This document shows, one piece after another, positions 1 through 64,000 of a stretch of DNA of 64,000 nt. The stretch comes from a virus (taxonomy: Duplodnaviria; Caudoviricetes). The DNA is taken from positions 32,168 through 96,167 of IMG/VR virus record IMGVR_UViG_3300032237_000764; one strand, written 5' to 3'. The translations under genes were made by a program, and so were the position numbers. How positions within the stretch are numbered: position 1 is the stretch's first letter; each line of letters starts with the position of its first letter. Below the pieces are notes generated by a model, which was given only the letters and a program-made list of their open reading frames with translations, had not been told where the DNA came from and made no database searches.

Positions 1-2
1 CA

Positions 3-761
3 TTTAATGATTTACAATGCTGGTATCATTCAAATGGATGTCCTAAAATTGAAGCCGTAATAAACGCCGCCGGGTATACTGGAAAACCTAACGTAGATTC
101 GTGTGAAATTGAAAAAACAACAACTATACATGGAAATATTATATGGACTCAAATATTAACTAATTGGTGTATGTTAAATAATATTTTAATTACACATATA
201 TCAAGTGGATGTATTTATAATGGAAAAAAAGACGACGGTAGTGGATTTTCGGAACAAGACGAGCCGAATTTTACATGGAAACAAAATAATTGTAGTTTTT
301 ATAGTGGATCCAAGGTTGTTGGTGAGAATATAATTTCTCAATGGAGTAAACATTATATTTGTAGATTGAGAATTCCATTCGAAGAAAATCATAATAATAG
401 AAACTATTTAAGTAAATTACTTAATTATAATCAATTATTAAATGCTGAAAATTCAATATCAAATAAAAATGAATTTGTAAATGCGGTGATACAAATGATA
501 CGTAATCATGTTCCTTTCGGTATATATAATATCACCAATACAGGCCATATCACAACTGAAGAAATAGTTAAAAAATTAAAAAAAACAATAGCAAAAAACA
601 AACAATTTAACTTTATTACTGAAAAAGAATTTTATTCTAACTTTGCAATAGCACCACGGTCAAATTGTATAATTAATAACAGCAAATTATTATCACTGGG
701 TATTAAAATGAGACCTGTTGACGAAGCGATAGATTATTGTTTGACAAACTGGAAATATTAA
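3..761 (+). CDS. RmlD-like / NRS-ER-type NDP-4-keto-6-deoxyhexose reductase, 5'-truncated by window edge
   Basis: Frame is open from nt 3 and contains INAAGYTGKPNVDSCE, HISSGCIY and YSGSK (YxxxK). Confidence 0.8.
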   Translation, partial: FNDLQCWYHSNGCPKIEAVINAAGYTGKPNVDSCEIEKTTTIHGNIIWTQILTNWCMLNNILITHISSGCIYNGKKDDGSGFSEQDEPNFTWKQNNCSFYSGSKVVGENIISQWSKHYICRLRIPFEENHNNRNYLSKLLNYNQLLNAENSISNKNEFVNAVIQMIRNHVPFGIYNITNTGHITTEEIVKKLKKTIAKNKQFNFITEKEFYSNFAIAPRSNCIINNSKLLSLGIKMRPVDEAIDYCLTNWKY

Positions 762-824
762 ACTTATTATACTAATAAAAATATTGACAATTAAGATATC
801 TAGCGTTAGAGTAAGAAATTTATT

Positions 825-2126
825 ATGAATAATCGAAAAGAATTGATACAAACATTTATTAATCAAATTAAAGAACAACAATTTGTTCCAGAGTTCTGTC
901 ACAACCTAAAACAATCAAAAAATAAAGTTTATTATTCAGGACCATCATTTACTGACGATGAGTTAATAGAAGCAATTGATTCATTGCTTTTTGGTAAATG
1001 GTTTAGTAGTGGAGAAAAGGTATATCGATTTGAAAGCGAATTTAGTAAGACTATTAATCAAAAATATTCTGTGATGGTAAACTCGGGAAGTTCTGCGAAT
1101 TTAGTATTGATTGCCGCATTAAAAAAATACTTTAATTGGCAAGACAATGATGAAGTTTTAATTTCTGTCGTTGGATTTCCAACTACATTAAATCCATTAA
1201 TCCAAAACAATCTAAAAGCAATATTTGTTGATATTGAATTTGATACTTTAAATTTTAATTTGACTCAGTTGGAAAGCAAAATTACATCAAAAACCAAAGC
1301 AATTTTTATTTCTCCCGTATTAGGAAATCCTCCTGATCTGGATCGTATCATTGAAATTGCCAATAAATATAAGTTAAAAATTGTTTTAGATGGATGCGAT
1401 AGTTATGGCAGTAGATGGAATAGTAAGCATTTGGCCGAATATGCAATTGCTTCCAGTTGCAGTTTTTATCCTGCGCATCACATCACCACTGGTGAAGGTG
1501 GTATGGTAAGTTCAAATATTGAAGAAATTGTCAAACTTGCTAGAACTTTTAGTTGGTGGGGACGTGATTGTTATTGTGTTGGCCCAGCAAATTTATTGAA
1601 AAATGGAAGTTGTAATTGTCGTTTCAGTAATTGGTTGAAAGATGTACCGTATGAAATTGATCATAAATATCTCTTTACCCAAATCGGATACAATTTAAAA
1701 CCACTTGATTTGCAAGGTGGTATTGGACTGGCTCAATTAAAGAAGGCTGAATCATTTCATGAAGCACGGCGTGTTAATAAAGAAAAAATTCAGTCGATTC
1801 TATCGAATATAAAAACTTTAAAATTTCCAAGTCAAGATCAACGTGCCGAAGTTTCTTGGTTTGGTGTACCGATTATTTGCAGAACATATGTCGAAAAATC
1901 AAATTTTGTAAATTATTTGGAAATCAATGGAATTCAAACTCGCAATTATTTTGCTGGTAACATTCTATTACATCCTGCATATCGTCATTTGGAAGATTGG
2001 AAAAACTATCCAAATGCAAATAGTGTGTTAGAAAAGGTTTTCTTTATTGGATGTGCTCCTACAATCACCGAAGATAATATTAAATATATTCAAGAAGTTA
2101 TTGAAAAATACAAATATGAAAATTGA
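825..2126 (+). CDS. rfbH: CDP-4-keto-6-deoxyglucose 3-dehydrase (RfbH/DdhC, DegT family)
   Basis: VNSGSSAN; SFYPAHHITTGEGG has His at the PLP-Lys position; WGRDCYC Cys motif. Confidence 0.88.
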   Translation: MNNRKELIQTFINQIKEQQFVPEFCHNLKQSKNKVYYSGPSFTDDELIEAIDSLLFGKWFSSGEKVYRFESEFSKTINQKYSVMVNSGSSANLVLIAALKKYFNWQDNDEVLISVVGFPTTLNPLIQNNLKAIFVDIEFDTLNFNLTQLESKITSKTKAIFISPVLGNPPDLDRIIEIANKYKLKIVLDGCDSYGSRWNSKHLAEYAIASSCSFYPAHHITTGEGGMVSSNIEEIVKLARTFSWWGRDCYCVGPANLLKNGSCNCRFSNWLKDVPYEIDHKYLFTQIGYNLKPLDLQGGIGLAQLKKAESFHEARRVNKEKIQSILSNIKTLKFPSQDQRAEVSWFGVPIICRTYVEKSNFVNYLEINGIQTRNYFAGNILLHPAYRHLEDWKNYPNANSVLEKVFFIGCAPTITEDNIKYIQEVIEKYKYEN

Positions 2127-2931
2127 TTTATTTGGTGGCACCGGGTTCATAGGCAGTAATTTTAAACGATTATATGATAGTGAATCTCATATTCATCATC
2201 GTGAAAATGACTATCCATTAGAAGAAAACGTGTTGTATATGATTAGCACAACACACAACTATAATGTATTTAGCGATTTACATAAAGACGTTGATACCAA
2301 TTTAACCAAACTGTTAAAGGTATTAGCTAAATGTAAAGATAAAAATATCACATTTAACTTTGTAAGTAGTTGGTTTGTTTATGGAGAATGTGCATTACCT
2401 GCATCCGAATCGGATTGCTGTAAACCAAAAGGATTTTATAGTATTACAAAAAAATGTGCTGAAGATTTATTAATTAGTTATTGTGAAACATTTAATATTA
2501 AATATAGAATCTTGCGTCTTTGTAATGTTTATGGAAAAACTGACGATGGCGTGTCCAAGCAAAAGAATGCGTTGCAATATTTAATAAATGAACTTAAATT
2601 AAATCGAGATATTAAATTATATTATAATGGTAATTTTATTAGAGATTATATGCATGTTGATGATATTTGTCGTGCAATTCATCTATGTATCACTAAAGCT
2701 GATACAAATCAGATCATTAATATTGGCAGCGGTATACCTCAGCGATTTAGAGACGTGATTGATTTTGTTATATGCGAAACAAAATCAACTAGCAATATTA
2801 TTCCTGTTGATGCCGTAGAATTCCATAAACTTGTCCAAGTCAAAGATATGTATTTAAATACAGAAAAACTAACTCAATTAGGGTTTAAACAAGAAATTAA
2901 TATTTATACCGGTATAAAACAATTGTTATGA
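2116..2931 (+). CDS. NAD-dependent epimerase/dehydratase (extended SDR)
   Basis: GGTGFIG directly after ATG 2116; YSITK; RDYMHVDD. Confidence 0.85.
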   Translation: MKIDLFGGTGFIGSNFKRLYDSESHIHHRENDYPLEENVLYMISTTHNYNVFSDLHKDVDTNLTKLLKVLAKCKDKNITFNFVSSWFVYGECALPASESDCCKPKGFYSITKKCAEDLLISYCETFNIKYRILRLCNVYGKTDDGVSKQKNALQYLINELKLNRDIKLYYNGNFIRDYMHVDDICRAIHLCITKADTNQIINIGSGIPQRFRDVIDFVICETKSTSNIIPVDAVEFHKLVQVKDMYLNTEKLTQLGFKQEINIYTGIKQLL

Positions 2932-3893
2932 TTAATATATTAGTTACAGGTGGATGTGGATTTATAGGTTCTCATTTTGTTGAAGAACTGTTAAAAAGTT
3001 CAAACATTGGATGTATTGTCAATATTGATAAAATGACATATGCAGCAAATAAAACATTACCGTTTCAATCGAATGAACATTATTTTTATCATAAAATGAA
3101 TATAAATTCTTCATGCATATTAGAAATTTTAAAAGAAAAAAACATCAATTATATTGTTCATTTTGCGGCTGAAAGTCATGTAGACAACAGTATTGCAGAC
3201 AGTGATCCGTTTATTAAAACTAATATTAATGGAACACACAGTTTGTTAAAAACTTCATTAAATTATATTAATAAAGGTGGCAATTTAATTAAATTTATAC
3301 ACGTATCCACTGATGAAGTGTATGGTAGTTTAAATTTTGATGATATACCTTTTACAGTTAATAGTCCATATCGTCCTAACAGTCCTTATGCAGCGAGCAA
3401 GGCTGCAAGTGATTTGCTGGTTCGTAGTTATGTTCATACACATAAATTTCCAGCCATTATTACCAATTGTAGCAATAACTTTGGTCCTCGTCAATTTTCT
3501 GAAAAGCTAATACCACTCTGTATTAAAAAATTAAAAAATAAACAATCGATACCCTTATATGGTAATGGAAAAAACATTCGCGATTGGATATACGTAAAAG
3601 ATCATGTAAATGCATTGATACAAGTATTATTGAACGGTAAAGTCGGTAGTCAGTATTTAATCGGTGGCGATAAAGAAATTTCTAATTATGAGTTAGTTCA
3701 TATTTTAGGATATGAATATACCAATCTTACCTTTACTAATATTGATTGGCCACTGTTTAACTTTGTAGAAGATCGTAAAGGACACGATTTGCGTTATGCA
3801 ATTGATACAGTAGAATTTAAAAAAGAGTTTCCTGATTGGAAACTCTCTTGCTTTTATGATAGTATCAAAAACACAGTAAAAAGCTATATTTAA
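2928..3893 (+). CDS. rfbB: dTDP-glucose 4,6-dehydratase
   Basis: GGCGFIG, HFAAESHVD, STDEVYG, PYAASK, DRKGHDLRY. Confidence 0.93.
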   Translation: MINILVTGGCGFIGSHFVEELLKSSNIGCIVNIDKMTYAANKTLPFQSNEHYFYHKMNINSSCILEILKEKNINYIVHFAAESHVDNSIADSDPFIKTNINGTHSLLKTSLNYINKGGNLIKFIHVSTDEVYGSLNFDDIPFTVNSPYRPNSPYAASKAASDLLVRSYVHTHKFPAIITNCSNNFGPRQFSEKLIPLCIKKLKNKQSIPLYGNGKNIRDWIYVKDHVNALIQVLLNGKVGSQYLIGGDKEISNYELVHILGYEYTNLTFTNIDWPLFNFVEDRKGHDLRYAIDTVEFKKEFPDWKLSCFYDSIKNTVKSYI

Positions 3894-5041
3894 TTTTTAA
3901 CTATTATTAAATTTTTTTCGTATGTTTTTAAAGATTTAATTGTAAATTTAAATATATCAAATTCCATATTTCCAATTTCTCCAGAATCTTTTAAAATTTT
4001 AGAAAGATTATAAATAATTTGTATATTATTATTATTCAACATATTTCCGTCAAATTCAATTAATATATTATTTATCTTTTCATCATTTAAAGTTTTTACT
4101 CTGTTTTTTAAATTAAACGACGTGAGGTGTTGATTATTATTAATATAATTTTTAATATCACAATCTACATATATATTTGAACACCAGTATTCTAATATAT
4201 TCAATAGCTGCGGATTACAATTATTAATAATTAATCCGATATCATACTTTGAATTTATGATAGGATAGCTGTATTCATCATTTTCTATCCAAGATCCCCA
4301 TTTTCTAATATAATTTTTATAATTTTTATCACAACATTTTTTATAAAAATCATCATCTTTTTGTATTTTTTCTGTCCATCGATGTCCTCTACATGTCAAG
4401 TGATATACAAATGAATCTCGACTTTGAATTATATTATAATCATTTAAAATAAATCTTTGAAATATATCACTGTCTTCATATGGAAATGGCGCAAACATTA
4501 AATCATGACCGCCAATTTCAATAAAGTCTTTTTTATACATAACCCAAGGTGCAAAAATTCCTTTGGTTGTAGTGTCGCATGACGATTTTTGTTCTGATAT
4601 ACAAAAGTCTTCAAATTCTTGTATTTTTAAATCATCATGCTCCAATCCAAAATTTTTAATAATTTTTTCTTTTCCGGCAGGATGTAAAGGGGGTTCTATA
4701 CGAGTAGCAGAAACCACAGTTTTATCTTTTAGATGTTTCAATAAATTTTCTACATAATATGGACCGCATATCATATCTGCATGAAATATTGAAAAAATAT
4801 CATGCTTACACATTTCAACTCCAATGTTATATAAAACTGTGTGTCCCACCGAACCGTTTTTATTAAAATATTTTGTCAAATTATTGTCTGACAGGTTACT
4901 TAACCAATCTACAGTACCGTCGGTTGAACAGTCATCTAAAACTATAATTTCATGACTTTTATAATATTTTCTGATACTAGTATATGCATTTTTTAAATAT
5001 TTTATATTATTTTTAGATGGTATTATAAAACTGATATTCAT
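3890..5041 (-). CDS. Glycosyltransferase family 2
   Basis: ISFIIP, LDDCSTDGT, HADM, EDSD. Confidence 0.85.
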   Translation of the reverse strand: MNISFIIPSKNNIKYLKNAYTSIRKYYKSHEIIVLDDCSTDGTVDWLSNLSDNNLTKYFNKNGSVGHTVLYNIGVEMCKHDIFSIFHADMICGPYYVENLLKHLKDKTVVSATRIEPPLHPAGKEKIIKNFGLEHDDLKIQEFEDFCISEQKSSCDTTTKGIFAPWVMYKKDFIEIGGHDLMFAPFPYEDSDIFQRFILNDYNIIQSRDSFVYHLTCRGHRWTEKIQKDDDFYKKCCDKNYKNYIRKWGSWIENDEYSYPIINSKYDIGLIINNCNPQLLNILEYWCSNIYVDCDIKNYINNNQHLTSFNLKNRVKTLNDEKINNILIEFDGNMLNNNNIQIIYNLSKILKDSGEIGNMEFDIFKFTIKSLKTYEKNLIIVKN

Positions 5042-5045
5042 AATT

Positions 5046-5900
5046 TTATTTTGGCAAACATAATAAATTTACAAGTTCTCCCGAAATAGTGTCATTTATA
5101 CTATTTATTTTTTTCATTTTATTTGGATTTCCAAAACCAGAATTGTCGCGCCCTATGTCATAGATATCATAATTGATCGAATGTATCGTATGCAGGAGAT
5201 CATTTACTTCTGAGGGTGTAGAGCCTGAATAAAGTTCCGCCATTAAAATTGGTTTAACTGTGTTAATAATTGAATATATAGTTTTAATTATTTCTTTATC
5301 ATGACCTTCCGCATCAATTTTAATTAATTTAATATTTGAAATATCATCTTTATGATTTTCATTTAAGAAATTATTTAAATTAACAGCGTATACATCTATT
5401 GGTTTGACATGTCCGGTTACACCCACTCCTTTTTCACATCCTAATGCAAACCCACCATTACAAAGACCATCATCGGAATAATGAAATTCTAAAACTTCAT
5501 TATTATGTGAACATGCTAAGTTATACGGTACAATATTTTTGTAAATTTCACCATTTTTATTTAAAATTTCAAATGCTGCTGGATTTGGTTCAAATGATAT
5601 AACTTTTCCTGCAAATTTTGCAAATGCCACTGATAATATCCCCGCTTGCGCACCTATATCTAATACTACACTATTTTTTAATAGTGTTTGATTTAAATAA
5701 TCTAAAATGTTATTGGTAAACATTTCGGTATATTCCCAATCTCCTTGATATGGATGCGTCCATTTATAATAATCAATATTATATTTATTGTTTGGTGTAG
5801 AATATGTTACTAGTTTCGGCTCATAACGATTTTTATTTTTAGATAAAATATCTAAAAATTCTTTTCTATATTCATCTGTATGTTCTATTATTTTATTCAT
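5046..5900 (-). CDS. FkbM-family methyltransferase
   Basis: VLDIGAQAG, SFEPNP, IKIDAEG. Confidence 0.88.
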   Translation of the reverse strand: MNKIIEHTDEYRKEFLDILSKNKNRYEPKLVTYSTPNNKYNIDYYKWTHPYQGDWEYTEMFTNNILDYLNQTLLKNSVVLDIGAQAGILSVAFAKFAGKVISFEPNPAAFEILNKNGEIYKNIVPYNLACSHNNEVLEFHYSDDGLCNGGFALGCEKGVGVTGHVKPIDVYAVNLNNFLNENHKDDISNIKLIKIDAEGHDKEIIKTIYSIINTVKPILMAELYSGSTPSEVNDLLHTIHSINYDIYDIGRDNSGFGNPNKMKKINSINDTISGELVNLLCLPK

Positions 5901-6775
5901 ATTCTATTATTAAATTTTAAAATTTCTTCGTCGAAATATTTCTCTGCGTTTGTTCTAAACTCTTTTTGTCGGTTTATTAAACTCAAATAATTTTTATAAA
6001 TATTATTTCTGTATTTATTATTTTCAGTAACTATTATATTTTCTAAAACATATTGACTAATATCATATTTTTTATTTTTCATTAATTGACAACAGATCAT
6101 TACAAAATAGTCATCTAGACCATATGGTCCAAATGAGTCTGGTATATCAATCAATTTTATTAATTTTGATGATAATAGATTAAACCATCCGCCTCCAAAT
6201 TTAAATTCATTTATTTTTTTTAATTGAATTGAATCTTCATTATGTTTACTCATCAATTGATATGGATCGGTTGAATTATAATCTGATAGACTAGGATGTT
6301 TATTTACATAATTTTTATTCGTAATCACATCCCATGTATTATCCCACAACTTTATTATTTCTGGTGAAATAATATAATATTCGGAATCTACAAAACTTGC
6401 GCCTGAAATAATGTATTTAAGAGTCTCATGTTTAAAGATTAAATCTGAATCTAAATAAAGAATATTGTCTGCGGTTGTATTTCTGACACAATCTCGTCGA
6501 CTGTCATTACAACCAACAAAAATATTTTTATCATCTATCTTTACTATTTTTTCACACCAATCCCATAATAATAATATATTATTAAATTTTTCTATAAAAA
6601 ATTCTTTTGGTATTATTGATTTTTCCCAAACTACTAAATTTAAATTTAGTGTTACATCAAGTATTATTTTATCTGATTTTTCTAAAAAATTACTACCTAT
6701 CTTAATTTGTTTGGATTGCCAATCAAACCAATCTAATTCATAAGGCATTAGGTGTACAACTATTTGAGTATTCAT
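5897..6775 (-). CDS. Putative GT-A glycosyltransferase
   Basis: LYLDSD (DxD) and YGLDD; lies in the glycan cluster. Confidence 0.6.
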   Translation of the reverse strand: MNTQIVVHLMPYELDWFDWQSKQIKIGSNFLEKSDKIILDVTLNLNLVVWEKSIIPKEFFIEKFNNILLLWDWCEKIVKIDDKNIFVGCNDSRRDCVRNTTADNILYLDSDLIFKHETLKYIISGASFVDSEYYIISPEIIKLWDNTWDVITNKNYVNKHPSLSDYNSTDPYQLMSKHNEDSIQLKKINEFKFGGGWFNLLSSKLIKLIDIPDSFGPYGLDDYFVMICCQLMKNKKYDISQYVLENIIVTENNKYRNNIYKNYLSLINRQKEFRTNAEKYFDEEILKFNNRI

Positions 6776-7728
6776 TTTGGTATTATAGTAGCAACATCAG
6801 GCCATTTTCCATATTTTTGGACGACTTTACTTTTATAGAAATCGTTTTTTCTATCATATTCTTGAAATTCTTTAATACATTCTTCGTATGAAAAGAAATT
6901 GCCTTCTCTATCCATATAAGTATATGTTGGATATATGTTATATCCCATATTCCAATAACCATCGCTTACGTTATGTCTGAGCATGTATTTTGGAGCAATA
7001 ATAGTCTTTAGAGTTTCACTTGTCAATGATGGAATTAAAGAAAAACTAGAATTTGATGCAATCAAATACTTTGCATTTTTGATAATGGCATAATCTTCGC
7101 CTATACCAAAATGATAAATATTCTCACTTAATTCTGGTAATAATTGTCGAGTTGAATTTACATCTTCGGTAATGACTAAAAAATTCATGTTCGGATTTAT
7201 TTTTAACATATAATTTATAGCATTTAACCAATATGTTCTTGGTAAATAAATCCAAGGATCAAAATTAGCTCTTACATTTATTATACAAATATCATCTTTA
7301 CTAAAATTTTTATTATCATATTCTGGTTTTAATTTCAGCCACTGTTTAATTTTATCTATGTGATGATAAAAGTAATCCGGACCCTGCATATATCCTAATA
7401 TATGACTGTTATCAGGTATATTTTTTAAAATAGGATCTGTTATCCAAACACCACATCCTTCGTTATAATCTTGATAATTATTTTGAGTAAAGTATCTATA
7501 TTCCTTTTCCATATAGTAATTTTGTATTTTACTTTCATCGACTTTTCCTCCCATGTCTAAATCGATAAAATACATTCCTTTAGTATTATATCTTTTATCT
7601 CCTAAACAATTGTTTGGATCATGAATACCAAATTCACAACCTCTATCCAAAGCAATCGCTCTGGTTGAAATATAACAAAATAATTGGTTTCCCAATCCTT
7701 GACCATATAGCATTTCTGTTGATATCAT
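6772..7728 (-). CDS. GT11-like (alpha-1,2-fucosyltransferase-like) glycosyltransferase
   Basis: GQGLGNQLF, ITED, IASNSSFS, IAPKY. Confidence 0.75.
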   Translation of the reverse strand: MISTEMLYGQGLGNQLFCYISTRAIALDRGCEFGIHDPNNCLGDKRYNTKGMYFIDLDMGGKVDESKIQNYYMEKEYRYFTQNNYQDYNEGCGVWITDPILKNIPDNSHILGYMQGPDYFYHHIDKIKQWLKLKPEYDNKNFSKDDICIINVRANFDPWIYLPRTYWLNAINYMLKINPNMNFLVITEDVNSTRQLLPELSENIYHFGIGEDYAIIKNAKYLIASNSSFSLIPSLTSETLKTIIAPKYMLRHNVSDGYWNMGYNIYPTYTYMDREGNFFSYEECIKEFQEYDRKNDFYKSKVVQKYGKWPDVATIIPK

Positions 7729-7769
7729 AAATTTAATTTTTTATTAAAAATACTATTCCGAATGACAAA

Positions 7770-8693
7770 TTATTTAATCATATGTTTATATTTATCTAAA
7801 TTATTAATTAAATACGATGGATACGTATCATCAATTTTTACTTTTGTCAATCTATCTCCATTAAAAATTACATCTTTTAAATTATTAAAATTATATTCTA
7901 TTTTTGATAGCAATTTTTCATTGTCAAATGATTGACAATCTCCAGATGATAATTTTGTTTTTATTGAGTCTACACCACCCATATAACTAAAATGCCATCC
8001 TCCATTCAGTATATCATTATTTGGCTGTGCTCTTAATTCATTATAAGAATAATTTTTTAATTTTTTATAACTTCCCATTCTAGAACCTTTCCAATTAGAG
8101 GATTTAATACCAGTATAGGGTTCTGCGCCGGGATAATCATGAATAACATTATTAATATGCGATTCTCTTAATACATTTAAATAATAATAATAACAGGTTT
8201 GATTGAACGAATAAAATTCATTTTCATCATAAAACTCCGAAAGTCTTGTTAATATTTTCGGATTAGGAATTTCATCACAGTCAGATGATATTATCACGTC
8301 ATCGTCTTCACAATTTTCCATACATCTTCTTATAGATTCCTTGATAAAAAAACTTCTACCAAATCTTGGTTCTGTGAATCTATTAAAACGTTCTGACGAC
8401 TTAATAAATGAAAATATTTGATTCAAACAAATATTATCAAAAGAAGTTTCTTCATAATGTGGTAAATTAATAAATTCATCTGGAAGATCATTTATAACTT
8501 TATGAATTATTTTGGGCAAAAATTTAGAAAATCTATCTTTATTTTTTAGAAATAAAGATTCTTTCTTTTCTCCTGACATTGTTTTTGTCCCCTCAATTAA
8601 TATAAAATGGTCAACAACTGAATTTAAAATATTAAGTCTGATTTCTAAAACATCTAATTCGTTAAAAAATGTAAAGCAGTCATAAATTTTCAT
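7770..8693 (-). CDS. GT17 (beta-1,4-GlcNAc-transferase-like) glycosyltransferase
   Basis: YDCFTFFNELDVLEIRL, SDCDEIP, GWHFSY. Confidence 0.85.
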   Translation of the reverse strand: MKIYDCFTFFNELDVLEIRLNILNSVVDHFILIEGTKTMSGEKKESLFLKNKDRFSKFLPKIIHKVINDLPDEFINLPHYEETSFDNICLNQIFSFIKSSERFNRFTEPRFGRSFFIKESIRRCMENCEDDDVIISSDCDEIPNPKILTRLSEFYDENEFYSFNQTCYYYYLNVLRESHINNVIHDYPGAEPYTGIKSSNWKGSRMGSYKKLKNYSYNELRAQPNNDILNGGWHFSYMGGVDSIKTKLSSGDCQSFDNEKLLSKIEYNFNNLKDVIFNGDRLTKVKIDDTYPSYLINNLDKYKHMIK

Positions 8694-8791
8694 CTAGATT
8701 ACATATAGTCTTTAGGACGAATTAAATTTTTATATTTTACAATGTATTTATTATATTCGACTCGCTTATATGTATATGATATCATAGTATT

Positions 8792-9754
8792 ATGAAAAAA
8801 ATTTTTGTAACAGGAGCGGCCGGATTTATAGGAAGTAATTTAATTGATAGACTTTTATTATTAGGATATCGCGTTATAGGATGGGATAATTTCTCAACTG
8901 GTAAATTAAAATTTCTAGAAAAATCATTAAAAAATACCAATTTTGAATTGATTGAAGGTGATAATCTCAATTTGAATCACTTAACATCCTCCATGAAAGC
9001 ATGCGAGGTAGTATTTCATCTTGCAGCAAATGCAGATGTTCGATTTGGATTGAATCATCCATCCAAAGATTTGAATCAAAATACAATAGCAACATTCAAT
9101 GTATTACAAGCCATGAATGCTAATGGTATCAAGCGTATTATATTCAGTTCAACTGGAAGTGTTTATGGAGAAACAACTGTAATTCCTACACCAGAAAATG
9201 TAGGATTTCCCATTCAAACGTCTTTATATGGAGCATCTAAAGTAGCATGTGAAACCTTGATTCAAGCTTATTCAGAGGGTTACGGATTTGAATCTTATAT
9301 CTTTAGATTTGTATCTATTCTTGGTGAACGATATACACACGGTCATATTTTTGATTTTTATAAACAATTAATTGATCATCCCGATTATTTGAATGTACTT
9401 GGCGATGGTACACAGCGAAAGAGTTATTTATATGTTCAAGATTGCATTGATGCGATGCTGCATGTTTTGTCGGTACCTAAACAAAATAACGTAAATATTT
9501 ATAATCTCGGCACCGATGAATATGTCCAAGTAAATGATTCTATAAAATTTATTATAGATCATTTAGGAGTTTCTCCATTAATACAATATTCTGGCGGCAA
9601 AAAAGGATGGATCGGTGATAATCCATGTATCTTTTTAGATACAACGAAAGTTCGAAATACAGGATGGCAACCAAAATTAACAATTGAACAAGGTGTGATT
9701 TCTACAGTTAAATGGTTACAACAAAATCAATGGGTATATGAAAACAATAAATAA
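8792..9754 (+). CDS. NDP-sugar 4-epimerase (extended SDR; LmbM-like candidate)
   Basis: GAAGFIG, HLAANADV, SSTGSVYG, YGASK. Confidence 0.88.
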   Translation: MKKIFVTGAAGFIGSNLIDRLLLLGYRVIGWDNFSTGKLKFLEKSLKNTNFELIEGDNLNLNHLTSSMKACEVVFHLAANADVRFGLNHPSKDLNQNTIATFNVLQAMNANGIKRIIFSSTGSVYGETTVIPTPENVGFPIQTSLYGASKVACETLIQAYSEGYGFESYIFRFVSILGERYTHGHIFDFYKQLIDHPDYLNVLGDGTQRKSYLYVQDCIDAMLHVLSVPKQNNVNIYNLGTDEYVQVNDSIKFIIDHLGVSPLIQYSGGKKGWIGDNPCIFLDTTKVRNTGWQPKLTIEQGVISTVKWLQQNQWVYENNK

Positions 9755-11006
9755 ACTAGCAATATTTGGATTATGGCATTTGGGAAGTGTTATATCGACG
9801 TGTTGTGCCAAGCATTTTAATGTGATGGCATACGATCCATCATCTGAAGTAGTAGATAATTTAAATCTTGGAAACGCTCCTGTTTATGAGCCAGAATTAA
9901 ACAATCAACTCAAAGCAGAAATCACACGAAATCGGGTACAGTTCACAAATAATTTGTCGATTGCATGTAATCATGCAGATGTGTTTTGGATCACATATGA
10001 TACACCAGTTGACGAAAATGATTTGGCAGACAATACGTTTATCTATGAACGAATAGCTGAGATATGCAAGTTAAAACAATCAGCGGCAACAATCATTATT
10101 TCTTCTCAAATTGTTGCAACCACATGTGCAAAATTAGAAAGAGATTTTTCGCAACATACATTTGTATATATTCCTGAAAATTTAAGATTGGGAAAAGGTA
10201 TTGAAACCTTTGAAAATGCGGAGCGTTTTATTGTTGGATGTAGAAATAAAGATATAAACAAGTTAAAAGAATTGCTTGCACCATTTAACATTGAATTGGT
10301 TTTTATGAAATCGGAATCTGCTGAAATGGTTAAACATACAATCAATTCATTTTTGGCATTGTCTGTTACTTTTATTAATGAAATCGCAACAATATGTGAG
10401 CAAATTGACGCTGACGCACATGAAGTTTCTATTGGTGTTAAAAGTGATAAAAGAATTGGTAAAAGCGCATATTTGAAGCCGGGCGAACCATTTGCAGGAG
10501 GCACATTAGCTAGAGATGTAGTTTCACTGGACACGCTTCATAAATATTTTCAAGTCAAATCACCGATACTATCTTCAATAATAGAAAGCAATGAAAATCA
10601 TAAAAATTGGTATTTAAATCAATTAAATGCAATTCCATATAATAAATGTAAGAGTATATTATTTCTGGGACTTACCTATACGGAAAATACAAACACATTG
10701 CGTAGAAGCAATACATTAACATTATATAAAAAGTTAAATCGTCAAAATATTAAATTTTATGCATATGATAGTTTGGTAAAAACGCTACCAATTGAATTTG
10801 TTAATATTGAATTAATAAATAATATTGATGATCTTAATGTTGATATAGTTATTGTTTTTGGACATCAGAGTAGTTTTAAGTTATTGAATTATAATAAGTT
10901 ACAACACAAAGATACTCTATATTTTATAGATGCAAATCGTTATCTGTATGAACAAGTAAAACAACTATCAAACGTTAAATATATAACGGTTGGATCTATT
11001 ATTTAG
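9738..11006 (+). CDS. UDP-glucose/GDP-mannose dehydrogenase-family protein lacking the catalytic Cys (LmbL-like candidate)
   Basis: GLWHLG, PENLRLG, SAEMVKH; GGTLARD replaces GGSCxxKD. Confidence 0.82.
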   Translation: MKTINKLAIFGLWHLGSVISTCCAKHFNVMAYDPSSEVVDNLNLGNAPVYEPELNNQLKAEITRNRVQFTNNLSIACNHADVFWITYDTPVDENDLADNTFIYERIAEICKLKQSAATIIISSQIVATTCAKLERDFSQHTFVYIPENLRLGKGIETFENAERFIVGCRNKDINKLKELLAPFNIELVFMKSESAEMVKHTINSFLALSVTFINEIATICEQIDADAHEVSIGVKSDKRIGKSAYLKPGEPFAGGTLARDVVSLDTLHKYFQVKSPILSSIIESNENHKNWYLNQLNAIPYNKCKSILFLGLTYTENTNTLRRSNTLTLYKKLNRQNIKFYAYDSLVKTLPIEFVNIELINNIDDLNVDIVIVFGHQSSFKLLNYNKLQHKDTLYFIDANRYLYEQVKQLSNVKYITVGSII

Positions 11007-11008
11007 TT

Positions 11009-11851
11009 ATGAATGTTATTATAACAGGTGCAAGTCAAGGATTTGGTAGTAGTATAGCCGAGAAGTTCTTGAAAGAGGGAGCAAATATATCCATTTGTGG
11101 ACGAGATGAACAGCAATTGGCAGAACGACTGGCTTCATTAAAACAAACATACAAATCCAAAATTATTGGATATTCATGTGATGTTTCTAAAGAATACCAA
11201 GTTAAAACATTCATCGATAAATCTATTGAAGAATTACAAACAATAGATGCTATTGTTTTAAATGCGGGAATTTATGGTCCTATGGGGCCAATTGAATCTG
11301 TTGATTTTGATGCGTTTAAATATGCATTAGAAGTTAATTTATATGGTGTAGTATTGCCGTGTAAATATATCGTGCCTCATTTTAAACAAAACAATTGTGG
11401 CAAGATTATAATGATTAGTGGTGGTGGAGCAACAACACCAATGCCATATATTACAGGATATGCAGCAAGCAAAGCTGCTAGTATTCGATTCATGGAAAGT
11501 ATTTCATTGGAGTTAAAATCCTTTAATATTGATGTTAATGCAGTAGCACCGGGTGCATTGGCAACTCGTTTGGTTGATTCTGTATTGAATGCTGGACCTG
11601 AGTTAATAGGAAAAGAATTCTACGAAAAAAATCTAAAGTGGAAAAATGAAGGAGCAACTTCACCCGAATTGGGTGCAAATTTAGTTTGGTTTTTAGCTAA
11701 TTATCATAGCGATAAAATCACTGGTAAATTAATTAGTGCTCAATGGGATGATTGGAAAAATTTACCGTTACATTTAAAAGAATTGAACTCAAGTGATATA
11801 TACTGTTTGAGAAGAATTGTACCCGAAGATAGAAATAAAAATTGGAATTGA
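11009..11851 (+). CDS. Classical SDR oxidoreductase
   Basis: TGASQGFG, NAG, YAASK, VAPG. Confidence 0.9.
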   Translation: MNVIITGASQGFGSSIAEKFLKEGANISICGRDEQQLAERLASLKQTYKSKIIGYSCDVSKEYQVKTFIDKSIEELQTIDAIVLNAGIYGPMGPIESVDFDAFKYALEVNLYGVVLPCKYIVPHFKQNNCGKIIMISGGGATTPMPYITGYAASKAASIRFMESISLELKSFNIDVNAVAPGALATRLVDSVLNAGPELIGKEFYEKNLKWKNEGATSPELGANLVWFLANYHSDKITGKLISAQWDDWKNLPLHLKELNSSDIYCLRRIVPEDRNKNWN

Positions 11852-11852
11852 T

Positions 11853-12818
11853 ATGAAAATAGCAATTATAGGATGTGGATTAATTGGTCAAAAACGTGCA
11901 AAGTTACTTCAAAATGTTGATATTGCATGCGATATAAATTTAGAAAATGCCAAGAAAGTTGCTGGTTTGTTTTCGAATAGTATTGTAACAACTAATGTTG
12001 AAGACGTTGTTGCATCTGATGTGGATGTAGTATTTATTTCCGTTGCCAATTCATCATTGGCTCCAATTGCGACACGACTGGCCAGAACTGGAAAACATGT
12101 ATTATTGGAAAAACCGGGAGGTATTACTGCTGATGAATTGATAAAACTAAAAGATATTAGTTTGAAGAATAATGCTTTGATTCGTATTGGTTATAATCAT
12201 CGTTATCATCCTGCATGTTTAAAGGCATTAGAATTGATAAAACAACCAGAGTTTGGTAATATTATGTTTGTACGTGGTCGTTATGGTCATGGTGGAAGAA
12301 TTGGGTATGAAAAAGAATGGCGAGCAAATGTATCTATATCAGGTGGAGGTGAATTAATAGATCAAGGAGTACATTTGATAGATTTGGCGAGTATTTTTAT
12401 TGGAAAATTTAACACAATCGAAGGACATATACATACATATTATTGGAACATGAATGTTGATGACAACGCATTTATAAGTCTACAAAATAAAAACAAAAAC
12501 ACAGCATGGTTACATGTCAGTTGTACCGAATGGAAAAATACATTCAGTTTTGAAATATATGGCACAAATGCAAAGTTACATTGGGAAGGTTTGGGTGGTA
12601 GTTATGGTGTTGAACGTTTAACACACTATCAAATGTTACCACAAATGGGTCCACCACAAACTATAACATATGAATATCCAATGGGCGACAATTCATGGAA
12701 AATAGAAATGGATGAATTTTTTGAAGATATTCGATTGCAACGTCAACCTATTCCCGGTTTGAATGAAGGAATTGAAACATTAAAAGTCGTCGATACATTA
12801 TACAAACAAAAAATATGA
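11853..12818 (+). CDS. Gfo/Idh/MocA oxidoreductase (LmbZ-like candidate)
   Basis: MKIAIIGCGLIG, LLEKP, GYNHRY, GGELIDQGVHLID. Confidence 0.9.
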   Translation: MKIAIIGCGLIGQKRAKLLQNVDIACDINLENAKKVAGLFSNSIVTTNVEDVVASDVDVVFISVANSSLAPIATRLARTGKHVLLEKPGGITADELIKLKDISLKNNALIRIGYNHRYHPACLKALELIKQPEFGNIMFVRGRYGHGGRIGYEKEWRANVSISGGGELIDQGVHLIDLASIFIGKFNTIEGHIHTYYWNMNVDDNAFISLQNKNKNTAWLHVSCTEWKNTFSFEIYGTNAKLHWEGLGGSYGVERLTHYQMLPQMGPPQTITYEYPMGDNSWKIEMDEFFEDIRLQRQPIPGLNEGIETLKVVDTLYKQKI

Positions 12819-13795
12819 TTATTGTAAGATCACCATTACGTATTAGTTTAGGAGGAGGCGGAACTGATTTACCATCTTATTATGCAAAATTTGGTGGATA
12901 CTTTATTTCGGCGGCAATCAACAAATATATTTACATTACATTGAATGATAATTTTTCAGATCAATTAATTGTAAAATATTCAAAGATGGAAAAGGTAGAC
13001 GATTCAAATAAAATTGAACATCCTATTTTACGTGAAGCATTTGCATTGACGCGAACCAAAGGAGTTGGATTAGAGTTGTGTTCAATGGCAGATATTCCGT
13101 CGGGCACAGGTTTAGGATCATCTAGTAGTTTTACAGTTGCTGTATTAAAAGCTTTACATGTTTATAATCATAATATCATTAGTACACACACTTTGGCAGA
13201 ACAAGCATGTGATATTGAAATCAATAGACTAAAAGAACCTATTGGAAAACAAGATCAATTTATATCAGCATATGGTGGTATTACAGAGTTTGATATTGAT
13301 ACCAATGGTAATATAAATGTAAACCCCATTCCATTATCGAACGATACGGTAAATGATCTTAGTGAAAATTTACTATTGTTTTTTACTGGATATTCGCGTT
13401 CTGCATCTCATATTCTAAAAGAACAAGATCAAAAATCAAAAAATTCAGATGAGGAAATGTTCAAAAATTTACATTACGTAAAACAAATTGGTGTTCAAAG
13501 TTACAAAGCATTTACAAGTGGAAATTTAATTGAATTTGCCAATTTAATGAATGAGCATTGGGAATATAAGAAAAGTCGTAGCAAAAACATGAGCAATGCG
13601 CATATTAATGCATGGTATGATTTGGCGTTAAAAAATGGCGCATTGGGTGGTAAACTTATAGGTGCTGGTGGTGGAGGATTTTTAATGTTTTATGCAGAAA
13701 ACAAAAAAAATCTTCGTAGAGTTATGCGTGAAGCAGGATTAACGGAAGTTCATTTTACATTCGATTTTGAAGGAACAAAACAAATCTTAGCATGA
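12815..13795 (+). CDS. GHMP sugar-1-kinase (HddA/LmbP-like)
   Basis: PLRISLGGGGTD, PSGTGLGSSS, GKQDQ, GAGGGG. Confidence 0.9.
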   Translation: MIIVRSPLRISLGGGGTDLPSYYAKFGGYFISAAINKYIYITLNDNFSDQLIVKYSKMEKVDDSNKIEHPILREAFALTRTKGVGLELCSMADIPSGTGLGSSSSFTVAVLKALHVYNHNIISTHTLAEQACDIEINRLKEPIGKQDQFISAYGGITEFDIDTNGNINVNPIPLSNDTVNDLSENLLLFFTGYSRSASHILKEQDQKSKNSDEEMFKNLHYVKQIGVQSYKAFTSGNLIEFANLMNEHWEYKKSRSKNMSNAHINAWYDLALKNGALGGKLIGAGGGGFLMFYAENKKNLRRVMREAGLTEVHFTFDFEGTKQILA

Positions 13796-14484
13796 GTAAT
13801 ATACCATTTATTATATTAGCTGGCGGATTAGCTACTAGATTAAAACCTATTACTAATACAATTCCAAAGGCATTGGTGCCTGTGGCTGGTAAACCGTTTA
13901 TCTATCATCAGTTGGAATTACTAAATGAAAACGATATCAATCATGTGGTGTTGTGTCTTGGTCATTTGGGAGAAATGGTAGAAAAAGAAGTTGGAAACAG
14001 TTATAAAAACATAAAAATTGATTATTCTTACGACGGCGAAAAATTGCTTGGAACAGGTGGCGCAGTTAAAAAAGCAATCGAAAACGTTGATGATGTGTTT
14101 GGCGTTTTATATGGTGATTCTTATTTACCAATTATTTATAAGCACGTAATTGATTATTATAATGTTTGTAAAAAACTAGGATTGATGACTGTCTATGCCA
14201 ATGATAACAAATATGATACTAGTAATACTGTGTTTCAGCATAAACAAATATTAAAGTATAGTAAAACTGAAATTCTACCTGAAATGAATTATATTGATTA
14301 TGGGTTTAGTATTTTGCATAAATCTGCATTTGATTCATTCACTGATGCTTTTGATCTATCAAAAGCAATAATCCAGCTAATTGAACAAAATCAACTAGCT
14401 GGATATGAGGTTTATAACCGATTTTATGAAATTGGATCTTTTAAAGGTCTTTATGAATTGGAATCAAAGTTGCAATCCAGATGA
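13792..14484 (+). CDS. Sugar-1-phosphate nucleotidyltransferase (HddC/LmbO-like)
   Basis: ILAGGLATRL, PKAL, LGTGGA, YGDSY, EIGS. Confidence 0.9.
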   Translation: MSNIPFIILAGGLATRLKPITNTIPKALVPVAGKPFIYHQLELLNENDINHVVLCLGHLGEMVEKEVGNSYKNIKIDYSYDGEKLLGTGGAVKKAIENVDDVFGVLYGDSYLPIIYKHVIDYYNVCKKLGLMTVYANDNKYDTSNTVFQHKQILKYSKTEILPEMNYIDYGFSILHKSAFDSFTDAFDLSKAIIQLIEQNQLAGYEVYNRFYEIGSFKGLYELESKLQSR

Positions 14485-15177
14485 TTTGGCATCAGTATAA
14501 AACATTTGAACTGTCTCAATTGTATACTCGGTTAGATTTTTATTCTGTAATGATAGTTTTTTGATTTGATCTGGCGTAACTGTAATAATATCACAACCTA
14601 TACGATCAGCTTCATAAATATTATATACTTCTCTGGTACTTGCCCATAATATTTCACATTGATCTTTTAATAAAGCTTGCGCTAAGTTAATCGTACAAAT
14701 AGGATTTCTACCCGTGTCTGCAATGCGTCCGGCAAAAATAGATACTATGTTTGTTTTATTCGGTGCAGATGGTAAATGATCTTTTAATAATAATAGTTGA
14801 TCAAGTGTAAACACCGCAGTTACGTTGACTTTGACATTGTTTTCATTCAGTTTGTATATCAGATCATGTGTACTTTCTCCCAATGTATTAACAATAGGAA
14901 TTTTAACATGAATGTTTTCACCAAAAGAAGCAATTTTTTGTGCTTGATATAACATTCCGTGATAATCGTCTGCAAAAACCTCAAATGAGATTGATAAATC
15001 TTTAATTTTTGAAGTTACTTCTTTAATAAATTTTTCATAATTAGTAACACCGGCTTTTTTCATCAAACTAGGATTTGTTGTAAATCCTTTTACTAATTTG
15101 TTGTTTTCATATAAATCAAATATTTCATTGATATTTGATCCGTCTGCAAATATTTTAATATTCATAAGACAATCCAT
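14464..15177 (-). CDS. tal: Transaldolase (small TalC/FSA type; LmbR-like candidate)
   Basis: FAD, GFTTNPSL, VKIP Schiff-base Lys, NVTAVF, LWASTRE. Confidence 0.9.
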   Translation of the reverse strand: MDCLMNIKIFADGSNINEIFDLYENNKLVKGFTTNPSLMKKAGVTNYEKFIKEVTSKIKDLSISFEVFADDYHGMLYQAQKIASFGENIHVKIPIVNTLGESTHDLIYKLNENNVKVNVTAVFTLDQLLLLKDHLPSAPNKTNIVSIFAGRIADTGRNPICTINLAQALLKDQCEILWASTREVYNIYEADRIGCDIITVTPDQIKKLSLQNKNLTEYTIETVQMFYTDAKSSGLQL

Positions 15178-16057
15178 TAACTATTAAGTGCAATACAATT
15201 CCTTGCCATTCTTCTGCATGTGGTGTAACTCTACTATTATCCACAACAGGTATTAGTAAGCATACATCCGACAATTCTTTAGCTTTGCCACCCCCACGAC
15301 TAACAACAGATAATATGGTTCCTTTACAAGATTTTGTATATTCCATCGCTTTAACTAAATTTTGTGAAGTTGTATTGCTACCTCCACCCACACTAAACAC
15401 CAATAAAATATCATTTGCGTTTAATTTTGATGTTTTAAGCCATTCTGAATAGCAAGTGTCCCAGCCAACATCATTGATTCTGGCAGTTAGCTCAGCAACA
15501 TTTTCAGAAATAGAATATGTTTCAATGTTACAGATTTTTCTAAAATCGTTCACAGCATGCGCTGCATTAGCAGCACTGCCACCTACACCGGCCATAAAAA
15601 TTCTACCATTTTGTTGCTGGCATTTTTTAATAGTAGATAACAACAAATTTAAATCTTTTTGATTGATAAGATCTGCGATTTGTTTTACTTCGGATAAATA
15701 TTGTTGAATATAAGCAGCGGCATTCATAATTGGTATTTTTATATTATTTTGTTCTCTCCATGTTTGTGCGTTTATGGCTTTATCATCGATAAATAGATCA
15801 AAATGTGGTTTATTTTTATCAATCAATTCATGATATTTGACTCCCCAGTTATTGAGTTGGGAAAGATTCAATTCGTGATAGTCAATTTTAGAAGTTCCGC
15901 CTCTTGCTGTATATATGATAATTTTATTACCAGTATCATACAATTCGTTTATTTTATTCACTACTTCTTGATAAGGATACGCATCCTTATAATTTTTACC
16001 GATGGTATGGCAGATTGTATTATCTAAATCAAAACAATAAGTAATAATATTTTTCAT
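15155..16057 (-). CDS. Fusion of HAD-IIIC phosphatase and SIS (GmhA-like) sugar-phosphate isomerase
   Basis: N-terminal FDLDNT..YTARG..KP..FIDDKA; C-terminal GVGGSAANAAH, ND..W, FSVGGG, HAE. Confidence 0.85.
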   Translation of the reverse strand: MKNIITYCFDLDNTICHTIGKNYKDAYPYQEVVNKINELYDTGNKIIIYTARGGTSKIDYHELNLSQLNNWGVKYHELIDKNKPHFDLFIDDKAINAQTWREQNNIKIPIMNAAAYIQQYLSEVKQIADLINQKDLNLLLSTIKKCQQQNGRIFMAGVGGSAANAAHAVNDFRKICNIETYSISENVAELTARINDVGWDTCYSEWLKTSKLNANDILLVFSVGGGSNTTSQNLVKAMEYTKSCKGTILSVVSRGGGKAKELSDVCLLIPVVDNSRVTPHAEEWQGIVLHLIVNGLSYEY

Positions 16058-16058
16058 A

Positions 16059-16757
16059 TTAACTAATTTTATAATCTTTTGCCGCCGTATATTTTTTTTC
16101 TTTTTCTTCTATTTCTTTTGTAATAGAAGAACTTGTTTGATCTTCATGAATTCTATTGACCACTGTTATATAATTACATATACTTGGCAAACCGAATCTA
16201 TCATATAATCTTTTATAATAATCAACATCCATTAACCAACATAAATTTTCATCAAATTCAATGACATTTTCATTTTTAAACATTAATACACTCGGCGAAC
16301 TTATTGTATTTTCTCCATGTTGAATATTATCATGATATTTTGGATAGTGTTCATTAAAAAAATGAACCGAATTCTTAGTATGACAACAAGCTGTGACTAA
16401 CCAATGATTTGAATTGCTTAATATATGAAATAGTTGCAGTTCTAAACTTTGCGTTCCAAATAAAAAATCATCTTGATACAATATTTTTATAAAATCTCCG
16501 TTTGCTTTTTTTATTGCAAAATTAGTATTTTGCGACATTCCATATTTTTCTCGATTTCTAAAATATTTTATATTCAATCTATCATTCCATTTTTTACATA
16601 AATTTTCTATTTCATCATTTTTACTATTATCTGATATAATAATATTAAAATTTTTATATGTTTGTGAATGTAGTATGTTAAATGAATAATTTAAATATCC
16701 TACCCCACTTCCATTCATTTCATATGTTGGGATACATATACTAATTAGAGAATTCAT
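16059..16757 (-). CDS. Glycosyltransferase family 2
   Basis: ISICIPTY, ISDNS, LYQDD, LMDVD. Confidence 0.85.
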   Translation of the reverse strand: MNSLISICIPTYEMNGSGVGYLNYSFNILHSQTYKNFNIIISDNSKNDEIENLCKKWNDRLNIKYFRNREKYGMSQNTNFAIKKANGDFIKILYQDDFLFGTQSLELQLFHILSNSNHWLVTACCHTKNSVHFFNEHYPKYHDNIQHGENTISSPSVLMFKNENVIEFDENLCWLMDVDYYKRLYDRFGLPSICNYITVVNRIHEDQTSSSITKEIEEKEKKYTAAKDYKIS

Positions 16758-17406
16758 AAGTTATAAATCTTTTATCAAAAATATACGGTTCTAATCTTTC
16801 TACAATCCACGGCATTCTTTCGTGGGTTTCTAATAATTCTACTAGTTTACAATAAAATTGTTTGCTTCTAATATGTACCGTTTCTTTGGAAACACAAAAA
16901 TGTCCACCGGGAATAAATTCATATTCATTTGGAGTTTTTGACTTAAATAAAACATTCCAAATCTCATTGATATTTAAATTTTTTTCATGGGGATAACCAT
17001 TACTACTACAGGCTAACACATTTCCAGAAAAAAATTGTTGTGATTTATGTAAATTCCACATAGTTCCTATCGAATTCCAATGATATCCTTTATAACCATC
17101 AAATTTTAAACTTGCATAATTGTTTCTATATTCTTCGTTGCCATTAATTAATTCGATGTAATTTTCAACATGGTCAAAAGGATAATCTTGAGAGAAAAAT
17201 ATTGTATCGGACAATTCATCATAATTTTTATATAAATGATTGAAAAAAGTATGAACGTCTCTACCAACATTGTTTTCTAATAAAATTTCTTTAGGATGTG
17301 TTGTTAAATTACCTTTTCTATAAATTATAATTTTAACATCTGAATTTATTTTTGAAATCCAAGAAATGTTTTTATCATAAAGCGATATTATTAATTCTGT
17401 GTTCAT
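16741..17406 (-). CDS. DUF3431-like protein (putative GT-associated)
   Basis: NVGRDVHTFFNH, FSQDYPFDH, GGHFCVS, ERL. Confidence 0.7.
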   Translation of the reverse strand: MNTELIISLYDKNISWISKINSDVKIIIYRKGNLTTHPKEILLENNVGRDVHTFFNHLYKNYDELSDTIFFSQDYPFDHVENYIELINGNEEYRNNYASLKFDGYKGYHWNSIGTMWNLHKSQQFFSGNVLACSSNGYPHEKNLNINEIWNVLFKSKTPNEYEFIPGGHFCVSKETVHIRSKQFYCKLVELLETHERMPWIVERLEPYIFDKRFITYEFSN

Positions 17407-18236
17407 ATTTGAATCCATTCTGTTGGAATTAAATCTATGGTATTTAAATTATTAAATGATGGACCAAACCATTTTTTTGGTGCAATTACTATTTTCTCTG
17501 GATTTGGATTTAACCACGCCCCCCACCATCCAAATGTACTATTTCCTATTATATTGTGTGTGCATAACGACATTATACACAAATCAACATAATGAGAATT
17601 TCCCTCTACATAATAAATTGATTTATTTTCTCCAAAAACATTTTTACACCAATCAATGTCATCCGAAAATATAAAATATTGATACTCTTTATTATCATAA
17701 ACTTTATTTATGGCATTTTGATAGTAATCTACTTCCATTATAGGAAATTTATCTTGAATTCCGAGATAATCTCCTATTCTTACATGAATTGAAACAATAT
17801 CTGTTTTTTTATTTTTATTTATTATTTCTAATGCTTTATTTTGAATTTCTTTTTTAAATTGTAATTTTTCTCTTACAATATTTGTAGCGTGTTTAAAATA
17901 TTTCTCGCTTTGAAAGTATCCTTCCAAATTTGTATTGTCTTTAATATTAAAGACATTTTTATCAAAATGAAAATGGGATTCTTTATAGGTATTTTCTAAT
18001 GTCGCACCGTTATTATCTTTAATATCAATATCAAAACAATCAAATAAATCAAGTTTATAACTTATCCATTTGTTTGTAGACATATCTAAACAACCGTTTG
18101 GTTTAATATGTTTATTTTTTTCAATCGGTATTGATGGAATAAAATTATTTTTATGGGCAACTCCAAATAAAGTAGCTATTTGAAATAATTGATTTCCTAA
18201 TCTGCCGTCATATCCGATATTATTGATACTTATCAT
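17403..18236 (-). CDS. GT11 alpha-1,2-fucosyltransferase-like
   Basis: GRLGNQLFQ, GYFQS, HVRIGDY, FSDD, NSTFGWWGA. Confidence 0.9.
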   Translation of the reverse strand: MISINNIGYDGRLGNQLFQIATLFGVAHKNNFIPSIPIEKNKHIKPNGCLDMSTNKWISYKLDLFDCFDIDIKDNNGATLENTYKESHFHFDKNVFNIKDNTNLEGYFQSEKYFKHATNIVREKLQFKKEIQNKALEIINKNKKTDIVSIHVRIGDYLGIQDKFPIMEVDYYQNAINKVYDNKEYQYFIFSDDIDWCKNVFGENKSIYYVEGNSHYVDLCIMSLCTHNIIGNSTFGWWGAWLNPNPEKIVIAPKKWFGPSFNNLNTIDLIPTEWIQI

Positions 18237-18275
18237 TTATTTTATATTATTTTTTAATCTAATTTATAATTTTTA

Positions 18276-18944
18276 TTATAAGCTAAATCCTAAATTTTCT
18301 TCGATTGTAAAAAGTTTATTATACTTTAAATTTGTTTCAACTTGTTTTTCAATAGTTTTATTGTGATGTAATGCAAAGTCAAAAGAAGCTGGTAAATATG
18401 TAAATGATTTAGCACCTTCAATTTTTTCATGCAATCGTCGTCCCCATCTAAGATGGGGTAGATTTTTAAACAATCTACCCTGTGGATCTGGCCAATTTAC
18501 GATTGATCGATTTTCATAATTTGTTAATCGCCAACCCCATCGATTTGCAATTTCGGGTGTAACGCCTTTAAAATCATTTATACGAGGAATCCAAAACAAT
18601 TCTATGGATTCATTTGCTATGATGATTTCATATAAATTACTTAATAATATTTCAGATGGTAATTCATCTGAATCTATTTGAAATATATATTTTCCTTTAC
18701 ATAACGCTTTACCATAGTTTTTGTGTGCGCTGTAGTTATTATCTAATTTATGTTGATGAATAGATACACCATCTGTTGTTTTATAACTGTTTAAATAATT
18801 TATTGTAACATCATCAGTGGAAAAATCATCAATTACTACGATTTCATTATTTTTATTGTATTTCAACAATAGATCGATTAATTGTTTAAATTGATCGCCC
18901 TCGTTTTTACACGTTACTAAATAACTAACAAATGAGGTTTCCAT
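18276..18944 (-). CDS. Glycosyltransferase family 2
   Basis: IDDFSTD, QIDSDE, WPDPQGR, LHE. Confidence 0.85.
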   Translation of the reverse strand: METSFVSYLVTCKNEGDQFKQLIDLLLKYNKNNEIVVIDDFSTDDVTINYLNSYKTTDGVSIHQHKLDNNYSAHKNYGKALCKGKYIFQIDSDELPSEILLSNLYEIIIANESIELFWIPRINDFKGVTPEIANRWGWRLTNYENRSIVNWPDPQGRLFKNLPHLRWGRRLHEKIEGAKSFTYLPASFDFALHHNKTIEKQVETNLKYNKLFTIEENLGFSL

Positions 18945-18946
18945 AA

Positions 18947-20260
18947 TTATATTTTATTCAAATTGGGTAATTCAATCTTTTTGAGTTTTGGCAATACAAT
19001 TTTCTTTTCAATTGCAAATTCTGGAACATATCTGTCTAAATAGTTATGCAGAATTTTATCAGTGGCTTCCATGCTGAATTTTTCCATATTTTCGATACGC
19101 AATTTTTCAGCATTGTCTTTGATAGATTGTGTTAAATTATAAAACATGGTTTTAAACTTATCTTCAGCTAGACCGTATGAAACAGTGAACCAACTGCTTT
19201 CTTTAATAATCCATTCATTTGCAGATGCAGGATCAACTTGTTTTACATTTCCTTGCAATAATTGAGCATATTTTGGATTCAAGAAATCCAAATGTCCACT
19301 CCAATTACTTGCTAAAATTGGCTTGCCGCTCAAACTTGCAAGCAACAATGGATGTCCATAACCTTCGCCGTGTGTGAAACTAACGTGTGCTTTAATCTTT
19401 TCATGATTAAAAAGAGCATTCATTTCTACATCACTAAGTTCTCCGTGTAACAGATATACACTTGGCAAATCACCACCAACTTCTTTTTTAATTGCGGCAA
19501 TACGCGCCAAACATGCATCTCTATCTGTAATAGAGAAATTCACTCCGCTTGTTTTCAAAATCAAGCAAGGGCGTTCGCCCTTACGATCTTTGAATGTATT
19601 ACAGAATGTTTTGATCAAGTTACCAATATCTTTACGATCATTATATAATCCGTTGAAATTTGTCCATTGACCAACAAACAAAAATGCAAAGTTTTCAGAA
19701 ATATTACTTAATGCAGCTTCTACAGTAGCAATCTTTTCATCAGTCTTTTTAAATATTTTTGTATCTGCTCCCCACGGAGTAACTTCCATTGGTTTGCTCA
19801 TTAATAGTGGCTCAGTACGTCCATCTGGAAAATTCTTAACAAAATTAGTTTTTTCAAAAATTTCTTTTGAAAATGTGCTAGTTACAAAATTTACATTCAT
19901 CCGATTCAAACCTTCAAGCCAATCCCCACGTGCAATAGTAGTTTCAATACCAGCAGTCATGCCAATATTATATTTTGCAGGTGCTTGAAATTCATTCGGA
20001 ATTGTCATTTGAATGAATATTTCTGGTTGTTTTTGTAATGGTGATCGTAAAATGCGATTTCCCAATTCAATCGCTTCATGATCATTCGGATCAATATCAG
20101 CAACATTGAGTTTGCGAGGCGTACCACCCCAAGGAGTAGGAATGATAAATAGTTCAAATTTGTTATATCTTAACAAGCTTTTTCCCACTGCCATTGCCCA
20201 TTCACCATATCCACTGCGAGTAAAAATAGGACTTTGAAATATACAAATTGGTTTGCTCAT
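18947..20260 (-). CDS. GT-B (GT4-like) glycosyltransferase
   Basis: RSGYG, FLFVGQW, DRKD, HGEGYGHPLL. Confidence 0.82.
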   Translation of the reverse strand: MSKPICIFQSPIFTRSGYGEWAMAVGKSLLRYNKFELFIIPTPWGGTPRKLNVADIDPNDHEAIELGNRILRSPLQKQPEIFIQMTIPNEFQAPAKYNIGMTAGIETTIARGDWLEGLNRMNVNFVTSTFSKEIFEKTNFVKNFPDGRTEPLLMSKPMEVTPWGADTKIFKKTDEKIATVEAALSNISENFAFLFVGQWTNFNGLYNDRKDIGNLIKTFCNTFKDRKGERPCLILKTSGVNFSITDRDACLARIAAIKKEVGGDLPSVYLLHGELSDVEMNALFNHEKIKAHVSFTHGEGYGHPLLLASLSGKPILASNWSGHLDFLNPKYAQLLQGNVKQVDPASANEWIIKESSWFTVSYGLAEDKFKTMFYNLTQSIKDNAEKLRIENMEKFSMEATDKILHNYLDRYVPEFAIEKKIVLPKLKKIELPNLNKI

Positions 20261-20583
20261 AGGTTATTTTCCTTTTCTTTCATTAAATCACTATATTTCT
20301 TTTCTGAAGTATACACAGGATTTTTCTTATAATTTTTAATCATATCAACCAATGTTTCTTCTGGAACAATTGGAGTATTGCCTGACTCATCATTGACATT
20401 AAAATTTAAATTTGTAAATTTTAATTTTGCTTCCAATATTTTTTCTTTATTTTTAATAGTTTCATATATTATTATTTTACTATCATTTAATATACCAGAA
20501 TTTAATATACTATTAACTGTGAGAAATTCCCACAGTTCAATTATTAAATTATAATTTCCAGAAACATATATTTTATTTTTCAT
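20257..20583 (-). CDS. Hypothetical protein
   Basis: 108-aa ORF coupled to both neighbours. Confidence 0.5.
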   Translation of the reverse strand: MKNKIYVSGNYNLIIELWEFLTVNSILNSGILNDSKIIIYETIKNKEKILEAKLKFTNLNFNVNDESGNTPIVPEETLVDMIKNYKKNPVYTSEKKYSDLMKEKENNL

Positions 20584-21265
20584 ACCACCATTTAATATTT
20601 TTTATTTTTTCTTCAAATTGATTTATATCTAATGCATTTTTAAATGAATTTACACCAAAACAACACCATACAACATTTTTTATAATATAACCCTTTTTAG
20701 GATTTAATCTATCAATTGATGGCGCATCCCATCGTTGGAATCCCATATATTTTCCAGATGATACCATTTTAATTTTAGTATAAAAACAATCCCCGTTTTG
20801 TGCATTCCATAAATTTATTAAATATTTTGGAGTCAGATTAAAGTTGACGTTTTTTATTTTTGCTTGTTTTTTAATTGCATAACATCTTTTGGTAATATAT
20901 TTTTCAATATTAGTGTAAAATAAAGTTTTATAGGCTTTTAATCTTTTTTTTTCACACTTAATTACGGACGGATGTGAATTGAAACAGTTTTTACATAATT
21001 TTCCTACATTTCCAGATGTATTTTTATTTTTTGGAAATTCTTCTAATTTTTTCCAAATTTTACATTTAAAACAGTGTTTTGTATTTCCTATTACACTTTT
21101 ACATTGATGTAATTTTTGAATATATCTATATTCCCGTAAAAATATTTCGTTACATCCGAAACATTTTACAACTACTTTATGATGTGAACCGGGACTCAAT
21201 AAAGAACTATCATAACCAAACTTTTCCAGTGTTAGTTTTTCTACTAATTGTATTTTATTTCTCAT
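20573..21265 (-). CDS. HNH-like homing endonuclease with Zn-finger N-terminus
   Basis: CxxC pairs; C-terminal APSIDRLNPKKGY..NVVWCC..VN..K. Confidence 0.72.
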   Translation of the reverse strand: MRNKIQLVEKLTLEKFGYDSSLLSPGSHHKVVVKCFGCNEIFLREYRYIQKLHQCKSVIGNTKHCFKCKIWKKLEEFPKNKNTSGNVGKLCKNCFNSHPSVIKCEKKRLKAYKTLFYTNIEKYITKRCYAIKKQAKIKNVNFNLTPKYLINLWNAQNGDCFYTKIKMVSSGKYMGFQRWDAPSIDRLNPKKGYIIKNVVWCCFGVNSFKNALDINQFEEKIKNIKWWYEK

Positions 21266-21305
21266 CCTAAATAAATATCATTGTAATCGATAAAATACTT
21301 TTATT

Positions 21306-21893
21306 TTACGATGTGCTACCAAATCCACCTTCACCACGCTGTGTTGTATCCAATGCATCAACCAAATAAAACTCAGCATGTTCAACTTTGGTAATTTTCA
21401 ATTGACAAATTTTGTCACCTTTCTTATAAATCTTATCAAGATTAGGTTTTCCTACAATTTTAGAACTGATACCAGATTGATTACCATCTGATGTTGGAAC
21501 ATAAATAAAATCTTCGGGTTGCCAAATATATTTGAATCTTACAAGAATTTCGCCACGATAATCGGCATCAATCAATCCAATACTATTTGCAAGTACAAGA
21601 TTATATTTGCTGACGCTACTGCGTGGCATAGCCAATACATCATAATCAATATCTAATGGACTTGATGTACCACCAGTCCATACTTTATCTTTTTGAACAG
21701 CAATTCGAAGATTAGTTTTATATTGAATATAATCTATACTCTCATATACATTTTTTGATTCTCCGTGTAGTTTACCTACTATTTCAGGGTCACTAGTTGC
21801 GATAATATCGTAACCAGTGGATCTTTCGGTTGCCGCTTTTGGCAGTGCTGCAACATTATTATATGTTTCATTTTTTAATACTTTAATTTTCAT
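21306..21893 (-). CDS. dut: Trimeric dUTPase
   Basis: GYD, PRSS, GLIDADYRGE, RGEGGFGST. Confidence 0.93.
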   Translation of the reverse strand: MKIKVLKNETYNNVAALPKAATERSTGYDIIATSDPEIVGKLHGESKNVYESIDYIQYKTNLRIAVQKDKVWTGGTSSPLDIDYDVLAMPRSSVSKYNLVLANSIGLIDADYRGEILVRFKYIWQPEDFIYVPTSDGNQSGISSKIVGKPNLDKIYKKGDKICQLKITKVEHAEFYLVDALDTTQRGEGGFGSTS

Positions 21894-21934
21894 AGATTGA
21901 TATACTATTGTATAAAAAATTCAGTGTCAATTTT

Positions 21935-22939
21935 TTATTGTGCTGAATTAAATGCATCTGCAAGTTCTGATTGAATTTTTAATTTATCAATCGTTGGAAT
22001 AGGAACACCGATTTTATTGAATGGTTGTTCTTGACCAATCAATTGTTCGGGTTTGAATACACCAAAAGATGGTGATGGTACAAAGTGTTCAATAGTATAA
22101 TCCATTGCTTTGATGAATTGAGCGCACATATTCTTACTATTCAATCCACCTTCTTCACATGCCCATCGACGACCTTCTAATCCTGCGGTTTTACGCTTCT
22201 CTGGACCAGCAAGATACCAATACATAATTGCTTCAGCGGCATCTTCCCAAGTGCAAATATCATCAAAAATATAAGGAGTTGGTGGACTACCTTGAATTGA
22301 ACGAGCAGTAGGATGTACAGGTTTTGCCCAAATACCATGTTTTTTATACTTGCCTGTATTATTGGTTCCAAACTCAGCAGTAAATTCGATGGGATTACCA
22401 TTGTCATTCAATTGACCTATTTGATCTTGTAATCCACCAGTGACATTTACAATAACAGGTGTGCCGCACATAATGCTTTCACAAATACTCAAACCAAAAC
22501 CTTCGTTGCTGCTGATTAGAATGGTTACATTTGCAATATTATACATTGCACACATGTCTTCTGGAGTCATACGACTTTCATCAATAACAACTTTATAATT
22601 TGGACACAATGCTTGAATAACTGCGGGCAAATCAGTACCTGCATCTTGTACTGCTTCAGTATGCAATACCAATACACATTTATCTGCTTGCTCTGGTGTT
22701 AAATTATCACAAAATGCTCGAAATGCCAAAATAGTATTGCTGGTCTTCTTGCGCTGAACATTTCGACTATTGTGAAACAATACAAAGTCAAATTGTTTAT
22801 CTCCAAACAATTGCTTTTTCTTTTCACGTATGCGTTTATCATTGGTGTCCAATGGCTTGAACATTACACTATCAATACCATGTGGTACATAATGTAACAA
22901 ATGTTTATTTACAAATTGATTATTAATTTTAAATGGCAT
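21935..22939 (-). CDS. GT-B (GT4-like) glycosyltransferase, C-terminal part
   Basis: YVPHGID, SRNVQRK, SSNEGFGLS..ES, GGLQDQ. Confidence 0.85.
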   Translation of the reverse strand: MPFKINNQFVNKHLLHYVPHGIDSVMFKPLDTNDKRIREKKKQLFGDKQFDFVLFHNSRNVQRKKTSNTILAFRAFCDNLTPEQADKCVLVLHTEAVQDAGTDLPAVIQALCPNYKVVIDESRMTPEDMCAMYNIANVTILISSNEGFGLSICESIMCGTPVIVNVTGGLQDQIGQLNDNGNPIEFTAEFGTNNTGKYKKHGIWAKPVHPTARSIQGSPPTPYIFDDICTWEDAAEAIMYWYLAGPEKRKTAGLEGRRWACEEGGLNSKNMCAQFIKAMDYTIEHFVPSPSFGVFKPEQLIGQEQPFNKIGVPIPTIDKLKIQSELADAFNSAQ

Positions 22940-22946
22940 AAATTCC

Positions 22947-23540
22947 TTAATATTTTACTAAATTACCGTTTTTATCATAATATCCGTCCACGGCAATACA
23001 ATTTTCTGGCCGTAGAACCCATTTATTAATGTTGTCTGTTTGTTTGCTAATAGCAAATAAAGCATCACAACTTTCATATGCTTGCTTGTTCCACATTGGA
23101 TATGGCAAATCGTCCCAAATATCCAAATAAGTCAATGGAATTTTTTTGCGTATCTGATTTTCAATTGCATACAACCAACCCCAATAACGCGGATCGGTAA
23201 AATGCATAATTGCATCAGGCTTTTCAGCTTCCATCACAGCAAATAGCATATTTTCATTGCCATATCCATCAGTTGGATATAATCGAACATATGCATCTTT
23301 AATTTTTACTTGTTCATTGGTTGCTTGTGACAAATCGACAACTTTACCACTTTCAGGATGTTTGACTGCACCTGCAATTTGTACCCAATCATAATGATGT
23401 ACTGTTCCCAATACCAATTCACGACTCATGGTAGCAATACCCGAATGCATTCTCAATTACAAATCGTCACTCAGAAGAAGAATTTTCTTCTTGTGACGAT
23501 TTGCCGCCTCCTTAACAGCTATGTTTTGTATATTATTCAT
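22947..23540 (-). CDS. GT-B glycosyltransferase N-terminal part, interrupted by an in-frame TAA at codon 28 (TTG-TAA-TTG)
   Basis: ATG 23540 reads MNNIQNIAVKEAANRHKKKILLLSDDL*LRMHSGIATMSRE in one frame; later FTDPRYW and IWDDLP. Confidence 0.78.
23460..23504 (-). promoter_or_regulatory. mRNA hairpin (11 bp + 7 bp) ending exactly at the TTG before the internal stop
   Basis: CAAAUCGUCAC-AAGAAGA-AAAU-UCUUCUU-CUGA-GUGACGAUUUG, followed by UAA. Confidence 0.75.
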
Positions 23541-24536
23541 AATATGTTGTTTAGTATTCCGTTGTCATTGAAAATATGAATTTGATATTCATATCCTGCT
23601 GCAATGGCAGCGTGTTGTTTCAATAACATTTGTTTTTTATGTAAATTGTATGTAAAAATAGATTTTACATCAATTAGTAAATTCTTTGAAGGAATAAAAA
23701 AATCAGGGCAATGCGTCTTAGATTTTCCATTCTCTATATATTTTATTTTTTGGTAATAATTGTCTATCGTTTACAATTTCAAGCTCATTATATGTTTGTA
23801 GTAAACGGTCAAGTTCAAATGGTTCGTATCCCTGACATTTAACAATTTTACCAGATGGTAAAGTATATAACTTCCATCTATATTTTATCGTATTGGAAAA
23901 CTGTGGATTCTCTGCTCCATATTTTTCCATCATGGTTTTTTTGGTTTTTTCTTTTACTTCATCTAGTTGAAATGCATTTTCAACACCATATTTGGTAGAC
24001 ATGGTATTTTTATATGAATTACTTCTTTGTTTGATGTTTTCGGGATTCCATGAATTTTTTATTGACGATGCATTTTTCTTGACTCTTACATCGGTTTGCT
24101 TTGTCAAACCGACATTCCACGCATCAAATGATTTTCTCTTTTCATGGAGAGTGTTATTTTTTACAAATGGACTGGTATGGTTATGTATATAATCATGAAA
24201 TCCCGTTTCTAGATTATTAAATGATGTTTGCATGTTACATCCACATTTGCATAATTGTGGAATATTGTGTAAATAATATTTTAAATAATACACATCTAAA
24301 TATATAGAATGGGTATTTTTCAAATGTCTAGACATGCTATTCGATCCATTTACATTTTTTTGACATATTAAACACACATAACTTTTAATTTGTGGTGTCC
24401 GTTTTCCAATGACAGCGGTAGGAAATAATTTAATATATTCAGTCAATGAAATGTTATGTGCTCGTTTAAGATGAGAACCATTGATTCTGGTTTTCATTTC
24501 TAATTGACACAATTCACATGTAACAACCTTATTCAT
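23537..24536 (-). pseudogene. PD-(D/E)xK homing endonuclease with Zn fingers, frameshifted near 23750
   Basis: C2H2 and CKCGC motifs and KYGVEN repeats. Removing one A from the A6 run continues into HCPDFFIPSKNLLIDVKS, ending at a TGA that overlaps the next ATG. Confidence 0.72.
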
Positions 24537-24691
24537 TTTTTTACTTCGATGCTGCCCGTGATTTGTGCCAATATTGATTTTTCAACAAACTTATTCATTT
24601 TATATCCGTTTTTATCACAAAAAGATTTAAGAATATCTCGTATTTCTTTTGAAATTTGTATTGACCATTTGTTATCAGTATTTCTATTCAC
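24533..24691 (-). CDS. Small ribbon-helix-helix-like protein (absent from ORF track)
   Basis: NKWSIQISKEIRDILKSFCDKNGYKMNKFVEKSI; stop overlaps the HEG start (ATGA). Confidence 0.6.
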   Translation of the reverse strand: MNRNTDNKWSIQISKEIRDILKSFCDKNGYKMNKFVEKSILAQITGSIEVKK

Positions 24692-24885
24692 ACCAATATA
24701 TATCATCAAATCTTAGAAAAGTATGAAAAATCTTATTTATTTTTACGATACGCATTTAAGGTATCCTCAAATTTCGTAATGTCGGTTTTTATATTAGTGT
24801 CTAATAATGACATTTCTATTATTCTAATTTTTTTTTAACACCGGATAATTGTAACTTTAATGAGTTTATTGTGTCTTTTGCAATA

Positions 24886-25125
24886 TTAAACAACCTCCTT
24901 ATTGGTTGATCCGGTGATGTTTAATACGGCAGTTTGAGCCGCTTCACTAAGCTGTGGAATGTTAAAATTGTATATTTGACTACGAAATGTATCGTCATTC
25001 AAATACAAATACATGCATCTATTAACTAAATCTTGTAAGTAAAATTTGTTTTTTACATTCTTGATTTTAAAGGAGTCATATAACTGTTTGTCTACCTTAA
25101 CGGTAGTAATACTATTGTTCTTCAT
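24886..25125 (-). CDS. Small RHH-like DNA-binding protein
   Basis: TTVKVDKQLYDSFK..LQDLVNRCMYLYL beta-alpha-alpha pattern. Confidence 0.55.
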   Translation of the reverse strand: MKNNSITTVKVDKQLYDSFKIKNVKNKFYLQDLVNRCMYLYLNDDTFRSQIYNFNIPQLSEAAQTAVLNITGSTNKEVV

Positions 25126-25187
25126 AAACGTAATACTGTATATCTACATATACGTATATACGTATTTATGATTCTATTTATTTTATT

Positions 25188-26117
25188 TTAGAGAATTTCT
25201 TGTTCAATTTTATCTACTTTACCATCGCAGGTTGACTTATAATGAGCACAATATTTACAATTTTTCTTTGCTTTGCCGGGAATTTTTGGATACTTGACAT
25301 CCATGTTATAGGCTCCTTCCGGTGTAAAACACTCTTGCACAAATTTAATAAATCCACTTAGAGCATCTGAAATAGCAGATTGTGTATGTGTTGGAGTAAA
25401 AGTCTGAATTCGGCTTTGTGGAAACGAAACATTTTCGTAGAGTTTACGCTTTAAAATAAAAAATTCAACTTCAATATCATTGAGATTAACATTGAACTTT
25501 TTGCTGTAAAATGCTTTGTATAGAAGAATTTGACTATATTTTGCTTCATCTTCTTTCATGTAACTGTTCCAACCAACGGCGGCAGTTTTAAAATCGTAAA
25601 TTTTATATTTGCCTGTTTCTTTATCTTTTAATACAAGATCGATGAATGCGATGAAATTTACATTATGTAATATTTCCATATCGAGTGGAACTTCTACACC
25701 AATAAATTCGTATTTTTTGCTTGGAAAGTATTTCATACGATTGGCTGTATTTAGAATGGTTCTAATAATATTGGCACCGTCGTCAATAAACTCCGCTAGT
25801 TCTTCTTCAGTGGGAACATATTTGTCTTTTTCTTTTTCCAATTCTTGGTGTAATTTATCTTTGAAAAGTTGAAATACATTTAATTCTCCAGCCTCGGCAA
25901 GACCTTTGGTATACAAAGCTTCGATATAAGATTGAATTGCATGATGCATTGCGGTTCCAAAGAAGATACTAAGATTAAAATCAGTTTTTCGCATTCCACA
26001 CAAGTAGTTTAGCTTCCATTGAAAAGGACATTTCATCCACATCGAATATTGAGAAAAACTAACCTTTTTCTTTTTGAATTCAGTAATTTCTTGAGTTTGT
26101 TTTATTTCTTCGGCCAT
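25188..26117 (-). CDS. PD-(D/E)xK Cas4/RecB-like exonuclease
   Basis: SFSQY..KCP, FGTAMH, E..FIDLV..IYDFKT, Q..Y, C-terminal CKYC..C. Confidence 0.85.
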   Translation of the reverse strand: MAEEIKQTQEITEFKKKKVSFSQYSMWMKCPFQWKLNYLCGMRKTDFNLSIFFGTAMHHAIQSYIEALYTKGLAEAGELNVFQLFKDKLHQELEKEKDKYVPTEEELAEFIDDGANIIRTILNTANRMKYFPSKKYEFIGVEVPLDMEILHNVNFIAFIDLVLKDKETGKYKIYDFKTAAVGWNSYMKEDEAKYSQILLYKAFYSKKFNVNLNDIEVEFFILKRKLYENVSFPQSRIQTFTPTHTQSAISDALSGFIKFVQECFTPEGAYNMDVKYPKIPGKAKKNCKYCAHYKSTCDGKVDKIEQEIL

Positions 26118-26285
26118 ATGTCAATGACCATACAGTAGAAAATGCAGCGTGTCGATTTATTATGAAACAAAAACTTTTTTTATTTGCCGATTCGTGTTTG
26201 CAAATGATAAAATTATTGTTTTTAACAAAAATAATTGGGTGTAAAATATGTTGACCACGGTATTGTTCTGTGGTAGTTTCGACGC

Positions 26286-26576
26286 ATGAGATTGGAAGAA
26301 TTCAAGTCACTGACAGAAGATGAACTTGCCATGCTATGGTATGTTATTAATAAAACTACTCCTCCTGTATTGAGTGGAGTAGAATTAGAACCCTCTGTGT
26401 TTTGTGCTATTCATCCGCAAGCAATTTGGAATAGAGTGGATCAGATAGAATTGGCAGTCAAAGACGAATATAAATCGATTTATGATTCGTTGCGGCAAAA
26501 ATTAAATATGACTCCGTTAGAAGTTGTTGCACCGACGATAGTTCCAACTCAAATTTCTGGCTCGGAATCGACATAA
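26286..26576 (+). CDS. Hypothetical protein
   Basis: 96-aa ORF after a TTGACC-N17-TAGTTT promoter-like site. Confidence 0.6.
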   Translation: MRLEEFKSLTEDELAMLWYVINKTTPPVLSGVELEPSVFCAIHPQAIWNRVDQIELAVKDEYKSIYDSLRQKLNMTPLEVVAPTIVPTQISGSEST

Positions 26577-26620
26577 CAAATTATTCCGTCGTTTTATGTT
26601 TCGACGTAATATATATTAAC

Positions 26621-27412
26621 ATGGAAGAAATATGGGACGAAAAAAACTTAATAAGACAGAAGAACAACTCCGAGAACAAAAACGCATTCGGGATAAGCGA
26701 TACTATGAACGACACGGTGAAAGAATTAAACAAAAAAGAATGCTTAAATATTGGAAAACAGTGGAAGAAAAATTGTCCTAATTGCAATAAAATGCAGATA
26801 TATAAAAGTAGAAGATCTCATTGGAACGCAAAGAAAAAAAATTCAGTTTGTTTATCTTGTAAAAATTCAGGTACAAATAATCCATTTTATGGAAAGTCAC
26901 ATTCCGATGAATATAAAAATAAACTATCATCGATACAAAAAAGTAAAGGATCGTATAGATATAAAAACACAGGAGGAAATCCTCCTAAAATAAAAAAATG
27001 GTGCATCGTGTGCAACAAACAATATTTTGTTGTAGCTTGTCGAGAAAAATCAAAATATTGCACATATAAATGTGCAACCGTTGACAATTTTGGATTGGGA
27101 AATGGTCGGATGACTTCTCCAGAAATTGAAATAGAACAATATTTAAAAAATAATAATATACAATATAAATACGGCTACGTGTTATGTGGAAAAATATATG
27201 ATTTTTATTTAGTTAAAACAAACATACTTATCGAGGTTGATGGAATTTATTGGCACGGAAAAAATAAATCTGATAATGAGTTGAATGAAGTACAATTAAA
27301 AAATAGAAAAAACGACGCGTTAAAAAACAAAATAGCGGTTGACAATGGTTATAAACTTGTTAGAATTTGGGAAGATGAGGTAAAACATGTATCAAAATAT
27401 TTATATAAATAA
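26621..27412 (+). CDS. Homing endonuclease, NUMOD3 plus Vsr/DUF559-like PD-(D/E)xK domain
   Basis: NNPFYGKSHS; SPEIEI..YDFYL..ILIEVDGIYWH..ND..K..GYKLVRIWE. Confidence 0.82.
   Translation: MEEIWDEKNLIRQKNNSENKNAFGISDTMNDTVKELNKKECLNIGKQWKKNCPNCNKMQIYKSRRSHWNAKKKNSVCLSCKNSGTNNPFYGKSHSDEYKNKLSSIQKSKGSYRYKNTGGNPPKIKKWCIVCNKQYFVVACREKSKYCTYKCATVDNFGLGNGRMTSPEIEIEQYLKNNNIQYKYGYVLCGKIYDFYLVKTNILIEVDGIYWHGKNKSDNELNEVQLKNRKNDALKNKIAVDNGYKLVRIWEDEVKHVSKYLYK
26632..26781 (+). CDS. Small basic MGRKKL-family ORF overlapping the HEG start (copy 1)
   Basis: MGRKKLNKTEEQLREQKRIRDKRYYERHGERIKQKRMLKYWKTVEEKLS; paralogs at 54146 and 58904. Confidence 0.65.
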   Translation: MGRKKLNKTEEQLREQKRIRDKRYYERHGERIKQKRMLKYWKTVEEKLS

Positions 27413-29924
27413 GAAAGATGGGATTATTCATATCTGGGACGATAAACTTGGAAAAATTAACATGCCTCTGAGTGCTGCTAATTATGCATTTCGTAAGCGT
27501 CCCGGTGGACGTTATCGTAGCATTTATGGTGATGAACTAGAAAGAGTTACATTTTTTAATCCTAGAGACCCATCATTGTTTGGTTCAGACATTCCACTTG
27601 AAACCAAAATCTTAATTGATTTGTATGAATCCAGTGATGATGTATCCAAGGGACATCGTATTGGTTGCATCGATATTGAAACAGACAGTGAAGGCGGATT
27701 TCCAACTGTCGAAAAAGGTGATAAGGAAATCACTGCAATTGCATTGTATGATTATGTAAGCGGCAAGTATATTGCATTTCTACTTGATAAAGATCGCCGG
27801 GTAAAAACAGATTTCATTGATGATATTGAAATTATTTCAAGTGACAACGAATATAATCTTTTAAGTAAGTTCCTGAATAAGTGGAATGAACTTGGATTTA
27901 CCATTGTTACAGGATGGAATTGTGATAAATTCGATATGCCATATTTGTATAATCGTATTACAAATGTAATGGGCAAAGAGCATTCAAAACGATTGAGTCC
28001 AATTGATATTTGTTATATTAACGATTGGAGCAAGAGATTGGTGATAGCTGGTATCAGTTGTTTGGATTATCTTGAATTGTTCAAGAAATATTCGGACAAG
28101 CGCGAGCCTTCATATGCACTTGATCCAATTGGTCGTAAATTTGTAGGTATTGGTAAGGTGGAATTTGAAGGAAGTCTCGATCATCTGTATAAGACTGATT
28201 TGGAAAAGTATATTCGTTACAATATCAATGACGTAAAAATTGTTGTTGAATTGGATAAACTAAAACAATATATTGAATTGGCTCGTAAAATTTGTCATAC
28301 TGGACATGTTCCGTATGAGAATTTTGCATGGAGTAGTCGTTACCTAGAAGGTGCAATATTGACATATCTTCGTCGTAACGGTGGTCTTATTGCTCCAAAT
28401 AAACCAATGGAGGGAAAAGAAGAATATGAGCAACGTTTGGAAGCAAACGAAGAAGGATTTGAAGGTGCATACGTAAAAGATCCAATTCCCGGTCGATATG
28501 AATATGTATTTGACTTGGATTTGACCAGTATGTATCCAAAAATCATGATTAGTCTCAATATTAGTCCAGAAACTAAGGTTGGTAAGATTGATAATTGGGA
28601 TGTAGAAGCATATCTATCTGGTACACTTGAAAAGGTGTTTATCGCTGGAAATCCATATACGATTGATGAATTTCATAAATTGCTGGCTCAACAAAATTTG
28701 AGTGTAGCAAGTAACGGTGTACTTTATAAATTGGATAAGAAAGGTGTCATTCCTTCTATATTGAGTCGGTGGTTTGACGAACGTGTTGAGATGCGTAAAT
28801 TGGAAAAGAAGTACGCCAAAGAAAATAACAAAGAAATGTATCAATTTTATAATCAACGTCAATTGGTACAAAAGATCATGTTGAATAGTGCTTATGGTGT
28901 ACTTGGATTGCCAATTTTTAGATTCTATGATAAAGACAATGCAGAAGCTGTTACCAAGAGTGGTGTAACTATTATTCAAACGGCAGGTAAAGCAATCAAT
29001 CAATATTATCAAGATATTCTTAAAGATGATGGAGATTATGTCATTTATACTGATACAGATAGTTGCTTTGCAAGCGCACTTCCTATCATTCAGCGAACAA
29101 TGCCAGAAGTTGATATTAACAATGAAGAGTTAATGATTAAAACCACATTGAAAATTTGTTCAGAGGTACAAACCTTTGTAAATCAAATTTTTGATGTGAT
29201 GGCACTACGAGCATTTAATTTGTCACGTCATGAATTTGAAGCAAAACAAGAAGTCATTGCCAAGAGTTCATTCTGGCTGGCAAAGAAGCGTTATACACAA
29301 TTCATTATTAACAAGAACGGCGTTGAGTGTGATGAACTGGAAATCAAAGGTATCGACGTAGTTCGTACAAGCTTTCCAATTCGATTCAGAAAATTTATGA
29401 ATGACTTTTTGATTGACATTCTTAAAAAGACTGACATGAAGATCATCAATCAGAAAATTTATGATTTTGAATTGACATTGAACGATGTACCGATCATTGA
29501 ACTTGCAAAAAACACAAGTATCAAGTTTGTGAGTATGGATAAAGGTAAAAATTACGATCCAAACAATCGTGTACCATTTAATTTTATATTAGGAACTCCT
29601 GCCCAAGTAAAAGCGGGGCTTGCTTACAATGATTTGCTTGAGTTTTGGAAACTTGACAATAAATATCCAAAACTTATGCATGGTCAGAAAATCAAGTGGG
29701 TGTATCTAATTGAGAATGATTGTGGTATTGATGCATTGGCTATGAAAGCCGACGGCACTGATCCTAAAGAAATTTTAGATTTTATTGAGAAATACATTGA
29801 TCGTAAATTGATGTATACAAAAGAACTCAAAAGCAAATTAGAAGACTTTTACAACGTGTTAAAGTGGAATTATCCAGATCAATACAGTATGAACACAATG
29901 AATATTGTATTTGATTGTGAATAA
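27387..29924 (+). CDS. Family B DNA polymerase (T4 gp43-like)
   Basis: DIET exonuclease I, GWN..FD, DLTSMYP, KIMLNSAYG, YTDTDS, KKRY. Confidence 0.96.
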   Translation: MYQNIYINKKDGIIHIWDDKLGKINMPLSAANYAFRKRPGGRYRSIYGDELERVTFFNPRDPSLFGSDIPLETKILIDLYESSDDVSKGHRIGCIDIETDSEGGFPTVEKGDKEITAIALYDYVSGKYIAFLLDKDRRVKTDFIDDIEIISSDNEYNLLSKFLNKWNELGFTIVTGWNCDKFDMPYLYNRITNVMGKEHSKRLSPIDICYINDWSKRLVIAGISCLDYLELFKKYSDKREPSYALDPIGRKFVGIGKVEFEGSLDHLYKTDLEKYIRYNINDVKIVVELDKLKQYIELARKICHTGHVPYENFAWSSRYLEGAILTYLRRNGGLIAPNKPMEGKEEYEQRLEANEEGFEGAYVKDPIPGRYEYVFDLDLTSMYPKIMISLNISPETKVGKIDNWDVEAYLSGTLEKVFIAGNPYTIDEFHKLLAQQNLSVASNGVLYKLDKKGVIPSILSRWFDERVEMRKLEKKYAKENNKEMYQFYNQRQLVQKIMLNSAYGVLGLPIFRFYDKDNAEAVTKSGVTIIQTAGKAINQYYQDILKDDGDYVIYTDTDSCFASALPIIQRTMPEVDINNEELMIKTTLKICSEVQTFVNQIFDVMALRAFNLSRHEFEAKQEVIAKSSFWLAKKRYTQFIINKNGVECDELEIKGIDVVRTSFPIRFRKFMNDFLIDILKKTDMKIINQKIYDFELTLNDVPIIELAKNTSIKFVSMDKGKNYDPNNRVPFNFILGTPAQVKAGLAYNDLLEFWKLDNKYPKLMHGQKIKWVYLIENDCGIDALAMKADGTDPKEILDFIEKYIDRKLMYTKELKSKLEDFYNVLKWNYPDQYSMNTMNIVFDCE

Positions 29925-29942
29925 ATAAACTGGACAACCTAC

Positions 29943-29993
29943 AACTGCTCGGTTATAGTGTGACGTAACTTATAACCGAGCAGTTTTTCTTTT
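29943..29993 (+). terminator. Intrinsic terminator-like hairpin overlapping a sigma70-type promoter
   Basis: 15-bp arms AACTGCTCGGTTATA / TATAACCGAGCAGTT then a T-tract; TGGACA(29931)-N17-TATAGT(29954). Confidence 0.7.
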
Positions 29994-30764
29994 ATGATTA
30001 AATCTACATTAGAATCAATGATTAAGAAGTATTATCTTGCAAATTTTATGGAAACTTCAATTTGGAAGGTATTAAATGACAAAAAGCAACTACGAATGGC
30101 AGCATGTACTCCAAATTATGTACTGAGTGTAGTAGTTGAACTGAATAACTTTGAAGAAATTCCAACAACCGAGTTTGCGGTAAATGATACCACCAAGTTA
30201 TTGAAGATGTTGAATGCATTGGATGCGGACATCAAATTGTCCGTCAAACAAGACAACAACGGCAAAATTTACAATATTGTAGTAAATTCTGGTAATATTG
30301 AGATGGAATATGTAACCGCTGATATTAATGTATTGCGAGCAAATGAAGTGGTAAAGACCATCAAGAAGGTTAATGAACCTCCGTTTGAAGTAGAAATCGT
30401 GCTTGATAGAGACTTTATTGACACTTATATTGCTAGTACAACTGCATTGTCCGATAGCGAGAATGTAGTGTTTCAAATGAACAAGGATAATAAACTTGAA
30501 ATGGTATTCGGTCATATTCAAGGTGCAAACAAGTCATTAAACACTTCAAAAATCAAATATTTGCCTAAAACCACAAATGATAAAGATACACTTCCATCAT
30601 CACTTGGTTTTAGTTCTGAATATTTGAAGCAAATTTTGGTAGCAAATAAAGATGCTGCCGATACAATTCTCAAATTGGGTGTTACTAAGCCTATGGCAAC
30701 TATTCAATTTACAAGCGGCGACATTGTTGCAACCTATCACGTAACCGGTCTAGCTGTTAAATAA
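29994..30764 (+). CDS. DNA polymerase sliding clamp (gp45-like)
   Basis: 256 aa, between polymerase and clamp loader; EFAVNDTTKLLKML and FSSEYLKQIL clamp-like segments. Confidence 0.72.
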   Translation: MIKSTLESMIKKYYLANFMETSIWKVLNDKKQLRMAACTPNYVLSVVVELNNFEEIPTTEFAVNDTTKLLKMLNALDADIKLSVKQDNNGKIYNIVVNSGNIEMEYVTADINVLRANEVVKTIKKVNEPPFEVEIVLDRDFIDTYIASTTALSDSENVVFQMNKDNKLEMVFGHIQGANKSLNTSKIKYLPKTTNDKDTLPSSLGFSSEYLKQILVANKDAADTILKLGVTKPMATIQFTSGDIVATYHVTGLAVK

Positions 30765-30767
30765 TAT

Positions 30768-31400
30768 ATGACTACACAAGAACATCATACTATCTGGCCC
30801 GAGAAATATCGTCCTTCATCTTTGGATGAATATGTAAGTAATCCAAATTTGATTGCTACAATTCGTAAATTCATTGATTCAAAAAATATTCCGCATCTAT
30901 TGTTTTATGGAACTGCGGGAACTGGCAAGACAACCTTGGCTAAGTTAATTATTAAGAATGTTGATTGTGATGCAATGTATATCAATGCGTCTGACGAAAA
31001 TAACGTTGATAATGTTCGTACAAAAATCAAAGATTTTGCATCAAATGTCGGTTTTTCTGAATTGAAGATCGTGATTTTGGATGAATGTCTTGATGAAAAT
31101 ACACTTATTTACGTTCTCAGGAATGGAGAAGAAATCATGATTTCTATAAAAGAAGCAGACGAAAAAAACGATTTGGTCAAATCATATAACACCCAACACA
31201 GTAAAATTGAATGGCGTCCTTTTTATTTATGGGATAAAGGAGAGCAAGAATGTCTGAGAATTGAATTGGAAAATGGAGAGGTGGTTGTTTGTACGCATGA
31301 TCATAAATGGTATGTATACGATGAAAATAATAAACCCTTTAAAGTAAAGGCGTCTGAACTGCTCTCTGGAAAATATGATTATATTCTTTCACCAGAATAA
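30768..31400 (+). CDS. Clamp loader ATPase (gp44/RFC-small) N-extein fused to split-intein N-fragment
   Basis: WPEKYRP, GTAGTGKT, INASD, IVILDE, then CLDENT..CTHDHKW and a stop. Confidence 0.92.
   Translation: MTTQEHHTIWPEKYRPSSLDEYVSNPNLIATIRKFIDSKNIPHLLFYGTAGTGKTTLAKLIIKNVDCDAMYINASDENNVDNVRTKIKDFASNVGFSELKIVILDECLDENTLIYVLRNGEEIMISIKEADEKNDLVKSYNTQHSKIEWRPFYLWDKGEQECLRIELENGEVVVCTHDHKWYVYDENNKPFKVKASELLSGKYDYILSPE
31086..31397 (+). mobile_element. Split intein N-fragment (104 aa)
   Basis: Block A CLDENTLI and block B CTHDH (TxxH); no block F or G before the stop. Confidence 0.9.
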
Positions 31401-31419
31401 AAATATTTGTAACATTAAA

Positions 31420-32395
31420 AAATGCTGCAATTAAAAATAAATTGGGAAGTTATAAAATATATGATAGAAAATCATTTTCTTGTGAGGAAATTGATCAACT
31501 ATTTAAAAAATATAACACCCTGCCAAAATTTTCCGACATATTCGATATGAATAATATTCATTCAGATTTAAGAAAATAGAAAAATTCAATTGTCAGAAAA
31601 ATGGATGATAATTCATGTAATTATTTTTTCTTTCTGATGGAAGACAATATTCCAAAATGAAAATATTGTAATATAAAATTAAAAATAGATGAATACAAAT
31701 ATAATAGGAAGCCCAGATTTCTTTTGTATTGTAAACCATGTGTAGAAGAAGGAAATTATAGACGATATAAACATTCTATTGAAAGTATAAAAAAATTTAA
31801 AATTTCCAAGAAAAAATGGAATAATACAAAAAAAGGAAAAGAATTTTATAAATTGCAGGGAAAAAATAATAGCAGGAAACTCAAAAAATTTTTCAAAACA
31901 GATGCAGGAAAAATTCAAATTCAGATAAATGCAAAAAAAGCTTCTGATAAACTTAGAGAAAAAATAAAAAATGGAACTTTTTCACCATGTATAACAAATA
32001 GATGGACACGTTGGAACGCGGTTGTTACAATAAACAACAAAACATATAAGTTTAGAAGTTCATGGGAAGCAAGTTTTTATGTAAGTAATAATTATCTAGA
32101 ATACGAAACAATTAGAATACCTTATATAAATAATCAAAACAAAAAAAAAGATATACATTGGAGATTTTTATGATAGACAAAGAAACATATTATATGAAAT
32201 TAAACCACGCTCGATTTTTCGAAAAGAAGCCAAAAAATAAATCAAGCAATAGCATATTGTATACAAAACAATATAAAATTTGTTTGGATAAATGAAAAAA
32301 ATATATTAAATTATGTAAATAAAGAAGATTTCTCAAAAGAAAATATAAAACAATATGAAAAAATGATACATGGGATTCAAAATGAAAAAAATTAA
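31420..32395 (+). pseudogene. Decayed PD-(D/E)xK (TnsA-like) endonuclease between the intein halves; 5' end approximate
   Basis: IPK*KYC nonsense codon, FRSSWEASF..YETIRIPY, frameshift at A9 into IYIGDFYD..YEIKP, then a second shift into FVWINEK. Confidence 0.7.
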
Positions 32396-32501
32396 AATAA
32401 TTAAAATTGAAAAGTTGACTGAAAAAAAACAAGTATATGATTTATCAGTTGAAGGAAATCATAACTTTTTTATAGGAAAATCTAAAACACTTACGTCAAA
32501 T
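32382..32501 (+). mobile_element. Split intein C-fragment (40 aa)
   Basis: Block F VYDLSV..NHNF, block G ending Ser-Asn, +1 Cys. Confidence 0.9.
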
Positions 32502-33110
32502 TGTGATTACATGACTCATAATGCACAGGCGGCATTACGTAACATTATGGAGACGTATGCATTGACTACACGATTCATTCTAACCTGTAACTATATTGAA
32601 AAGATTAGTGAGCCGCTGTATTCGCGTTGTCAGTGCTTTGAAATCAGTCCCTTGCAAAAGAAAGACGTAGCAATTCATTTAAAAAACGTTCTTCATGCAG
32701 AAAATGTTAAACACACTATGGATGATTTGGGTTATATTGTTAACACTTATTATCCTGACATTCGCAAAGTGTTAAATTTTGCACAACAAAGTGTATTAAA
32801 TGGAGAAATTAAAATCGCAGAGTTAAATTCTTCATCGTATAATACAAAAAATCAACTAATTGAACTATTGAAGTCTGAAACGAGTGCAACAACTGGCTTC
32901 CATAAGATTCGACAGTTGATTGCTGACAGCGGCGTTCGTCATTATGAAGAATTGTATCAAACTCTATTTGATCGTGTTGATGATTATGCACCAAAACAGC
33001 AGTCGGCAGCGATTTTGGTTGTGGCAGAGTATTTGTATCAAAGCAGCATGGTTGTAAACAAAGAAATTGTTTTTATGGCTTGTATTGCCAAACTATTAGA
33101 AATGCTATGA
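32382..33110 (+). CDS. Split-intein C-fragment fused to clamp loader C-extein (alternative start 32370)
   Basis: VYDLSVEGNHNFF..LTSN/CDYMTHNAQAALR, FILTCNY, SRC motif. Confidence 0.92.
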   Translation: MKKIKIIKIEKLTEKKQVYDLSVEGNHNFFIGKSKTLTSNCDYMTHNAQAALRNIMETYALTTRFILTCNYIEKISEPLYSRCQCFEISPLQKKDVAIHLKNVLHAENVKHTMDDLGYIVNTYYPDIRKVLNFAQQSVLNGEIKIAELNSSSYNTKNQLIELLKSETSATTGFHKIRQLIADSGVRHYEELYQTLFDRVDDYAPKQQSAAILVVAEYLYQSSMVVNKEIVFMACIAKLLEML

Positions 33111-33304
33111 AAATAGATAAAAACATAAAAACTCATTCAGTCACATTTTTCCAAATATGTTTGGTTTGATAGTGCATACGCTACCACATATAAAAATGAA
33201 TATGTAATTGTTGTAAAATCATATCCTTATAGCGATGATCACGTATTCAATGAATATGAAAAAAACAACAAAGTTAGAATTAGAACACACGTATTAGGAG
33301 GAAA

Positions 33305-33844
33305 ATGAATATTTTAAATAAAACCAAGGTTTATCTTGCGGGCAATTTAGAAAACGCAAAGACCAGCACCAATACATGGAGAGATCATGTTAAAAACGAA
33401 CTAAAGTCATTGAACATAACGTTTCTGTCGCCATTGGAGCATATGTTTACAGATGATATGCCAGAAGATGAAAGCAATCAACTTACAGTAAAAACACTAC
33501 GTGCCAACGCTGAATTTGATGCTGTGCATAAGCACATGAAAAAGATTGTTCGCAAAGATTTACGTCTGGTCGATATATCTGATTTTTTTATCTTTAACTT
33601 TGATATAAAAACACCCACCTATGGTACAATGCACGAACTTGTATTGGCAAGCCAGCAACGCAAACCTGTTTTTATTAGCGTAGGCGATAAACGTCAATGC
33701 CCTCTGTGGATAATGGGATTGTTTAGTCATAAATATATTTATAACAATGTAGAAGAAATAGTTGACGTATTGAAACGAATTGATAGTGGTGAAATTGAAA
33801 TTAATAACAGTCGTTGGAAATTGTTAAAGTCTGAATTTCGATAA
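33305..33844 (+). CDS. Nucleoside 2-deoxyribosyltransferase-like protein
   Basis: VYLAG..WR..DLRLVDISD..GTMHELVLA. Confidence 0.75.
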   Translation: MNILNKTKVYLAGNLENAKTSTNTWRDHVKNELKSLNITFLSPLEHMFTDDMPEDESNQLTVKTLRANAEFDAVHKHMKKIVRKDLRLVDISDFFIFNFDIKTPTYGTMHELVLASQQRKPVFISVGDKRQCPLWIMGLFSHKYIYNNVEEIVDVLKRIDSGEIEINNSRWKLLKSEFR

Positions 33845-33896
33845 ATATATTGAACGGATTATTTGTTGTGTCTATATTTATAAGAGATTGTTATAA

Positions 33897-36082
33897 ATGA
33901 ATAATTCTTCTAAGTTTGATTTGTTACCGTTATATGTAGATAATATTACTAATAGAAAAGTTGTATACATTGGACCAGACGGTTCAAGTGGTTATGCATG
34001 CGCTGCTAAGGGGTACATTTACGAACTAATTCGCACAAATGTACCCGTTAAATTTCTTTCATATACAATACCAAATCAACAGATTGATATTGACAATACT
34101 CCATTTTCTTTTTTAATCAATAAAAAAAAAATATTGTATTGGACAATCCAACTGAAATTGTTGTTCATGCAATTCCAGAAGGATGGGACATTTTAATAAA
34201 AAATTCTCAGATAAATTATACATCAGATACAAAATTAATTGGGCGTACTGTTTGGGAATTTGATAAATTACCCCAACAATGGGTTAACATTATTAACAAT
34301 AGTATTGTGAATGTAGTCAGTGTTCCGACAGAATGGAACAAAAATACATTTATTAATAGTGGAGTAACAAAGCCTATTGTTGTAGAACCACATGTTTATA
34401 TTGATTATCCACATACCCCATTAGTATTGCAACACATACTGAGTAGATGTGTATTAGTAAATAAACAATTAAAAGAAACAAATTTTAACAAACATTATAA
34501 ATTTTACAATATATCACAATTGATAGATCGTAAAGGTATCGATTTATTGGTAGAATCATTTTGTGAAGCGTTTGATTCAAATGATAACGTTTCATTGTTT
34601 CTTAAATTGTATCGTACTAATCATAGTCTTGTAGAACAAGCTGAAACGGCTAGATATATAAAATCAATCGTTGATAAATATCAAAACGCACCTTTGATTT
34701 TTCTTATAAAAGATTTCTTAACCTATGATGAAATAAAAACATTACATTCTTTATGTGATTGTTATGTGAGTTTGACAAAAACTGAAGGATTTTGTTTGGG
34801 AGCATTTGATGCATTTCAATCTAAAAAAAACGTAATTATAACTGGATATGGTGGACAACTCGAATATTTACAAAAAGACTATGATGGTCTAATACCTTAT
34901 ACATTAAGCTCGGTAAATTCGGAAATTTATAAGGGTTGTTATCTTGACGAATCATATAAATGGGCAATAGCTGACAAAAAAAGAGCGATTGATTTGATGC
35001 AAAAAAGATACAGAGGGGTCAAATCAAAAGTAATCACTGTAAAAAAGAACGATTTATCTATATTGTATGTTGGTCAATATGGCACAAGTGGTTATGCAAC
35101 TGCGGCAAAACAATATGTTGCTGATTTTGTAATGCGTAATATTCCTGTTCGCTGGGAGCCACTTTATTTTGATAAAACTAAACTAGATAATAATAATTAC
35201 GTTAATATTCTTGCAAAATCTGCAATTAATAAAAAAATTGACAGTTATAATACAGTTATTTTGCATTGTACTCCTGACTTATGGCCACAATATCTCGAAA
35301 AACATAAAGATACTTTGATTGGCAAAAAAATAATTGGATATACTGTTTGGGAAACTAACAGATTAAAACCTGAATGGGTAACTTATATCAATCAAGTTTC
35401 GGAAGTATGGTGTCCTTCTTCACATAACAAAGAGGTTTTTGAAAAAAGTGAAGTTACTATACCAGTAAAGGTTGTTCCACATCTATTTTTTAGAAATGAA
35501 TTACCAGAAAAATCAAATATATCTGTTCGTGGAGCAATCGATGGATATTATACATTCTACAATATTAGCGAGTATAACGAACGTAAAAATATCAAAGAAT
35601 TGTTAGAAACATATTGTCAAACATTTACGTCTGAAGATCGTGTTCAATTGATTTTAAAAACACATTATAAAGATTATTTAACCGACAATATTGTATATTG
35701 CAAACAAGAAATTGATAAAATTTTAAATAAATATCCAAACCACGCCCATATAGTTGTAATATATGATAATTTGGATGAATACGATCTATTAAAATTACAT
35801 TCATATGGTGATTGTTATATTACTCTCACTAGAAGTGAAGGCTTTGGATTAACAATTTTTGATGCATATAATTATGGAAAACAAATTATAGCAACGGGAT
35901 ATAGTGGATATATTGATTTTCTAGGATCAGATTATCCGGGGCTTGTAAAATACAATCTAATAAATGTAACTGGTATGGATACATTTAATAAAAATTATCA
36001 ACATGAAAATCAAATGTGGGCACAGCCAGATCTTGAACATACTAGTCAATTAATGAAAAATAATTATTTAAATAACATATGA
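33897..36082 (+). CDS. Tandem double GT-B glycosyltransferase with a -1 frameshift at an A10 run (34122-34131)
   Basis: Two homologous halves (YIGPDGSSGY / YVGQYGTSGY; TVWE; RK; EGF). ORF 33897-34196 supplies the N-terminus missing from ORF 34139-36082. Confidence 0.8.
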
Positions 36083-37182
36083 ATAATAAACATGAAAAAT
36101 TTACACAAAATTTTAGTACATGGGGTGATAAATTACTCCAACATACTGACGTATTGAATTCTATTCAAGCTGATAAACGTTTTAAACCAATTACAATTCA
36201 ACTCGCACCTACTGAAATATGTAATAGTGATTGTCCGTTTTGTTCTGTGGCAGGTAGACCTATCAAAAGTTATATCCCAATAGATAAAATTAAAAAACTA
36301 TTATTAGACTTTAAAACATTAGGAGCAAAAAGTGTCGAAATAACAGGTGGCGGAAATCCTTTATTATATAAAGATCCTTCGACAAAAGATGATATTAATA
36401 GTATTATTGAATTTGCAAACGAATTAAAATATGATATTGGTATTATAACAAACAATAGCACTTTAGAAAAAATTAAAAAAGAAAATTTTGATAAAATTAA
36501 TTGGATTCGAATCAGTCTCATTCAATTAGATGAAGGTAAAAATCCAGAAGATTATAATTTTAATGGATTTCCAATGAATAAATTAGCATTTAGCTACATA
36601 ATTTATGATAGCACTGGAGGTATACCAGATGAACTTTCACGGACTAATAAACCATATAATGGAACAACAATTGAGAGCATAAAAAACATTGCAAAATTAG
36701 TTGATTTACATCCCGTTATTAAATTTGTTAGAATTGCAGGAAATTGCTTAATTAAAGGTAAAAATGAATCTATAAAAGAGAAATGGAAATCTGTTATAGA
36801 TGAAATTGATAAATATAATAAATTTTTTATTAAAGATATTAGTACAAACGATTTTCCTTTTGATGATGGATGTTATGTAGGATTGATTAGACCTTATATA
36901 GCTCCATCTCCTCATGGTAAAGATTATCAAGTATATATTTGCACAAGTTATGTATTAAATAAAAGAACATATGATTTAGATTATTCATTAGGCAGTATAG
37001 ATAATGTAATTGAAATTTGGAATAAATGTAATGAAAACTATAAAAAATATGGATATCCTTATGAAATAAAAAATAATTGTGGAAAAAATTGGTCTGAGTC
37101 TTGTAAATATTGCTTTTATCAATTTAATAATAAAATATTACACACAGTTTCACAAGAAATGCCTGATAAAAATTTTCCATAA
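36079..37182 (+). CDS. Radical SAM protein
   Basis: CNSDCPFC, ITGGGNP, ITN; C-terminal Cys cluster (CY..C..CKYC). Confidence 0.88.
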   Translation: MNNKHEKFTQNFSTWGDKLLQHTDVLNSIQADKRFKPITIQLAPTEICNSDCPFCSVAGRPIKSYIPIDKIKKLLLDFKTLGAKSVEITGGGNPLLYKDPSTKDDINSIIEFANELKYDIGIITNNSTLEKIKKENFDKINWIRISLIQLDEGKNPEDYNFNGFPMNKLAFSYIIYDSTGGIPDELSRTNKPYNGTTIESIKNIAKLVDLHPVIKFVRIAGNCLIKGKNESIKEKWKSVIDEIDKYNKFFIKDISTNDFPFDDGCYVGLIRPYIAPSPHGKDYQVYICTSYVLNKRTYDLDYSLGSIDNVIEIWNKCNENYKKYGYPYEIKNNCGKNWSESCKYCFYQFNNKILHTVSQEMPDKNFP

Positions 37183-37183
37183 T

Positions 37184-37762
37184 ATGAATTTTGACGAACA
37201 ATACTATAAAACGCGCAATTATGTAAACTATCTAAATCGTGAAGATAAATATATTAAACTTGCACATGAATTAATATCTTTTTTAGAAAAAGAGAAATAT
37301 ATTAACAAAAATACAAAAATGCTTGATTATGGATGTGCTATTGGTTTTTTAATTAATGGAATTAAAAAACAAAATTATAATTGTTATGGATATGATATTT
37401 CAGAATGGGCAAAAGAAGAAGCATTTAAAAAATACGGCGTCGAATTTTTATTAAATAAATATAATAAAGTTGATTTGATGTTTTGTCTTGACGTACTTGA
37501 ACATATGAATGATAATCAAATATTAGAATGTTTATCTACATTTGATCCTGATATATTGGTTATTCGTATTCCATGTGCAGTGTTTAATCAAACTAATTAT
37601 TTTTTAGATATATCAAAAAATGATCCAACTCATATCAATTGTAAAGATAAAACTCAATGGATTGAGTTTTTTAAAAAATGTGGGTATAATACATTTATAA
37701 AATTAGATTTACTAACAATTTATGACTCGACCGGTGTAATGTCCTATATAATACACAAATAA
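37184..37762 (+). CDS. Class I SAM methyltransferase
   Basis: LDYGCAIG, GYDIS, DVLEH, DPTHI. Confidence 0.88.
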   Translation: MNFDEQYYKTRNYVNYLNREDKYIKLAHELISFLEKEKYINKNTKMLDYGCAIGFLINGIKKQNYNCYGYDISEWAKEEAFKKYGVEFLLNKYNKVDLMFCLDVLEHMNDNQILECLSTFDPDILVIRIPCAVFNQTNYFLDISKNDPTHINCKDKTQWIEFFKKCGYNTFIKLDLLTIYDSTGVMSYIIHK

Positions 37763-37763
37763 T

Positions 37764-38660
37764 ATGAATAATAAAATTAATTCTGATAATACAGTGTATG
37801 TAATACAAGCATACAATCGACCTGAACTATTTGCTCCCTCATTATTGAGTTTAAAGAATCAAATAATATCAAAGAAGCGAAAAATTTTTTTAATGCTTGA
37901 TGGGCCAAAAAATGATGAAGATCGAAAAAAAATAGAAATTAATAAATTAATTTTTACTACATTTTTTGAAAATTATCCATATACAACCGTAATTGAAAAT
38001 AAAACAAATATTGGTGCGGAATTAATGTTTGTCCAAACATGGAATTTAATGTTTGATCAATATAAAGTTGAAAATTTTGCTTTATTTGAAGACGATTTGT
38101 ATTTTGAAAAATCATACATACATAATGTTGAAAATTTATTAGAACATGTTTATGAAGATGACGACATCTATAGTGTCAATGGTTTTACTCGTCAAACAAT
38201 TTTTAGTACAAATGAAGAGTTAGAAATTAATAAAAATTATGTTGTGGCACAACATAATTTAATAGGATCTATATATAAAAGAAAATGTTGGTCCTTGATA
38301 AAGCCTGTATTTGAAGATTTTGTTAAAATTAAACAATCTTCTGCTTCTGATGATCACACATACACAGAATTAAATAAAAAATATGATTTGCACATGCCGC
38401 ATTTAGCATACGATAAAATTATAGATCATATGTTTGCTAAACATAAAAAATTGCGAGTGGCAACCTACAATAGATATTTATATCACCTTGGAATTTTTGG
38501 AACCTCTTGTGTAAAAATTAATGCAGGAGATATCATCGAACCTCTTAGAAATTTTATTAAATTTAATTGGGATAATTTATCCACTGATTCTTCATTTATA
38601 CAAAATTTTAATATTGATAAAAATGATAGATCGTTTTTAGAACAAATGTCAAAAGAATAA
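37764..38660 (+). CDS. GT-A glycosyltransferase
   Basis: AYNRPE, LDGP, LFEDDL, HLG..G. Confidence 0.75.
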   Translation: MNNKINSDNTVYVIQAYNRPELFAPSLLSLKNQIISKKRKIFLMLDGPKNDEDRKKIEINKLIFTTFFENYPYTTVIENKTNIGAELMFVQTWNLMFDQYKVENFALFEDDLYFEKSYIHNVENLLEHVYEDDDIYSVNGFTRQTIFSTNEELEINKNYVVAQHNLIGSIYKRKCWSLIKPVFEDFVKIKQSSASDDHTYTELNKKYDLHMPHLAYDKIIDHMFAKHKKLRVATYNRYLYHLGIFGTSCVKINAGDIIEPLRNFIKFNWDNLSTDSSFIQNFNIDKNDRSFLEQMSKE

Positions 38661-38671
38661 GTTTTAAAAAC

Positions 38672-38881
38672 ATGAAAATTTTATTTAATTTTGAATGTAA
38701 TATACTTCCTATAAGAGCAAATACTCTTATTAATTGGTTAGTGAGTCGTGGACGCACAGTTGATATATTATACGACATTGTTTGCGGTGAATTAATCAAA
38801 GGATCACATTATCTAAAAAAGCAACTATCTACAATACAATTAATAATTTTAATGAATATGATGTTTGGTTCGCCGATATAA
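38672..38881 (+). CDS. Small hypothetical protein or gene remnant
   Basis: 69-aa ORF; possible frameshift at the A6 run near 38815. Confidence 0.3.
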   Translation: MKILFNFECNILPIRANTLINWLVSRGRTVDILYDIVCGELIKGSHYLKKQLSTIQLIILMNMMFGSPI

Positions 38882-38885
38882 GTCT

Positions 38886-39752
38886 ATGAGTTTAAATTTT
38901 AAAATTAATATATTAAAGCAATTTGATGGAAAATATAATTATTTTAATCCGTCACACTGCAATGGCAAAACTATATTTAGACGTGAATTTAAATATGAAA
39001 ATAAAGTTTTAGTTAGTGATATAATTGATAATTTAAATAATGTTATATTAGCACATTATACAGATGAAAATTTTTTATATTGCTATGAAGATGCACGATT
39101 TATTAATGAAAATGAGATAAGTGTATGTGTTTGCAGACGCAATAAAGAAAATTTGACTGAAATATTAGAAGTGTCATATAAAAAATACAACTTATTGACA
39201 AAAGAATTCACACATTATAAAACTCAAAAAAGTCATTTTGAGAAGCACTGGCAGTTTTATGATGATAAAATTATATATCATGTTAATCCATACACAGTTA
39301 TGGATAAAAATGAAAATATATTATTTACTTCGGATATAGATTGGAATCCGTGGATTGAAAAATATGGTAAACCGGGGTTGAGTACCAATATTTTTGAAAT
39401 AGAAAATAAAAAGTATTTATTGTTTCATAGCTATATTTCATTAGATACATTATATTTTAAATATTATATTGGAATTCTAAAGTTAGACGACAATTTAAAT
39501 GCAATAGATTATATAAAAGATCCATTATTTGAGTCTAACAAATCATATAGTGATTCGAAATTACTTGAATCATTATGGGAATGGCGTAATACAAAGTTGG
39601 CCTCTGTTGTAAAGTATGAAGTAATTTTTCCAATGACAACAATTGTTACAAACGATCAAATATGTATTTATAGCGGTCTTAATGATTGTAGTGCAGTAAT
39701 ATTAAAAATTAATAAATTATTATTTACTGAATATATAACTAATAACACATGA
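38886..39752 (+). CDS. Beta-propeller glycosidase-like protein (GH130-like)
   Basis: FNPS, YEDARF, EKHW, LFHS, VIFP, YSGLND. Confidence 0.55.
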   Translation: MSLNFKINILKQFDGKYNYFNPSHCNGKTIFRREFKYENKVLVSDIIDNLNNVILAHYTDENFLYCYEDARFINENEISVCVCRRNKENLTEILEVSYKKYNLLTKEFTHYKTQKSHFEKHWQFYDDKIIYHVNPYTVMDKNENILFTSDIDWNPWIEKYGKPGLSTNIFEIENKKYLLFHSYISLDTLYFKYYIGILKLDDNLNAIDYIKDPLFESNKSYSDSKLLESLWEWRNTKLASVVKYEVIFPMTTIVTNDQICIYSGLNDCSAVILKINKLLFTEYITNNT

Positions 39753-40399
39753 ATATTTTAAATAAAACCTTTGATAAAATTTATATTATTGGATCGTTTG
39801 CGACTCAAAGTAGATATAATGATCTTCACAATAAATTAAATAAAGAAAAAATTGATGTTGAATGGGTTATTGCACCAAAGAAAAAATATTTTTTACAACA
39901 TTGGACTGTAGAATCTCCAAATTTACCGGGCAATTGGAGTCATCAAAGTGCCTTTGAGTCTATTTTTTTAAAAAGTAAAGCAATTGGATTGAATAATTTT
40001 TTAATATTAGAAGATGATGTAATTTTTGACGAGCATTATATTAATAAATTTCAAACATTTTATTCATCTATACCTGACGATTGGCAAATATTAAATATGG
40101 GATATCATTTTCATTCAATACATGTTGACGCGGATATTTATTATAAATTTAATCATGATGGGTATTTAATAGGAACACATGCAAATGCTTATAAAAACGA
40201 TACATTTAATATTATATTGGATGAATTTGAAAAATGCACATGCCCAGTAGATATATTTTTAAGCAACAACGTTTATAAAAAACTCAATACATACGCTTCC
40301 ACTGAAAAAATATTCTATCAATCTTCTTATAGATCATATGAATCTGATAAAGATGCTAATTATAAAAAATATCTTAGCGAAATTGATTCAAAAAATTAA
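39749..40399 (+). CDS. GT25-like glycosyltransferase
   Basis: FDKIYII, SH, LILEDDV, DWQILNMG, THA. Confidence 0.75.
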   Translation: MNILNKTFDKIYIIGSFATQSRYNDLHNKLNKEKIDVEWVIAPKKKYFLQHWTVESPNLPGNWSHQSAFESIFLKSKAIGLNNFLILEDDVIFDEHYINKFQTFYSSIPDDWQILNMGYHFHSIHVDADIYYKFNHDGYLIGTHANAYKNDTFNIILDEFEKCTCPVDIFLSNNVYKKLNTYASTEKIFYQSSYRSYESDKDANYKKYLSEIDSKN

Positions 40400-41279
40400 T
40401 AAGCTGTTTACTGTTTTTTTCAATTATATCAGAAAATAATTTACGACGTTCATTGGACTTTCCAATTGGTGAAAAATTTTTAACAGTATCATTGTAATAA
40501 TCTTTATTTACATAAAATGATTTTCTTAATGGAAAAATATTTGTAGTATTATCACTATCAAACATATATTCTAAATTAATGCATTCATTGACAGGTATAA
40601 AATGAACTAAATTGGGATCCAATTGTTCTCTAAATGTAGGAATATCGCTACATATAATTTCTGCCCCGGTTGATAATCCTTCAAACAGATAATGTCCCCA
40701 GCTTTCATATAAACTTATACAAATATGAATTTGGTGTGAATTTAATAAATATTTTATTTGATCATTTGTTTGATATGTACTAATATGTTTTATATTTTCA
40801 GAAACACTATATCTTTTGTAAGGATCAATTAATGTAAATGGATAATTTAATTTCAATAATAGTTCCGTATTTTTTTGTATGGATCTACCTGTAAAATTTA
40901 ACATTTTATTTGTTGGAACTATATTAGGATCATAATAATCAAATGAAATAAATGGCAAATGTACTACATCTTTGTATAGACTTAATAGTGTTTTAGCATA
41001 TTTAGATTTACATACAACTGCGTCAAAATATTTTAAACTATTTAATTCATGTATACCTGCCCATTCTTCATTAATAAAAAATATATTAGTTTTAAAATTG
41101 TTTAAATAATTGCTGTCGAAATTTTGAATCCATATACCAATATCGCTCTTTGGAATCGGGTGGGCAAAATAGTTAATATTGACACTATCGGTAATATTAT
41201 TTTTAATTAAATTACGCAAGAGTATGGCGTCGTTTACAATACCCACACCGTTATTATATGTTAAAATTGTATATTCCAT
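40374..41279 (-). CDS. GT-B (GT4-like) glycosyltransferase
   Basis: NGVGI..D, GRSIQKNT, SLYESWGHYLFEG. Confidence 0.75.
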   Translation of the reverse strand: MEYTILTYNNGVGIVNDAILLRNLIKNNITDSVNINYFAHPIPKSDIGIWIQNFDSNYLNNFKTNIFFINEEWAGIHELNSLKYFDAVVCKSKYAKTLLSLYKDVVHLPFISFDYYDPNIVPTNKMLNFTGRSIQKNTELLLKLNYPFTLIDPYKRYSVSENIKHISTYQTNDQIKYLLNSHQIHICISLYESWGHYLFEGLSTGAEIICSDIPTFREQLDPNLVHFIPVNECINLEYMFDSDNTTNIFPLRKSFYVNKDYYNDTVKNFSPIGKSNERRKLFSDIIEKNSKQLINFLNQFR

Positions 41280-41294
41280 GCTATATATGTATAT

Positions 41295-41987
41295 ATGAAT
41301 GTTTTAAACAAATATTTTGATAAAATTTATGTTATTACAGCGAAACAACACCAAAATAGAATATGTTATATAAAAAAATTATTTAAAAATGAAAATATTA
41401 TTTTTGATTTTCATTATGCCGTTGATGTGGATTATTTAAATAAACAAATATTAAAAGATTATGTTGAGTATATAGAAAGCATTAATAATTCCCCAGTTGT
41501 TCCTCCATCAATGTATTGTATTAGTGCGACTATTTCACATTTACAAATATTAAATAGCTTTAAATATTCTGATTATTCTAACGTTTTAATTTTTGAAGAT
41601 GATGTATACTTTGCAGATAATTATCAAGAAAAACTAGAGCTTTTTATAAATAATGTTCCAAATGATTGGGATATTTTGAATCTTGGTCAAAATTATACAT
41701 TTAAACAAAATCAAGTTTCATTTTTGTCTGAGCATGTTAATATTTTAAAAAATATGTATGGTGTTCATTCATATGCATTTTCAAAAAATAAAATCAATCA
41801 CTTTTGTAATAAATTTAATAATACAATATATTTGCCATACGCACTTGATTCGCTACTGATTCAATCCTATCAAACTGATTATAAAGCATATGCTCCTTCC
41901 AATTTTTTAATTGGCGCATTAAGCGAGCACAATCAAGATAAAAATTTTATTAAAACAAACGAATGTTTTCCTAGCCTTATAAGTTAG
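41295..41987 (+). CDS. GT25-like glycosyltransferase
   Basis: FDKIYVI, SHL, LIFEDDV, DWDILNLG. Confidence 0.78.
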   Translation: MNVLNKYFDKIYVITAKQHQNRICYIKKLFKNENIIFDFHYAVDVDYLNKQILKDYVEYIESINNSPVVPPSMYCISATISHLQILNSFKYSDYSNVLIFEDDVYFADNYQEKLELFINNVPNDWDILNLGQNYTFKQNQVSFLSEHVNILKNMYGVHSYAFSKNKINHFCNKFNNTIYLPYALDSLLIQSYQTDYKAYAPSNFLIGALSEHNQDKNFIKTNECFPSLIS

Positions 41988-42045
41988 TTATATTTTTACA
42001 ATTAAATAAATATGATTTACTCCGGAACAAAATATATTTATATAC

Positions 42046-42570
42046 ATGCCAAAATTAAAAGAAAACGAAATGGGTGATAGAATGATGACAGGCTTGCCTT
42101 ATTCACAAGGTGGTGGATTGGGTACTACTGGTGTAGATACTATTAGCAGTCCAGATATCAGTCAAAGTCCTAAAAAGTTTAAATATCCACAAACCGCTGC
42201 AAGTGCAAGTGATATTACCACCCCTCCCCCCGACGATTATGAAAACAAAGCCATGCAAGATCGTCAAGATTTTGAAAGTGATGTAGATGCGATTAAAAAT
42301 GTCGTAACACCAGATGAAGTATTGGCGGGTATGCAATATTGCTTAAAAAAGATGGTTTTTAAACGCAAAGATGTTGCAAAACAAATTGTAGTTGCGTGTC
42401 TTAAAAAAGATCCAAAATACTTCAGCAAGTTAAAAATGCTGAATATAGATGACAATGAAATAAATGAAATGTTATTAGAAAATGAAGAATATTATACTTC
42501 ACAAAAAAGGGAAATAATTAAAATTTTTCGAAAAATGGAGAATAATAAAAGATTAAAAAGAAATTTTTAA
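42046..42570 (+). CDS. Hypothetical protein, probable virion-internal protein (DUF5661-like helix)
   Basis: DEVLAGMQY..AKQIV..LKKDPKYFSKL; ATATTTATA motif upstream. Confidence 0.55.
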   Translation: MPKLKENEMGDRMMTGLPYSQGGGLGTTGVDTISSPDISQSPKKFKYPQTAASASDITTPPPDDYENKAMQDRQDFESDVDAIKNVVTPDEVLAGMQYCLKKMVFKRKDVAKQIVVACLKKDPKYFSKLKMLNIDDNEINEMLLENEEYYTSQKREIIKIFRKMENNKRLKRNF

Positions 42571-42643
42571 AATATAAATATATAAAATACAATAAAAAAT
42601 TTAAAATTTATCTGGTCTATTATTTATATTTATATTTATATAC

Positions 42644-44554
42644 ATGAAAATAACCGGCAAGCATCCTACTAAACTTAACGATCCTATAATTAAACATCCT
42701 GCGATGCACGGAAAACGATGGGCGGTTGATTATGCATATGGACCACATACGAGTTTTAAAAAATTATCTAAAAGTCAAATAGATGAATTTGGAGTTGACA
42801 ATATGGATACACAAACTGATACCAAGCACAATGATGTAGACATTGGCTACAATGAATTTTATGAAGATTTGAAATTTGCTAACAAACTAACAGGTGGAGT
42901 TGGCGATGCAACTGCTGCACACAATGTTGATCCGATTGAATTGTCGCTGGGTCAGACCATTGAAATGGAACATACCACAGATCCCAATATTGCTACGGAA
43001 ATTGCATTGGATCATTTGAGTGAATATCCAAAATATTATACCAATCTCAAAAAAGCCGGATTGGCAAAAGAATTAGATTCTGTTAATGTGTCATCAGGAT
43101 TTGGTGATCCTGATCATCCAATTAATGATAAAAAACGATTAGGATCTGATATTACGTGTACTGCTGGAAACAATACTGTGGGTAAAATTGGCAATACACC
43201 AGACGGTCACATTGAAGGATTTAGCGATCAAACTTCTGTTATTAAAAAAAATTTAAACACTATGCATAATAATACTAATGATTTTACCGTGGATGTTGAT
43301 GTCGAAGAGCCTTCTCTAGAAGAAGATCGGTGTTATGACAAAGCAGTGAAAGCATATGGTCCAAAAACATCTGCATATCGTTCTGGTGCTATGGTTAAAT
43401 GTAGACAGGGAAAGATTTGGAAAAAAACTGATGAAGAAATTGAACAAATTAAAAAAGAATTAGAAGAAGATTTTTCAAAAGAAAAAAAACAAGGATTGCA
43501 CGGATGGTTTGCTCGTCGCGGTGGCGAAGGCGGCAAAGGTTGGGTAGATTGTAATACATGCCGTACTAATAACGAAACAGGACAAAAAACATGTAAAGCA
43601 TGTGGCAGACAAACAGGAGAAAAGCGCAGTAAATATCCCGCATGCAGACCAACTCCCGGTCAATGCAACAAAACAGGGACCAGTCGTAAAAAAGGACCAA
43701 GTGCAGTTTCGTGGAAGAAAAAAATAAAAGAAAACGCAGAAACAGCTCAAAGCGATCTAACAAAAATTATAGATTATGCCGGTAAGTTACAAACTGTGTT
43801 TGGCGTAGATGATCGCCTTGAAGACTGGGTAAAGGCAAAATTGAACAGTGCATGTGACTATGTTGCAACTGTGAAAGATTATTTAAAATTTTATAACACC
43901 AATCAAAACTCGGATATAAAAGAATTTGATAATAGCGTTGCTGTTGGTGTATTAAAACAGTTGCATAGCGATGCAACTGAAATAAATAATATAATAACTG
44001 CTGAAACCGAATTAGAAGATTGGGTAAAGTCAAAATTAAATATTGCAGGAGATTATTTGGACGATGTTTATCATTATTTACGTCATTTCGGCACAGGTGG
44101 AGAAAAATATAAAACATCATTAAAAGAAATATCGAGTTCTGGTAATATTACTGGGCAAATTCCAGTCAGTACGGTGTCTTCTACGAAACAGACCGCTGCA
44201 AACCAAGCAACTGTTGCAGTTCCCAAAGCAGCAACTGTTGTAGCGCCCAAAGCAGCAACTGTTGTAGCGCCCAAAGGAGCAACTTCTAAAGGAGGAGCAG
44301 CTTCTAAAGGAGGAGCAGCTTCTAAAGGAGGAGCAGCTTCTAAAGGAGGAGCAACTTCTAAGAGTAACACTGGTTATAAAATATCTGATGGTGCGATAGA
44401 AGGCAGTGGAGAAGAAACACCGGATGAACGTCCATATGACTTTTTTCAATACAAAAAAGACAATGCTAAATTAAAACCCGGAAACACAATTAAAAATACT
44501 GGACGAGTATCATTGTCTGAGCTTGCTAAACAAATCATAAACAATCAAAAATAA
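42644..44554 (+). CDS. Modular probable capsid-internal protein (DUF5661-like and other small phage domains)
   Basis: EMEHTTD..EIALDHL..YY; SAYRSGAMVKCR; GWVDC..CGR..KYPACRP; LEDWVKxKL helix occurs twice. Confidence 0.65.
   Translation: MKITGKHPTKLNDPIIKHPAMHGKRWAVDYAYGPHTSFKKLSKSQIDEFGVDNMDTQTDTKHNDVDIGYNEFYEDLKFANKLTGGVGDATAAHNVDPIELSLGQTIEMEHTTDPNIATEIALDHLSEYPKYYTNLKKAGLAKELDSVNVSSGFGDPDHPINDKKRLGSDITCTAGNNTVGKIGNTPDGHIEGFSDQTSVIKKNLNTMHNNTNDFTVDVDVEEPSLEEDRCYDKAVKAYGPKTSAYRSGAMVKCRQGKIWKKTDEEIEQIKKELEEDFSKEKKQGLHGWFARRGGEGGKGWVDCNTCRTNNETGQKTCKACGRQTGEKRSKYPACRPTPGQCNKTGTSRKKGPSAVSWKKKIKENAETAQSDLTKIIDYAGKLQTVFGVDDRLEDWVKAKLNSACDYVATVKDYLKFYNTNQNSDIKEFDNSVAVGVLKQLHSDATEINNIITAETELEDWVKSKLNIAGDYLDDVYHYLRHFGTGGEKYKTSLKEISSSGNITGQIPVSTVSSTKQTAANQATVAVPKAATVVAPKAATVVAPKGATSKGGAASKGGAASKGGAASKGGATSKSNTGYKISDGAIEGSGEETPDERPYDFFQYKKDNAKLKPGNTIKNTGRVSLSELAKQIINNQK
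44207..44362 (+). repeat. Coding tandem repeats: 3 x 24 bp (ATVVAPKA) and about 4.7 x 18 bp (AASKGG)
   Basis: Units gcaactgttgtagcgcccaaagca and gcagcttctaaaggagga. Confidence 0.92.
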
Positions 44555-44735
44555 TACTGTATATGAGATGTAATATTAATCACCGAAATACCGTATAATA
44601 AATATTGTTTATTTGCCTATTTATTTTATATTCGGAGCATTTGTGATTTACGAACATTAAAATAAATTGCATTGTATTTATTATATGTTAAAATATACGT
44701 TGTATAGTAAATAACACTATACTTATTAGTAAGTT

Positions 44736-45035
44736 ATGAAATTTTATATAGTAGACACAACATTAAGCAAATCACCGGTATATTATAATACACTCGGTGA
44801 AGTCATAAAACATTTGGAGGGTACTGTGCAAAGAAAGTTTAAACAGACTCGACAAAATTATATGCAAAATCTTATTGAGTTGGGACACGGCTCAGATGAT
44901 CCGAATGGAAAGACGTTTGTAGAATCACTCACTAAATATTTTGATATCGGTGTTGTAAAACAATTGCGACATGTTAAATGTAATATTCATGAAGTAGCAC
45001 AATATTCAAATTATCGCAGTGAAATGGGAGATTAA
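44736..45035 (+). CDS. Hypothetical protein
   Basis: 99-aa ORF with TATACTTAT motif upstream. Confidence 0.65.
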   Translation: MKFYIVDTTLSKSPVYYNTLGEVIKHLEGTVQRKFKQTRQNYMQNLIELGHGSDDPNGKTFVESLTKYFDIGVVKQLRHVKCNIHEVAQYSNYRSEMGD

Positions 45036-45047
45036 TATAGTTTTATT

Positions 45048-46661
45048 ATGGATCCGTTAAATGTTAACTGGGGAAAACCATATAAAACTGATAGCATCTG
45101 GCAGCGCGACTGGCTAATTCCTCAAGAGCTTAGATTTAATTTCTTCAATTATTGGAAGAAAAACAGTTTTTCTTTGAAAGCACAGGGTTATAGTGTTGCG
45201 AAAAAAAATGGCGAATGGGTATTAATCGAATCGAAAGCTAGAAAAGTATTATTCGATGCTTCGGTAGATGTTGGTATCAAACAAGCAGAATCGCTGGAAA
45301 TTTTTCCATTAACAGATACATCAGGATTGCGTCCTTGGCAAATAGCTGCTGCCGAAAAATTATGTGCTTCTATTAAAAAATGGGGAGCGGCAATCGATGG
45401 TAGCGATCTGGGTATAGGCAAAACTTACACTGCGTGTGGAGTAGTTAGAGAATTAAACATGCAATTATTGGTGGTGTGTCCAAAGGCAGTGTTGGAATCA
45501 TGGCGGCGAGTAATCGTCGATCATTTTAAAATGAAAGATAAGTTGATAGGTATTATCAATTATGAAATGCTTCGAACTGGAAGAAAAGATAGTCCTTATG
45601 TAAGTTATGTAAAACGACGCGAAACACGTAGAAAAGAATTTGTGTGGAAGATTCCTAAAAACACATTGATTATATGGGATGAAAGTCAAAAATTAAAAGG
45701 TGCCAAGACAAAAAACAGTGAAACTTGCACGGCGGCTTTGAATCAGGGATATAAAATGTTATTTTGTAGTGCTACCAATGCTACAAATCCACTGGAGTTA
45801 AAAACTGTTGGATCTGCGTTGAAATTATTTAATAACAACACGCAATATTATAGTTGGTTGTATGAACATGGTGTTACCAAAGGACGCTTTGGTTTGGAAT
45901 TTACAGGTGGAAAAGAACATTTAGTCAAATTAAACAAAGACATCTTTATTAGTAGAGGAGTTCGACTGAGTCGTGATACTATTCCTAATTTTCCAGAAAG
46001 TCAACTCAGTGCAGATTGTTATGATATGGAAGAAGAAGCTCAGAAAAAAATCAATAAGATTTATTCTGAAATGGAAAGCGAACTTAAAAAGTTACGTAAC
46101 AAAGTAAAAAAAGAACGCAATACAAATCAGCTAACTGCAATATTGCGAGCAAGACAAGAAATAGAATTGGTTAAAGTACCATTGTTTCTTGAAATGATTG
46201 AAGAAGGATTGGAAAATGGTATGAGCGTGGTCGTGTTCTGTAATTTTACAGAAACTATACATGCACTTGCCGAACGATTAAATACACAATGTATTGTAAA
46301 TGGCGAAGCAAAATATGCAAAAGTTCGCCAGCAAAACATAGATGACTTTCAAAATGATAAAGAACGAGTAATATTAGTTAATATTGCTGCCGGTGGTGCC
46401 GGACTTTCTTTACATGATGTTACAGGTAAATATCCTAGATTAGCAATTATTGCACCTTCTTATTCGGCAGTGTTGATGCGTCAATCCACAGGCAGAGTAT
46501 GGCGTGATAGTGCCAAGACTAAAAGTGTTCAAAAAATTGTATTTGTTGCCAACACTGTTGAAGAAAGGGTATGTGAAAGTGTAAACAAAAAATTAGAAAA
46601 TATGGATACGTTAAACGACGGAGATCTTAAATATGATGATGAAACAAATAACAGTAACTAG
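45048..46661 (+). CDS. SF2 (SNF2-like) helicase
   Basis: LRPWQ, GIGKT, WDESQ, SAT, AGGAGLSL, QSTGRVWR. Confidence 0.9.
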   Translation: MDPLNVNWGKPYKTDSIWQRDWLIPQELRFNFFNYWKKNSFSLKAQGYSVAKKNGEWVLIESKARKVLFDASVDVGIKQAESLEIFPLTDTSGLRPWQIAAAEKLCASIKKWGAAIDGSDLGIGKTYTACGVVRELNMQLLVVCPKAVLESWRRVIVDHFKMKDKLIGIINYEMLRTGRKDSPYVSYVKRRETRRKEFVWKIPKNTLIIWDESQKLKGAKTKNSETCTAALNQGYKMLFCSATNATNPLELKTVGSALKLFNNNTQYYSWLYEHGVTKGRFGLEFTGGKEHLVKLNKDIFISRGVRLSRDTIPNFPESQLSADCYDMEEEAQKKINKIYSEMESELKKLRNKVKKERNTNQLTAILRARQEIELVKVPLFLEMIEEGLENGMSVVVFCNFTETIHALAERLNTQCIVNGEAKYAKVRQQNIDDFQNDKERVILVNIAAGGAGLSLHDVTGKYPRLAIIAPSYSAVLMRQSTGRVWRDSAKTKSVQKIVFVANTVEERVCESVNKKLENMDTLNDGDLKYDDETNNSN

Positions 46662-46953
46662 CTGCGATTGGAAAAAAACAATTAAAATAGACGCCGATCT
46701 TTTTGATGATATATATGCAGAAGCATGCACACAAATAATTGAACAAATGGCGAAAGAAAAACAAATACGTGTGGCTGCTGGAATGATATGTTGGAGCGGC
46801 AATAAATCTGACAAAAAATTAATTACATATAATAGCTATAAGATATTAATAAACGCAGGTTTACATAAACAGGCTGCGTTTTTACGTAAAACTCTTTATA
46901 AACGAACAAATATAGATTGGGCAGTAGAGCCAATTAAAAGTAAATATGAATGA
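46633..46953 (+). CDS. Hypothetical protein
   Basis: Coupled 106-aa ORF. Confidence 0.6.
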   Translation: MMMKQITVTSCDWKKTIKIDADLFDDIYAEACTQIIEQMAKEKQIRVAAGMICWSGNKSDKKLITYNSYKILINAGLHKQAAFLRKTLYKRTNIDWAVEPIKSKYE

Positions 46954-47728
46954 ATCAAATATTGATGTTACTGCGCTGTTGTTTCGGTTGCAGGAAATGG
47001 AAAGTAAAATCAAAGAGTTTGAACAAATCAAACGCGACGTAAAAGACATTAAAGAGTTGACAAATGTTGGTTCTGATATAGCATCAGAAATTCAGAAAGA
47101 AATTGTTGCTGAAGTGGAAGCGTTGAAACAACAAGATATTAAAATTCCATTTTTAGAAAAACAAGCTGAAGAATTTTCATTTAAACCGCGTAATTTACTT
47201 GGAAAAGCGGCAAAACCTTTATTAGAGTCAGAAATATTAGAAGTTCAAAAACGTACCAATAGTGCTAGACAGGCAGCAAAAAGATTGGGTGTTAGTTATC
47301 CTACATATAAAAAATACTGTAAGATGTATAACATTTTCAAGGTTCGTGATCAAACACAAAAACGACCAGATGTTGCTCCTGTGAATCCATATAAAGGAAA
47401 ATATCCAATTACAAAAATTCTTAACAACCAATTTCCAAACTTTCCAATTCATCGATTAAAAGATAAATTAGTACGCGCTGGTATCAAAAAGAGTGAATGT
47501 GAACAATGCGGATTTAGTGAACGCCGTATTACAGATGGAAAAATACCACTGTTATTAAATTTTGAAGATGGAGACAGATACAATCACAAACTTGAAAATT
47601 TAAAAATACTTTGTTATAATTGTACATTTGTATCTGGTCGGGGATATATTAAAAGAGGAACTGTTCATTTCAATATGGATCCGGATATTTTACAAGGAGC
47701 AAAATTTCCAATTAAAGCACGGTTTTAA
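46946..47728 (+). CDS. HTH plus HNH-like Zn-binding protein
   Basis: SARQAAKRLGVSYPTYKKY; CEQC..DGD..N..LENLKILCYNC. Confidence 0.7.
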   Translation: MNESNIDVTALLFRLQEMESKIKEFEQIKRDVKDIKELTNVGSDIASEIQKEIVAEVEALKQQDIKIPFLEKQAEEFSFKPRNLLGKAAKPLLESEILEVQKRTNSARQAAKRLGVSYPTYKKYCKMYNIFKVRDQTQKRPDVAPVNPYKGKYPITKILNNQFPNFPIHRLKDKLVRAGIKKSECEQCGFSERRITDGKIPLLLNFEDGDRYNHKLENLKILCYNCTFVSGRGYIKRGTVHFNMDPDILQGAKFPIKARF

Positions 47729-47753
47729 ATACTTTATATAAATATTTATAATT

Positions 47754-48230
47754 ATGAGTACTGAATTCAATCATTTAATTGCAATGCATGGTGTTTTAAC
47801 ATCATTTAGTATTGCTCGCAAAGTGTCAAAAAAAGACATACAAGAAATAACTAAAAAAATTAAAAAGAAATGTAAAAATAAGGATGAATTCAATGAGATG
47901 TTGCAAAATGAAGTATTGAAAACAACAAAGTATTCAATGAATCAAGACTTGATTCCGGGTTTAATATTGCCCGGCAAAAATAACAATCAACTGGATAGAA
48001 AAGAATTGGCAGATGAAAAGAAAATGATGAAATTAAATTATATTGCCAATATTATTGCCAAGAAATTAATGGATAATAAGTTGTCAAAAGATGAAATTTG
48101 TTATATCATATTGACTCTATTGAGTTCGCTTGGATTGCATGATCAAGATTTTAAAAACTTTAATAATAAATATGGAAATCCTGATGAAAATATTGATGAC
48201 GAAGACGACGACGACACTGATTTTAATTAA
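47754..48230 (+). CDS. Hypothetical protein with acidic tail
   Basis: 158-aa ORF with ATATTTATA motif upstream. Confidence 0.6.
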   Translation: MSTEFNHLIAMHGVLTSFSIARKVSKKDIQEITKKIKKKCKNKDEFNEMLQNEVLKTTKYSMNQDLIPGLILPGKNNNQLDRKELADEKKMMKLNYIANIIAKKLMDNKLSKDEICYIILTLLSSLGLHDQDFKNFNNKYGNPDENIDDEDDDDTDFN

Positions 48231-48616
48231 TAAAAATATAACCGAATATTGTCAAATTGATCCACAATTGCAATACCCTTATATTGCCATTTCTCTTTTT
48301 TGGCAATGTTCATTAAATTTTTAAAACTTTCTTCTTTTTTGTCCAATATTATTATCATTCCCGTTACATCAGTATCATCAGTTTCTTTACTTTCTATATT
48401 TTTGGTATTATTTTGTTTTAATGAATCGATAAATAATTTAAATTTCTCATTATTTTTATAAAAATTTAATACTTTTTCAATTGATTTGTTGACGCCTTCC
48501 ACTGAAACATTTTGCATGATGGTTAAACAAGCAGAATATAATCCGGGAAATTCTTTTATAATCTGATTATAAATAAGTTTATCTTCTAATAATCGAATTA
48601 AAATATCTTGGTTCAT
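48227..48616 (-). CDS. Hypothetical protein
   Basis: 129-aa ORF. Confidence 0.55.
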   Translation of the reverse strand: MNQDILIRLLEDKLIYNQIIKEFPGLYSACLTIMQNVSVEGVNKSIEKVLNFYKNNEKFKLFIDSLKQNNTKNIESKETDDTDVTGMIIILDKKEESFKNLMNIAKKEKWQYKGIAIVDQFDNIRLYFY

Positions 48617-48687
48617 ATAACATATACATATATACTAAAAACAACATCTGAATTTTTATATGATTCCCGCCGTAATTATAAAAAAAT

Positions 48688-51600
48688 ATGAATATTTTAA
48701 ACATTTCTGACGCAGCATCGTTGATTAATAACCGCAATGTAGTTTTTATCACAGGAGTAACAGGCCAAGATGGTAGTTATATGGTCGATTATTTATTAAA
48801 AAATACCGATTATATGATTTTTGGAGGTGTTCGACGATTGAGTGTACCAAATCATGCAAATTTAAAAAATGTTGATTGGAGTAAAAATCGCTTTGCATTG
48901 GTCAATTTTGATCTTAGTGATGCCCATGCAATTAATGCAATTGTAAAAGAATTAAAACCGGATTTTTTTATTAATCTTGCTGCACAAACATTTGTTGGTA
49001 GTAGTTGGGATTTTCCTGCCCAAACATGGGAATACAATACAACTGGAGTTATTCACATTTTAGAGGCTATTCGTCAGCACAAACCCATATGTCGATTTTA
49101 CAATGCTGGATGTCATTCGTCAGACACCAGAGTTTTAACACCAAATGGACTTAAAAATTATAAAGAAATGAAAACTGGTGATTTAGTATATAGCCTAAAT
49201 CCAAAAAATAAAAATTTGGAGTTGAAGAAAATTACAAAGTTATTTGAATATGATTATAACGGTGAATTGTTTGAATTCAAACAGGGAGGACTATTGGTTA
49301 CTCCAAATCATAAGATGTTTTATAAAACTAAAAGTAACAATATACTGGTAAAAAATGCCGAAGATTTTATAAAACTAGCAGATGTTAAATATCCTACGAA
49401 TAACCCATGTAAAGGAAATATGCTGGATGAAATTACAGATTTATCAAATTTTATTCCTATTCAAAAGAAAAAAGGCAATAAAAATTACGGAAATCATGTA
49501 ACGAAAATTAATACATATGATTTGATGTATTTGATCGGGATTTATATCGGAGACGGATCTTGTAGAATAATGAAGAAAAAGAAAAAAGTAACAAGTCTTT
49601 TGGAAACAAGAATACGTAATGGAATTGGTCAGTATGTTTCTGATAACAATGCTGTAGAATTTGAAGTCGAATATCAATGTCCACAGACAATAATAGATAT
49701 TCCTCCTACAGACGTTTGCTTTGCAAAAGTTATAAAAACCCTAGAAATAAATAACATTAAATGGAAATTGTATGGAAAATGCGACATTACAATGCATCAA
49801 TGGGGACTCGTTTCTTATTTTTCAGAATGTGGAAATTCCGCTGTTCAAAAACATATTCCTTCTTGGATTTTTGATTTGGACAGTTCTTATCAATTAAAAG
49901 TATTAGAAGGAATTAGAGACAGTGATGGTGATGATAGAGATGTCATATCAACTGTATCTCCACAATTGCAATTTGATTTGTTAAAACTTCACATTAATTG
50001 TGGAATTATGCCTACGTTTGGAGAAAGACCTCCGAGAACGTCTGTTCTAAAAGACGGAAGACAAATAAAAGGAAATTATCCCGAAAGATGGATACATGGA
50101 TTAAAAGAAAACATTGGATATCAACGTGGAAATTATAAAAAAATAAATTATACTGGAAAGGTGTGGTGTTTTGAAGTCGAGGACAATCATAACTTTATCG
50201 TAGAAAGATGTGGAAAACTTACTTTTAGCGGAAATTCTTCGGAAGAATATGGTAATGTTGAATATACTCCACAAGATGAAACGCATCCATCAAAACCACG
50301 TAGTCCATATGGAGCAAGCAAAGCTGCTGCACGTCAATTGGTAAAGGTATATCGTGAAAGTTACAATTTGTATGCGGTACAAGGATTATTATTCAATCAC
50401 GAATGTTTAACCGAAAACACTCCGATATTGATAAAATATATAAATACAGGATTAGTTGACATCAAATCCATAAGTGAACTGGTACCCCATCGTAAAAATC
50501 CAAAAAAAGGAAAAAAATATACAACGATAAATTCTCCGGATTTTTTGGTTTGGGATGGCGGGAAATGGTCAAGAGTATTAACTCGCACTGCAACTTGGAA
50601 TGATTCTACGGAAAAACATGATAAAAAAATAAAGCAAATAGAATGTCGAGGAACTTATTACGAAGCGACCGCCGATCATATATCATTTTTGAAAGGAGAA
50701 ATTGAAATTAAAACAGAGAATATTGTGACTGGTTCTAAATTAGAGTTAAAACCTCTTCCGGATTTAAATCCGCTGCGCGTTTTAACACAGGAGGAGGCTG
50801 AATTTTTGGGCATGATGGTTGCCGAAGGATGTGTCAAAAAATCTACTGGAACAATCGTCAATAAAAACAAAAATTTCATCGACCGGGCAAGTTATCTATG
50901 GAAAAAAATAACAAACGGATATACCAACATATCGTTTACCGAAAGCGGATTTAAAAAAGGAAATTATTCATATTGTTTGAATCTTCGTGGAGACATATCA
51001 TATCTCGATTACATAAGAGATGAAATTTATACATTTAATAAATTTAAAAGAATTCCGCTTAAAATTTTAAATTCTGATAAATCAACTATATTGGCATTTT
51101 TACGAGGATATAACGCGGGAGACGGTACAAAAACATGTAATCAAAACAGCGAATTTCAATGTTTTACAACAAACTCGCAGGTTTTGGCGGCTGGACTATG
51201 GTGGATTTGTGACAAAGTTTTAAACATCAGAACTATATTAAACGTTGAAAATAGAGGAAAATACAAATATTTTAGAATTAATTTAAATGTTGAAAATTCA
51301 AATAAAGGAAACCATTTGATCAAACCACTAGATGAAGTAAAAAATAAAACAGATATTAATTATGATGGATGGTTGTTTGATTTAGAAACTGAGTCCGGAA
51401 CGTTTTCCGCAGGAATTGGATTTGGATGGGTTCACAATAGCCCTCGTCGCGGAGAAGAATTTGTAACTCGTAAAATTACAAAAGGAGTCGCACATATCAA
51501 AAAAGCATTGATAGAAGGCAAACCGTTTAATAGTATTGAACTTGGCAATGTATATGCAAAACGAGATTGGAGTGATGCAGAAGATTTTGTTGATGCAATT

Positions 51601-52029
51601 TGGAGAATGTTAAACCAAGATCTATATAATAAATTATGGCTTCCAAATAATCCTATTGTAATTGAAAGTTGTAAAGATATCAAAAGCATTGTGCCGCATT
51701 TAAAAGAATATGTGGTTTCTAGCAACGAAACACATACAATCAAAGAATTTATTGAATTGGCATTTAAAACAGCAGATATAAATGGTGGCTGGCATGGAAA
51801 TGGAATTAATGAAGAATATAGTATTAGTGTACCAGATGCACTAAAATATGATCCCGTTAATAGCGTATTGGTAAAAATTAATCCAAAATTCTATAGACCT
51901 GCCGAAGTTGATTTGTTGTTGGGCGATAGTAATTTGGCACGTAGAGAATTAGGATGGCAACCAAAAACATCATTTTCACAATTGGTAGAAAAAATGGTGT
52001 TAAATGATTTGAGACTAGAAGGCGTGTGA
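48688..52029 (+). CDS. gmd: GDP-mannose 4,6-dehydratase with two inteins
   Basis: ITGVTGQDGSY, NLAAQ, SSEEYG, SPYGASK, FNHE/SPRRGEEFVTRKI, RDW, FYRPAEV; exteins total 393 aa. Confidence 0.94.
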   Translation: MNILNISDAASLINNRNVVFITGVTGQDGSYMVDYLLKNTDYMIFGGVRRLSVPNHANLKNVDWSKNRFALVNFDLSDAHAINAIVKELKPDFFINLAAQTFVGSSWDFPAQTWEYNTTGVIHILEAIRQHKPICRFYNAGCHSSDTRVLTPNGLKNYKEMKTGDLVYSLNPKNKNLELKKITKLFEYDYNGELFEFKQGGLLVTPNHKMFYKTKSNNILVKNAEDFIKLADVKYPTNNPCKGNMLDEITDLSNFIPIQKKKGNKNYGNHVTKINTYDLMYLIGIYIGDGSCRIMKKKKKVTSLLETRIRNGIGQYVSDNNAVEFEVEYQCPQTIIDIPPTDVCFAKVIKTLEINNIKWKLYGKCDITMHQWGLVSYFSECGNSAVQKHIPSWIFDLDSSYQLKVLEGIRDSDGDDRDVISTVSPQLQFDLLKLHINCGIMPTFGERPPRTSVLKDGRQIKGNYPERWIHGLKENIGYQRGNYKKINYTGKVWCFEVEDNHNFIVERCGKLTFSGNSSEEYGNVEYTPQDETHPSKPRSPYGASKAAARQLVKVYRESYNLYAVQGLLFNHECLTENTPILIKYINTGLVDIKSISELVPHRKNPKKGKKYTTINSPDFLVWDGGKWSRVLTRTATWNDSTEKHDKKIKQIECRGTYYEATADHISFLKGEIEIKTENIVTGSKLELKPLPDLNPLRVLTQEEAEFLGMMVAEGCVKKSTGTIVNKNKNFIDRASYLWKKITNGYTNISFTESGFKKGNYSYCLNLRGDISYLDYIRDEIYTFNKFKRIPLKILNSDKSTILAFLRGYNAGDGTKTCNQNSEFQCFTTNSQVLAAGLWWICDKVLNIRTILNVENRGKYKYFRINLNVENSNKGNHLIKPLDEVKNKTDINYDGWLFDLETESGTFSAGIGFGWVHNSPRRGEEFVTRKITKGVAHIKKALIEGKPFNSIELGNVYAKRDWSDAEDFVDAIWRMLNQDLYNKLWLPNNPIVIESCKDIKSIVPHLKEYVVSSNETHTIKEFIELAFKTADINGGWHGNGINEEYSISVPDALKYDPVNSVLVKINPKFYRPAEVDLLLGDSNLARRELGWQPKTSFSQLVEKMVLNDLRLEGV
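49111..50235 (+). mobile_element. Intein 1 in Gmd (375 aa, LAGLIDADG)
   Basis: CHSSDT, VTPNH, LIGIYIGDG, LEGIRDSDG, VWCFEV..NHNF..SGN/S. Confidence 0.92.
50404..51438 (+). mobile_element. Intein 2 in Gmd (345 aa, LAGLIDADG)
   Basis: CLTENT, ATADH, FLGMMVAEG, FLRGYNAGDG, LFDLET..WVHN/S. Confidence 0.92.
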
Positions 52030-52082
52030 ATATTACTATAACGGATGTAGTAGATTATTTATTGGAAATTTTTTATAAAAAA

Positions 52083-52110
52083 TTGACAATTACAGCAGTC
52101 TATATATAAT
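52083..52110 (+). promoter_or_regulatory. Sigma70-type promoter
   Basis: TTGACA-N16-TATAAT upstream of the vWA gene. Confidence 0.6.
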
Positions 52111-52155
52111 ACATGATGTAGATATCAATCTACATAATAATTATTATAAACAGAT

Positions 52156-52851
52156 ATGAAAAAAGATTATACAAAAATCGTGTTCGTGGTGGATAGAAGC
52201 GGCAGTATGAGTAATATTGCCGATGATATTATTGGTGGTTATAACAAGTTTATTTCGGATCAAAAGGCATTAAAGCATGGTACATGCGACGTAAGTTTTT
52301 ATCAATTTGATACACTTTATGAAGCTGTATATGAAAATACTCCTATTGATTTTGTAAAGGAGTTGGACAACAAGACATTTGTGCCAAGAGGCGGCACTGC
52401 TTTATTGGATGCCGTTGGAACTGCAATTAAAAATGTAGGAAATCAATTGGCAAATTTACAAGAATCAGAACGACCAGAAAAAGTATTGGTTGTTATTATT
52501 ACAGACGGCGAGGAAAATAGTAGCCATACTTATACTTGGGATCAGATAAAAAAGTCAGTGGAACATCAAAACAAGGTTTATAATTGGCAATTTACTTATA
52601 TTGGAGCAAATCAAGATGCTTGGAGCGTTGGTGCAAATCTAGGTATTGCAAATGATGCTAGTTTGACTTATGCTGCAAATAGTAAGGGTAGCGCAAATAT
52701 GTTTGCAGCATTGAGTGAAAATACAGCTAATTATCGTAGTTTTACAACTGCATCGTTTGCTTACAAACAAGCGGATCTTGATGCACAAAAAGATGCCGGT
52801 GCAACCATAACAAAGACGGTTACGACTGTCAAAACAACAGTTGCTCCTTAA
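52156..52851 (+). CDS. vWA-domain protein
   Basis: MIDAS DRSGSM, GGTALLDA, IITDGEENSS, YIGANQDA. Confidence 0.9.
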   Translation: MKKDYTKIVFVVDRSGSMSNIADDIIGGYNKFISDQKALKHGTCDVSFYQFDTLYEAVYENTPIDFVKELDNKTFVPRGGTALLDAVGTAIKNVGNQLANLQESERPEKVLVVIITDGEENSSHTYTWDQIKKSVEHQNKVYNWQFTYIGANQDAWSVGANLGIANDASLTYAANSKGSANMFAALSENTANYRSFTTASFAYKQADLDAQKDAGATITKTVTTVKTTVAP

Positions 52852-52880
52852 AAAAGCAAGTTAGTATAAAACTTATCAAG

Positions 52881-52914
52881 AAGGGAATTGAAGAATTTTT
52901 CAATTCCCTTTTTT
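52881..52914 (+). terminator. Intrinsic terminator
   Basis: AAGGGAATTGAA..TTCAATTCCCTT followed by a T run. Confidence 0.75.
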
Positions 52915-53016
52915 GTTACTCTTTTTTTTCTGGTTTGATTTTTGTAAAATTGAATCATGTCGTTGGTTAATTCCATTTCTTCTTCTTGGATTTTGATGGT
53001 ATTTGTATTCATTAAT

Positions 53017-53054
53017 AAAAAAACTCTGAACGATAAATATTTCGTTCAGAGTTT
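53017..53054 (-). terminator. Intrinsic terminator after the HNH gene
   Basis: AAACTCTGAACGA / TCGTTCAGAGTTT arms with a T run on the minus strand. Confidence 0.7.
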
Positions 53055-53079
53055 AATGTTATGAATTTTCTTCACATTC

Positions 53080-53724
53080 CTACTTTTTTGCCAAAAAATG
53101 TTCCCAATCTTTGTGACGTGCTTCACGAATCAGATACATAACGTCAATAGGCTTTGGCTTTGTAGGCTGACGAATCAACTTCAAACCAATTTCACTATTT
53201 AGTTTGTTACCCTTTTTGGTGTTAATATCTTTTCTGATAGTAACTTTATTATCCCAGTCGTCACTACCACCTCGGCTACGAGGAATAACGTGATCGACAT
53301 TCAACATTTCTTTTGGCAATTGCTGACCGGTAACTTGACAAGTATTGTTATCACGCTGAAAAATACTGTCGTTACTTGGCTTGTCGTCGAATTCTTTACG
53401 TGGCATTTTATCATAGTTGACAGCAACGATCACAGTTGGTACACGATACTTCTTATTTGCACCACTGATCGTCAAATCCCAATCACGAATTGGTAGTGTA
53501 ATCCACTCACTCCATGATACATGACGCATATTGATAACATTAGCAAAATCAGGAGTTCCATCATCTTTAAGAGCATATTCGATGTCGATTGCTAATGCTG
53601 ATGGTTCTGGTTTTGTTTCGCTACCAGTTAGGCTGATAATTGCATCTTTGACACTCTTGTAACCGATAGGTTTCCAAACACTGTTCAACTGCAACGTAAT
53701 TGGTTTGTTTGCTATTTCACTCAT
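53080..53724 (-). CDS. HNH endonuclease (McrA-like)
   Basis: LNSVWKP, IFQRDNNTCQ, NVDHVIPRSRGG..WDN..N..KGNK. Confidence 0.88.
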   Translation of the reverse strand: MSEIANKPITLQLNSVWKPIGYKSVKDAIISLTGSETKPEPSALAIDIEYALKDDGTPDFANVINMRHVSWSEWITLPIRDWDLTISGANKKYRVPTVIVAVNYDKMPRKEFDDKPSNDSIFQRDNNTCQVTGQQLPKEMLNVDHVIPRSRGGSDDWDNKVTIRKDINTKKGNKLNSEIGLKLIRQPTKPKPIDVMYLIREARHKDWEHFLAKK

Positions 53725-53747
53725 AACGTCTTCAAGATATATAAAAA

Positions 53748-54077
53748 CTACACAGAAGTCAAGTTTTTTCGCTGATATTCTTCAATCTGCTCATCCAAGC
53801 GACTTTTGGCCATATGCAAATCAACTTCGTACCACTCATTTTTTATACTTTTTGCAAAGTGTTTCATGGTCTCCTTGATTTTCTTTTCGGCTTGCAAATA
53901 TTCGGGATGAAACAAACTATATTCCAAAACGTAATTACGAAATGGACTAGCCGTTTTATAAGTATGCAAACGATTTTTGAGGTCTTTTGTAACTCCTAAT
54001 TTGATCCAATTTGGCCACGCAGCATTACTAATAATATAAAGATATCCATAATTTTCCATCTTTATACATATTTTCAT
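53748..54077 (-). CDS. GIY-YIG protein (T5orf172-like)
   Basis: GYLYII..WIKLG..RL..Y.TASP..E..NEWY. Confidence 0.8.
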   Translation of the reverse strand: MKICIKMENYGYLYIISNAAWPNWIKLGVTKDLKNRLHTYKTASPFRNYVLEYSLFHPEYLQAEKKIKETMKHFAKSIKNEWYEVDLHMAKSRLDEQIEEYQRKNLTSV

Positions 54078-54145
54078 TTAACTCCATAACATATTTTTAT
54101 GTAAGAATTTTTGTAAGAATTTATTTTATAATTATACTTATTATT

Positions 54146-54298
54146 ATGGGTAGACATAAATTACATAGAAGTAAGGAATTTTTAAATGAAAGAAATAGAA
54201 AACAACGAATGGAATGTTATTGGAGAAATGCCGATATTGAACGTGAAAAAGCAAGAGAACGATATCACCAAAAAAAGCGGGATATACAAGATAATTAA
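54146..54298 (+). CDS. Small basic MGRKKL-family ORF overlapping the HEG start (copy 2)
   Basis: MGRHKLHRSKEFLNERNRKQRMECYWRNADIEREKARERYHQKKRDIQDN, directly after a TATACTTAT motif. Confidence 0.6.
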   Translation: MGRHKLHRSKEFLNERNRKQRMECYWRNADIEREKARERYHQKKRDIQDN

Positions 54299-54955
54299 TA
54301 AAATTGATGGTAAATATTATATTGGTTCTTCAAAAAATATTTTCAATAGATGGTATCGTCATAAATGTGATTTATTGAAACAAAAACACCATAATATTTA
54401 TTTAACGAGAGCTGTGAATTTATATGGAATTGAAAATTTTTATTTTGTTATTATAAAAGAATTGGAAAATTTACAGACAAAGATATTTTAATTGAAGAAC
54501 AAAAATATCTTGATATTGCAAAAAATGATAATGTTTATAATTTATCTTTTGTTGCTGGTAAAGTAGAAATGACAGACGAAATTAAAGAAAAAATTAGTAA
54601 AGCGTTAAAAGGAAGAATTGGTTTAAAGGGAAAATTAAATCCAAATTTTGGAAAATCTCGTCCACTGGAAATTAAAAAAATATTAAGTAAAAAATTTAAA
54701 GGAAAAAATAATCCGTTTTATGGAAAAAAACATACACAAAAATCTAAAGAAAAAATAGGAATTTGTGGTACAAAAAACCATAATTATGATTCATCAAAAT
54801 ATACATTTTTTAATTTAATTACTAAAGAATTATTTATTGGTACTAGAAATGAGTTTTATACCAAATTTAAATTAAATCCTAGATGTATTAGACGATTAAT
54901 TCGTGGTCAATATAAACATTATAAAAAATGGATATTAAATGATCTCATCGACTAA
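54186..54955 (+). pseudogene. GIY-YIG/NUMOD3 homing endonuclease, frameshifted near 54470
   Basis: SGIYKI..YIGSS..R; the shifted frame gives EEQKYLD..YNL and then NPFYGKKHT. Confidence 0.8.
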
Positions 54956-55564
54956 TCCAAATTTTAAACATTCTTGAGCATCTAAATATAAATCTTGTTT
55001 CAATAATTTATCTAAATCAGATTCATTAAATTTAGTATGAGTCATATATATATTTTTTATATATTTCATTAATAATTCTAAATTATTTGTTTCTTCTTTA
55101 ATTTGTTGAAAATTTCCCCAAACGGACGATGAAACTTGATGGATCAGCATAAAACTATTACTTCGAATATAGCGTTTATGTGCAACTACGCTCAATAATG
55201 TTGCAGCACTAGCAGCAATGCCTTCAACATAACTGTGTATGGGAACTTTACTGGATTTGATTCTATCTACGGCACTAAATGCACTAAAAATTTCTCCACC
55301 TTCACTGCTAATAAATAAATCGATTTGCGGCACTTTGATTAAATTATAATTTATACTAACATACAATAGATTTTTTGATACGATTTCTAAATTACGATTT
55401 AGATTGTATATGCTGGTACGTGTTACATCATCGTAAAAATAAATCTGATTTGTGCCTACTTGATTGGAATATTCTTTTGTTTCAGACTTGGCAGTTTCTT
55501 CAGAATTATCTTCAGACAACACAATATATTTGTTTTTTAATAGAGCCATGTTCTTCATTATCAA
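54935..55564 (-). CDS. clpP: ClpP-like protease subunit
   Basis: ISSEGG, GIAASAAT (catalytic Ser), MLIHQ, D.YLDAQECLKFGLVD. Confidence 0.88.
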   Translation of the reverse strand: MIMKNMALLKNKYIVLSEDNSEETAKSETKEYSNQVGTNQIYFYDDVTRTSIYNLNRNLEIVSKNLLYVSINYNLIKVPQIDLFISSEGGEIFSAFSAVDRIKSSKVPIHSYVEGIAASAATLLSVVAHKRYIRSNSFMLIHQVSSSVWGNFQQIKEETNNLELLMKYIKNIYMTHTKFNESDLDKLLKQDLYLDAQECLKFGLVDEII

Positions 55565-55727
55565 CTCCTTTCGTGGTTTCTAATAAATAGACTCTATTCG
55601 AATGAAATCCAAATTTAATTTCATCTAAAGTTGCCGTGCGAAATTCTTCATCACACATACAATTCATAAATGCACTTGTGTTGCGTATAATTGCAGGAGT
55701 ATGACAAAAAATACAATTAATTTTCAT
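55512..55727 (-). CDS. Small hypothetical protein
   Basis: 71-aa ORF after TTGACA-N17-TATTAT. Confidence 0.45.
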   Translation of the reverse strand: MKINCIFCHTPAIIRNTSAFMNCMCDEEFRTATLDEIKFGFHSNRVYLLETTKGVDNEEHGSIKKQIYCVV

Positions 55728-55831
55728 AGGACATATAATATATTATTCAACAATCATTTGTCAAAATAAAAATGGACCGTAACAATAAAGTTACAGTCTA
55801 TATACTTGTATATTTTGTATTTATGTATATA

Positions 55832-56596
55832 TTACATATCACCAACCCATTTGATAGTTACAACATCATTTTCATGAATTGCATAGTAATTGCTATGTCC
55901 GTAATTATCCAATGCTAGATTGCGGCTATATTCTTTGGTTAATGGCGATCCAAAATTTTTCCAATATGGTTTTCTACTTGGAGTGTGACCAAAAATTTGA
56001 TTGATACCATCAATACCGACAAATTCATCACTATCACACCACATAATACCACCACAAATTTCATTGCCACCACGGCTCATACCGGCACGTAGAATTGGCA
56101 ATGCAGGTTTATGATCATACGCATTTTCCATTGCTTCGGTACAGATTTCATCAATCCATGTATTGAATGGCTTGCCAGATCCATATTTTTCATAAAAGAA
56201 ATTATGAACTCCTGCATGACTACAAAGATAACTACCGACCCAAGTGTGAGTTTTGAGTTTGCGCCAGTCTGATTCTTTCAATACAGAATTAATTGCATAA
56301 TCCTTGCCAGTTTCATAACCACTGCACTTGTAGCTACAATGCGGCATTGCATAACCAATGTCATGATTTCCCATCAAATGAATTCGGTTAGGCTGTGCAA
56401 GTGATGCTGCAAGCCAATTGGCAGTTTCAAGCGCAATACGATAATCGTCGCCAAAATCATCAAAATAATCACCTAGAAAAACAATCTGATCGGCACATTC
56501 GTATTTGATAATTTTGTCAGCTTTTTCCCAATGGTGATGTAAGTCAGGTAAAATTAAAGTTTTATGAACTTTTTTGTTATTATTCTCTACATTCAT
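55832..56596 (-). CDS. Calcineurin-like metallophosphoesterase
   Basis: DLH, LGDYFD, GNHD, SHAG, FGHT. Confidence 0.9.
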   Translation of the reverse strand: MNVENNNKKVHKTLILPDLHHHWEKADKIIKYECADQIVFLGDYFDDFGDDYRIALETANWLAASLAQPNRIHLMGNHDIGYAMPHCSYKCSGYETGKDYAINSVLKESDWRKLKTHTWVGSYLCSHAGVHNFFYEKYGSGKPFNTWIDEICTEAMENAYDHKPALPILRAGMSRGGNEICGGIMWCDSDEFVGIDGINQIFGHTPSRKPYWKNFGSPLTKEYSRNLALDNYGHSNYYAIHENDVVTIKWVGDM

Positions 56597-56609
56597 CGTA
56601 TGTATATAA

Positions 56610-57458
56610 TATGCTACGTAAACGTTTTTGTCAAGAAGAACTTGATTTTATTAAAAAAACTATCCTTTATACGGATCGATGTTTTGTGCAACTCAACTGA
56701 ATAGAACCAAAAGTTCTATTCAAAATTATGCAAATAAAAATAATATTAAATTAAATAAAAAACAATTATCAGATTTATTTTTAAATATCTATAAAAAAGA
56801 AAATAAAAAATTTAATGTTGATGCGAACTTATTTATTAATCCGCAACTACCAGAAGTTATTTATTCTTTAGGATTATTATGGGCGGACGGACATTTAAAT
56901 ATTCAAAAAAATTCTCTGCGTTCCGTTTGTTTAAAATCCACTTCTCCGGATGGTGAAGAAATTTATAAAATTATGTCATCATATGGAAAATGGAATTTTT
57001 ATAAATATCAATCTAAAAATGTTAGATATAAAAATTTAAAACCGTCCATTACAATAAACACAAATAATAGACCTCTCGTTGAATTTTTAGAAAAAATGGA
57101 CTATAATTCAAAACATAAGTCTGCTGATAAAATATTGGATATTATCCCAGAAAGTTTACAATATTATTGGTATCGTGGTGTATTTGATGGCGACGGATGT
57201 CTGTATATAAACAAAAGTACTATTCAGGTTGTTTTTTCCGGACCATATGATCAGGACTGGAATTATTTAAAGAAGTTATTAAATAAATTAAAAGTTACAT
57301 TTAAAGAAACAAAAATTATAACTAAAAAAGGACATAAATCATCTAATATTAGATTAACGGGAAGAAATAATTGTAAATTATTTCTTTTATATATTTATCA
57401 AAATGTTGAAGGTTCTATATATCTTACTAGAAAATACAATAAATATAAACTTTTATAA
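56610..57458 (+). CDS. Double-motif LAGLIDADG homing endonuclease (N-terminus offset by a frameshift at A7 near 56655)
   Basis: LGLLWADG and YRGVFDGDG. ATG 56610 (MLRKRFCQEELDFIKK) joins the frame if one A is added. Confidence 0.8.
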
Positions 57459-57468
57459 CCTATACTCT

Positions 57469-57747
57469 CTAATATTTATTTTCGTAACCACAATGTTCAC
57501 ATTCTGGCTCATTGTTGGATTTATATGAATTGGCTTTCCGAATTCTTTTCTGTCGAATTCTTTTCTGTCGAATTCTCTCCTGCGCTTTATTTAGTTCTTC
57601 TGTTTCCTTTAAAGAACGTTTAAATGTGCCTTTTGGCGCACCACAAACGTCATCAATTGTTTTTGGTCTGCCCCAATTGATGCTATCATAATTGGATTTA
57701 TAAGCTTTGCTAAAACAATTTCTCGGACTAGAGCCTTTACCATTCAT
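57469..57747 (-). CDS. Small hypothetical protein
   Basis: MNGKGSSPR..NYDSINW; 15-bp duplication encoding RIRQK; C-terminal CEHC. Confidence 0.55.
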   Translation of the reverse strand: MNGKGSSPRNCFSKAYKSNYDSINWGRPKTIDDVCGAPKGTFKRSLKETEELNKAQERIRQKRIRQKRIRKANSYKSNNEPECEHCGYENKY

Positions 57748-57755
57748 AATATTTA

Positions 57756-58352
57756 TTATAATTCGGTTGTAAATGGACATGGATTGTTCATCAAATCCGC
57801 TTCACTTCCATATCCATCCATAGTATCGAAGTCGTCGGTCAGACGCAACTGTAAATGTAGATGTTCGAAAGTATTTCCGTTAGTAGGCCACGTTCCTACT
57901 TTTCCTAATGAATCTCCCAGCTTTACACTCTTTTTCTTTAATAATGTTCGTGGATTAAGATGGGCCAAAATTATAAATGGTCCATCTTTTTTACGTTGCA
58001 ATATCACTCTTCCACCCCATCCAATTTTGGTGTCTAAATCTTCAAATATATCAATTACCTCTGCATTGAAAGGCGCGATAAGTTCTGTTCCTGCGGGAAC
58101 ATTAATATCACATCCAAGATGATGATAGTTATTTGTATCATCTAAATATGTACCTTTCCAGATATCTTTTCTGTTTTCTCCATATCCACCATATGTTCTC
58201 ATATTTAATTTTTTCAACTCGGCATCCAAATATTGTGGATCCTTTACAGACGGAATAAAATTGCGTCTCGTCAAGTAGAATTGGTTTAAATTAATATTAA
58301 CAAAATTATGTGGTGGCCATCTAAATAAAGAATTTGGCGTAATATATTTCAT
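57756..58352 (-). CDS. M23-family metallopeptidase
   Basis: HLGCD (HxxxD), LAHL, HLHLQ (HxH). Confidence 0.85.
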   Translation of the reverse strand: MKYITPNSLFRWPPHNFVNINLNQFYLTRRNFIPSVKDPQYLDAELKKLNMRTYGGYGENRKDIWKGTYLDDTNNYHHLGCDINVPAGTELIAPFNAEVIDIFEDLDTKIGWGGRVILQRKKDGPFIILAHLNPRTLLKKKSVKLGDSLGKVGTWPTNGNTFEHLHLQLRLTDDFDTMDGYGSEADLMNNPCPFTTEL

Positions 58353-58807
58353 TATACAAAGTGTATTTCGTCAAATCCTTCTTGAGTGGTTGGACGTTCA
58401 TATTGAGTTAACATCTTATCAATTACCCATTCAGGTACAACCCTATCACGACCTTTATTTCTTTCAATCAAAATATTTTTATCTTTTTCAAATACCCACG
58501 CAACAATTCTAGATTTATTTGCTTTGGCTAATTCGATGTATTCTTTTCTATTTTTTCTATTGATACTAGTAGCATCAACAATTAAATAACCATCTTGTTC
58601 TTTAGCAAGAAATTCAGAAATTTTTTGTTTAATATAGTCAAATACATATTTTGTGCATGTTTGGTCAGTTTCTCCAGTCCCAAATTTTGCACGAAGTTCA
58701 TCGCTACTTAGATACATTCCGGTTTCTTTGTTTATGGCAACATAATTTTTTACATATGTAGATTTACCACTTGCCGGACATCCTATGGTTATATATAAAG
58801 TCTTCAT
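58352..58807 (-). CDS. Polynucleotide kinase-like P-loop kinase (AAA_33)
   Basis: GCPASGKST, SSDELR, VDATS..R, RN..R.RVVP, EGFD. Confidence 0.87.
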   Translation of the reverse strand: MKTLYITIGCPASGKSTYVKNYVAINKETGMYLSSDELRAKFGTGETDQTCTKYVFDYIKQKISEFLAKEQDGYLIVDATSINRKNRKEYIELAKANKSRIVAWVFEKDKNILIERNKGRDRVVPEWVIDKMLTQYERPTTQEGFDEIHFV

Positions 58808-58886
58808 ATGGATATGCTATACTAATTTTTAACAACGTCAATGTTTTTTTGAATGTTTTATTCTCTGATGATATATTTATCATTAT

Positions 58887-59822
58887 ATGAAAGATAATAA
58901 CTTATGGGAAGAAAAAAACTTAATCGAACAAAACCCGAATTACTTGAATTGCAAAGAATCAGAGCAAAACGATATTATCAACGTCACAGAGATCGACTTA
59001 ATGAAAAATCCATGCAAAAATATTGGAAAAATAAGCGGAATATACAAAATAATAAACAAAGTTAACGGTAAATATTATGTTGGAAGTAGTAAAAATATAA
59101 ATATTGGTACTGATTGTAGATTCAAAAGTCATTTAAGATATTTAAAATCAAATAATCATTCAAACGATCATCTTCAATACGCTTGGAATAAATATAAAAT
59201 AGAATCTTTTGAGTTTAAAATTATAGAAGTTGTTGATATTAACAATCAAAATTTATTAGAAATAGAACAAAAATATTTAGATATTGCAAAAACTGAAAAA
59301 GAAAAAACATATAATTTATGTTTCGCCGCTAATGGTGGAGAACTGAGTGAATATAGTAAATTTAAAAAAATCAAAGCCTTAAAACAAAATTATAAATTGA
59401 ACCCTCATTTATCTAAAAATCATAGTAATAAAATGAAAAAATGGTATACTGACAATAAAAACAATTTATCATATATAACAAATGAGTGGCGAACAAAACT
59501 ATCATCTGCTCAAAAACTAAGACATTCTAATATAATTGAAAAACAAAAACATCTTCATGTAATGAATTTAAAACATGTAAAGAAAAAAATAAGTGAAAGT
59601 CTTAAAAGTTATTATAGTAATAATTTAAACATATCAAAAAAACGAGCAGAATCAAGACAAGATAAAACAATATATTTTTTTAAAAATGAATCTAATAATC
59701 AAGAATACTCTGGTACACAATATGAATTTAGAAACATGTTTAAATTTAATAAAAGTAGTGTTGGTAATTTAATAAAAGATAGAAACAGATCCCTACATGG
59801 GTGGATATTAATAAAAAAATAA
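58887..59822 (+). CDS. GIY-YIG homing endonuclease
   Basis: SGIYKI..YVGSS..RF..H..LQYAWNKY..EQKYLD..YN. Confidence 0.88.
   Translation: MKDNNLWEEKNLIEQNPNYLNCKESEQNDIINVTEIDLMKNPCKNIGKISGIYKIINKVNGKYYVGSSKNINIGTDCRFKSHLRYLKSNNHSNDHLQYAWNKYKIESFEFKIIEVVDINNQNLLEIEQKYLDIAKTEKEKTYNLCFAANGGELSEYSKFKKIKALKQNYKLNPHLSKNHSNKMKKWYTDNKNNLSYITNEWRTKLSSAQKLRHSNIIEKQKHLHVMNLKHVKKKISESLKSYYSNNLNISKKRAESRQDKTIYFFKNESNNQEYSGTQYEFRNMFKFNKSSVGNLIKDRNRSLHGWILIKK
58904..59065 (+). CDS. Small basic MGRKKL-family ORF overlapping the HEG start (copy 3)
   Basis: MGRKKLNRTKPELLELQRIRAKRYYQRHRDRLNEKSMQKYWKNKRNIQNNKQS. Confidence 0.65.
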   Translation: MGRKKLNRTKPELLELQRIRAKRYYQRHRDRLNEKSMQKYWKNKRNIQNNKQS

Positions 59823-59845
59823 CAAAATTCCCGGCGCACCAATCA

Positions 59846-60406
59846 TTACAATGACTTTAGCTTGTGTCTCCATAACTTATAATTCTCCAAATAACCAATT
59901 ATATTTTTCTTACCAACAATACTCATACTATGCACCGTATAGCTAGGAATTTCAAGGTCTTTTTCTCTACAATATTCCACCAACCATTTTGCACAGTCAT
60001 AGCCCGTTTTTTCAGTGATTGTACCATAATTAAAGTTAGATGTATGATTTTGATTTGATGCAATTGATTGAACATAATGTTCATCGGCAAGATCATGATC
60101 AAAACTAATATTTTTAGGCAATCCTCTTTGTGTAATTGCGTCTACAAATTGTTTATAATTTCTCACAATCGTCCACTCAACATTTTCAGGTAATTTTACC
60201 CAAGTAACATTGTGCGGCATTCTTTCATCATCCAAAAATAAATTATAACTCATTGGTTTCTCCAAATAAAATGTATATTTTGTTGTATCACATGGCTCTA
60301 TTTTCTTTATTGCGTAACCACTATTAAGATAGTTGGTAATAATAGTTTCTATAGATTTATCGGTAGAAACATCATGAATTTTAATCAGATATTCTACATT
60401 GTTCAT
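59846..60406 (-). CDS. Cyclic-phosphate-processing receiver-like domain protein
   Basis: LFLDDERMP, ISFDHDL, TGYDCAKWL, VHSM..G..NI. Confidence 0.78.
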   Translation of the reverse strand: MNNVEYLIKIHDVSTDKSIETIITNYLNSGYAIKKIEPCDTTKYTFYLEKPMSYNLFLDDERMPHNVTWVKLPENVEWTIVRNYKQFVDAITQRGLPKNISFDHDLADEHYVQSIASNQNHTSNFNYGTITEKTGYDCAKWLVEYCREKDLEIPSYTVHSMSIVGKKNIIGYLENYKLWRHKLKSL

Positions 60407-60414
60407 AATTATTT

Positions 60415-61236
60415 TTAATTTATATTTTTATAAGATTTTCCGTTTTTTATAGAAGATATCGCGCCATGAGACACTCCATATTCATGTGCAATTTCTCTTA
60501 ATGTTAATATGCTTTGTTTTAATTTATATTTAATATCTATTATGTTTTGATTGGATAATTTTTTACGCGTTTCACAATTATGAATTATGTGGGTATTTAA
60601 AATTTTATTATAAATTTTATATTTGCGTGTTAAATAAAACGTTGAATTATAATAAATCCAATTTAAAAATAATTTAATATTTTTAATTGAGGAAGTGTGT
60701 AAAATACATATCATATTGTTGGATTTTGTTTTTTTAAATTTCTTTAAGAACCGAAATCCAATTGTATGTGATATAATATCATTTAATTGATTTGAGAATG
60801 ATTCTGTTCCTATAATTGTTAATTCATATCTATATTTATTTATCGTTTTACGCTTTGAAATGTGAATGCAACCATCTCCATCAAAATAACCACGAATAAA
60901 ATGACGTTGTAAATTTTCTTCTATTAATGGATATTTTAAAGTTATTGTTTTATTTGAATCAACTCCTTTATTTATTAGACAATCTGTAAATTGATTGCCG
61001 TAAATTCTTAATCTTTTATATAAAGTATTATTATGTATAGTTGTTTTAATTTTTCCAGCATATTTAAATTCTTTTTTTGCAAACTTTAATATTTCCAAAT
61101 CTTTTTTTGCAATCTCTATTGAGACACTTTTATTTTTTGGATTGGTGCAAATATGTCCGTCAGCCAATATAAAACCAAATAAATATGCCTTGTTTTCTGT
61201 GTCTATTTTATCAAAATATAAGTCATCCTTATTCAT
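60415..61236 (-). CDS. Double-motif LAGLIDADG homing endonuclease with C-terminal HTH
   Basis: AYLFGFILADG, HFIRGYFDGDG, LREIAHEYGVS. Confidence 0.88.
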   Translation of the reverse strand: MNKDDLYFDKIDTENKAYLFGFILADGHICTNPKNKSVSIEIAKKDLEILKFAKKEFKYAGKIKTTIHNNTLYKRLRIYGNQFTDCLINKGVDSNKTITLKYPLIEENLQRHFIRGYFDGDGCIHISKRKTINKYRYELTIIGTESFSNQLNDIISHTIGFRFLKKFKKTKSNNMICILHTSSIKNIKLFLNWIYYNSTFYLTRKYKIYNKILNTHIIHNCETRKKLSNQNIIDIKYKLKQSILTLREIAHEYGVSHGAISSIKNGKSYKNIN

Positions 61237-61278
61237 ATTAAGTATAAATATAGTATATCAAGGCGAAAACACAGAATA

Positions 61279-61998
61279 TCATTCAAAATAATTTTCATTG
61301 ATAACTTTAAAAGATAATCTACCATTTAGTGCGTAGCTAAACATCTCGGTCACTGGTCTAACTACAACTCCTTCAGCAATATTACCATTAGAATATTTTA
61401 ATTCATTGACTATATTTTGAAGTTGATTTAGTGTATAATTAAAATTATTTCCAATTTCTATTACAGAAACCATTGGTATATTCATTATGTTTGTAAAATT
61501 AACTAAATCAAAATGATTTAGATATTGCTGTTTATCAATATCATATAGATTAAATGCAAAAAAAGAAATTTCTTTTAATTCTAATGGATTATTATTTATT
61601 CCTACGCCAGCAACTTCACCTTGCAATGCAATATTTTTATTTGGAAAATATTGTTTTATTTTGTTTTCCAAATCATATTTAATTGCAATTTTCCAAAATG
61701 CATTGTGTTCATCGTATTTTAATTCTAAATTACGACTGCATACACCGAATGTATTGTCTTTTACATAAAACGTACCGCTACTACCATCCACTTTGACAGT
61801 AATAACATAAGGTTTATCAAATAATTCTTTAATGATGTCGGGATTACTCTTAATATTGTCTTCATCAGTTTTCTTGATATATGAAGGACGATAACCTTTA
61901 ACTTGTCCAGCAAGATTTGCTGGAACTGGTTTTTCATAATGTTTACAACGAATCAAATGTGATATTTCTATTCCTTCTTTTAATATTAATTCATTCAT
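61279..61998 (-). CDS. RNA ligase (DRB0094/Rnl5-like), catalytic C-terminal part
   Basis: KTDE, motif I KVDGSS, VCSRN, LQGE, FNLYD, AEGVVVR, SFKVIN. Confidence 0.88.
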   Translation of the reverse strand: MNELILKEGIEISHLIRCKHYEKPVPANLAGQVKGYRPSYIKKTDEDNIKSNPDIIKELFDKPYVITVKVDGSSGTFYVKDNTFGVCSRNLELKYDEHNAFWKIAIKYDLENKIKQYFPNKNIALQGEVAGVGINNNPLELKEISFFAFNLYDIDKQQYLNHFDLVNFTNIMNIPMVSVIEIGNNFNYTLNQLQNIVNELKYSNGNIAEGVVVRPVTEMFSYALNGRLSFKVINENYFE

Positions 61999-63061
61999 AA
62001 TATATTTTTTTAAATTGTGTAAATGTTAATCCGGTTTCTTTTTTTATTTTCTTTTTTATTATATCTTCATTTAGATTTAACGATTTTGAAATTTCTTCTA
62101 TATTAAGAATTTTATTTTTTAATAAACGTTTAATATCCTCAAGTGTAAACGCATTAATTTTTCTACCATATTTGTTTAATGGAACTCCGACGATATTATT
62201 TCTGTACTCTTCAAATGTCATTTTCATTTTTTTAATAAAAATCAATCTACATATATGTAGTTTGACTCCAATTTCATTAGAAATCTGTTTTATTGTTTTA
62301 TTAAAATGCGTATTTAATTGATTTTTAATTTCTAAAAAAATTTCGTCTTCTGTTTTATTATTAAGCTTTATTTCCTTTTGAATTTGATATATTGTTTTGT
62401 TATATAACACACGGATTCTTTCCCTTATTGCAAATTCAGAAACATTTAATGTTTTTGATATGAACTTTAAAGATTTATTATTTTTTAACATTAAAATGAC
62501 ATCATCGCAGTTTACATTAATATATCCGTGATGTTCGTTTCCATATTTTATTGGGAGCATTATTCGTGTTATTTTTTTAGATTTTAAAGTTTTAGATATT
62601 TTTTCTTTTGTTTCGTTAGAAGGAGATTGATGTTTTTTATTTTTTAACGCGATCATCAACTTTAGTTTTTGTTTTTCTTTTATTTTATCCGCTTCTTCCT
62701 TTCCATATTTTTCAATCCACCACATATAAGGAGATTTACCGTAGTGATGTTTTCCTGTATTTCCTCCGTCTCCTCCATCTGTCATGTTATAGCCACATGA
62801 CTCATTTTTTGTATTTAATTTTTTAATAAAAAATTTTTCATATTCATTTATCTTTTCGCTATCATCTGTAGATTTTAATAAATATATTTTAAAATTTTCA
62901 TATCCATAACAATTCATGGCATCGTATAAACGTCGATTGACTTTTTTAGTCGCGTTTTTAATGTGTGCAGTAAATCTTTGTTGGAGTGTTTTAGTAGTTT
63001 TTCCGACATATTTTTTACCATTGATTAAATTTTTAATATAATATACTTTATATATCTTCAT
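61991..63061 (-). CDS. GIY-YIG homing endonuclease inserted in the RNA ligase gene
   Basis: VYYIKN..KYVGKT..RF..H..E..GYNMTDGGDGG; C-terminal HTH-like repeats. Confidence 0.87.
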   Translation of the reverse strand: MKIYKVYYIKNLINGKKYVGKTTKTLQQRFTAHIKNATKKVNRRLYDAMNCYGYENFKIYLLKSTDDSEKINEYEKFFIKKLNTKNESCGYNMTDGGDGGNTGKHHYGKSPYMWWIEKYGKEEADKIKEKQKLKLMIALKNKKHQSPSNETKEKISKTLKSKKITRIMLPIKYGNEHHGYINVNCDDVILMLKNNKSLKFISKTLNVSEFAIRERIRVLYNKTIYQIQKEIKLNNKTEDEIFLEIKNQLNTHFNKTIKQISNEIGVKLHICRLIFIKKMKMTFEEYRNNIVGVPLNKYGRKINAFTLEDIKRLLKNKILNIEEISKSLNLNEDIIKKKIKKETGLTFTQFKKIYYE

Positions 63062-63062
63062 A

Positions 63063-63094
63063 ATTTGATGGTTTTAGATCTAAAACCATCAAAT
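63063..63094. repeat. Perfect 32-bp palindrome directly upstream of the HEG start codon
   Basis: ATTTGATGGTTTTAGA|TCTAAAACCATCAAAT. Confidence 0.93.
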
Positions 63095-63112
63095 ATAAAT
63101 ATTCTTAGAATA

Positions 63113-63451
63113 TTAATAAATTAATATTTTTTCGTTATTTTTTTCGTTATTTTTTTCTATAATTTTTCCACCCGTGAATGTTTCTAATATTGAAAGTGGA
63201 AAAATAATGCCGCTAGAAATCTCACCACGTAACTTGATTGTTTTAATACGAAAATGCTTGCTTCGCAAAAATTCATATTGAGGGCAATCTTCAAATATGC
63301 TATCCACGGTAATATAGATGCATAGATCATTCGCTTTAAACTCATTTTTCTTTACACATACTTGCCAGCCATTAATTTTGGCAAGTTCCAATGCGTCGGC
63401 ATTTGGATGTTTGTTGATTTCGGCTATTCTTTCAATGGTTGCGACTTTCAT
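63113..63451 (-). CDS. RNA ligase (DRB0094/Rnl5-like), N-terminal part
   Basis: VATIERI..HPNADALELAKI.GWQVCVKK..DS..RIKTIKLRGEISSG..FP. Confidence 0.85.
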   Translation of the reverse strand: MKVATIERIAEINKHPNADALELAKINGWQVCVKKNEFKANDLCIYITVDSIFEDCPQYEFLRSKHFRIKTIKLRGEISSGIIFPLSILETFTGGKIIEKNNEKNNEKILIY

Positions 63452-63492
63452 AAGCTGTGATCTTACAATATGTTGTGTGCTATGTCAATATA

Positions 63493-63524
63493 AAAAAAGC
63501 AGGTGATTGCTCACCTGCTTTTTT
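63493..63524. terminator. Bidirectional intrinsic terminator
   Basis: AAAAAAGCAGGTGA-TTGC-TCACCTGCTTTTTT. Confidence 0.8.
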
Positions 63525-63539
63525 ATAAATGTATTGAAG

Positions 63540-64000
63540 TTACTGTTTCTCCAATTTATTAAGTGCATCACGAAGCTGTTCAAGTGCAGTCTTGACAGTC
63601 TTTTGCAATTGTTCACCGGTTGGTACTGGCTTTGTCTGCGGCGTATTGATTTGTTCAGAAAATGCACGTAGACGATCAGCAGTTTCGTTCAGCTTGTTTT
63701 TAATATCTGCATTGGCACTTTCAATCAATCGCTTGATTTCAGATTCCAAATCAGGGTTTTCCACTTTTTCAGGAGCAGGAGTTGGAATTTGTTTAAAAAA
63801 ACAATTCCAATTATGTATCAAATGATCATTATTTTGTTCTTCTAATTTTGATTCTGCTTCTGCGCGTGCGGCTGCGGCCTCTTGACAAAGAGTACAACTA
63901 TCATCACTATCATCACTATCATCACTATCATCACTATCATCACTATCATCACTATCATCACTATCATCACTATCATCACTATCATCACTATCATCACTAT
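63540..64000 (-). CDS. Hypothetical protein with (SDD)n tract and CxxC; start lies beyond the window
   Basis: The frame of ORF 63540-63821 stays open to 64000: ..SDDSDDSCTLCQEAAAARAEAE.. Confidence 0.65.
   Translation of the reverse strand, partial: SDDSDDSDDSDDSDDSDDSDDSDDSDDSDDSDDSCTLCQEAAAARAEAESKLEEQNNDHLIHNWNCFFKQIPTPAPEKVENPDLESEIKRLIESANADIKNKLNETADRLRAFSEQINTPQTKPVPTGEQLQKTVKTALEQLRDALNKLEKQ
63897..64000. repeat. 9-bp tandem repeat (actatcatc), at least 11.5 copies
   Basis: Perfect repeat running off the window end. Confidence 0.95.

What the first reader, a model, noticed from the sequence alone, without database searches (positions are those of the whole stretch)
8792..16057. Phage-encoded lincosamide-like NDP-octose pathway
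Seen: seven contiguous genes plus an SDR encode a transaldolase, an SIS isomerase fused to a HAD phosphatase, a GHMP kinase, a nucleotidyltransferase, a 4-epimerase, a UDP-glucose-dehydrogenase homolog without its catalytic Cys, and a Gfo/Idh/MocA enzyme. Known: lincomycin GDP-octose synthesis uses the same families (LmbR, N, K, P, O, M and the LmbL/LmbZ 6,8-dehydration pair). A plain GDP-heptose route needs neither a dedicated transaldolase nor the L/Z pair. Inference: the phage makes an activated 8-carbon deoxy-sugar, with the SDR reducing the 6-keto group where lincosamide producers use an aminotransferase, probably to glycosylate the virion or cell surface. The transaldolase would then be biosynthetic rather than the usual pentose-phosphate auxiliary gene.
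Basis: partly seen in the sequence, partly recalled or inferred. Interest (0 to 1): 0.8.

Follow-up and report, generated by a model that had tools for sequence, protein, structure and literature searches.

The report
Phage-borne octose-type sugar cassette
A very large lake phage carries a complete eight-gene set, shared with hundreds of Verrucomicrobiota genomes, whose key enzymes are the nearest relatives of those that build the eight-carbon sugar of the antibiotic lincomycin; it most likely makes an activated 8-carbon deoxy-sugar for a glycan, but the chain length is not proven.

Summary
In detail: all eight genes lie at the stated coordinates with the stated families, including the HAD-SIS fusion and a UDP-glucose-dehydrogenase homologue with Leu in place of the catalytic Cys. 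The contig is a real T4-like phage. Relatives reach 336 kb.

Four of the enzymes are specifically lincosamide-like.
- The Cys-less dehydrogenase forms a starred clade with LmbL-type proteins and shares five derived motifs.
- The SIS isomerase is sister to LmbN-type proteins and lies outside GmhA.
- The epimerase and the Gfo/Idh/MocA enzyme hit LmbM- and LmbZ-type genes 2-3 times better than any other Streptomyces paralogue.

Other parts are not lincosamide-like.
- The transaldolase is a TIGR02134 ("Staphylococcus-type") transaldolase, not an LmbR or TalC relative.
- The kinase scores higher against heptose kinases than against LmbP-like genes.
- No LmbS-type aminotransferase is present.

The cassette, SDR included, is not a phage invention. 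It is a conserved operon in Verrucomicrobiota, where this transaldolase always sits beside the SIS and kinase genes.

Earlier notes of this scan describe the same bacterial cassette on other DNA. Among the notes I saw, the phage copy is noted only for this stretch.

An NDP-8-deoxy-octose product is likely (about 0.55). A heptose product is not excluded.

The parts
8792..9754 (+). Extended-SDR NDP-sugar epimerase, LmbM-like
   Evidence: Pfam Epimerase E 1e-47. In five Streptomyces genomes the top hit is the LmbM-position gene of the lmb-like cluster (208-223 bits, 37-40% identity) against at most 96 bits for any other paralogue. It is 64-72% identical to Verrucomicrobiota cassette copies.
9738..11006 (+). 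UDP-glucose-dehydrogenase-family protein without the catalytic Cys, LmbL-like
   Evidence: Three UDPG_MGDP_dh domains. GGTLARD replaces GGSCFPKD. 111 of 121 sequences (the query and its 120 best hits) carry AGGTLARD. Tree: clade with Streptomyces LmbL-position proteins 100/98*, apart from canonical UGDHs. Shared derived motifs GLWHLG, SxQ, PENLRLG, G-x-T-L-x-R-D and TLR(R/D)S.
11009..11851 (+). Classical SDR, proposed ketoreductase; conserved cassette member with no counterpart in lmb-like clusters
   Evidence: adh_short E 8e-48. Present between the LmbL-like and LmbZ-like genes in 78 of 83 loci. No hit in the Streptomyces clusters at E 1e-5. No solved structure at E 1e-25 or better.
11853..12818 (+). 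Gfo/Idh/MocA oxidoreductase, LmbZ/CcbZ-like (ORF opens at TTG 11817; likely start ATG 11853)
   Evidence: Pfam GFO_IDH_MocA N and C domains. Top hit in five Streptomyces genomes is the LmbZ-position gene (132-148 bits) against at most 53 bits for other paralogues. Start codon.
12815..13795 (+). GHMP sugar-phosphate 1-kinase (HddA/LmbP class)
   Evidence: GHMP N and C domains. HddA model 181 bits, below the cut-off of 600. Closest solved chains are heptose-7-phosphate kinases 3K85, 4USK and 4N3O, E 1e-43 to 1e-46. 24-30% identical to LmbP-position genes.
13792..14484 (+). Sugar-1-phosphate nucleotidyltransferase (HddC/LmbO/MurU class); base specificity unknown
   Evidence: NTP_transferase E 3e-18. 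HddC model 90 bits (cut-off 300), MurU model 95 bits. 24-27% identical to LmbO-position genes.
14464..15177 (-). Short transaldolase of the TIGR02134 type, with an intact transaldolase catalytic set
   Evidence: TIGR02134 287.2 bits (cut-off 281.95); FSA/TalC model 94 bits. Asp, Glu, Schiff-base Lys, Asn-x-Thr and Phe are present. 41-47% identical to the Verrucomicrobiota cassette transaldolases that follow SIS/HAD in the fetched loci and 46-51% to those beside SIS and the kinase in ten variant cassettes. Outside the TalC/FSA clade.
15155..15745 (-). SIS ketose-phosphate isomerase domain (residues 105-300 of the fusion), LmbN-like
   Evidence: SIS_2; GmhA model 54 bits against a cut-off of 209. 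Tree: transaldolase-linked SIS clade 100/99*, sister to LmbN-position proteins 97/91*, apart from the GmhA clade 100/99*.
15746..16057 (-). Minimal HAD phosphatase domain (residues 1-104) fused to the SIS domain; specific to this phage lineage
   Evidence: Motifs DLDNT, YTAR and K..FIDD. TIGR01689 capsule biosynthesis phosphatase E 1e-6. PDB 9IQW E 3e-14. Among all fetched loci it is found only in the phage relatives L002 and L274; bacterial cassettes use a GmhB-type HAD instead.
16059..18944 (-). Context: four co-transcribed putative transferases upstream of HAD-SIS and the transaldolase (GT2, DUF3431, GT11, GT2); candidate users of the sugar
   Evidence: Pfam hits. Abutting or overlapping ORFs on the same strand. 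No evidence for which donor they use.

Best explanation
The eight genes are one biosynthetic cassette for a nucleotide-activated higher-carbon sugar, most likely an 8-deoxy-octose, used by the phage's own glycosyltransferases.

Proposed route:
1. The transaldolase moves a three-carbon unit from fructose-6-P or sedoheptulose-7-P onto ribose-5-P, giving octulose-8-P.
2. The SIS domain isomerises it to the aldose.
3. The GHMP kinase phosphorylates C1.
4. The fused HAD domain removes the terminal phosphate.
5. The nucleotidyltransferase makes the NDP-octose.
6. The LmbM-like epimerase and the LmbL-like/LmbZ-like pair epimerise and 6,8-dehydrate it to a keto-deoxy intermediate.
7. The SDR reduces the keto group, where lincosamide producers transaminate.

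Shown here: the gene content; intact catalytic motifs of the transaldolase and the HAD domain; specific relatedness of four enzymes to LmbL, LmbM, LmbN and LmbZ; conserved linkage of all parts in bacteria and phages.

Inferred: every substrate and product, the chain length, the nucleotide, and the acceptor (virion or cell surface).
For: Lincosamide-type relatedness:
- LmbL type: clade 100/98* with Streptomyces LmbL-position proteins and five shared derived motifs, including Cys to Leu.
- LmbN type: the transaldolase-linked SIS clade is sister to LmbN-position proteins (97/91*) and separate from GmhA. The same Verrucomicrobiota genomes also hold a near-canonical GmhA (168-192 bits against 48-53 bits for the cassette SIS).
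- LmbM and LmbZ types: the best hits in five Streptomyces genomes lie inside the lmb-like cluster, with 2-3 times the score of any other paralogue.
- Those clusters have the published gene order K-L-M-N-Z-P-O-S-R (PMC4351081).

A dedicated transaldolase:
- In an even sample of 401 Verrucomicrobiota genomes, all 11 with the LmbL-type gene have this transaldolase (Fisher p 3e-12). In 10 of the 11 it lies within about 3-9 kb on the same contig.
- In 10 of 10 further loci it lies beside the SIS gene, and directly beside the kinase gene in 8 of them.
- 3 of 5 genomes also have a separate long housekeeping transaldolase.

Chemistry and distribution:
- LmbR makes octulose-8-P from ribose-5-P plus F6P or S7P, and an ordinary transaldolase can do the same (PMC5854111).
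- LmbM, LmbL, CcbZ and CcbS convert GDP-octose to GDP-lincosamide (PMC12945683).
- The cassette is syntenic in related phage contigs (L002; L274 on a 336,558-bp scaffold). Divergent versions occur in other viral contigs (L259, L269).
Against: - The transaldolase is not orthologous to LmbR. It passes the TIGR02134 model, a family I recall as annotated as the housekeeping transaldolase of Staphylococcus and Coxiella. It is 47-50% identical to a Staphylococcus-type copy and only 24-29% identical to LmbR-like proteins. The latter score best to FSA/TalC and differ at two catalytic positions.
- The transaldolase tree backbone is unresolved.
- The kinase scores higher against solved heptose-7-P kinases (150-160 bits, phmmer) than against LmbP-like genes (96-115 bits, tblastn). 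The nucleotidyltransferase scores 90 bits on the HddC model, against 38 for an LmbO-like protein.
- Identity to Lmb-type proteins is only 24-40%, so substrates may differ.
- Two of five Verrucomicrobiota genomes showed no other transaldolase, so the cassette copy could also serve central metabolism.
- I found no report of a linear octose in any bacterial or viral glycan.
Confidence: 0.55

Rival explanations
1. The cassette makes a modified NDP-heptose. The SIS, kinase, HAD and nucleotidyltransferase work as in the GDP-D-glycero-alpha-D-manno-heptose route. The transaldolase only raises the sedoheptulose-7-P supply, which is useful in an infected cell. The LmbM/L/Z-like trio and the SDR tailor the heptose in a way not yet described.
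For: - The kinase's closest solved relatives are heptose-7-P kinases, E 1e-43 to 1e-46.
- HddA, HddC and GmhA are the best or near-best named NCBIfam hits.
- The transaldolase belongs to a family I recall as annotated as a general transaldolase and has the full transaldolase catalytic set.
- Some cassette genomes show no other transaldolase.
Against: - All heptose-model scores are far below the curated cut-offs: 54 against 209, 181 against 600, and 90 against 300.
- The SIS domain is outside the GmhA clade and sister to LmbN-like proteins, and a near-canonical GmhA coexists in the same bacterial genomes.
- Sedoheptulose-7-P is a central metabolite, so a transaldolase fixed beside the isomerase in bacteria that also have a housekeeping one is hard to explain.
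- The 6,8-dehydration known for LmbL/CcbZ needs a three-carbon side chain (established knowledge, from memory and PMC12945683).
- One locus (L280) holds a transaldolase-linked module and a transaldolase-less module in tandem, which implies two substrates.
Confidence: 0.27
2. The cassette makes some other sugar. This could be a nine-carbon product from a hexose-phosphate acceptor, or a pentose route of the recently described phage arabinose type in which a SIS isomerase and a kinase activate arabinose-5-P. The Lmb-like enzymes would then perform unrelated redox chemistry.
For: - Acceptor specificity of the transaldolase cannot be read from sequence.
- Tailoring sets around the SIS-transaldolase-kinase core vary widely between loci.
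- Other notes of this scan point to phage pentose-activation cassettes.
Against: - The SIS domain is of the GmhA/LmbN type (SIS_2), not the KdsD type.
- A pentose route needs no transaldolase.
- No specific evidence favours a nine-carbon product.
Confidence: 0.1
3. The transaldolase is an ordinary phage auxiliary metabolic gene for the pentose phosphate pathway, like cyanophage talC, and lies next to the sugar genes by chance.
For: - PHROGs places it in phrog_440, 'transaldolase', E 2e-34.
- 425 phage records hold a homologue, mostly cyanophages.
Against: - It is only 32-37% identical to the listed cyanophage TalC copies and lies outside the TalC/FSA clade.
- Its linkage to the SIS and kinase genes is conserved in bacteria, in related phages and in unrelated viral contigs.
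Confidence: 0.04

Closest known systems
[quoted passage not shown]
   Same: The enzyme families correspond one to one. The LmbL-, LmbM-, LmbN- and LmbZ-like proteins are specifically related. The epimerase gene directly precedes the LmbL-like gene in both. A private short transaldolase is present in both.
   Different: The transaldolase comes from another subfamily (TIGR02134, not FSA/TalC-like). There is no LmbS-type aminotransferase and a classical SDR stands in its place. The phosphatase is a minimal HAD fused to the isomerase, not GmhB-like. There are no carrier-protein domains. The setting is a glycosyltransferase island in a phage, not an antibiotic cluster. Identities are only 24-40%.
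Uncharacterised nine-gene cassette of Verrucomicrobiota and other bacteria (epimerase, Cys-less UGDH-like, SDR, Gfo/Idh/MocA, GHMP kinase, nucleotidyltransferase, SIS, HAD, transaldolase)
   Same: Same genes in the same order, 40-72% identity. Found in at least 558 GTDB species genomes. The SDR is a fixed member.
   Different: In bacteria SIS and HAD are separate genes and the HAD is GmhB-like. All genes are co-oriented. G+C is 56% against 32%. I found no paper describing it. Earlier notes of this scan describe it on other DNA.
GDP-D-glycero-alpha-D-manno-heptose pathway (GmhA, HddA, GmhB, HddC)
   Same: Same four enzyme classes and the same reaction logic. The kinase's closest solved structures belong here.
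   Different: No model cut-off is reached. The isomerase is outside the GmhA clade. The heptose route has no transaldolase and no LmbL/LmbZ-type pair.
Cyanophage TalC transaldolase (auxiliary metabolic gene)
   Same: A short class transaldolase encoded by a T4-like phage.
   Different: A different subfamily, 32-37% identical. Here it is embedded in a sugar-nucleotide cassette, so its role is probably biosynthetic.

Membership tests
Lincosamide-type octose pathway (Lmb/Ccb) | LmbL-type UGDH homologue lacking the catalytic Cys | tested here: met
   Clade 100/98* with LmbL-position proteins of five Streptomyces clusters. Shared motifs GLWHLG, PENLRLG and G-x-T-L-x-R-D.
Lincosamide-type octose pathway (Lmb/Ccb) | LmbZ/CcbZ-type Gfo/Idh/MocA partner | tested here: met
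   The best hit in 5 of 5 Streptomyces genomes is the LmbZ-position gene, 132-148 bits against at most 53 for other paralogues. No tree was made.
Lincosamide-type octose pathway (Lmb/Ccb) | LmbM-type epimerase | tested here: met
   The best hit in 5 of 5 genomes is the LmbM-position gene, 208-223 bits against at most 96.
Lincosamide-type octose pathway (Lmb/Ccb) | LmbN-type octulose-8-P isomerase (SIS) | tested here: met
   Sister to LmbN-position proteins at 97/91*, apart from GmhA. The tool gave a long-branch warning.
Lincosamide-type octose pathway (Lmb/Ccb) | LmbR-type transaldolase | tested here: not met
   A transaldolase is present and linked, but it is of the TIGR02134 type (287 bits). 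LmbR-like proteins score best to FSA/TalC (88-143 bits) and carry Gln/Leu where the window protein has Glu/Phe. The tree is unresolved.
Lincosamide-type octose pathway (Lmb/Ccb) | LmbP kinase, LmbO guanylyltransferase, LmbK phosphatase orthology | tested here: inconclusive
   Homologous at 24-30%. The kinase scores higher against solved heptose kinases. The HAD domain gives no hit in the Streptomyces clusters and is of another HAD subtype.
Lincosamide-type octose pathway (Lmb/Ccb) | LmbS/CcbS 6-aminotransferase | tested here: not met
   None in the cassette. The only DegT-family gene of the window (825-2126) is RfbH-like (374 bits) and 19% identical to the LmbS-position protein.
Lincosamide-type octose pathway (Lmb/Ccb) | Eight-carbon substrate and product | not testable with these tools
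   Needs enzyme assays or glycan chemistry.
GDP-glycero-manno-heptose pathway (GmhA/HddA/GmhB/HddC) | Equivalog-level match to GmhA, HddA and HddC | tested here: not met
   54 against a cut-off of 209, 181 against 600, and 90 against 300 bits. The SIS domain is outside the GmhA clade.
UDP-glucose 6-dehydrogenase | Catalytic Cys in GGxCxPKD | tested here: not met
   Leu at that position.
TIGR02134 transaldolase (Staphylococcus type) | Score above the curated cut-off, and the transaldolase catalytic residues | tested here: met
   287.2 against 281.95 bits. Asp, Glu, Lys, Asn-x-Thr and Phe are present.
Cyanophage TalC / FSA group | Placement inside the TalC/FSA clade | tested here: not met
   The TalC plus FSA clade (92/87) excludes the window protein. 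TIGR00875 gives 94 bits against a cut-off of 246.

The most novel reading that the evidence does not exclude
A lineage of roughly 340-kb lake phages makes a nucleotide-activated linear 8-deoxy-octose and installs it with its own battery of glycosyltransferases on the virion or the infected cell. I found no report of such a sugar in any glycan, and its enzyme logic is so far known only from lincomycin. This would also be the first biosynthetic, non-pentose-phosphate role shown for a phage transaldolase. It would point to a large hidden family of octose pathways in Verrucomicrobiota and other bacteria.
Probability: 0.5. Interest if true: 0.8.

Novelty: new variant of a known kind. Interest (0 to 1): 0.62.

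Why it matters
- If the product is an octose, the lincosamide sugar logic is not an oddity of two Streptomyces antibiotics. It would be a widespread way to build surface sugars, and large phages have adopted it.
- It would add a new monosaccharide class to bacterial and viral glycobiology.
- It would give the widespread Cys-less UGDH homologues and their Gfo/Idh/MocA partners a function.
- It would warn that phage transaldolases cannot all be counted as pentose-phosphate auxiliary genes in metagenome surveys.
- The phage enzymes are compact (a fused HAD-SIS) and A+T-rich, which may make them convenient for reconstitution.

Tried and rejected
- **Giant eukaryotic virus.** I suspected this from the GT11, GT17 and DUF3431 hits and the low G+C. 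I rejected it because of the T4-type polymerase, clamp loader, baseplate hub and DnaB helicase.
- **Transaldolase tree** against LmbR, TalC and FSA. The backbone was unresolved, and three rows came from wrongly picked ORFs in high-G+C loci. I relied on HMM scores and catalytic residues instead.
- **Primary lincosamide papers.** PMC7547251, PMC3486926 and PMC3932030 are not held. I used a review and two open papers instead.
- **GenBank phages.** No LmbL-type gene in 50,697 records; only canonical UGDHs at 31% identity or less over most of the query. The two 'Staphylococcus phage' records with a 47-50% identical transaldolase lack annotation there, and one is marked UNVERIFIED_ORG, so they probably hold host DNA.
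- **IMG/VR pattern scan.** It returned only 15 loci. Two hold divergent full cassettes, and nine hold a shorter UGDH-like piece next to an SDR that I did not resolve.
- **Promoter and terminator scan.** Uninformative.
- **Kinase and nucleotidyltransferase trees.** Not made, because no bona fide HddA or HddC sequences were available by reference.
- **The upstream DegT gene as the missing aminotransferase.** Rejected: it is RfbH-like.

Full report
**What is there**

The window is part of a 96-kb IMG/VR virus record that CheckV estimates to be 27% complete. G+C is about 30%.

Several genes mark it as a large tailed phage with T4-like replication genes:
- a full-length T4-type DNA polymerase (phrog_262, E 1e-168), a clamp loader and a PD-(D/E)XK exonuclease;
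- upstream, a baseplate hub, a DnaB-type helicase and a ribonucleotide reductase.

I first suspected a giant eukaryotic virus because of the GT11, GT17 and DUF3431 hits. These phage genes rule that out.

A protein 46% identical to the window's UGDH-like protein lies on a 336,558-bp scaffold with the same cassette and the same flanking genes. The lineage is therefore one of very large phages.

**Check of the observation**

All eight ORFs are at the stated coordinates and have the stated families.
- The UGDH homologue aligns over its whole length with solved UDP-glucose dehydrogenases. It reads GGTLARD where they read GGSCFPKD, so the nucleophilic Cys is Leu.
- The HAD-SIS fusion is real. Residues 1-104 carry the HAD motifs and match the small 'capsule biosynthesis' phosphatases (PDB 9IQW, E 3e-14). 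The rest is a GmhA/LmbN-type SIS domain.
- The Gfo/Idh/MocA gene probably starts at the ATG at 11853.
- The cassette's G+C (31.6%) is that of the phage, not of its bacterial relatives (56%). It is flanked by phage genes in three related contigs. It is therefore not an assembly chimera.

**The cassette is a widespread bacterial operon**

The 120 best database hits of the UGDH-like protein nearly all carry AGGTLARD: 111 of 121 sequences, counting the query.

A scan of one genome per GTDB species gave at least 558 genomes with a relative. The best 80 are nearly all Verrucomicrobiota.

Comparing the eight window proteins with 83 fetched loci shows one conserved order: epimerase, UGDH-like, SDR, Gfo/Idh/MocA, GHMP kinase, nucleotidyltransferase, SIS, HAD, transaldolase. 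Identities to the phage proteins are 40-72%.

On the UGDH-family tree, the six rows I labelled viral form one clade (100/99*), sister to the bacterial cassette clade. I checked the genomic context for the window and three of those rows; P0002 and P0007 were labelled viral without a check. This points to one old capture that the phage lineage has kept.

The short N-terminal HAD domain occurs only in the phage relatives. Bacterial cassettes use a GmhB-like HAD. The phage lineage has therefore replaced the phosphatase and fused it to the isomerase.

**Direct comparison with lincosamide genes**

No Lmb sequence was at hand, so I looked for one.
- I searched 401 Streptomyces genomes with the window transaldolase. 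Six genomes matched.
- In all five that I checked, the best UGDH-like hit lies 6-11 kb from the transaldolase hit.
- The fetched clusters hold homologues of seven window proteins. Two clusters have the order L-M-N-Z ... P-O-(S)-R, which is the published lmb/ccb order (PMC4351081). Three are compact, with the order R-S-O-P-Z-N-M-L-K.

Results by protein:
- **LmbL.** The LmbL-position proteins read SGSTLQRD or AGATLHRD, the same Cys-to-Leu and Lys-to-Arg changes as in the window. They also share GLWHLG (canonical GTGYVG), PENLRLG (canonical PEFLREG) and two further motifs. They form a 100/98* clade with the cassette proteins, apart from canonical UGDHs of the same genomes and of E. coli.
- **LmbZ and LmbM.** The window Gfo/Idh/MocA protein hits the LmbZ-position gene at 132-148 bits against at most 53 for any other paralogue. 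The epimerase hits the LmbM-position gene at 208-223 bits against at most 96.
- **LmbN.** On the SIS tree, all transaldolase-linked isomerases, the window's included, form one clade (100/99*). That clade is sister to the LmbN-position proteins (97/91*). It is separate from E. coli GmhA plus the near-canonical GmhA copies that the same Verrucomicrobiota genomes also hold. The tool flagged long branches at this join, so I treat it as good but not final evidence.

**What is not lincosamide-like**

- The transaldolase passes the TIGR02134 model (287 bits against a cut-off of 282). It is 47-50% identical to a Staphylococcus-type copy. It has the Asp, Glu, Lys, Asn-x-Thr and Phe set of true transaldolases.
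- LmbR-like proteins score best to the FSA/TalC model and carry Gln and Leu at two of those positions. The tree does not resolve how these groups relate. It only shows that the window protein is outside the TalC/FSA clade.
LmbR itself is the TalC-like one.
- The kinase scores higher against solved heptose-7-P kinases (150-160 bits, phmmer) than against LmbP-like genes (96-115 bits, tblastn).
- The nucleotidyltransferase is not diagnostic either.
- There is no LmbS-type aminotransferase. The DegT gene at 825-2126 is RfbH-like and belongs with the neighbouring 4,6-dehydratase genes.

**Is the transaldolase dedicated?**

In an even sample of 401 Verrucomicrobiota genomes, 41 hold this transaldolase and 11 hold the LmbL-type gene. 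All 11 hold both (Fisher p 3e-12), and in 10 of them the two genes lie on one contig within a few kb.

I fetched ten transaldolase loci that lack a close LmbL-type gene. In all ten the transaldolase lies beside a SIS gene, and in eight it lies between the SIS and GHMP kinase genes. The tailoring sets vary: some have a more distant UGDH-like gene, some have none.

Three of five cassette genomes also have a long housekeeping transaldolase.

One locus holds a transaldolase-linked module and a transaldolase-less module side by side. The SIS protein of the second module is closer to GmhA.

The transaldolase is thus a pathway enzyme that feeds the isomerase. Sedoheptulose-7-P is a central metabolite, so this favours a product that the cell does not otherwise make. 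LmbR makes octulose-8-P from ribose-5-P, and ordinary transaldolases can do so too (PMC5854111).

**Mechanism and its limits**

The best-supported model is an NDP-octose route. After activation come epimerisation, 6,8-dehydration by the LmbL-like/LmbZ-like pair, and keto-reduction by the SDR, which together give an NDP-8-deoxy-octose. The roles of LmbM, LmbL, CcbZ and CcbS in converting GDP-octose to GDP-lincosamide are documented (PMC12945683). The detailed order of their steps is from my memory of the 2020 PNAS paper, which I could not open.

The chain length, the nucleotide and the acceptor are all inferences. A tailored heptose remains a serious rival.

**Novelty**

I found no paper on a phage or Verrucomicrobiota octose pathway, and no LmbL-type gene in 50,697 GenBank phage records.

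Earlier notes of this scan describe the bacterial cassette repeatedly on other DNA, and transaldolase-primed sugar cassettes of other designs in phages. They agree with what I found independently. Among the notes I saw, the phage-borne LmbL/M/N/Z-type cassette is noted only for this stretch.

Noticed in passing
window 3-3893: A second sugar pathway: RmlD-like reductase (open at the 5' end), RfbH-like PLP enzyme (374 bits, just below the cut-off), a partial epimerase/dehydratase ORF and a dTDP-glucose-4,6-dehydratase-like gene (348 bits against a cut-off of 365). It looks like a 3,6-dideoxyhexose-type route.
   Followed up: partly
L002 4453-8128; L274 1-2678: Related phage contigs carry a TPP-dependent enzyme, an acetaldehyde-dehydrogenase-like gene and an HMGL-like aldolase next to the cassette. 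The set recalls branched-chain (yersiniose-type) sugar synthesis. It is not present in the window.
   Followed up: no
window 7770-8693, 16741-17418, 17403-18236: Transferase families more usual in eukaryotes or their viruses (GT17-like, DUF3431, GT11 fucosyltransferase-like) sit in a tailed-phage genome.
   Followed up: no
L215, L216, L217 (unnamed Streptomyces genomes G217, G383, G119): A compact cluster R-S-O-P-Z-N-M-L-K lies next to a seryl-tRNA-synthetase-like ligase. It is distinct from the lmb/ccb-type order in G212 and G347, and may be an undescribed amino-octose natural-product cluster.
   Followed up: partly
L280 7708-14983: A Verrucomicrobiota locus with two sugar-activation modules in tandem. 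One has a transaldolase and a divergent SIS protein (52 bits to GmhA). The other has no transaldolase and a more GmhA-like SIS protein (101 bits).
   Followed up: partly
L260-L268 around 10001-11500: Nine IMG/VR contigs hold a shorter UGDH-like match (query residues 80-292, 38% identity), directly followed by an SDR gene in eight of them, without the rest of the cassette. Their nature is unknown.
   Followed up: no
OR844993.1 1798-2496; MG543995.1 131950-132519: Two 'Staphylococcus phage' GenBank records contain a Staphylococcus-type transaldolase with no annotation there. One record is flagged UNVERIFIED_ORG. This is probably host DNA in the assemblies.
   Followed up: partly
window 9738-9790: The dinucleotide-binding loop of the LmbL-type family reads GLWHLG instead of GxGxxG. 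It is invariant in the 12 cassette-type proteins aligned (A1) and present in two of the five Streptomyces LmbL-like proteins (the other three read GDWHLA). NAD binding may be altered.
   Followed up: partly

Follow-up and report, generated by a model that had tools for sequence, protein, structure and literature searches.

An interrupted glycosyltransferase gene and its cassette

The window, as the whole stretch of 64,000 nucleotides analysed here is called, comes from a lake phage of the Caudoviricetes and carries on its minus strand a glycosyltransferase gene whose reading frame is broken near the 5' end. The elements of this gene are as follows.

23540 to 23538, minus strand: ATG starting the glycosyltransferase frame; in the overlap ATGA it shares bases with TGA 23539-37, the stop of the upstream nuclease frame
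23457 to 23540, minus strand: 27-codon frame made up of a cassette-derived extension, MNNIQNIAVKEAANRH, the glycosyltransferase's own β1 (KKKILLLSDDL) and TAA
23507 to 23513, minus strand: Shine-Dalgarno (SD)-like AAGGAGG, 2 nt 5' of the hairpin
23459 to 23504, minus strand: 5' hairpin, with an outer stem (23504-23493 paired with 23470-23459) and an inner stem (23491-85 paired with 23479-73)
23460 to 23462, minus strand: candidate take-off codon UUG (Leu)
23454 to 23459, minus strand: 6-nt coding gap, consisting of the UAA stop (23459-57) and the candidate landing codon UUG (23456-54)
22947 to 23453, minus strand: rest of the GT-B N-domain; it begins at AGA 23453-51, the codon of the invariant Arg, and ends at TAA 22949-47
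21935 to 22939, minus strand: GT-B C-domain ORF (Glycos_transf_1), separate from the N-domain and in a different frame

The codons from ATG 23540 are MNNIQNIAVKEAANRHKKKILLLSDDL, followed by TAA 23459-57, TTG 23456-54 and AGA ATG CAT TCG GGT. The stop lies directly 3' of the take-off codon, in a slow-decoding A-site position, and the second TTG opens a frame of 169 codons, (L)RMHSGIATMSRE... A preliminary description of this DNA, whose coordinates all hold to the base, had reported a stop between identical leucine codons (TTG 23462-60, TAA, TTG 23456-54) and had proposed that skipping 6 nt restores the first β-strand and SG loop of a GT-B fold. Both statements are borne out, and homologues read KKKILLLSDD-L-RMHSG. 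The 6 nt are a surplus relative to these homologues: in 79 of 80 related IMG/VR loci the sequence M-x-KKKILLLSDD-L-RMHSG is unbroken, and the start codon immediately precedes the lysines in the uninterrupted loci. The closest intact relative, L005, shares 93% amino-acid and ~85% nucleotide identity with the window, which is its sister in a tree of the N-domain body. Phage GenBank records hold distant homologues only, those of Microcystis phage Mel-JY01 and of Flavobacterium phage immuto, neither of them interrupted. The immuto gene has an extension like that of the Ile clade described below, lacks the gap and has a weak hairpin; it may once have carried a gap that was later lost.

The host gene is a GT4-like GT-B glycosyltransferase, as seen from its Glycos_transf_1 C-domain (PF00534, E 1.2e-11) and from a GT-B-like model of its N-domain. 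The AF2 model of the uninterrupted L005 N-domain has a pLDDT of 88, and its top Foldseek matches are the GT-B/GT4 enzymes PimB', MshA and BshA. Residues 4-11 (KKILLLSD) form β1 in this model, and the predicted fold places the break in the β1-α1 loop. The separation of N- and C-domains into two genes is shared with Mel-JY01, and the domains are fused in other relatives. Gene callers truncate or split these glycosyltransferases, so that phage annotations of the family are systematically wrong at the break.

The sequence of the interruption is supported by assembled Logan contigs rather than raw reads. A 69 kb contig (depth 13.9), a separate assembly of run X1 that probably derives from the same sample as the window, is identical over the stretch and shows no indel. 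A contig from another study spans 23251-23713 with 62 substitutions and 0 gaps; it is 87% identical overall and identical to the window at 23446-23504. A third Logan run contains the same hairpin followed by a 5-nt variant, TAATG. These gap-free matches, to contigs and not to raw reads, rule out an assembly error. The 6 nt, which the preliminary description reckoned might be missing from reads, are present in the Logan contigs, including the one from the other study.

Upstream of the break lies a second set of elements, those of a mobile cassette.

24894 to 24900, minus strand: relic of the native glycosyltransferase Shine-Dalgarno sequence AAGGAGG, at the left junction of the insertion
23496 to 24875, minus strand: cassette insertion of ~1.38 kb, absent from L005 and located inside the Lys codons at the 5' end of the glycosyltransferase gene
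23718 to 24536, minus strand: endonuclease part 1, 272 aa, with C2H2-type zinc-finger-like motifs and DUF7487
23746 to 23751, minus strand: A6 run, one A longer than in the in-frame copy of locus L020, which frameshifts the endonuclease gene
23537 to 23770, minus strand: C-terminal part of the endonuclease in the +1 frame, ending at TGA 23539-37

The insertion was defined by alignment, in which window 26185-24876 corresponds to L005 1666-2972 and window 23495-21313 to L005 2968-5145. The left flank match reaches window 24876 (L005 2972), just past ATGCAAAA, which places the insertion between the relic of the native SD and start (24900-24881) and the Lys codons. The native start itself is spoiled, being ATG in L005 and ATTG in the window, where TTG 24883-81 opens a stub of five codons (MQKTQ). 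The alignment and the coupled ATGA together indicate that the cassette replaces the glycosyltransferase start with a new N-terminal extension. This extension comprises 16 residues, and its translation is coupled to that of the endonuclease frame by ATGA. The cassette also contributes the hairpin's 5' arm. The preliminary description had thus located the break correctly while overlooking the homing-endonuclease cassette at the 5' end of the gene.

Endonuclease part 1 matches DUF7487 (PF24308, E 1.6e-18) and carries the PHROG label 'homing endonuclease' (phrog_3339, phrog_12131). The C-terminal part shows a PD-(D/E)XK-like motif, CPDFFIP...LLIDVKS, and covers DUF7487 positions 168-220 (E 1.1e-10). 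The A6 run that separates the two frames (23751-23746) is the same, without difference, in the Logan contig. The frameshifted endonuclease of the window is probably a pseudogene, as is mobA in T4. Elsewhere in the window, a dUTPase-like gene is divided into two ORFs by a second endonuclease.

A family of interrupted alleles

Scans of IMG/VR, of metagenomes from JGI/ENA and of GTDB genomes with degenerate patterns (KKI-hydrophobic-x-DD-x, then a stop) recovered 33 distinct interrupted alleles, in which KKI..DD and the stop are fixed by ascertainment; because the pattern demanded a stop, its presence across the family is not independent evidence. One further allele, with a long gap, lies in a MAG contig, and a genome contig scan gave no clue to its host. 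In the N-domain tree mentioned above, interrupted and intact alleles are interspersed. The gaps that follow the take-off codon, counted through the landing codon, measure 5, 6, 9, 10, 13, 39, 40 and 41 nt, a spread in which all three frames are represented. Those of 39-41 nt contain a GC-rich hairpin of their own and, 6-8 nt ahead of the landing codon, an SD-like run of G. The frame beyond the gap begins with an Arg codon in 33/33 interrupted alleles, and this Arg is invariant in 33 aligned homologues.

The variety of gaps bears on stop-codon readthrough, in which UAA would be read as sense and the product would be SDDL-x-L-RMHSG, with two extra residues in the loop. An in-frame gap of 6 nt, as found in the window and 12 other alleles, is compatible with such a product. 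Sister gaps of 5, 10, 13, 40 and 41 nt are unreadable in this way, three different stop codons are used across the alleles, and the window ORFs examined hold no other sign of stop recoding. Readthrough is therefore a very improbable explanation. An altered genetic code or general stop recoding is rejected, since gaps are not all multiples of three and all three stops occur. Frameshifting by −1 or +1 was likewise discarded, as gaps of 10 and 13 nt have no slippery site that could bridge them. At most, a −1 slip could be imagined for special cases such as L186 (C-CCG-UGA) and the TAATG alleles.

The codons on the two sides of the gap match. In 25/33 alleles the take-off and landing codons belong to one codon box. 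Shuffling of the landing codons gives 11.4 ± 2.5 and attains 25 in 0 of 20000 trials, although the alleles share ancestry and such statistics overstate their independence. Both codons stand for Leu in 14 alleles and for Ile in 12. A G.U at the first position would be retained in three Ile-to-Val pairs (AUU/AUC to GUC/GUU) and in one CUG-to-UUG pair. The last four mismatched alleles have 5-nt gaps, where the first base of the landing codon is the A of the stop and positions 2-3 fit the take-off codon.

A second shared feature is the hairpin that precedes the stop. In the window its outer stem has 12 bp and its inner stem 7 bp, and the twelfth outer pair is a closing G.U in which the U comes from UAA. 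Its 3' arm is formed by the codons for S-D-D-L, the take-off codon coming last. Stems of 11 and 7 bp had been drawn at this codon in the preliminary description and called unlikely by chance. The pairing is as drawn, with one closing G.U added, and the minimum free energy of −28.2 kcal/mol over 106 nt (z = −3.88) is matched by only 1 of 200 shuffles. An intrinsic terminator was rejected, since no T-run follows the hairpin and a terminator scan gave no flag. The hairpin as a by-product of Lys and Leu codons was also rejected, as these could give rise to the inner stem only. The outer stem depends on the 5' arm supplied by the cassette and is missing in 54 intact alleles.

Across the family, the 77 nt before the stop fold with −24.2 ± 3.4 kcal/mol in the 33 interrupted alleles versus −5.6 ± 3.0 kcal/mol in 54 distinct uninterrupted alleles, and the two distributions do not overlap. 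The hairpin covaries in 31/33 interrupted alleles; the two that lack it (L096, L167) have a different extension and a NUMOD3-type neighbour. Its 3' arm is formed by the x-D-D-X codons and terminates near the end of the take-off codon, at −4 to +2 nt relative to it. The 5' arm lies in the non-conserved extension and tracks the synonymous codon choice of the 3' arm, as in the arm pairs CAAAUCGUCAC/GUGACGAUUUG of the window, AGAUCAUCUGA/UCAGAUGAUCU of L085 and GGUCAUCGCUUA/UAGGCGAUGACC of L161. In ungapped, stop-anchored alignments, which by this construction are not fitted to structure, 91.4% of cells are paired in the Ile clade, with 6 pairs changed on both sides and slid controls at 18-60%. 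The corresponding values for the window's class are 94.2%, 3 pairs and 39-68%. G.U pairs assign the structure to the sense RNA. All four features that the preliminary description had sought in homologues (the stop, matched codons, variable gap length and a covarying hairpin) were found. The opposite case it had envisaged, an uninterrupted SDDLR with the same hairpin, was not found, and the uninterrupted alleles have no hairpin.

The reading frame beyond the gap is maintained. The downstream ORF is intact in 24/33 alleles, those whose locus reaches the ORF end, and the other 9 are open to the end of the locus. Intact ORFs measure 157-172 aa in split genes and 449-495 aa in fused genes. Ahead of D-D the codon specifies S, C, A, G or T and nothing else, with Ser written both as AGT and as TCT; that this codon, left unconstrained, gives small residues only suggests that β1 is under protein-level constraint. 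Such features are difficult to reconcile with a neutral or disabling scar, in which the cassette would have broken the gene and left it dead or encoding only a truncated, inactive protein. Signs of decay do occur nearby, since the endonuclease of the window is itself frameshifted and the genome contains several selfish elements. Yet the downstream ORFs stay intact across deep divergence, codon changes in β1 are synonymous or to small residues only, compensatory changes maintain the hairpin, and the exact allele recurs in the 87%-identical relative from another study. A scar is accordingly regarded as improbable.

The alleles are linked to endonuclease genes. DUF7487 genes adjoin 8/8 alleles that keep one (the window, L020, L164, L085/L090, L108, L144 and L186). 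Only a C-terminal DUF7487 remnant persists at L086, L088 and L118, and nothing is left beside many others. Other nucleases also occur beside the alleles: a Vsr-like nuclease at L094, NUMOD3 at L096 and L167, and DUF4379/DUF723 at L129. As judged from the sequences, the presence or absence of the insertion at one site, its patchy distribution and the PHROG labels form the pattern of a free-standing homing-endonuclease element. For MobA/gene 60, Manning & Atkins (10.1101/2022.08.31.505936) describe a gap that outlasts the endonuclease, which decays or gives way to another. The decay and replacement of DUF7487 with retention of the gap match this pattern.

Crossing the gap: probable bypass and possible reinitiation

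These alleles probably represent an endonuclease-borne programmed translational bypass that is not homologous to the T4 gene 60/MobA cassette. A homing-endonuclease cassette of the free-standing type has entered the first codons of a phage GT4 (GT-B) gene. It supplied a new start and extension, the 5' arm of the hairpin, and six extra bases (UAA UUG) in the β1-α1 loop. Ribosomes would start at AUG 23540 and pause once UUG (Leu) occupies the P site and UAA the A site. The peptidyl-tRNA would then make a presumably efficient hop over the stop, from the take-off codon to the matched landing codon. Decoding would restart at AGA to give ...KKKILLLSDDL-RMHSG..., as in the uninterrupted homologues. 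One such mechanism would account for most alleles and would yield the protein that intact homologues encode. The bypass put forward in the preliminary description thus gains comparative support, while the further idea that it controls the glycosyltransferase finds none.

The hairpin may act as more than a landmark in this process. At take-off its 3' arm would occupy the mRNA exit path, with the 5' arm and the inner stem-loop already outside the ribosome. Re-pairing of the 3' arm with the 5' arm could then pull the mRNA forward and block back-sliding. After a slide of 6 nt few outer-stem pairs could have left the ribosome, which makes this driver role uncertain. The gap, by analogy with T4 MobA/gene 60, may spoil the target of the endonuclease so that the carrier genome escapes cutting. 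On the same analogy, it is more likely that the gap exists to spoil the endonuclease's own target and that the hop merely rescues the gene.

The codons that follow the stop bear on a different route, termination and reinitiation. Here, stopping at UAA would free a 27-aa β1 peptide, translation would restart at the adjacent UUG, and the two pieces would assemble non-covalently. The folded hairpin would help the restart by bringing the SD-like AAGGAGG near the UUG, like a split ribosome-binding site. Because UUG also serves as a start codon, reinitiation is possible for the window allele. Start codons lie at or overlap the stop in the form of UUG (window, L162, L151) or AUG (TAATG alleles). TAATG, the closest variant of the cassette (L020, L104, L165, run X3), is a classic coupling motif, in which AUG overlaps the stop and the landing codon is mismatched. 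Furthermore, an SD-like motif is located 1-7 nt 5' of the hairpin in 16/16 Leu-clade hairpin alleles. An assembly of pieces would not be out of place, as the glycosyltransferase is already split into N and C domains and the dUTPase-like gene of the window is also divided by an endonuclease. Endonuclease-split phage proteins with added tails do reassemble, according to work on MobA/gp39-gp60 and MobE/NrdA cited in 10.1101/2022.08.31.505936.

The family as a whole argues against this route. ATG, GTG or TTG occurs between the stop and the invariant Arg in only 7/33 alleles. The other 26 have no canonical start before it, and their landing codons include CUA, CUC, CUU, GUC and GUU. Six alleles are devoid of any start codon in the ~20 codons examined downstream, and the RV, RA and RL alleles also lack a downstream Met. 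Reinitiation does not predict the matching of take-off and landing codons or their joint change between Leu and Ile. In addition, the SD-like motif is absent from the short-gap alleles of the Ile clade, and to supply the central β1 of a Rossmann-like domain in trans would be unusual. Reinitiation is thus considered unlikely. Bypass is the preferred reading, and it is least secure in three respects: the part of the hairpin as driver, the role of the gap in immunity, and the exclusivity of hopping over reinitiation for the alleles with UUG or AUG.

Comparison with known recoding systems

The T4 gene 60 bypass reportedly resides within the MobA homing-endonuclease element, a relationship that Bonocora and colleagues are said to have described in 2011. 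Together, MobA and the bypass constitute a mobile cassette whose gap guards against self-cleavage (10.1101/2022.08.31.505936, 10.1101/2024.12.09.627546). The likeness to the glycosyltransferase site extends to several features. In both, an endonuclease-borne cassette rebuilds the 5' part of a conserved gene and adds an N-terminal extension. Both have a coding gap that begins with a stop within a conserved motif, matched take-off and landing codons, and an mRNA stem-loop 5' of the take-off codon. In both, the endonuclease is lost while the gap stays, and other endonuclease families, here Vsr-like and NUMOD3, are found at the same site. Finally, the alleles with 39-41 nt gaps resemble gene 60 in having a hairpin in the gap and an SD-like motif 6-8 nt before landing, comparable to the mini-SD.

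Despite these likenesses, the two systems differ in their components. The host gene is a GT4 glycosyltransferase here and the topoisomerase II large subunit in T4, while the endonuclease is a PD-(D/E)XK-like DUF7487 protein in one case and MobA in the other. No sequence homology to the T4 gene 60/MobA cassette was detected. All gene 60 cassette homologues reside in topoisomerase genes, and the cassette has been called 'unique' (Manning & Atkins, 10.1101/2022.08.31.505936). Together with gene 60 they make up the single natural system of programmed bypassing in bacteria and phages within the literature consulted. The gene 60 gap spans 50 nt, whereas the gaps here are mostly 5-13 nt, and these short ones leave no space for a take-off or A-site stem-loop. 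The take-off codon of the window lies on the 3' side of an upstream hairpin and not on the 5' side of an A-site stem-loop. In place of a mini-SD inside the gap, the window has the SD-like AAGGAGG 5' of the hairpin. Furthermore, the 5' hairpin here is conserved and covarying, in contrast to the 5' stem-loop of gene 60 homologues, which is reported as non-conserved (10.1101/2022.08.31.505936). The bypass at the glycosyltransferase is one proposed from sequence comparison.

Synthetic stop-hopping in E. coli, in which 9 nt specify one amino acid, was reportedly described by Weiss and colleagues in 1987 and O'Connor and colleagues in 1989. The UUG-UAA-UUG of the window has the same arrangement, an identical codon on both sides of a stop and a 6-nt hop of peptidyl-tRNA. 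The synthetic sites are artificial, devoid of stimulatory signals and low-level, and short unassisted stop-hops in general have been described as low-level (10.1101/2024.12.09.627546). The glycosyltransferase site, in contrast, occurs naturally, is conserved and linked to a strong hairpin that covaries, and belongs to a gene whose integrity selection maintains.

Two further systems invite comparison. The Byp elements of Magnusiomyces capitatus mitochondria are reported to be 27-55 nt long, GC-cluster-like, present in many genes and unlinked to an endonuclease (Lang et al. 2014, as cited in later work). They share with the glycosyltransferase alleles a large number of natural gaps of variable length, tolerant matching of take-off and landing codons, and spread as mobile elements. 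They differ in that the alleles described here occupy a single site in one phage gene family. The second comparison is with UAAUG coupling and with T4 gene 38. The latter uses a split ribosome-binding site bridged by a hairpin. As in these, a stop stands beside UUG or AUG and an SD-like motif is separated from it by a stable hairpin. Unlike UAAUG coupling, most alleles have no start codon there, and the codon tracks the take-off codon instead.

No report of bypassing in glycosyltransferase genes was found in the literature searched, most subscription journals lying outside its coverage. Opinion is evenly balanced on a broader reading, that the glycosyltransferase site is a second, independently evolved natural family of efficient bypass. 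A minimal core would suffice for hops of 5-13 nt and would be graded to 41 nt by a gap hairpin and SD-like element, and several unrelated endonuclease families would have exploited it. Three elements would make up this core: a hairpin upstream, with its 3' arm finishing at the take-off codon, then the stop, and finally a landing codon that matches.

If true, a non-homologous family with dozens of variants would make bypassing a recurrent solution for endonuclease cassettes, with several unrelated homing-endonuclease families using it to spoil their own target without killing the gene. The site would also provide a very small bypass test system, of about 100 nt with a 6-nt gap. Pairing of the exiting mRNA has been proposed as the driver of bypass in gene 60 (10.1101/2024.12.09.627546), and a second family would lend that proposal support from covariation. 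As a conserved, covarying element, the 5' hairpin could be used to examine whether pairing of 5' mRNA acts as a forward driver, a role that is disputed. Such a family would, in addition, link short stop-hopping and long bypass of the gene 60 type in one natural system.

Split genes in the window

The N and C domains of the window glycosyltransferase (GT) are encoded by two ORFs in different frames (22939-22957), an arrangement common to the window and Microcystis phage Mel-JY01. The gene is fused in Flavobacterium phage immuto and many metagenomic relatives, and two related loci (L088 and L089) carry an additional 50-aa ORF at the joint.

Separately, a dUTPase-like gene of the window is split by a second endonuclease, inserted relative to L005, the closest relative with an uninterrupted GT, where it is a single ORF. 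A 195-aa ORF ending in ...GGFGSTS is followed by the endonuclease and then by a 108-aa ORF, in which a new 68-aa extension precedes the original dUTPase-like C-terminus, retained as the last ~40 residues.

Features of the window
22949-47 (stop) and 22939 (ATG): N/C joint of the GT
20573-21265, minus strand: second endonuclease of 230 aa, in the PHROG endonuclease VII/HNH families
21306-21893 and 20257-20583, minus strand: flanking pieces of the split dUTPase-like gene, from comparison with L005
24533-24709, minus strand: 58-aa ORF within the cassette, ATGA overlap with the endonuclease start

Nucleases beside the gap alleles

The DUF7487 endonuclease of the cassette is frameshifted by one additional A in the A-run at 23746-23751, also present in the independent Logan contig, and the gene is probably in decay. 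A further DUF7487 match lies outside the window in the same phage record (G000:C1:4394-4786), within a 535-aa open frame. The 58-aa cassette ORF contains a motif, ...IxISKEIRDxLKxFCDKNGYK..., similar to small ORFs adjoining the GT in L086-L089, and may encode a small partner of the element that binds DNA. Unrelated nuclease families (Vsr-like, NUMOD3-containing and DUF4379+DUF723) lie immediately 5' of further alleles interrupted at the same codon of the GT (L094, L096, L167 and L129).

Variation at the proposed hop site

L186 (3564-3610), which has an intact endonuclease, is the only allele with Pro as the take-off residue. Its sequence, GAC GAC CCG UGA CA AGA, has two possible readings: the ribosome could hop 5 nt, with CCG as take-off and ACA as landing codon, or could slip by −1 at the stop, on C-CCG. 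The GT of immuto (L002, MW353175; 2935-3030) is uninterrupted. Its N-terminal extension (MKEKFRYVKKEDR) resembles those of the Ile-clade cassettes, and a remnant of the hairpin is present, weak at −12.6 kcal/mol; the gap of this allele may have been lost.

Five Ile-clade alleles (L097, L121, L139, L140 and L216) have gaps of 39-41 nt. The take-off AUU is followed by a stop and then by a GC hairpin (CCCCCUUG...CAAGGGGG); the landing codon is AUC or AUU and has a G-run 6-8 nt 5' of it. These long-gap alleles are far nearer in architecture to the T4 bypass gene, gene 60, than are the short-gap alleles. The frameshifted and probably decaying DUF7487 gene of the window has its own likeness in T4, where mobA is a decaying endonuclease gene.

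Follow-up and report, generated by a model that had tools for sequence, protein, structure and literature searches.

Dassa, London, Stoddard, Schueler-Furman and Pietrokovski described in 2009 a set of fractured genes (gp41-1 to gp41-9, NrdA, NrdJ-1, IMPDH-1, DnaE, DNA ligase and terminase; PMC2677866) in which the N-terminal half stops right after the N-terminal intein fragment (IntN) and the C-terminal half has its own start before the C-terminal intein fragment (IntC). At these loci the break occurs where endonucleases usually insert, an endonuclease gene overlaps with its 3' end the beginning of the downstream half, the IntN is acidic and the IntC basic. The endonucleases are GIY-YIG or Vsr-like, and one locus, gp41-7, is without an endonuclease. 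In cyanobacterial DnaX (Pol III gamma/tau) an intein is found right after Walker B (PMC4760082). The split DnaE inteins (Ssp, Npu) have IntC chains of 36–37 aa (PDB 4lx3_B, 4qfq_B).

Here we describe a gp44/RFC-type clamp loader gene that is broken in two within a 64,000-nt stretch of viral DNA (positions 32,168 to 96,167 of IMG/VR record IMGVR_UViG_3300032237_000764; hereafter the window). Judged from its sequence, this is very probably a fractured gene, in which the clamp loader carries a split intein predicted to splice in trans and the endonuclease has since decayed. The locus resembles those of Dassa et al. in every one of the structural respects listed above, and gp41-7 has a counterpart in a clamp loader locus lacking the endonuclease (L022). 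It differs from them in that clamp loaders are absent from the eight published host types, in that the endonuclease of the clamp loader family appears to be TnsA-like, and in that the endonuclease in the window is mid-decay at full length, between the published intact and deleted states. As in the DnaX inteins, the host is a clamp loader AAA+ ATPase and the insertion is immediately after Walker B; the DnaX inteins, however, are contiguous and cis-splicing, have a cellular host and have no free-standing endonuclease described with them. Fragment sizes are like those of split DnaE, which differs in having its halves at separate loci, no endonuclease, and another host protein and insertion site. 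The split clamp loader intein is a further, well-conserved example of a known fractured-gene design and involves no new principle.

The preliminary description of this DNA had called the clamp loader an unusual host. For inteins in general this does not hold, as DnaX shows (PMC4760082). A phage clamp loader with a split intein, on the other hand, appears in no paper that we found: a literature search largely confined to journals open without subscription turned up nothing specific on split inteins of clamp loaders, RFC or gp44.

The two halves of the clamp loader gene

The features of the locus are listed in Table 1. The ORF coordinates, lengths and motifs given in the preliminary description, including the 104-aa IntN with C1 and TxxH and the 40-aa IntC ending in Ser-Asn before Cys, were all reproduced.

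Table 1. Features of the split clamp loader locus (positions in the window).
Feature	Position	Strand	Details
ORF1	30768–31400	+	210 aa: 106-aa N-extein and 104-aa IntN, then TAA
N-extein of clamp loader, 106 aa	30768–31085	+	Walker A GTAGTGKT; Walker B ..VILDE
IntN, 104 aa	31086–31400, including TAA 31398–31400	+	Cys1; start CLDENT..; CTHDH; end ..YILSPE
Decayed free-standing endonuclease gene, putatively TnsA-like PD-(D/E)xK	31382–32395	+	Three-frame translation
GGGA, Shine-Dalgarno-like	32372–32375	+	6 nt 5' of IntC start, inside endonuclease 3' end
IntC, 40 aa	32382–32501	+	Block F VYDLSVEGNHNFF; block G TLTSN
C-extein, 202 aa and stop	32502–33110	+	Opens with +1 Cys (CDYMTHNAQAALRN...)

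The PHROG family phrog_168 ('clamp loader of DNA polymerase') matched the N-extein at residues 2–107 (E 1.2e-34) and the C-extein over profile positions 109–307 (E 3e-34). When joined, the exteins comprise exactly 308 codons, in agreement with the product of about 308 aa that had been proposed, and are colinear and gap-free with the uninterrupted 308-aa genes in L004, L134 and L135. Amino acid identity was 97–98% for the N-extein (to L134 and L135) and 92–95% for the C-extein (to uninterrupted homologues). Overall, the exteins were 92–98% identical to intact homologues in amino acids versus 87–89% in nucleotides, and thus most extein changes are synonymous.

The block A nucleophile of the IntN, Cys1, directly adjoins the N-extein (ILDE followed by CLDENT) and is present in 120 of 120 relatives. 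The block B Thr-x-x-His is also present (CTHDHKW), with C, T and HKW among the positions that show at least 90% conservation across the 120 family members. Every IntN column conserved at this level is kept in the window, bar one V-to-I change. In the IntC, the block F Asp and His are retained in VYDLSVEGNHNFF, and the fragment ends TLTSN, the terminal Asn being followed by the +1 Cys that opens CDYMTHNAQAALR; the penultimate residue is Ser, not His. Pfam Intein_splicing (PF14890) matched the IntN over model positions 3–90 (E 5e-6, 26.8 bits) and the IntC over positions 122–148 (E 7.6e-6, 26.2 bits), each against a gathering threshold of 35.8, and scored a contiguous relative, P0251, at 39.2 bits over positions 11–155. 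Among solved inteins, the Spl DnaX mini-intein (PDB 7cfv) was the best match to P0251 (E 9e-8), whereas its similarity to the window's own halves was weak (E 0.29 for the IntC). The IntC matched the gp41-1 intein and the Npu DnaE IntC in PDB sequence searches, in which split DnaE inteins gave E 1e-3 for the IntN and 0.025–0.04 for the IntC.

Counts of charged residues agreed with those reported earlier, with 21 acidic and 13 basic residues in the IntN (net -8) and nine Lys and four acidic residues in the IntC (net +5). The halves of split DnaE inteins show charge complementarity too.

Two ATG codons, at 32370 and 32382, are candidate starts for ORF2. We favor the one at 32382 based on homologues and on the GGGA 6 nt upstream; the same purine-rich motif also precedes the IntC in L010 and L011/L012. 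We detected no terminator-like site between the halves, and promoter-like sites occurred at chance level.

The gap between ORF1 and ORF2 is 981 nt. In the window the two ORFs happen to share a reading frame, as might be expected if they were joined at the level of RNA or translation, that is, by a group I or II intron, ribosomal bypass or readthrough. We assign this a probability close to nil. The shared frame holds many stops across the gap, and Rfam intron covariance models run over 30700–33200 gave no group I or group II match at E up to 1. In relatives, moreover, the frame relation is random, with the halves in the same frame at seven of 19 loci as determined from locus coordinates, and intein blocks border the break exactly on both sides.

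The penultimate Ser had been regarded in the preliminary description as unusual, but it is not exceptional. About a third of the family is of the Ser type, some with an intact endonuclease (such as L123, L126 and L128), Ser-type alleles also occur as contiguous inteins (P0248), and split DnaE inteins are a published case of splicing without a penultimate His (Sun et al. 2005, cited in PMC4031507). The residue is nevertheless relevant to the idea that the halves reassemble without a peptide bond, with the intein fragments acting as high-affinity dimerisation modules and Ser slowing or blocking Asn cyclisation, a step assisted by a penultimate His (PMC4031507). A precedent is the fragmented ribonucleotide reductase nrdA of a phage, which an endonuclease gene has broken up and which can reportedly be rebuilt via interaction domains without splicing (PMC3045599). 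We consider reassembly of this kind unlikely at the clamp loader locus: the window keeps Cys1, Thr and His of block B, Asp and His of block F, the terminal Asn and Cys+1, together with the highly conserved family columns. In addition, the contiguous Ser-type P0248 must splice in cis, the intact endonucleases of the other Ser-type alleles are presumably mobile, and the break sits inside the AAA+ core, straight after the Walker B strand.

The gene between the halves

The endonuclease gene between the halves was reported in the preliminary description to be free-standing and decayed, and both parts of that claim were upheld. The remnant is non-functional; it has no ATG at the homologous start position, and is readable only in pieces: frame 2 at 31382–32146, frame 0 at 32148–32237, which holds the catalytic GDFYD...YEIKP, and frame 2 again at 32231–32395. 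It contains two nonsense codons, TAG at 31577–31579 and TGA at 31658–31660, whose counterparts in L010 are Trp and Cys, and two frameshift sites, at an A9 run (32141–32149) and an A6 run (32232–32237). Despite this it is colinear over its entire length with intact homologues of 275–297 aa, its 149-aa ORF matched phrog_15427 'endonuclease' (E 2.3e-10), and it keeps SSWE, GDFYD and YEIKP, yet in different reading frames. The GC content falls to 21–25% across the insert. The last endonuclease frame ends at 32393–32395 and so overlaps the IntC start. An alternative genetic code was considered for the two stops and rejected, as a TAG aligned with Trp and a TGA aligned with Cys fit no single recoding and the other genes of the window are open under table 11.

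The positions E187, D218, E229 and K231 are invariant in the endonuclease family and form a PD-(D/E)xK core (E...D...E-x-K), the catalytic core also found in Tn7 TnsA. Pfam PF08722 matched at E 2.9e-9, with a score of 37.8 bits for the free-standing homologue in L041 (cut-off 26.5), and there was no Pfam Vsr match. An AF2 model of the endonuclease had a pLDDT of 86.7, and its top VIA-align match was TnsA (1t0f; Z 7.6, rmsd 3.3 over 119 residues), above Vsr (1cw0, Z 5.4) and I-Bth0305I (3r3p, Z 5.0). Foldseek gave TnsA a probability of 0.89–0.92 at E 0.13–0.21, with no match to the PDB at E ≤0.001. We therefore assign the endonuclease as TnsA-like with moderate confidence, since no Z reaches 8. 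Based on the lower scores of Vsr and I-Bth0305I, it probably falls outside the Vsr-like homing family of Dassa et al. The endonuclease differs from TnsA in its N-terminal region, which contains four CxxC motifs, and in its long helical linker; the rest of TnsA is absent. Hairpins 5' of the endonuclease, of the type reported by Dassa et al., were inconsistent across loci, with L128 alone standing out (z -3.2; the window, z -1.25).

Both frameshifts of the insert fall within A-runs. Elsewhere in the window, a glycosyltransferase gene seems to be frameshifted at the longest homopolymer of all (A10, 34122–34131); the A9 frameshift of the endonuclease could accordingly be a miscount of run length. 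One might go further and suppose that assembly or sequencing error had disrupted what is truly one continuous gene, with a contiguous intein and an in-frame endonuclease domain. This we hold to be extremely unlikely. Homopolymer miscounting explains neither the stop of ORF1 nor the start of ORF2, nor does it explain the nonsense codons TAG and TGA; 13 of the 18 homopolymer runs (A/T of at least 8, G/C of at least 6) fall within intact long ORFs. Where relatives have an intact endonuclease, its ORF has its own start and stop, and its frame bears no relation to that of the intein halves. Furthermore, two contigs (the longest of 313,799 bp; JGI/IMG, Logan, ENA) encode both ORF products letter for letter.

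Relatives, selection and movement of the element

At least 120 metagenomic N-fragment clusters share the split point and the junction, LDE followed by CL(D/E), with an IntN of 100–105 aa that mostly ends ..ILSP(x) and is then followed by a stop. About 40 C-fragments homologous to ORF2 have a common start position, an IntC of 39–43 aa and an end of (H/S)N before CD. The gap between the halves is filled by an intact endonuclease ORF of 247–342 aa at about 36 IMG/VR loci; the endonuclease is frameshifted in L010, and in L022 it is deleted, leaving a gap of just 61 nt with a remnant of its 3' end. Contiguous mini-intein forms of 450–462 aa occur at the identical site. In L010, P0241, P0245 and P0246 there appears to be a second, atypically split intein, at the P-loop of the same polypeptide (IntN of about 28 aa).

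Purifying selection acts on both intein halves in relatives, dN/dS between related loci being 0.07–0.13 for IntN and 0.04–0.15 for IntC; for the window's own halves the support for selection is at the protein level. Together with the recurrence of the junction and split point, this bore out the central proposal of the preliminary description, a split intein of the fractured-gene type in a phage clamp loader. The sister N-fragment P0411, which is 92% identical, differs at seven of 104 positions in the IntN versus 10 of 106 in the extein, indicating that the IntN is conserved as well as the extein, with no excess of change.

Among relatives the cassette spreads by homing and co-converts about 30 nt of flanking sequence: between L095 and L096 only seven of 1341 nt differ in the cassette, and extein identity extends for about 30 nt to its left and right. 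Beyond these tracts the exteins diverge, the 597-nt C-extein differing at 43 positions. In the window, the junction differs from intein-less sister genes at 10 of 30 nt versus a background of 12% (p 0.002). A metagenome scan seeded with P0411 returned only intein-less relatives. As the nearest extein relatives are without the intein, the cassette would have arrived in the lineage of the window by homing.

The split gene lies in a block of polB, putative clamp and clamp loader. A search of the 96-kb record detected no second copy of the clamp loader; the record is about 27% complete by CheckV, and a further clamp loader gene elsewhere in the genome is therefore possible. The phage behind the window is large and uncultured, and comes from a lake. 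With blastn, the locus gave a single match of 163 nt at 70% identity among 50,697 GenBank phage records, and tblastn with the IntN against GenBank phages returned only an unrelated ribonucleotide reductase region, so that the element is absent from the deposited phages of this collection.

Because roughly three quarters of the genome lie outside the record and the endonuclease is clearly decaying, the question arises whether the clamp loader gene is itself dying, inactivated by the insertion, while a further copy in the phage or a host gene provides the function. We judge this very unlikely, as both halves are intact ORFs, the IntN retains its conserved columns and the extein changes are mostly synonymous. 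The lack of excess IntN change in P0411 and the location of the gene in the block just described also argue against it.

Proposed route and wider use

We propose that an ancestral class-1 mini-intein was placed right after Walker B of a gp44/RFC-type clamp loader ATPase, and that a free-standing, TnsA-like homing endonuclease gene then entered the usual endonuclease-insertion loop and broke the intein in two. From the insert the upstream half would have gained its stop codon, and the downstream half both its start codon and its ribosome-binding site. A single transcript would yield both halves, whose acidic IntN and basic IntC are expected to associate. In the reassembled intein, an acyl shift at Cys1 would be followed by transfer to Cys+1 and cyclisation of the terminal Asn, here preceded by Ser rather than His, with one 308-aa clamp loader (..ILDE-CDYM..) and a free intein as the predicted products. 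That trans-splicing is active we infer from the conservation of the intein.

With the endonuclease gene decayed, the element in the window's phage can no longer move, and since the one clamp loader gene seen depends on the split intein, the latter has to be retained. It is plausible that the split is fixed. The window would represent a stage in which the selfish nuclease has been lost and the host left dependent on predicted protein trans-splicing. Nearly all stages of the gene-breaking model of Dassa et al. are displayed side by side in this one host gene. Those without fracture are the intein-less gene, the gene adjoined by a free-standing endonuclease and the contiguous mini-intein; the fractured ones have a live homing endonuclease, a dying one (the window), a deleted one or a gene in three pieces.

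In one benchmark, four of the five split inteins rated exceptionally fast (gp41-1, gp41-8, NrdJ-1 and IMPDH-1) came from fractured phage genes (PMC7090010), which makes a further, sequence-divergent family a reasonable source of new orthogonal ligation tools. We tentatively suggest, while leaning toward doubt, that the Walker-B clamp loader intein may represent a large natural family of fast split inteins that has yet to be tapped, with its many N-fragment clusters, His and Ser types and matched contiguous and split forms, perhaps orthogonal to characterised tools and in some relatives working beside the second, P-loop intein. The His/Ser and contiguous/split variants offer ready-made comparison pairs. 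If the suggestion is correct, the relatives with two inteins would contain a pair that is necessarily orthogonal in nature, with one enzyme assembled from three gene products.

Split clamp-loader gene and intein halves

The clamp-loader gene of the window is divided between two reading frames, ORF1 and ORF2. PHROG profile searches matched the phage clamp-loader family phrog_168 to ORF1 residues 2–107 (E 1.2e-34), and the clamp-loader part of ORF2 covered positions 109–307 of the same profile (E 3e-34). In ORF1 this part is followed by an N-terminal intein half (IntN) of 104 residues that starts with Cys, has a Thr-x-x-His block (CTHDH) and reads ..YILSPE before the stop codon. ORF2, taken from 32382, opens with a 40-residue C-terminal half (IntC) ending in TLTSN, after which come Cys and the remaining clamp loader. 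The two halves matched separate, complementary regions of the Pfam Intein_splicing model (IntN 3–90, IntC 122–148), and the joined exteins (308 codons) aligned without gaps to uninterrupted 308-aa genes. Together, the sequence, profile matches and colinearity bore out the preliminary description of the ORFs, junction and intein halves, whose charge counts were exact (21 acidic and 13 basic residues in IntN, 9 Lys and 4 acidic in IntC).

Exact copies of both products occur on two contigs (the longer 313,799 bp), with JGI/IMG, Logan and ENA as listed sources. The polymerase gene beside the clamp loader encodes a full-length family-B enzyme of phage type (phrog_262, E 1e-168), in support of a phage origin. 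The 256-aa ORF between these two genes had no significant Pfam match and only a weak PHROG match (unknown function, E 0.0023).

Joining by an intron or by readthrough is very unlikely: no intron family matched the region, and the reading frame that ORF1 and ORF2 have in common is full of stops. Among relatives the two genes stand in random frame relation, 7 of 19 loci sharing a frame by their coordinates. No terminator-like site was found between the halves in the window, nor a second clamp-loader copy in the 96-kb record, which is only ~27% complete.

Features of the window and of related metagenomic loci (L-numbers)
Feature	Coordinates	Description
256-aa ORF	29994-30764	Between polB and clamp loader, the place expected for a sliding clamp; 245-aa counterpart in L010
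ORF1	30768-31400	210 aa; clamp-loader part with Walker A and, at its end, Walker B (..KIVILDE), then IntN, TAA stop
Nonsense codon TAG	31577-31579	Trp at this position in L010
Nonsense codon TGA	31658-31660	Cys at this position in L010
Frame change 1	32141-32149	A9 run
Frame change 2	32232-32237	A6 run
End of remnant's last frame	32393-32395	Overlaps IntC start
ORF2, candidate ATGs	32370 and 32382	Second is the start position in homologues, GGGA 6 nt upstream
Nucleoside 2-deoxyribosyltransferase-like gene	33305-33844	Directly 3' of clamp loader (PF15891 E 3e-11; PF05014 E 9e-10)
Glycosyltransferase-like gene	33897-36082	Apparent frame change at A10 run 34122-34131, the window's longest homopolymer
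99-aa ORF	33897-34196	Resembles second-module start of 647-aa glycosyltransferase-like ORF (34139-36082)
L041	3866-5606	Free-standing endonuclease, its 3' end overlapping the start of the uninterrupted clamp-loader gene
L022	4325-5582	Split-intein clamp loader, 61 nt between halves
L010 (IMGVR_UViG_3300044957_000346)	1157-5702	Clamp loader in three pieces
L010 piece 1		90-aa protein; ..GTGK|C end and 28-aa IntN at P-loop, then two small ORFs
L010 piece 2		289-aa middle piece; ~131-aa IntC ending CHN|TT, 51-aa extein, Walker-B IntN
L010 between pieces 2 and 3		FkbM-like methyltransferase (Pfam PF05050), then frameshifted endonuclease
L010 piece 3		IntC and C-extein

Decay and identity of the endonuclease

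The 981-nt gap between ORF1 and ORF2 is AT-rich (21–25% GC) and contains a broken gene. Read in frame 2, then 0, then 2, this remnant aligns colinearly over its full length with intact 275–297-aa proteins encoded at the corresponding place, between the two intein halves, in other phages. The endonuclease had been described as decayed and, compared with these homologues, the remnant indeed has no ATG at the corresponding start position and carries two nonsense codons and two frame changes, the latter bracketing the catalytic GDFYD...YEIKP segment. The nonsense codons are substitutions, outside the caveat of homopolymer miscounting. The A9 frame change may be a run-length miscount, because the A10 run also coincides with an apparent frameshift; for the change at A10 itself, a miscount in sequencing, a genuine frameshift and programmed slippage are all candidate explanations.

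We assigned the endonuclease, with moderate confidence, as a PD-(D/E)xK enzyme of TnsA type on several grounds. The intact homologue in L041 matched the Pfam TnsA-like endonuclease N-terminal family (PF08722, E 2.9e-9, above threshold), intact homologues matched PHROG 15427 'endonuclease', and the invariant positions in 17 intact members include SSWE, D-F-x-D and E-x-K-P. In addition, an AlphaFold2 model (pLDDT 86.7) aligned best with Tn7 TnsA (Z 7.6, rmsd 3.3, 119 residues), with Vsr (Z 5.4) and I-Bth0305I (Z 5.0) both below it; Foldseek agreement with the assignment was weak. Four N-terminal CxxC motifs were present in L012, L005 and L041, the members for which full-length alignments were made.

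Relatives of the cassette and homing

The preliminary description proposed a search for split alleles at this site, and many were found: at least 120 ORF1-like clusters (183–289 aa, nearly all 202–227 aa; 51–69% identity) and ~40 C-fragments (225–252 aa) with a common start position. The LDE|CL junction was present in all the ORF1-like clusters listed, and IntN, measured in 115 of them, had 100–105 residues, mostly ending ..ILSP(x) before the stop. The window belongs to this large and conserved family; its IntN retains every column conserved at ≥90%, save one V-to-I change.

The TnsA-like nuclease lay at the clamp-loader gene in 46 of 48 IMG/VR loci and elsewhere in two, indicating a family specialised on this gene and suggesting the gene as its target for homing. 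In ~36 of the 48, an intact endonuclease ORF lies between N-extein with IntN and IntC with C-extein, Ser-type alleles (SN|C) L123, L126 and L128 among them; in ~9 (L041, L108, L110, L112, L114–L116, L119 and L127) the endonuclease is a free-standing gene, and the clamp-loader gene immediately downstream of it is uninterrupted. The spacer of L022 encodes an endonuclease C-terminal remnant (PQLDKLKTGIK), so the endonuclease was lost after gene fracture there. Of the loci compared, L010 has the cassette that most resembles that of the window, and its endonuclease is frameshifted. Seven database proteins (P0248, P0251, P0255, P0256, P0266, P0285 and P0287) are contiguous clamp loaders of 450–462 aa in which an unbroken mini-intein occupies the insertion site of the split forms, that of P0248 being Ser type and that of P0251 exceeding the Pfam intein threshold. 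Their IntN part (end ..SP) and the residues corresponding to the IntC start of split forms are joined by a few-residue linker, with Met at this start position in P0251. These contiguous forms could be ancestral or re-fusions.

Between related fractured loci, dN/dS was 0.07–0.13 for IntN, 0.04–0.15 for IntC and 0.14–0.31 for the endonuclease. The L095 and L096 cassettes differ at 7 of 1341 nt, whereas their exteins match exactly for the ~30 nt flanking the insertion on either side and differ farther out (43/597 nt in the C-extein). The cassette is much younger than its hosts, and such a pattern marks homing with short co-conversion tracts. The window's closest extein relatives (L004, L134, L135 and P0001; 92–98% aa identity) have no intein and read ILDEADYLTHNSQ. 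Mismatches to them are concentrated at the junction (10/30 nt vs 12% background, p 0.002), a cluster not seen when intein-less genes were compared among themselves, and where residues changed (Met and Ala in CDYMTHNAQ), they are the ones found in intein-bearing alleles. The sister N-fragment P0411 (92% identity) is also split, with changes at 7/104 IntN and 10/106 extein residues.

Comparison with known inteins

The arrangement is that of the fractured genes of Dassa et al. 2009, whose hosts are gp41, NrdA, NrdJ, IMPDH, DnaE, DNA ligase, terminase and one unknown protein, and whose nucleases are GIY-YIG or Vsr-like, with one locus lacking a nuclease (PMC2677866). The endonuclease described here is probably outside both families. 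The clamp-loader host had been considered unusual, which holds for the split form in a phage, for which we found no paper in literature searches (most subscription journals lay outside their scope), but not for clamp loaders generally, as inteins are known in cyanobacterial DnaX, right after Walker B, and in archaeal RFC, which carries several (PMC4760082). By blastn and tblastn, none of 50,697 deposited GenBank phage records carries a split clamp-loader intein. As far as the literature found goes, host protein and nuclease type are both new to fractured genes.

The window halves matched DnaE, gp41-1 and KlbA inteins weakly; among solved inteins, the Spl DnaX mini-intein matched the contiguous relative P0251 best (E 9e-8). 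The penultimate Ser of IntC proved less unusual than proposed, since splicing without His is documented, split DnaE intein included, in references cited in PMC4031507, and Ser occurs in 14 of the ~40 C-fragments (~25 have HN|C). Judged on its sequence, the locus holds a genuine natural split intein of fractured-gene type that looks functional, caught at a stage where the nuclease has died; its trans-splicing, speed and orthogonality are predicted properties only.

The first IntC of the three-piece clamp loader in L010 matched Pfam weakly (E 0.0017). Homologues of its middle piece (P0241, P0245 and P0246) show that this form recurs.
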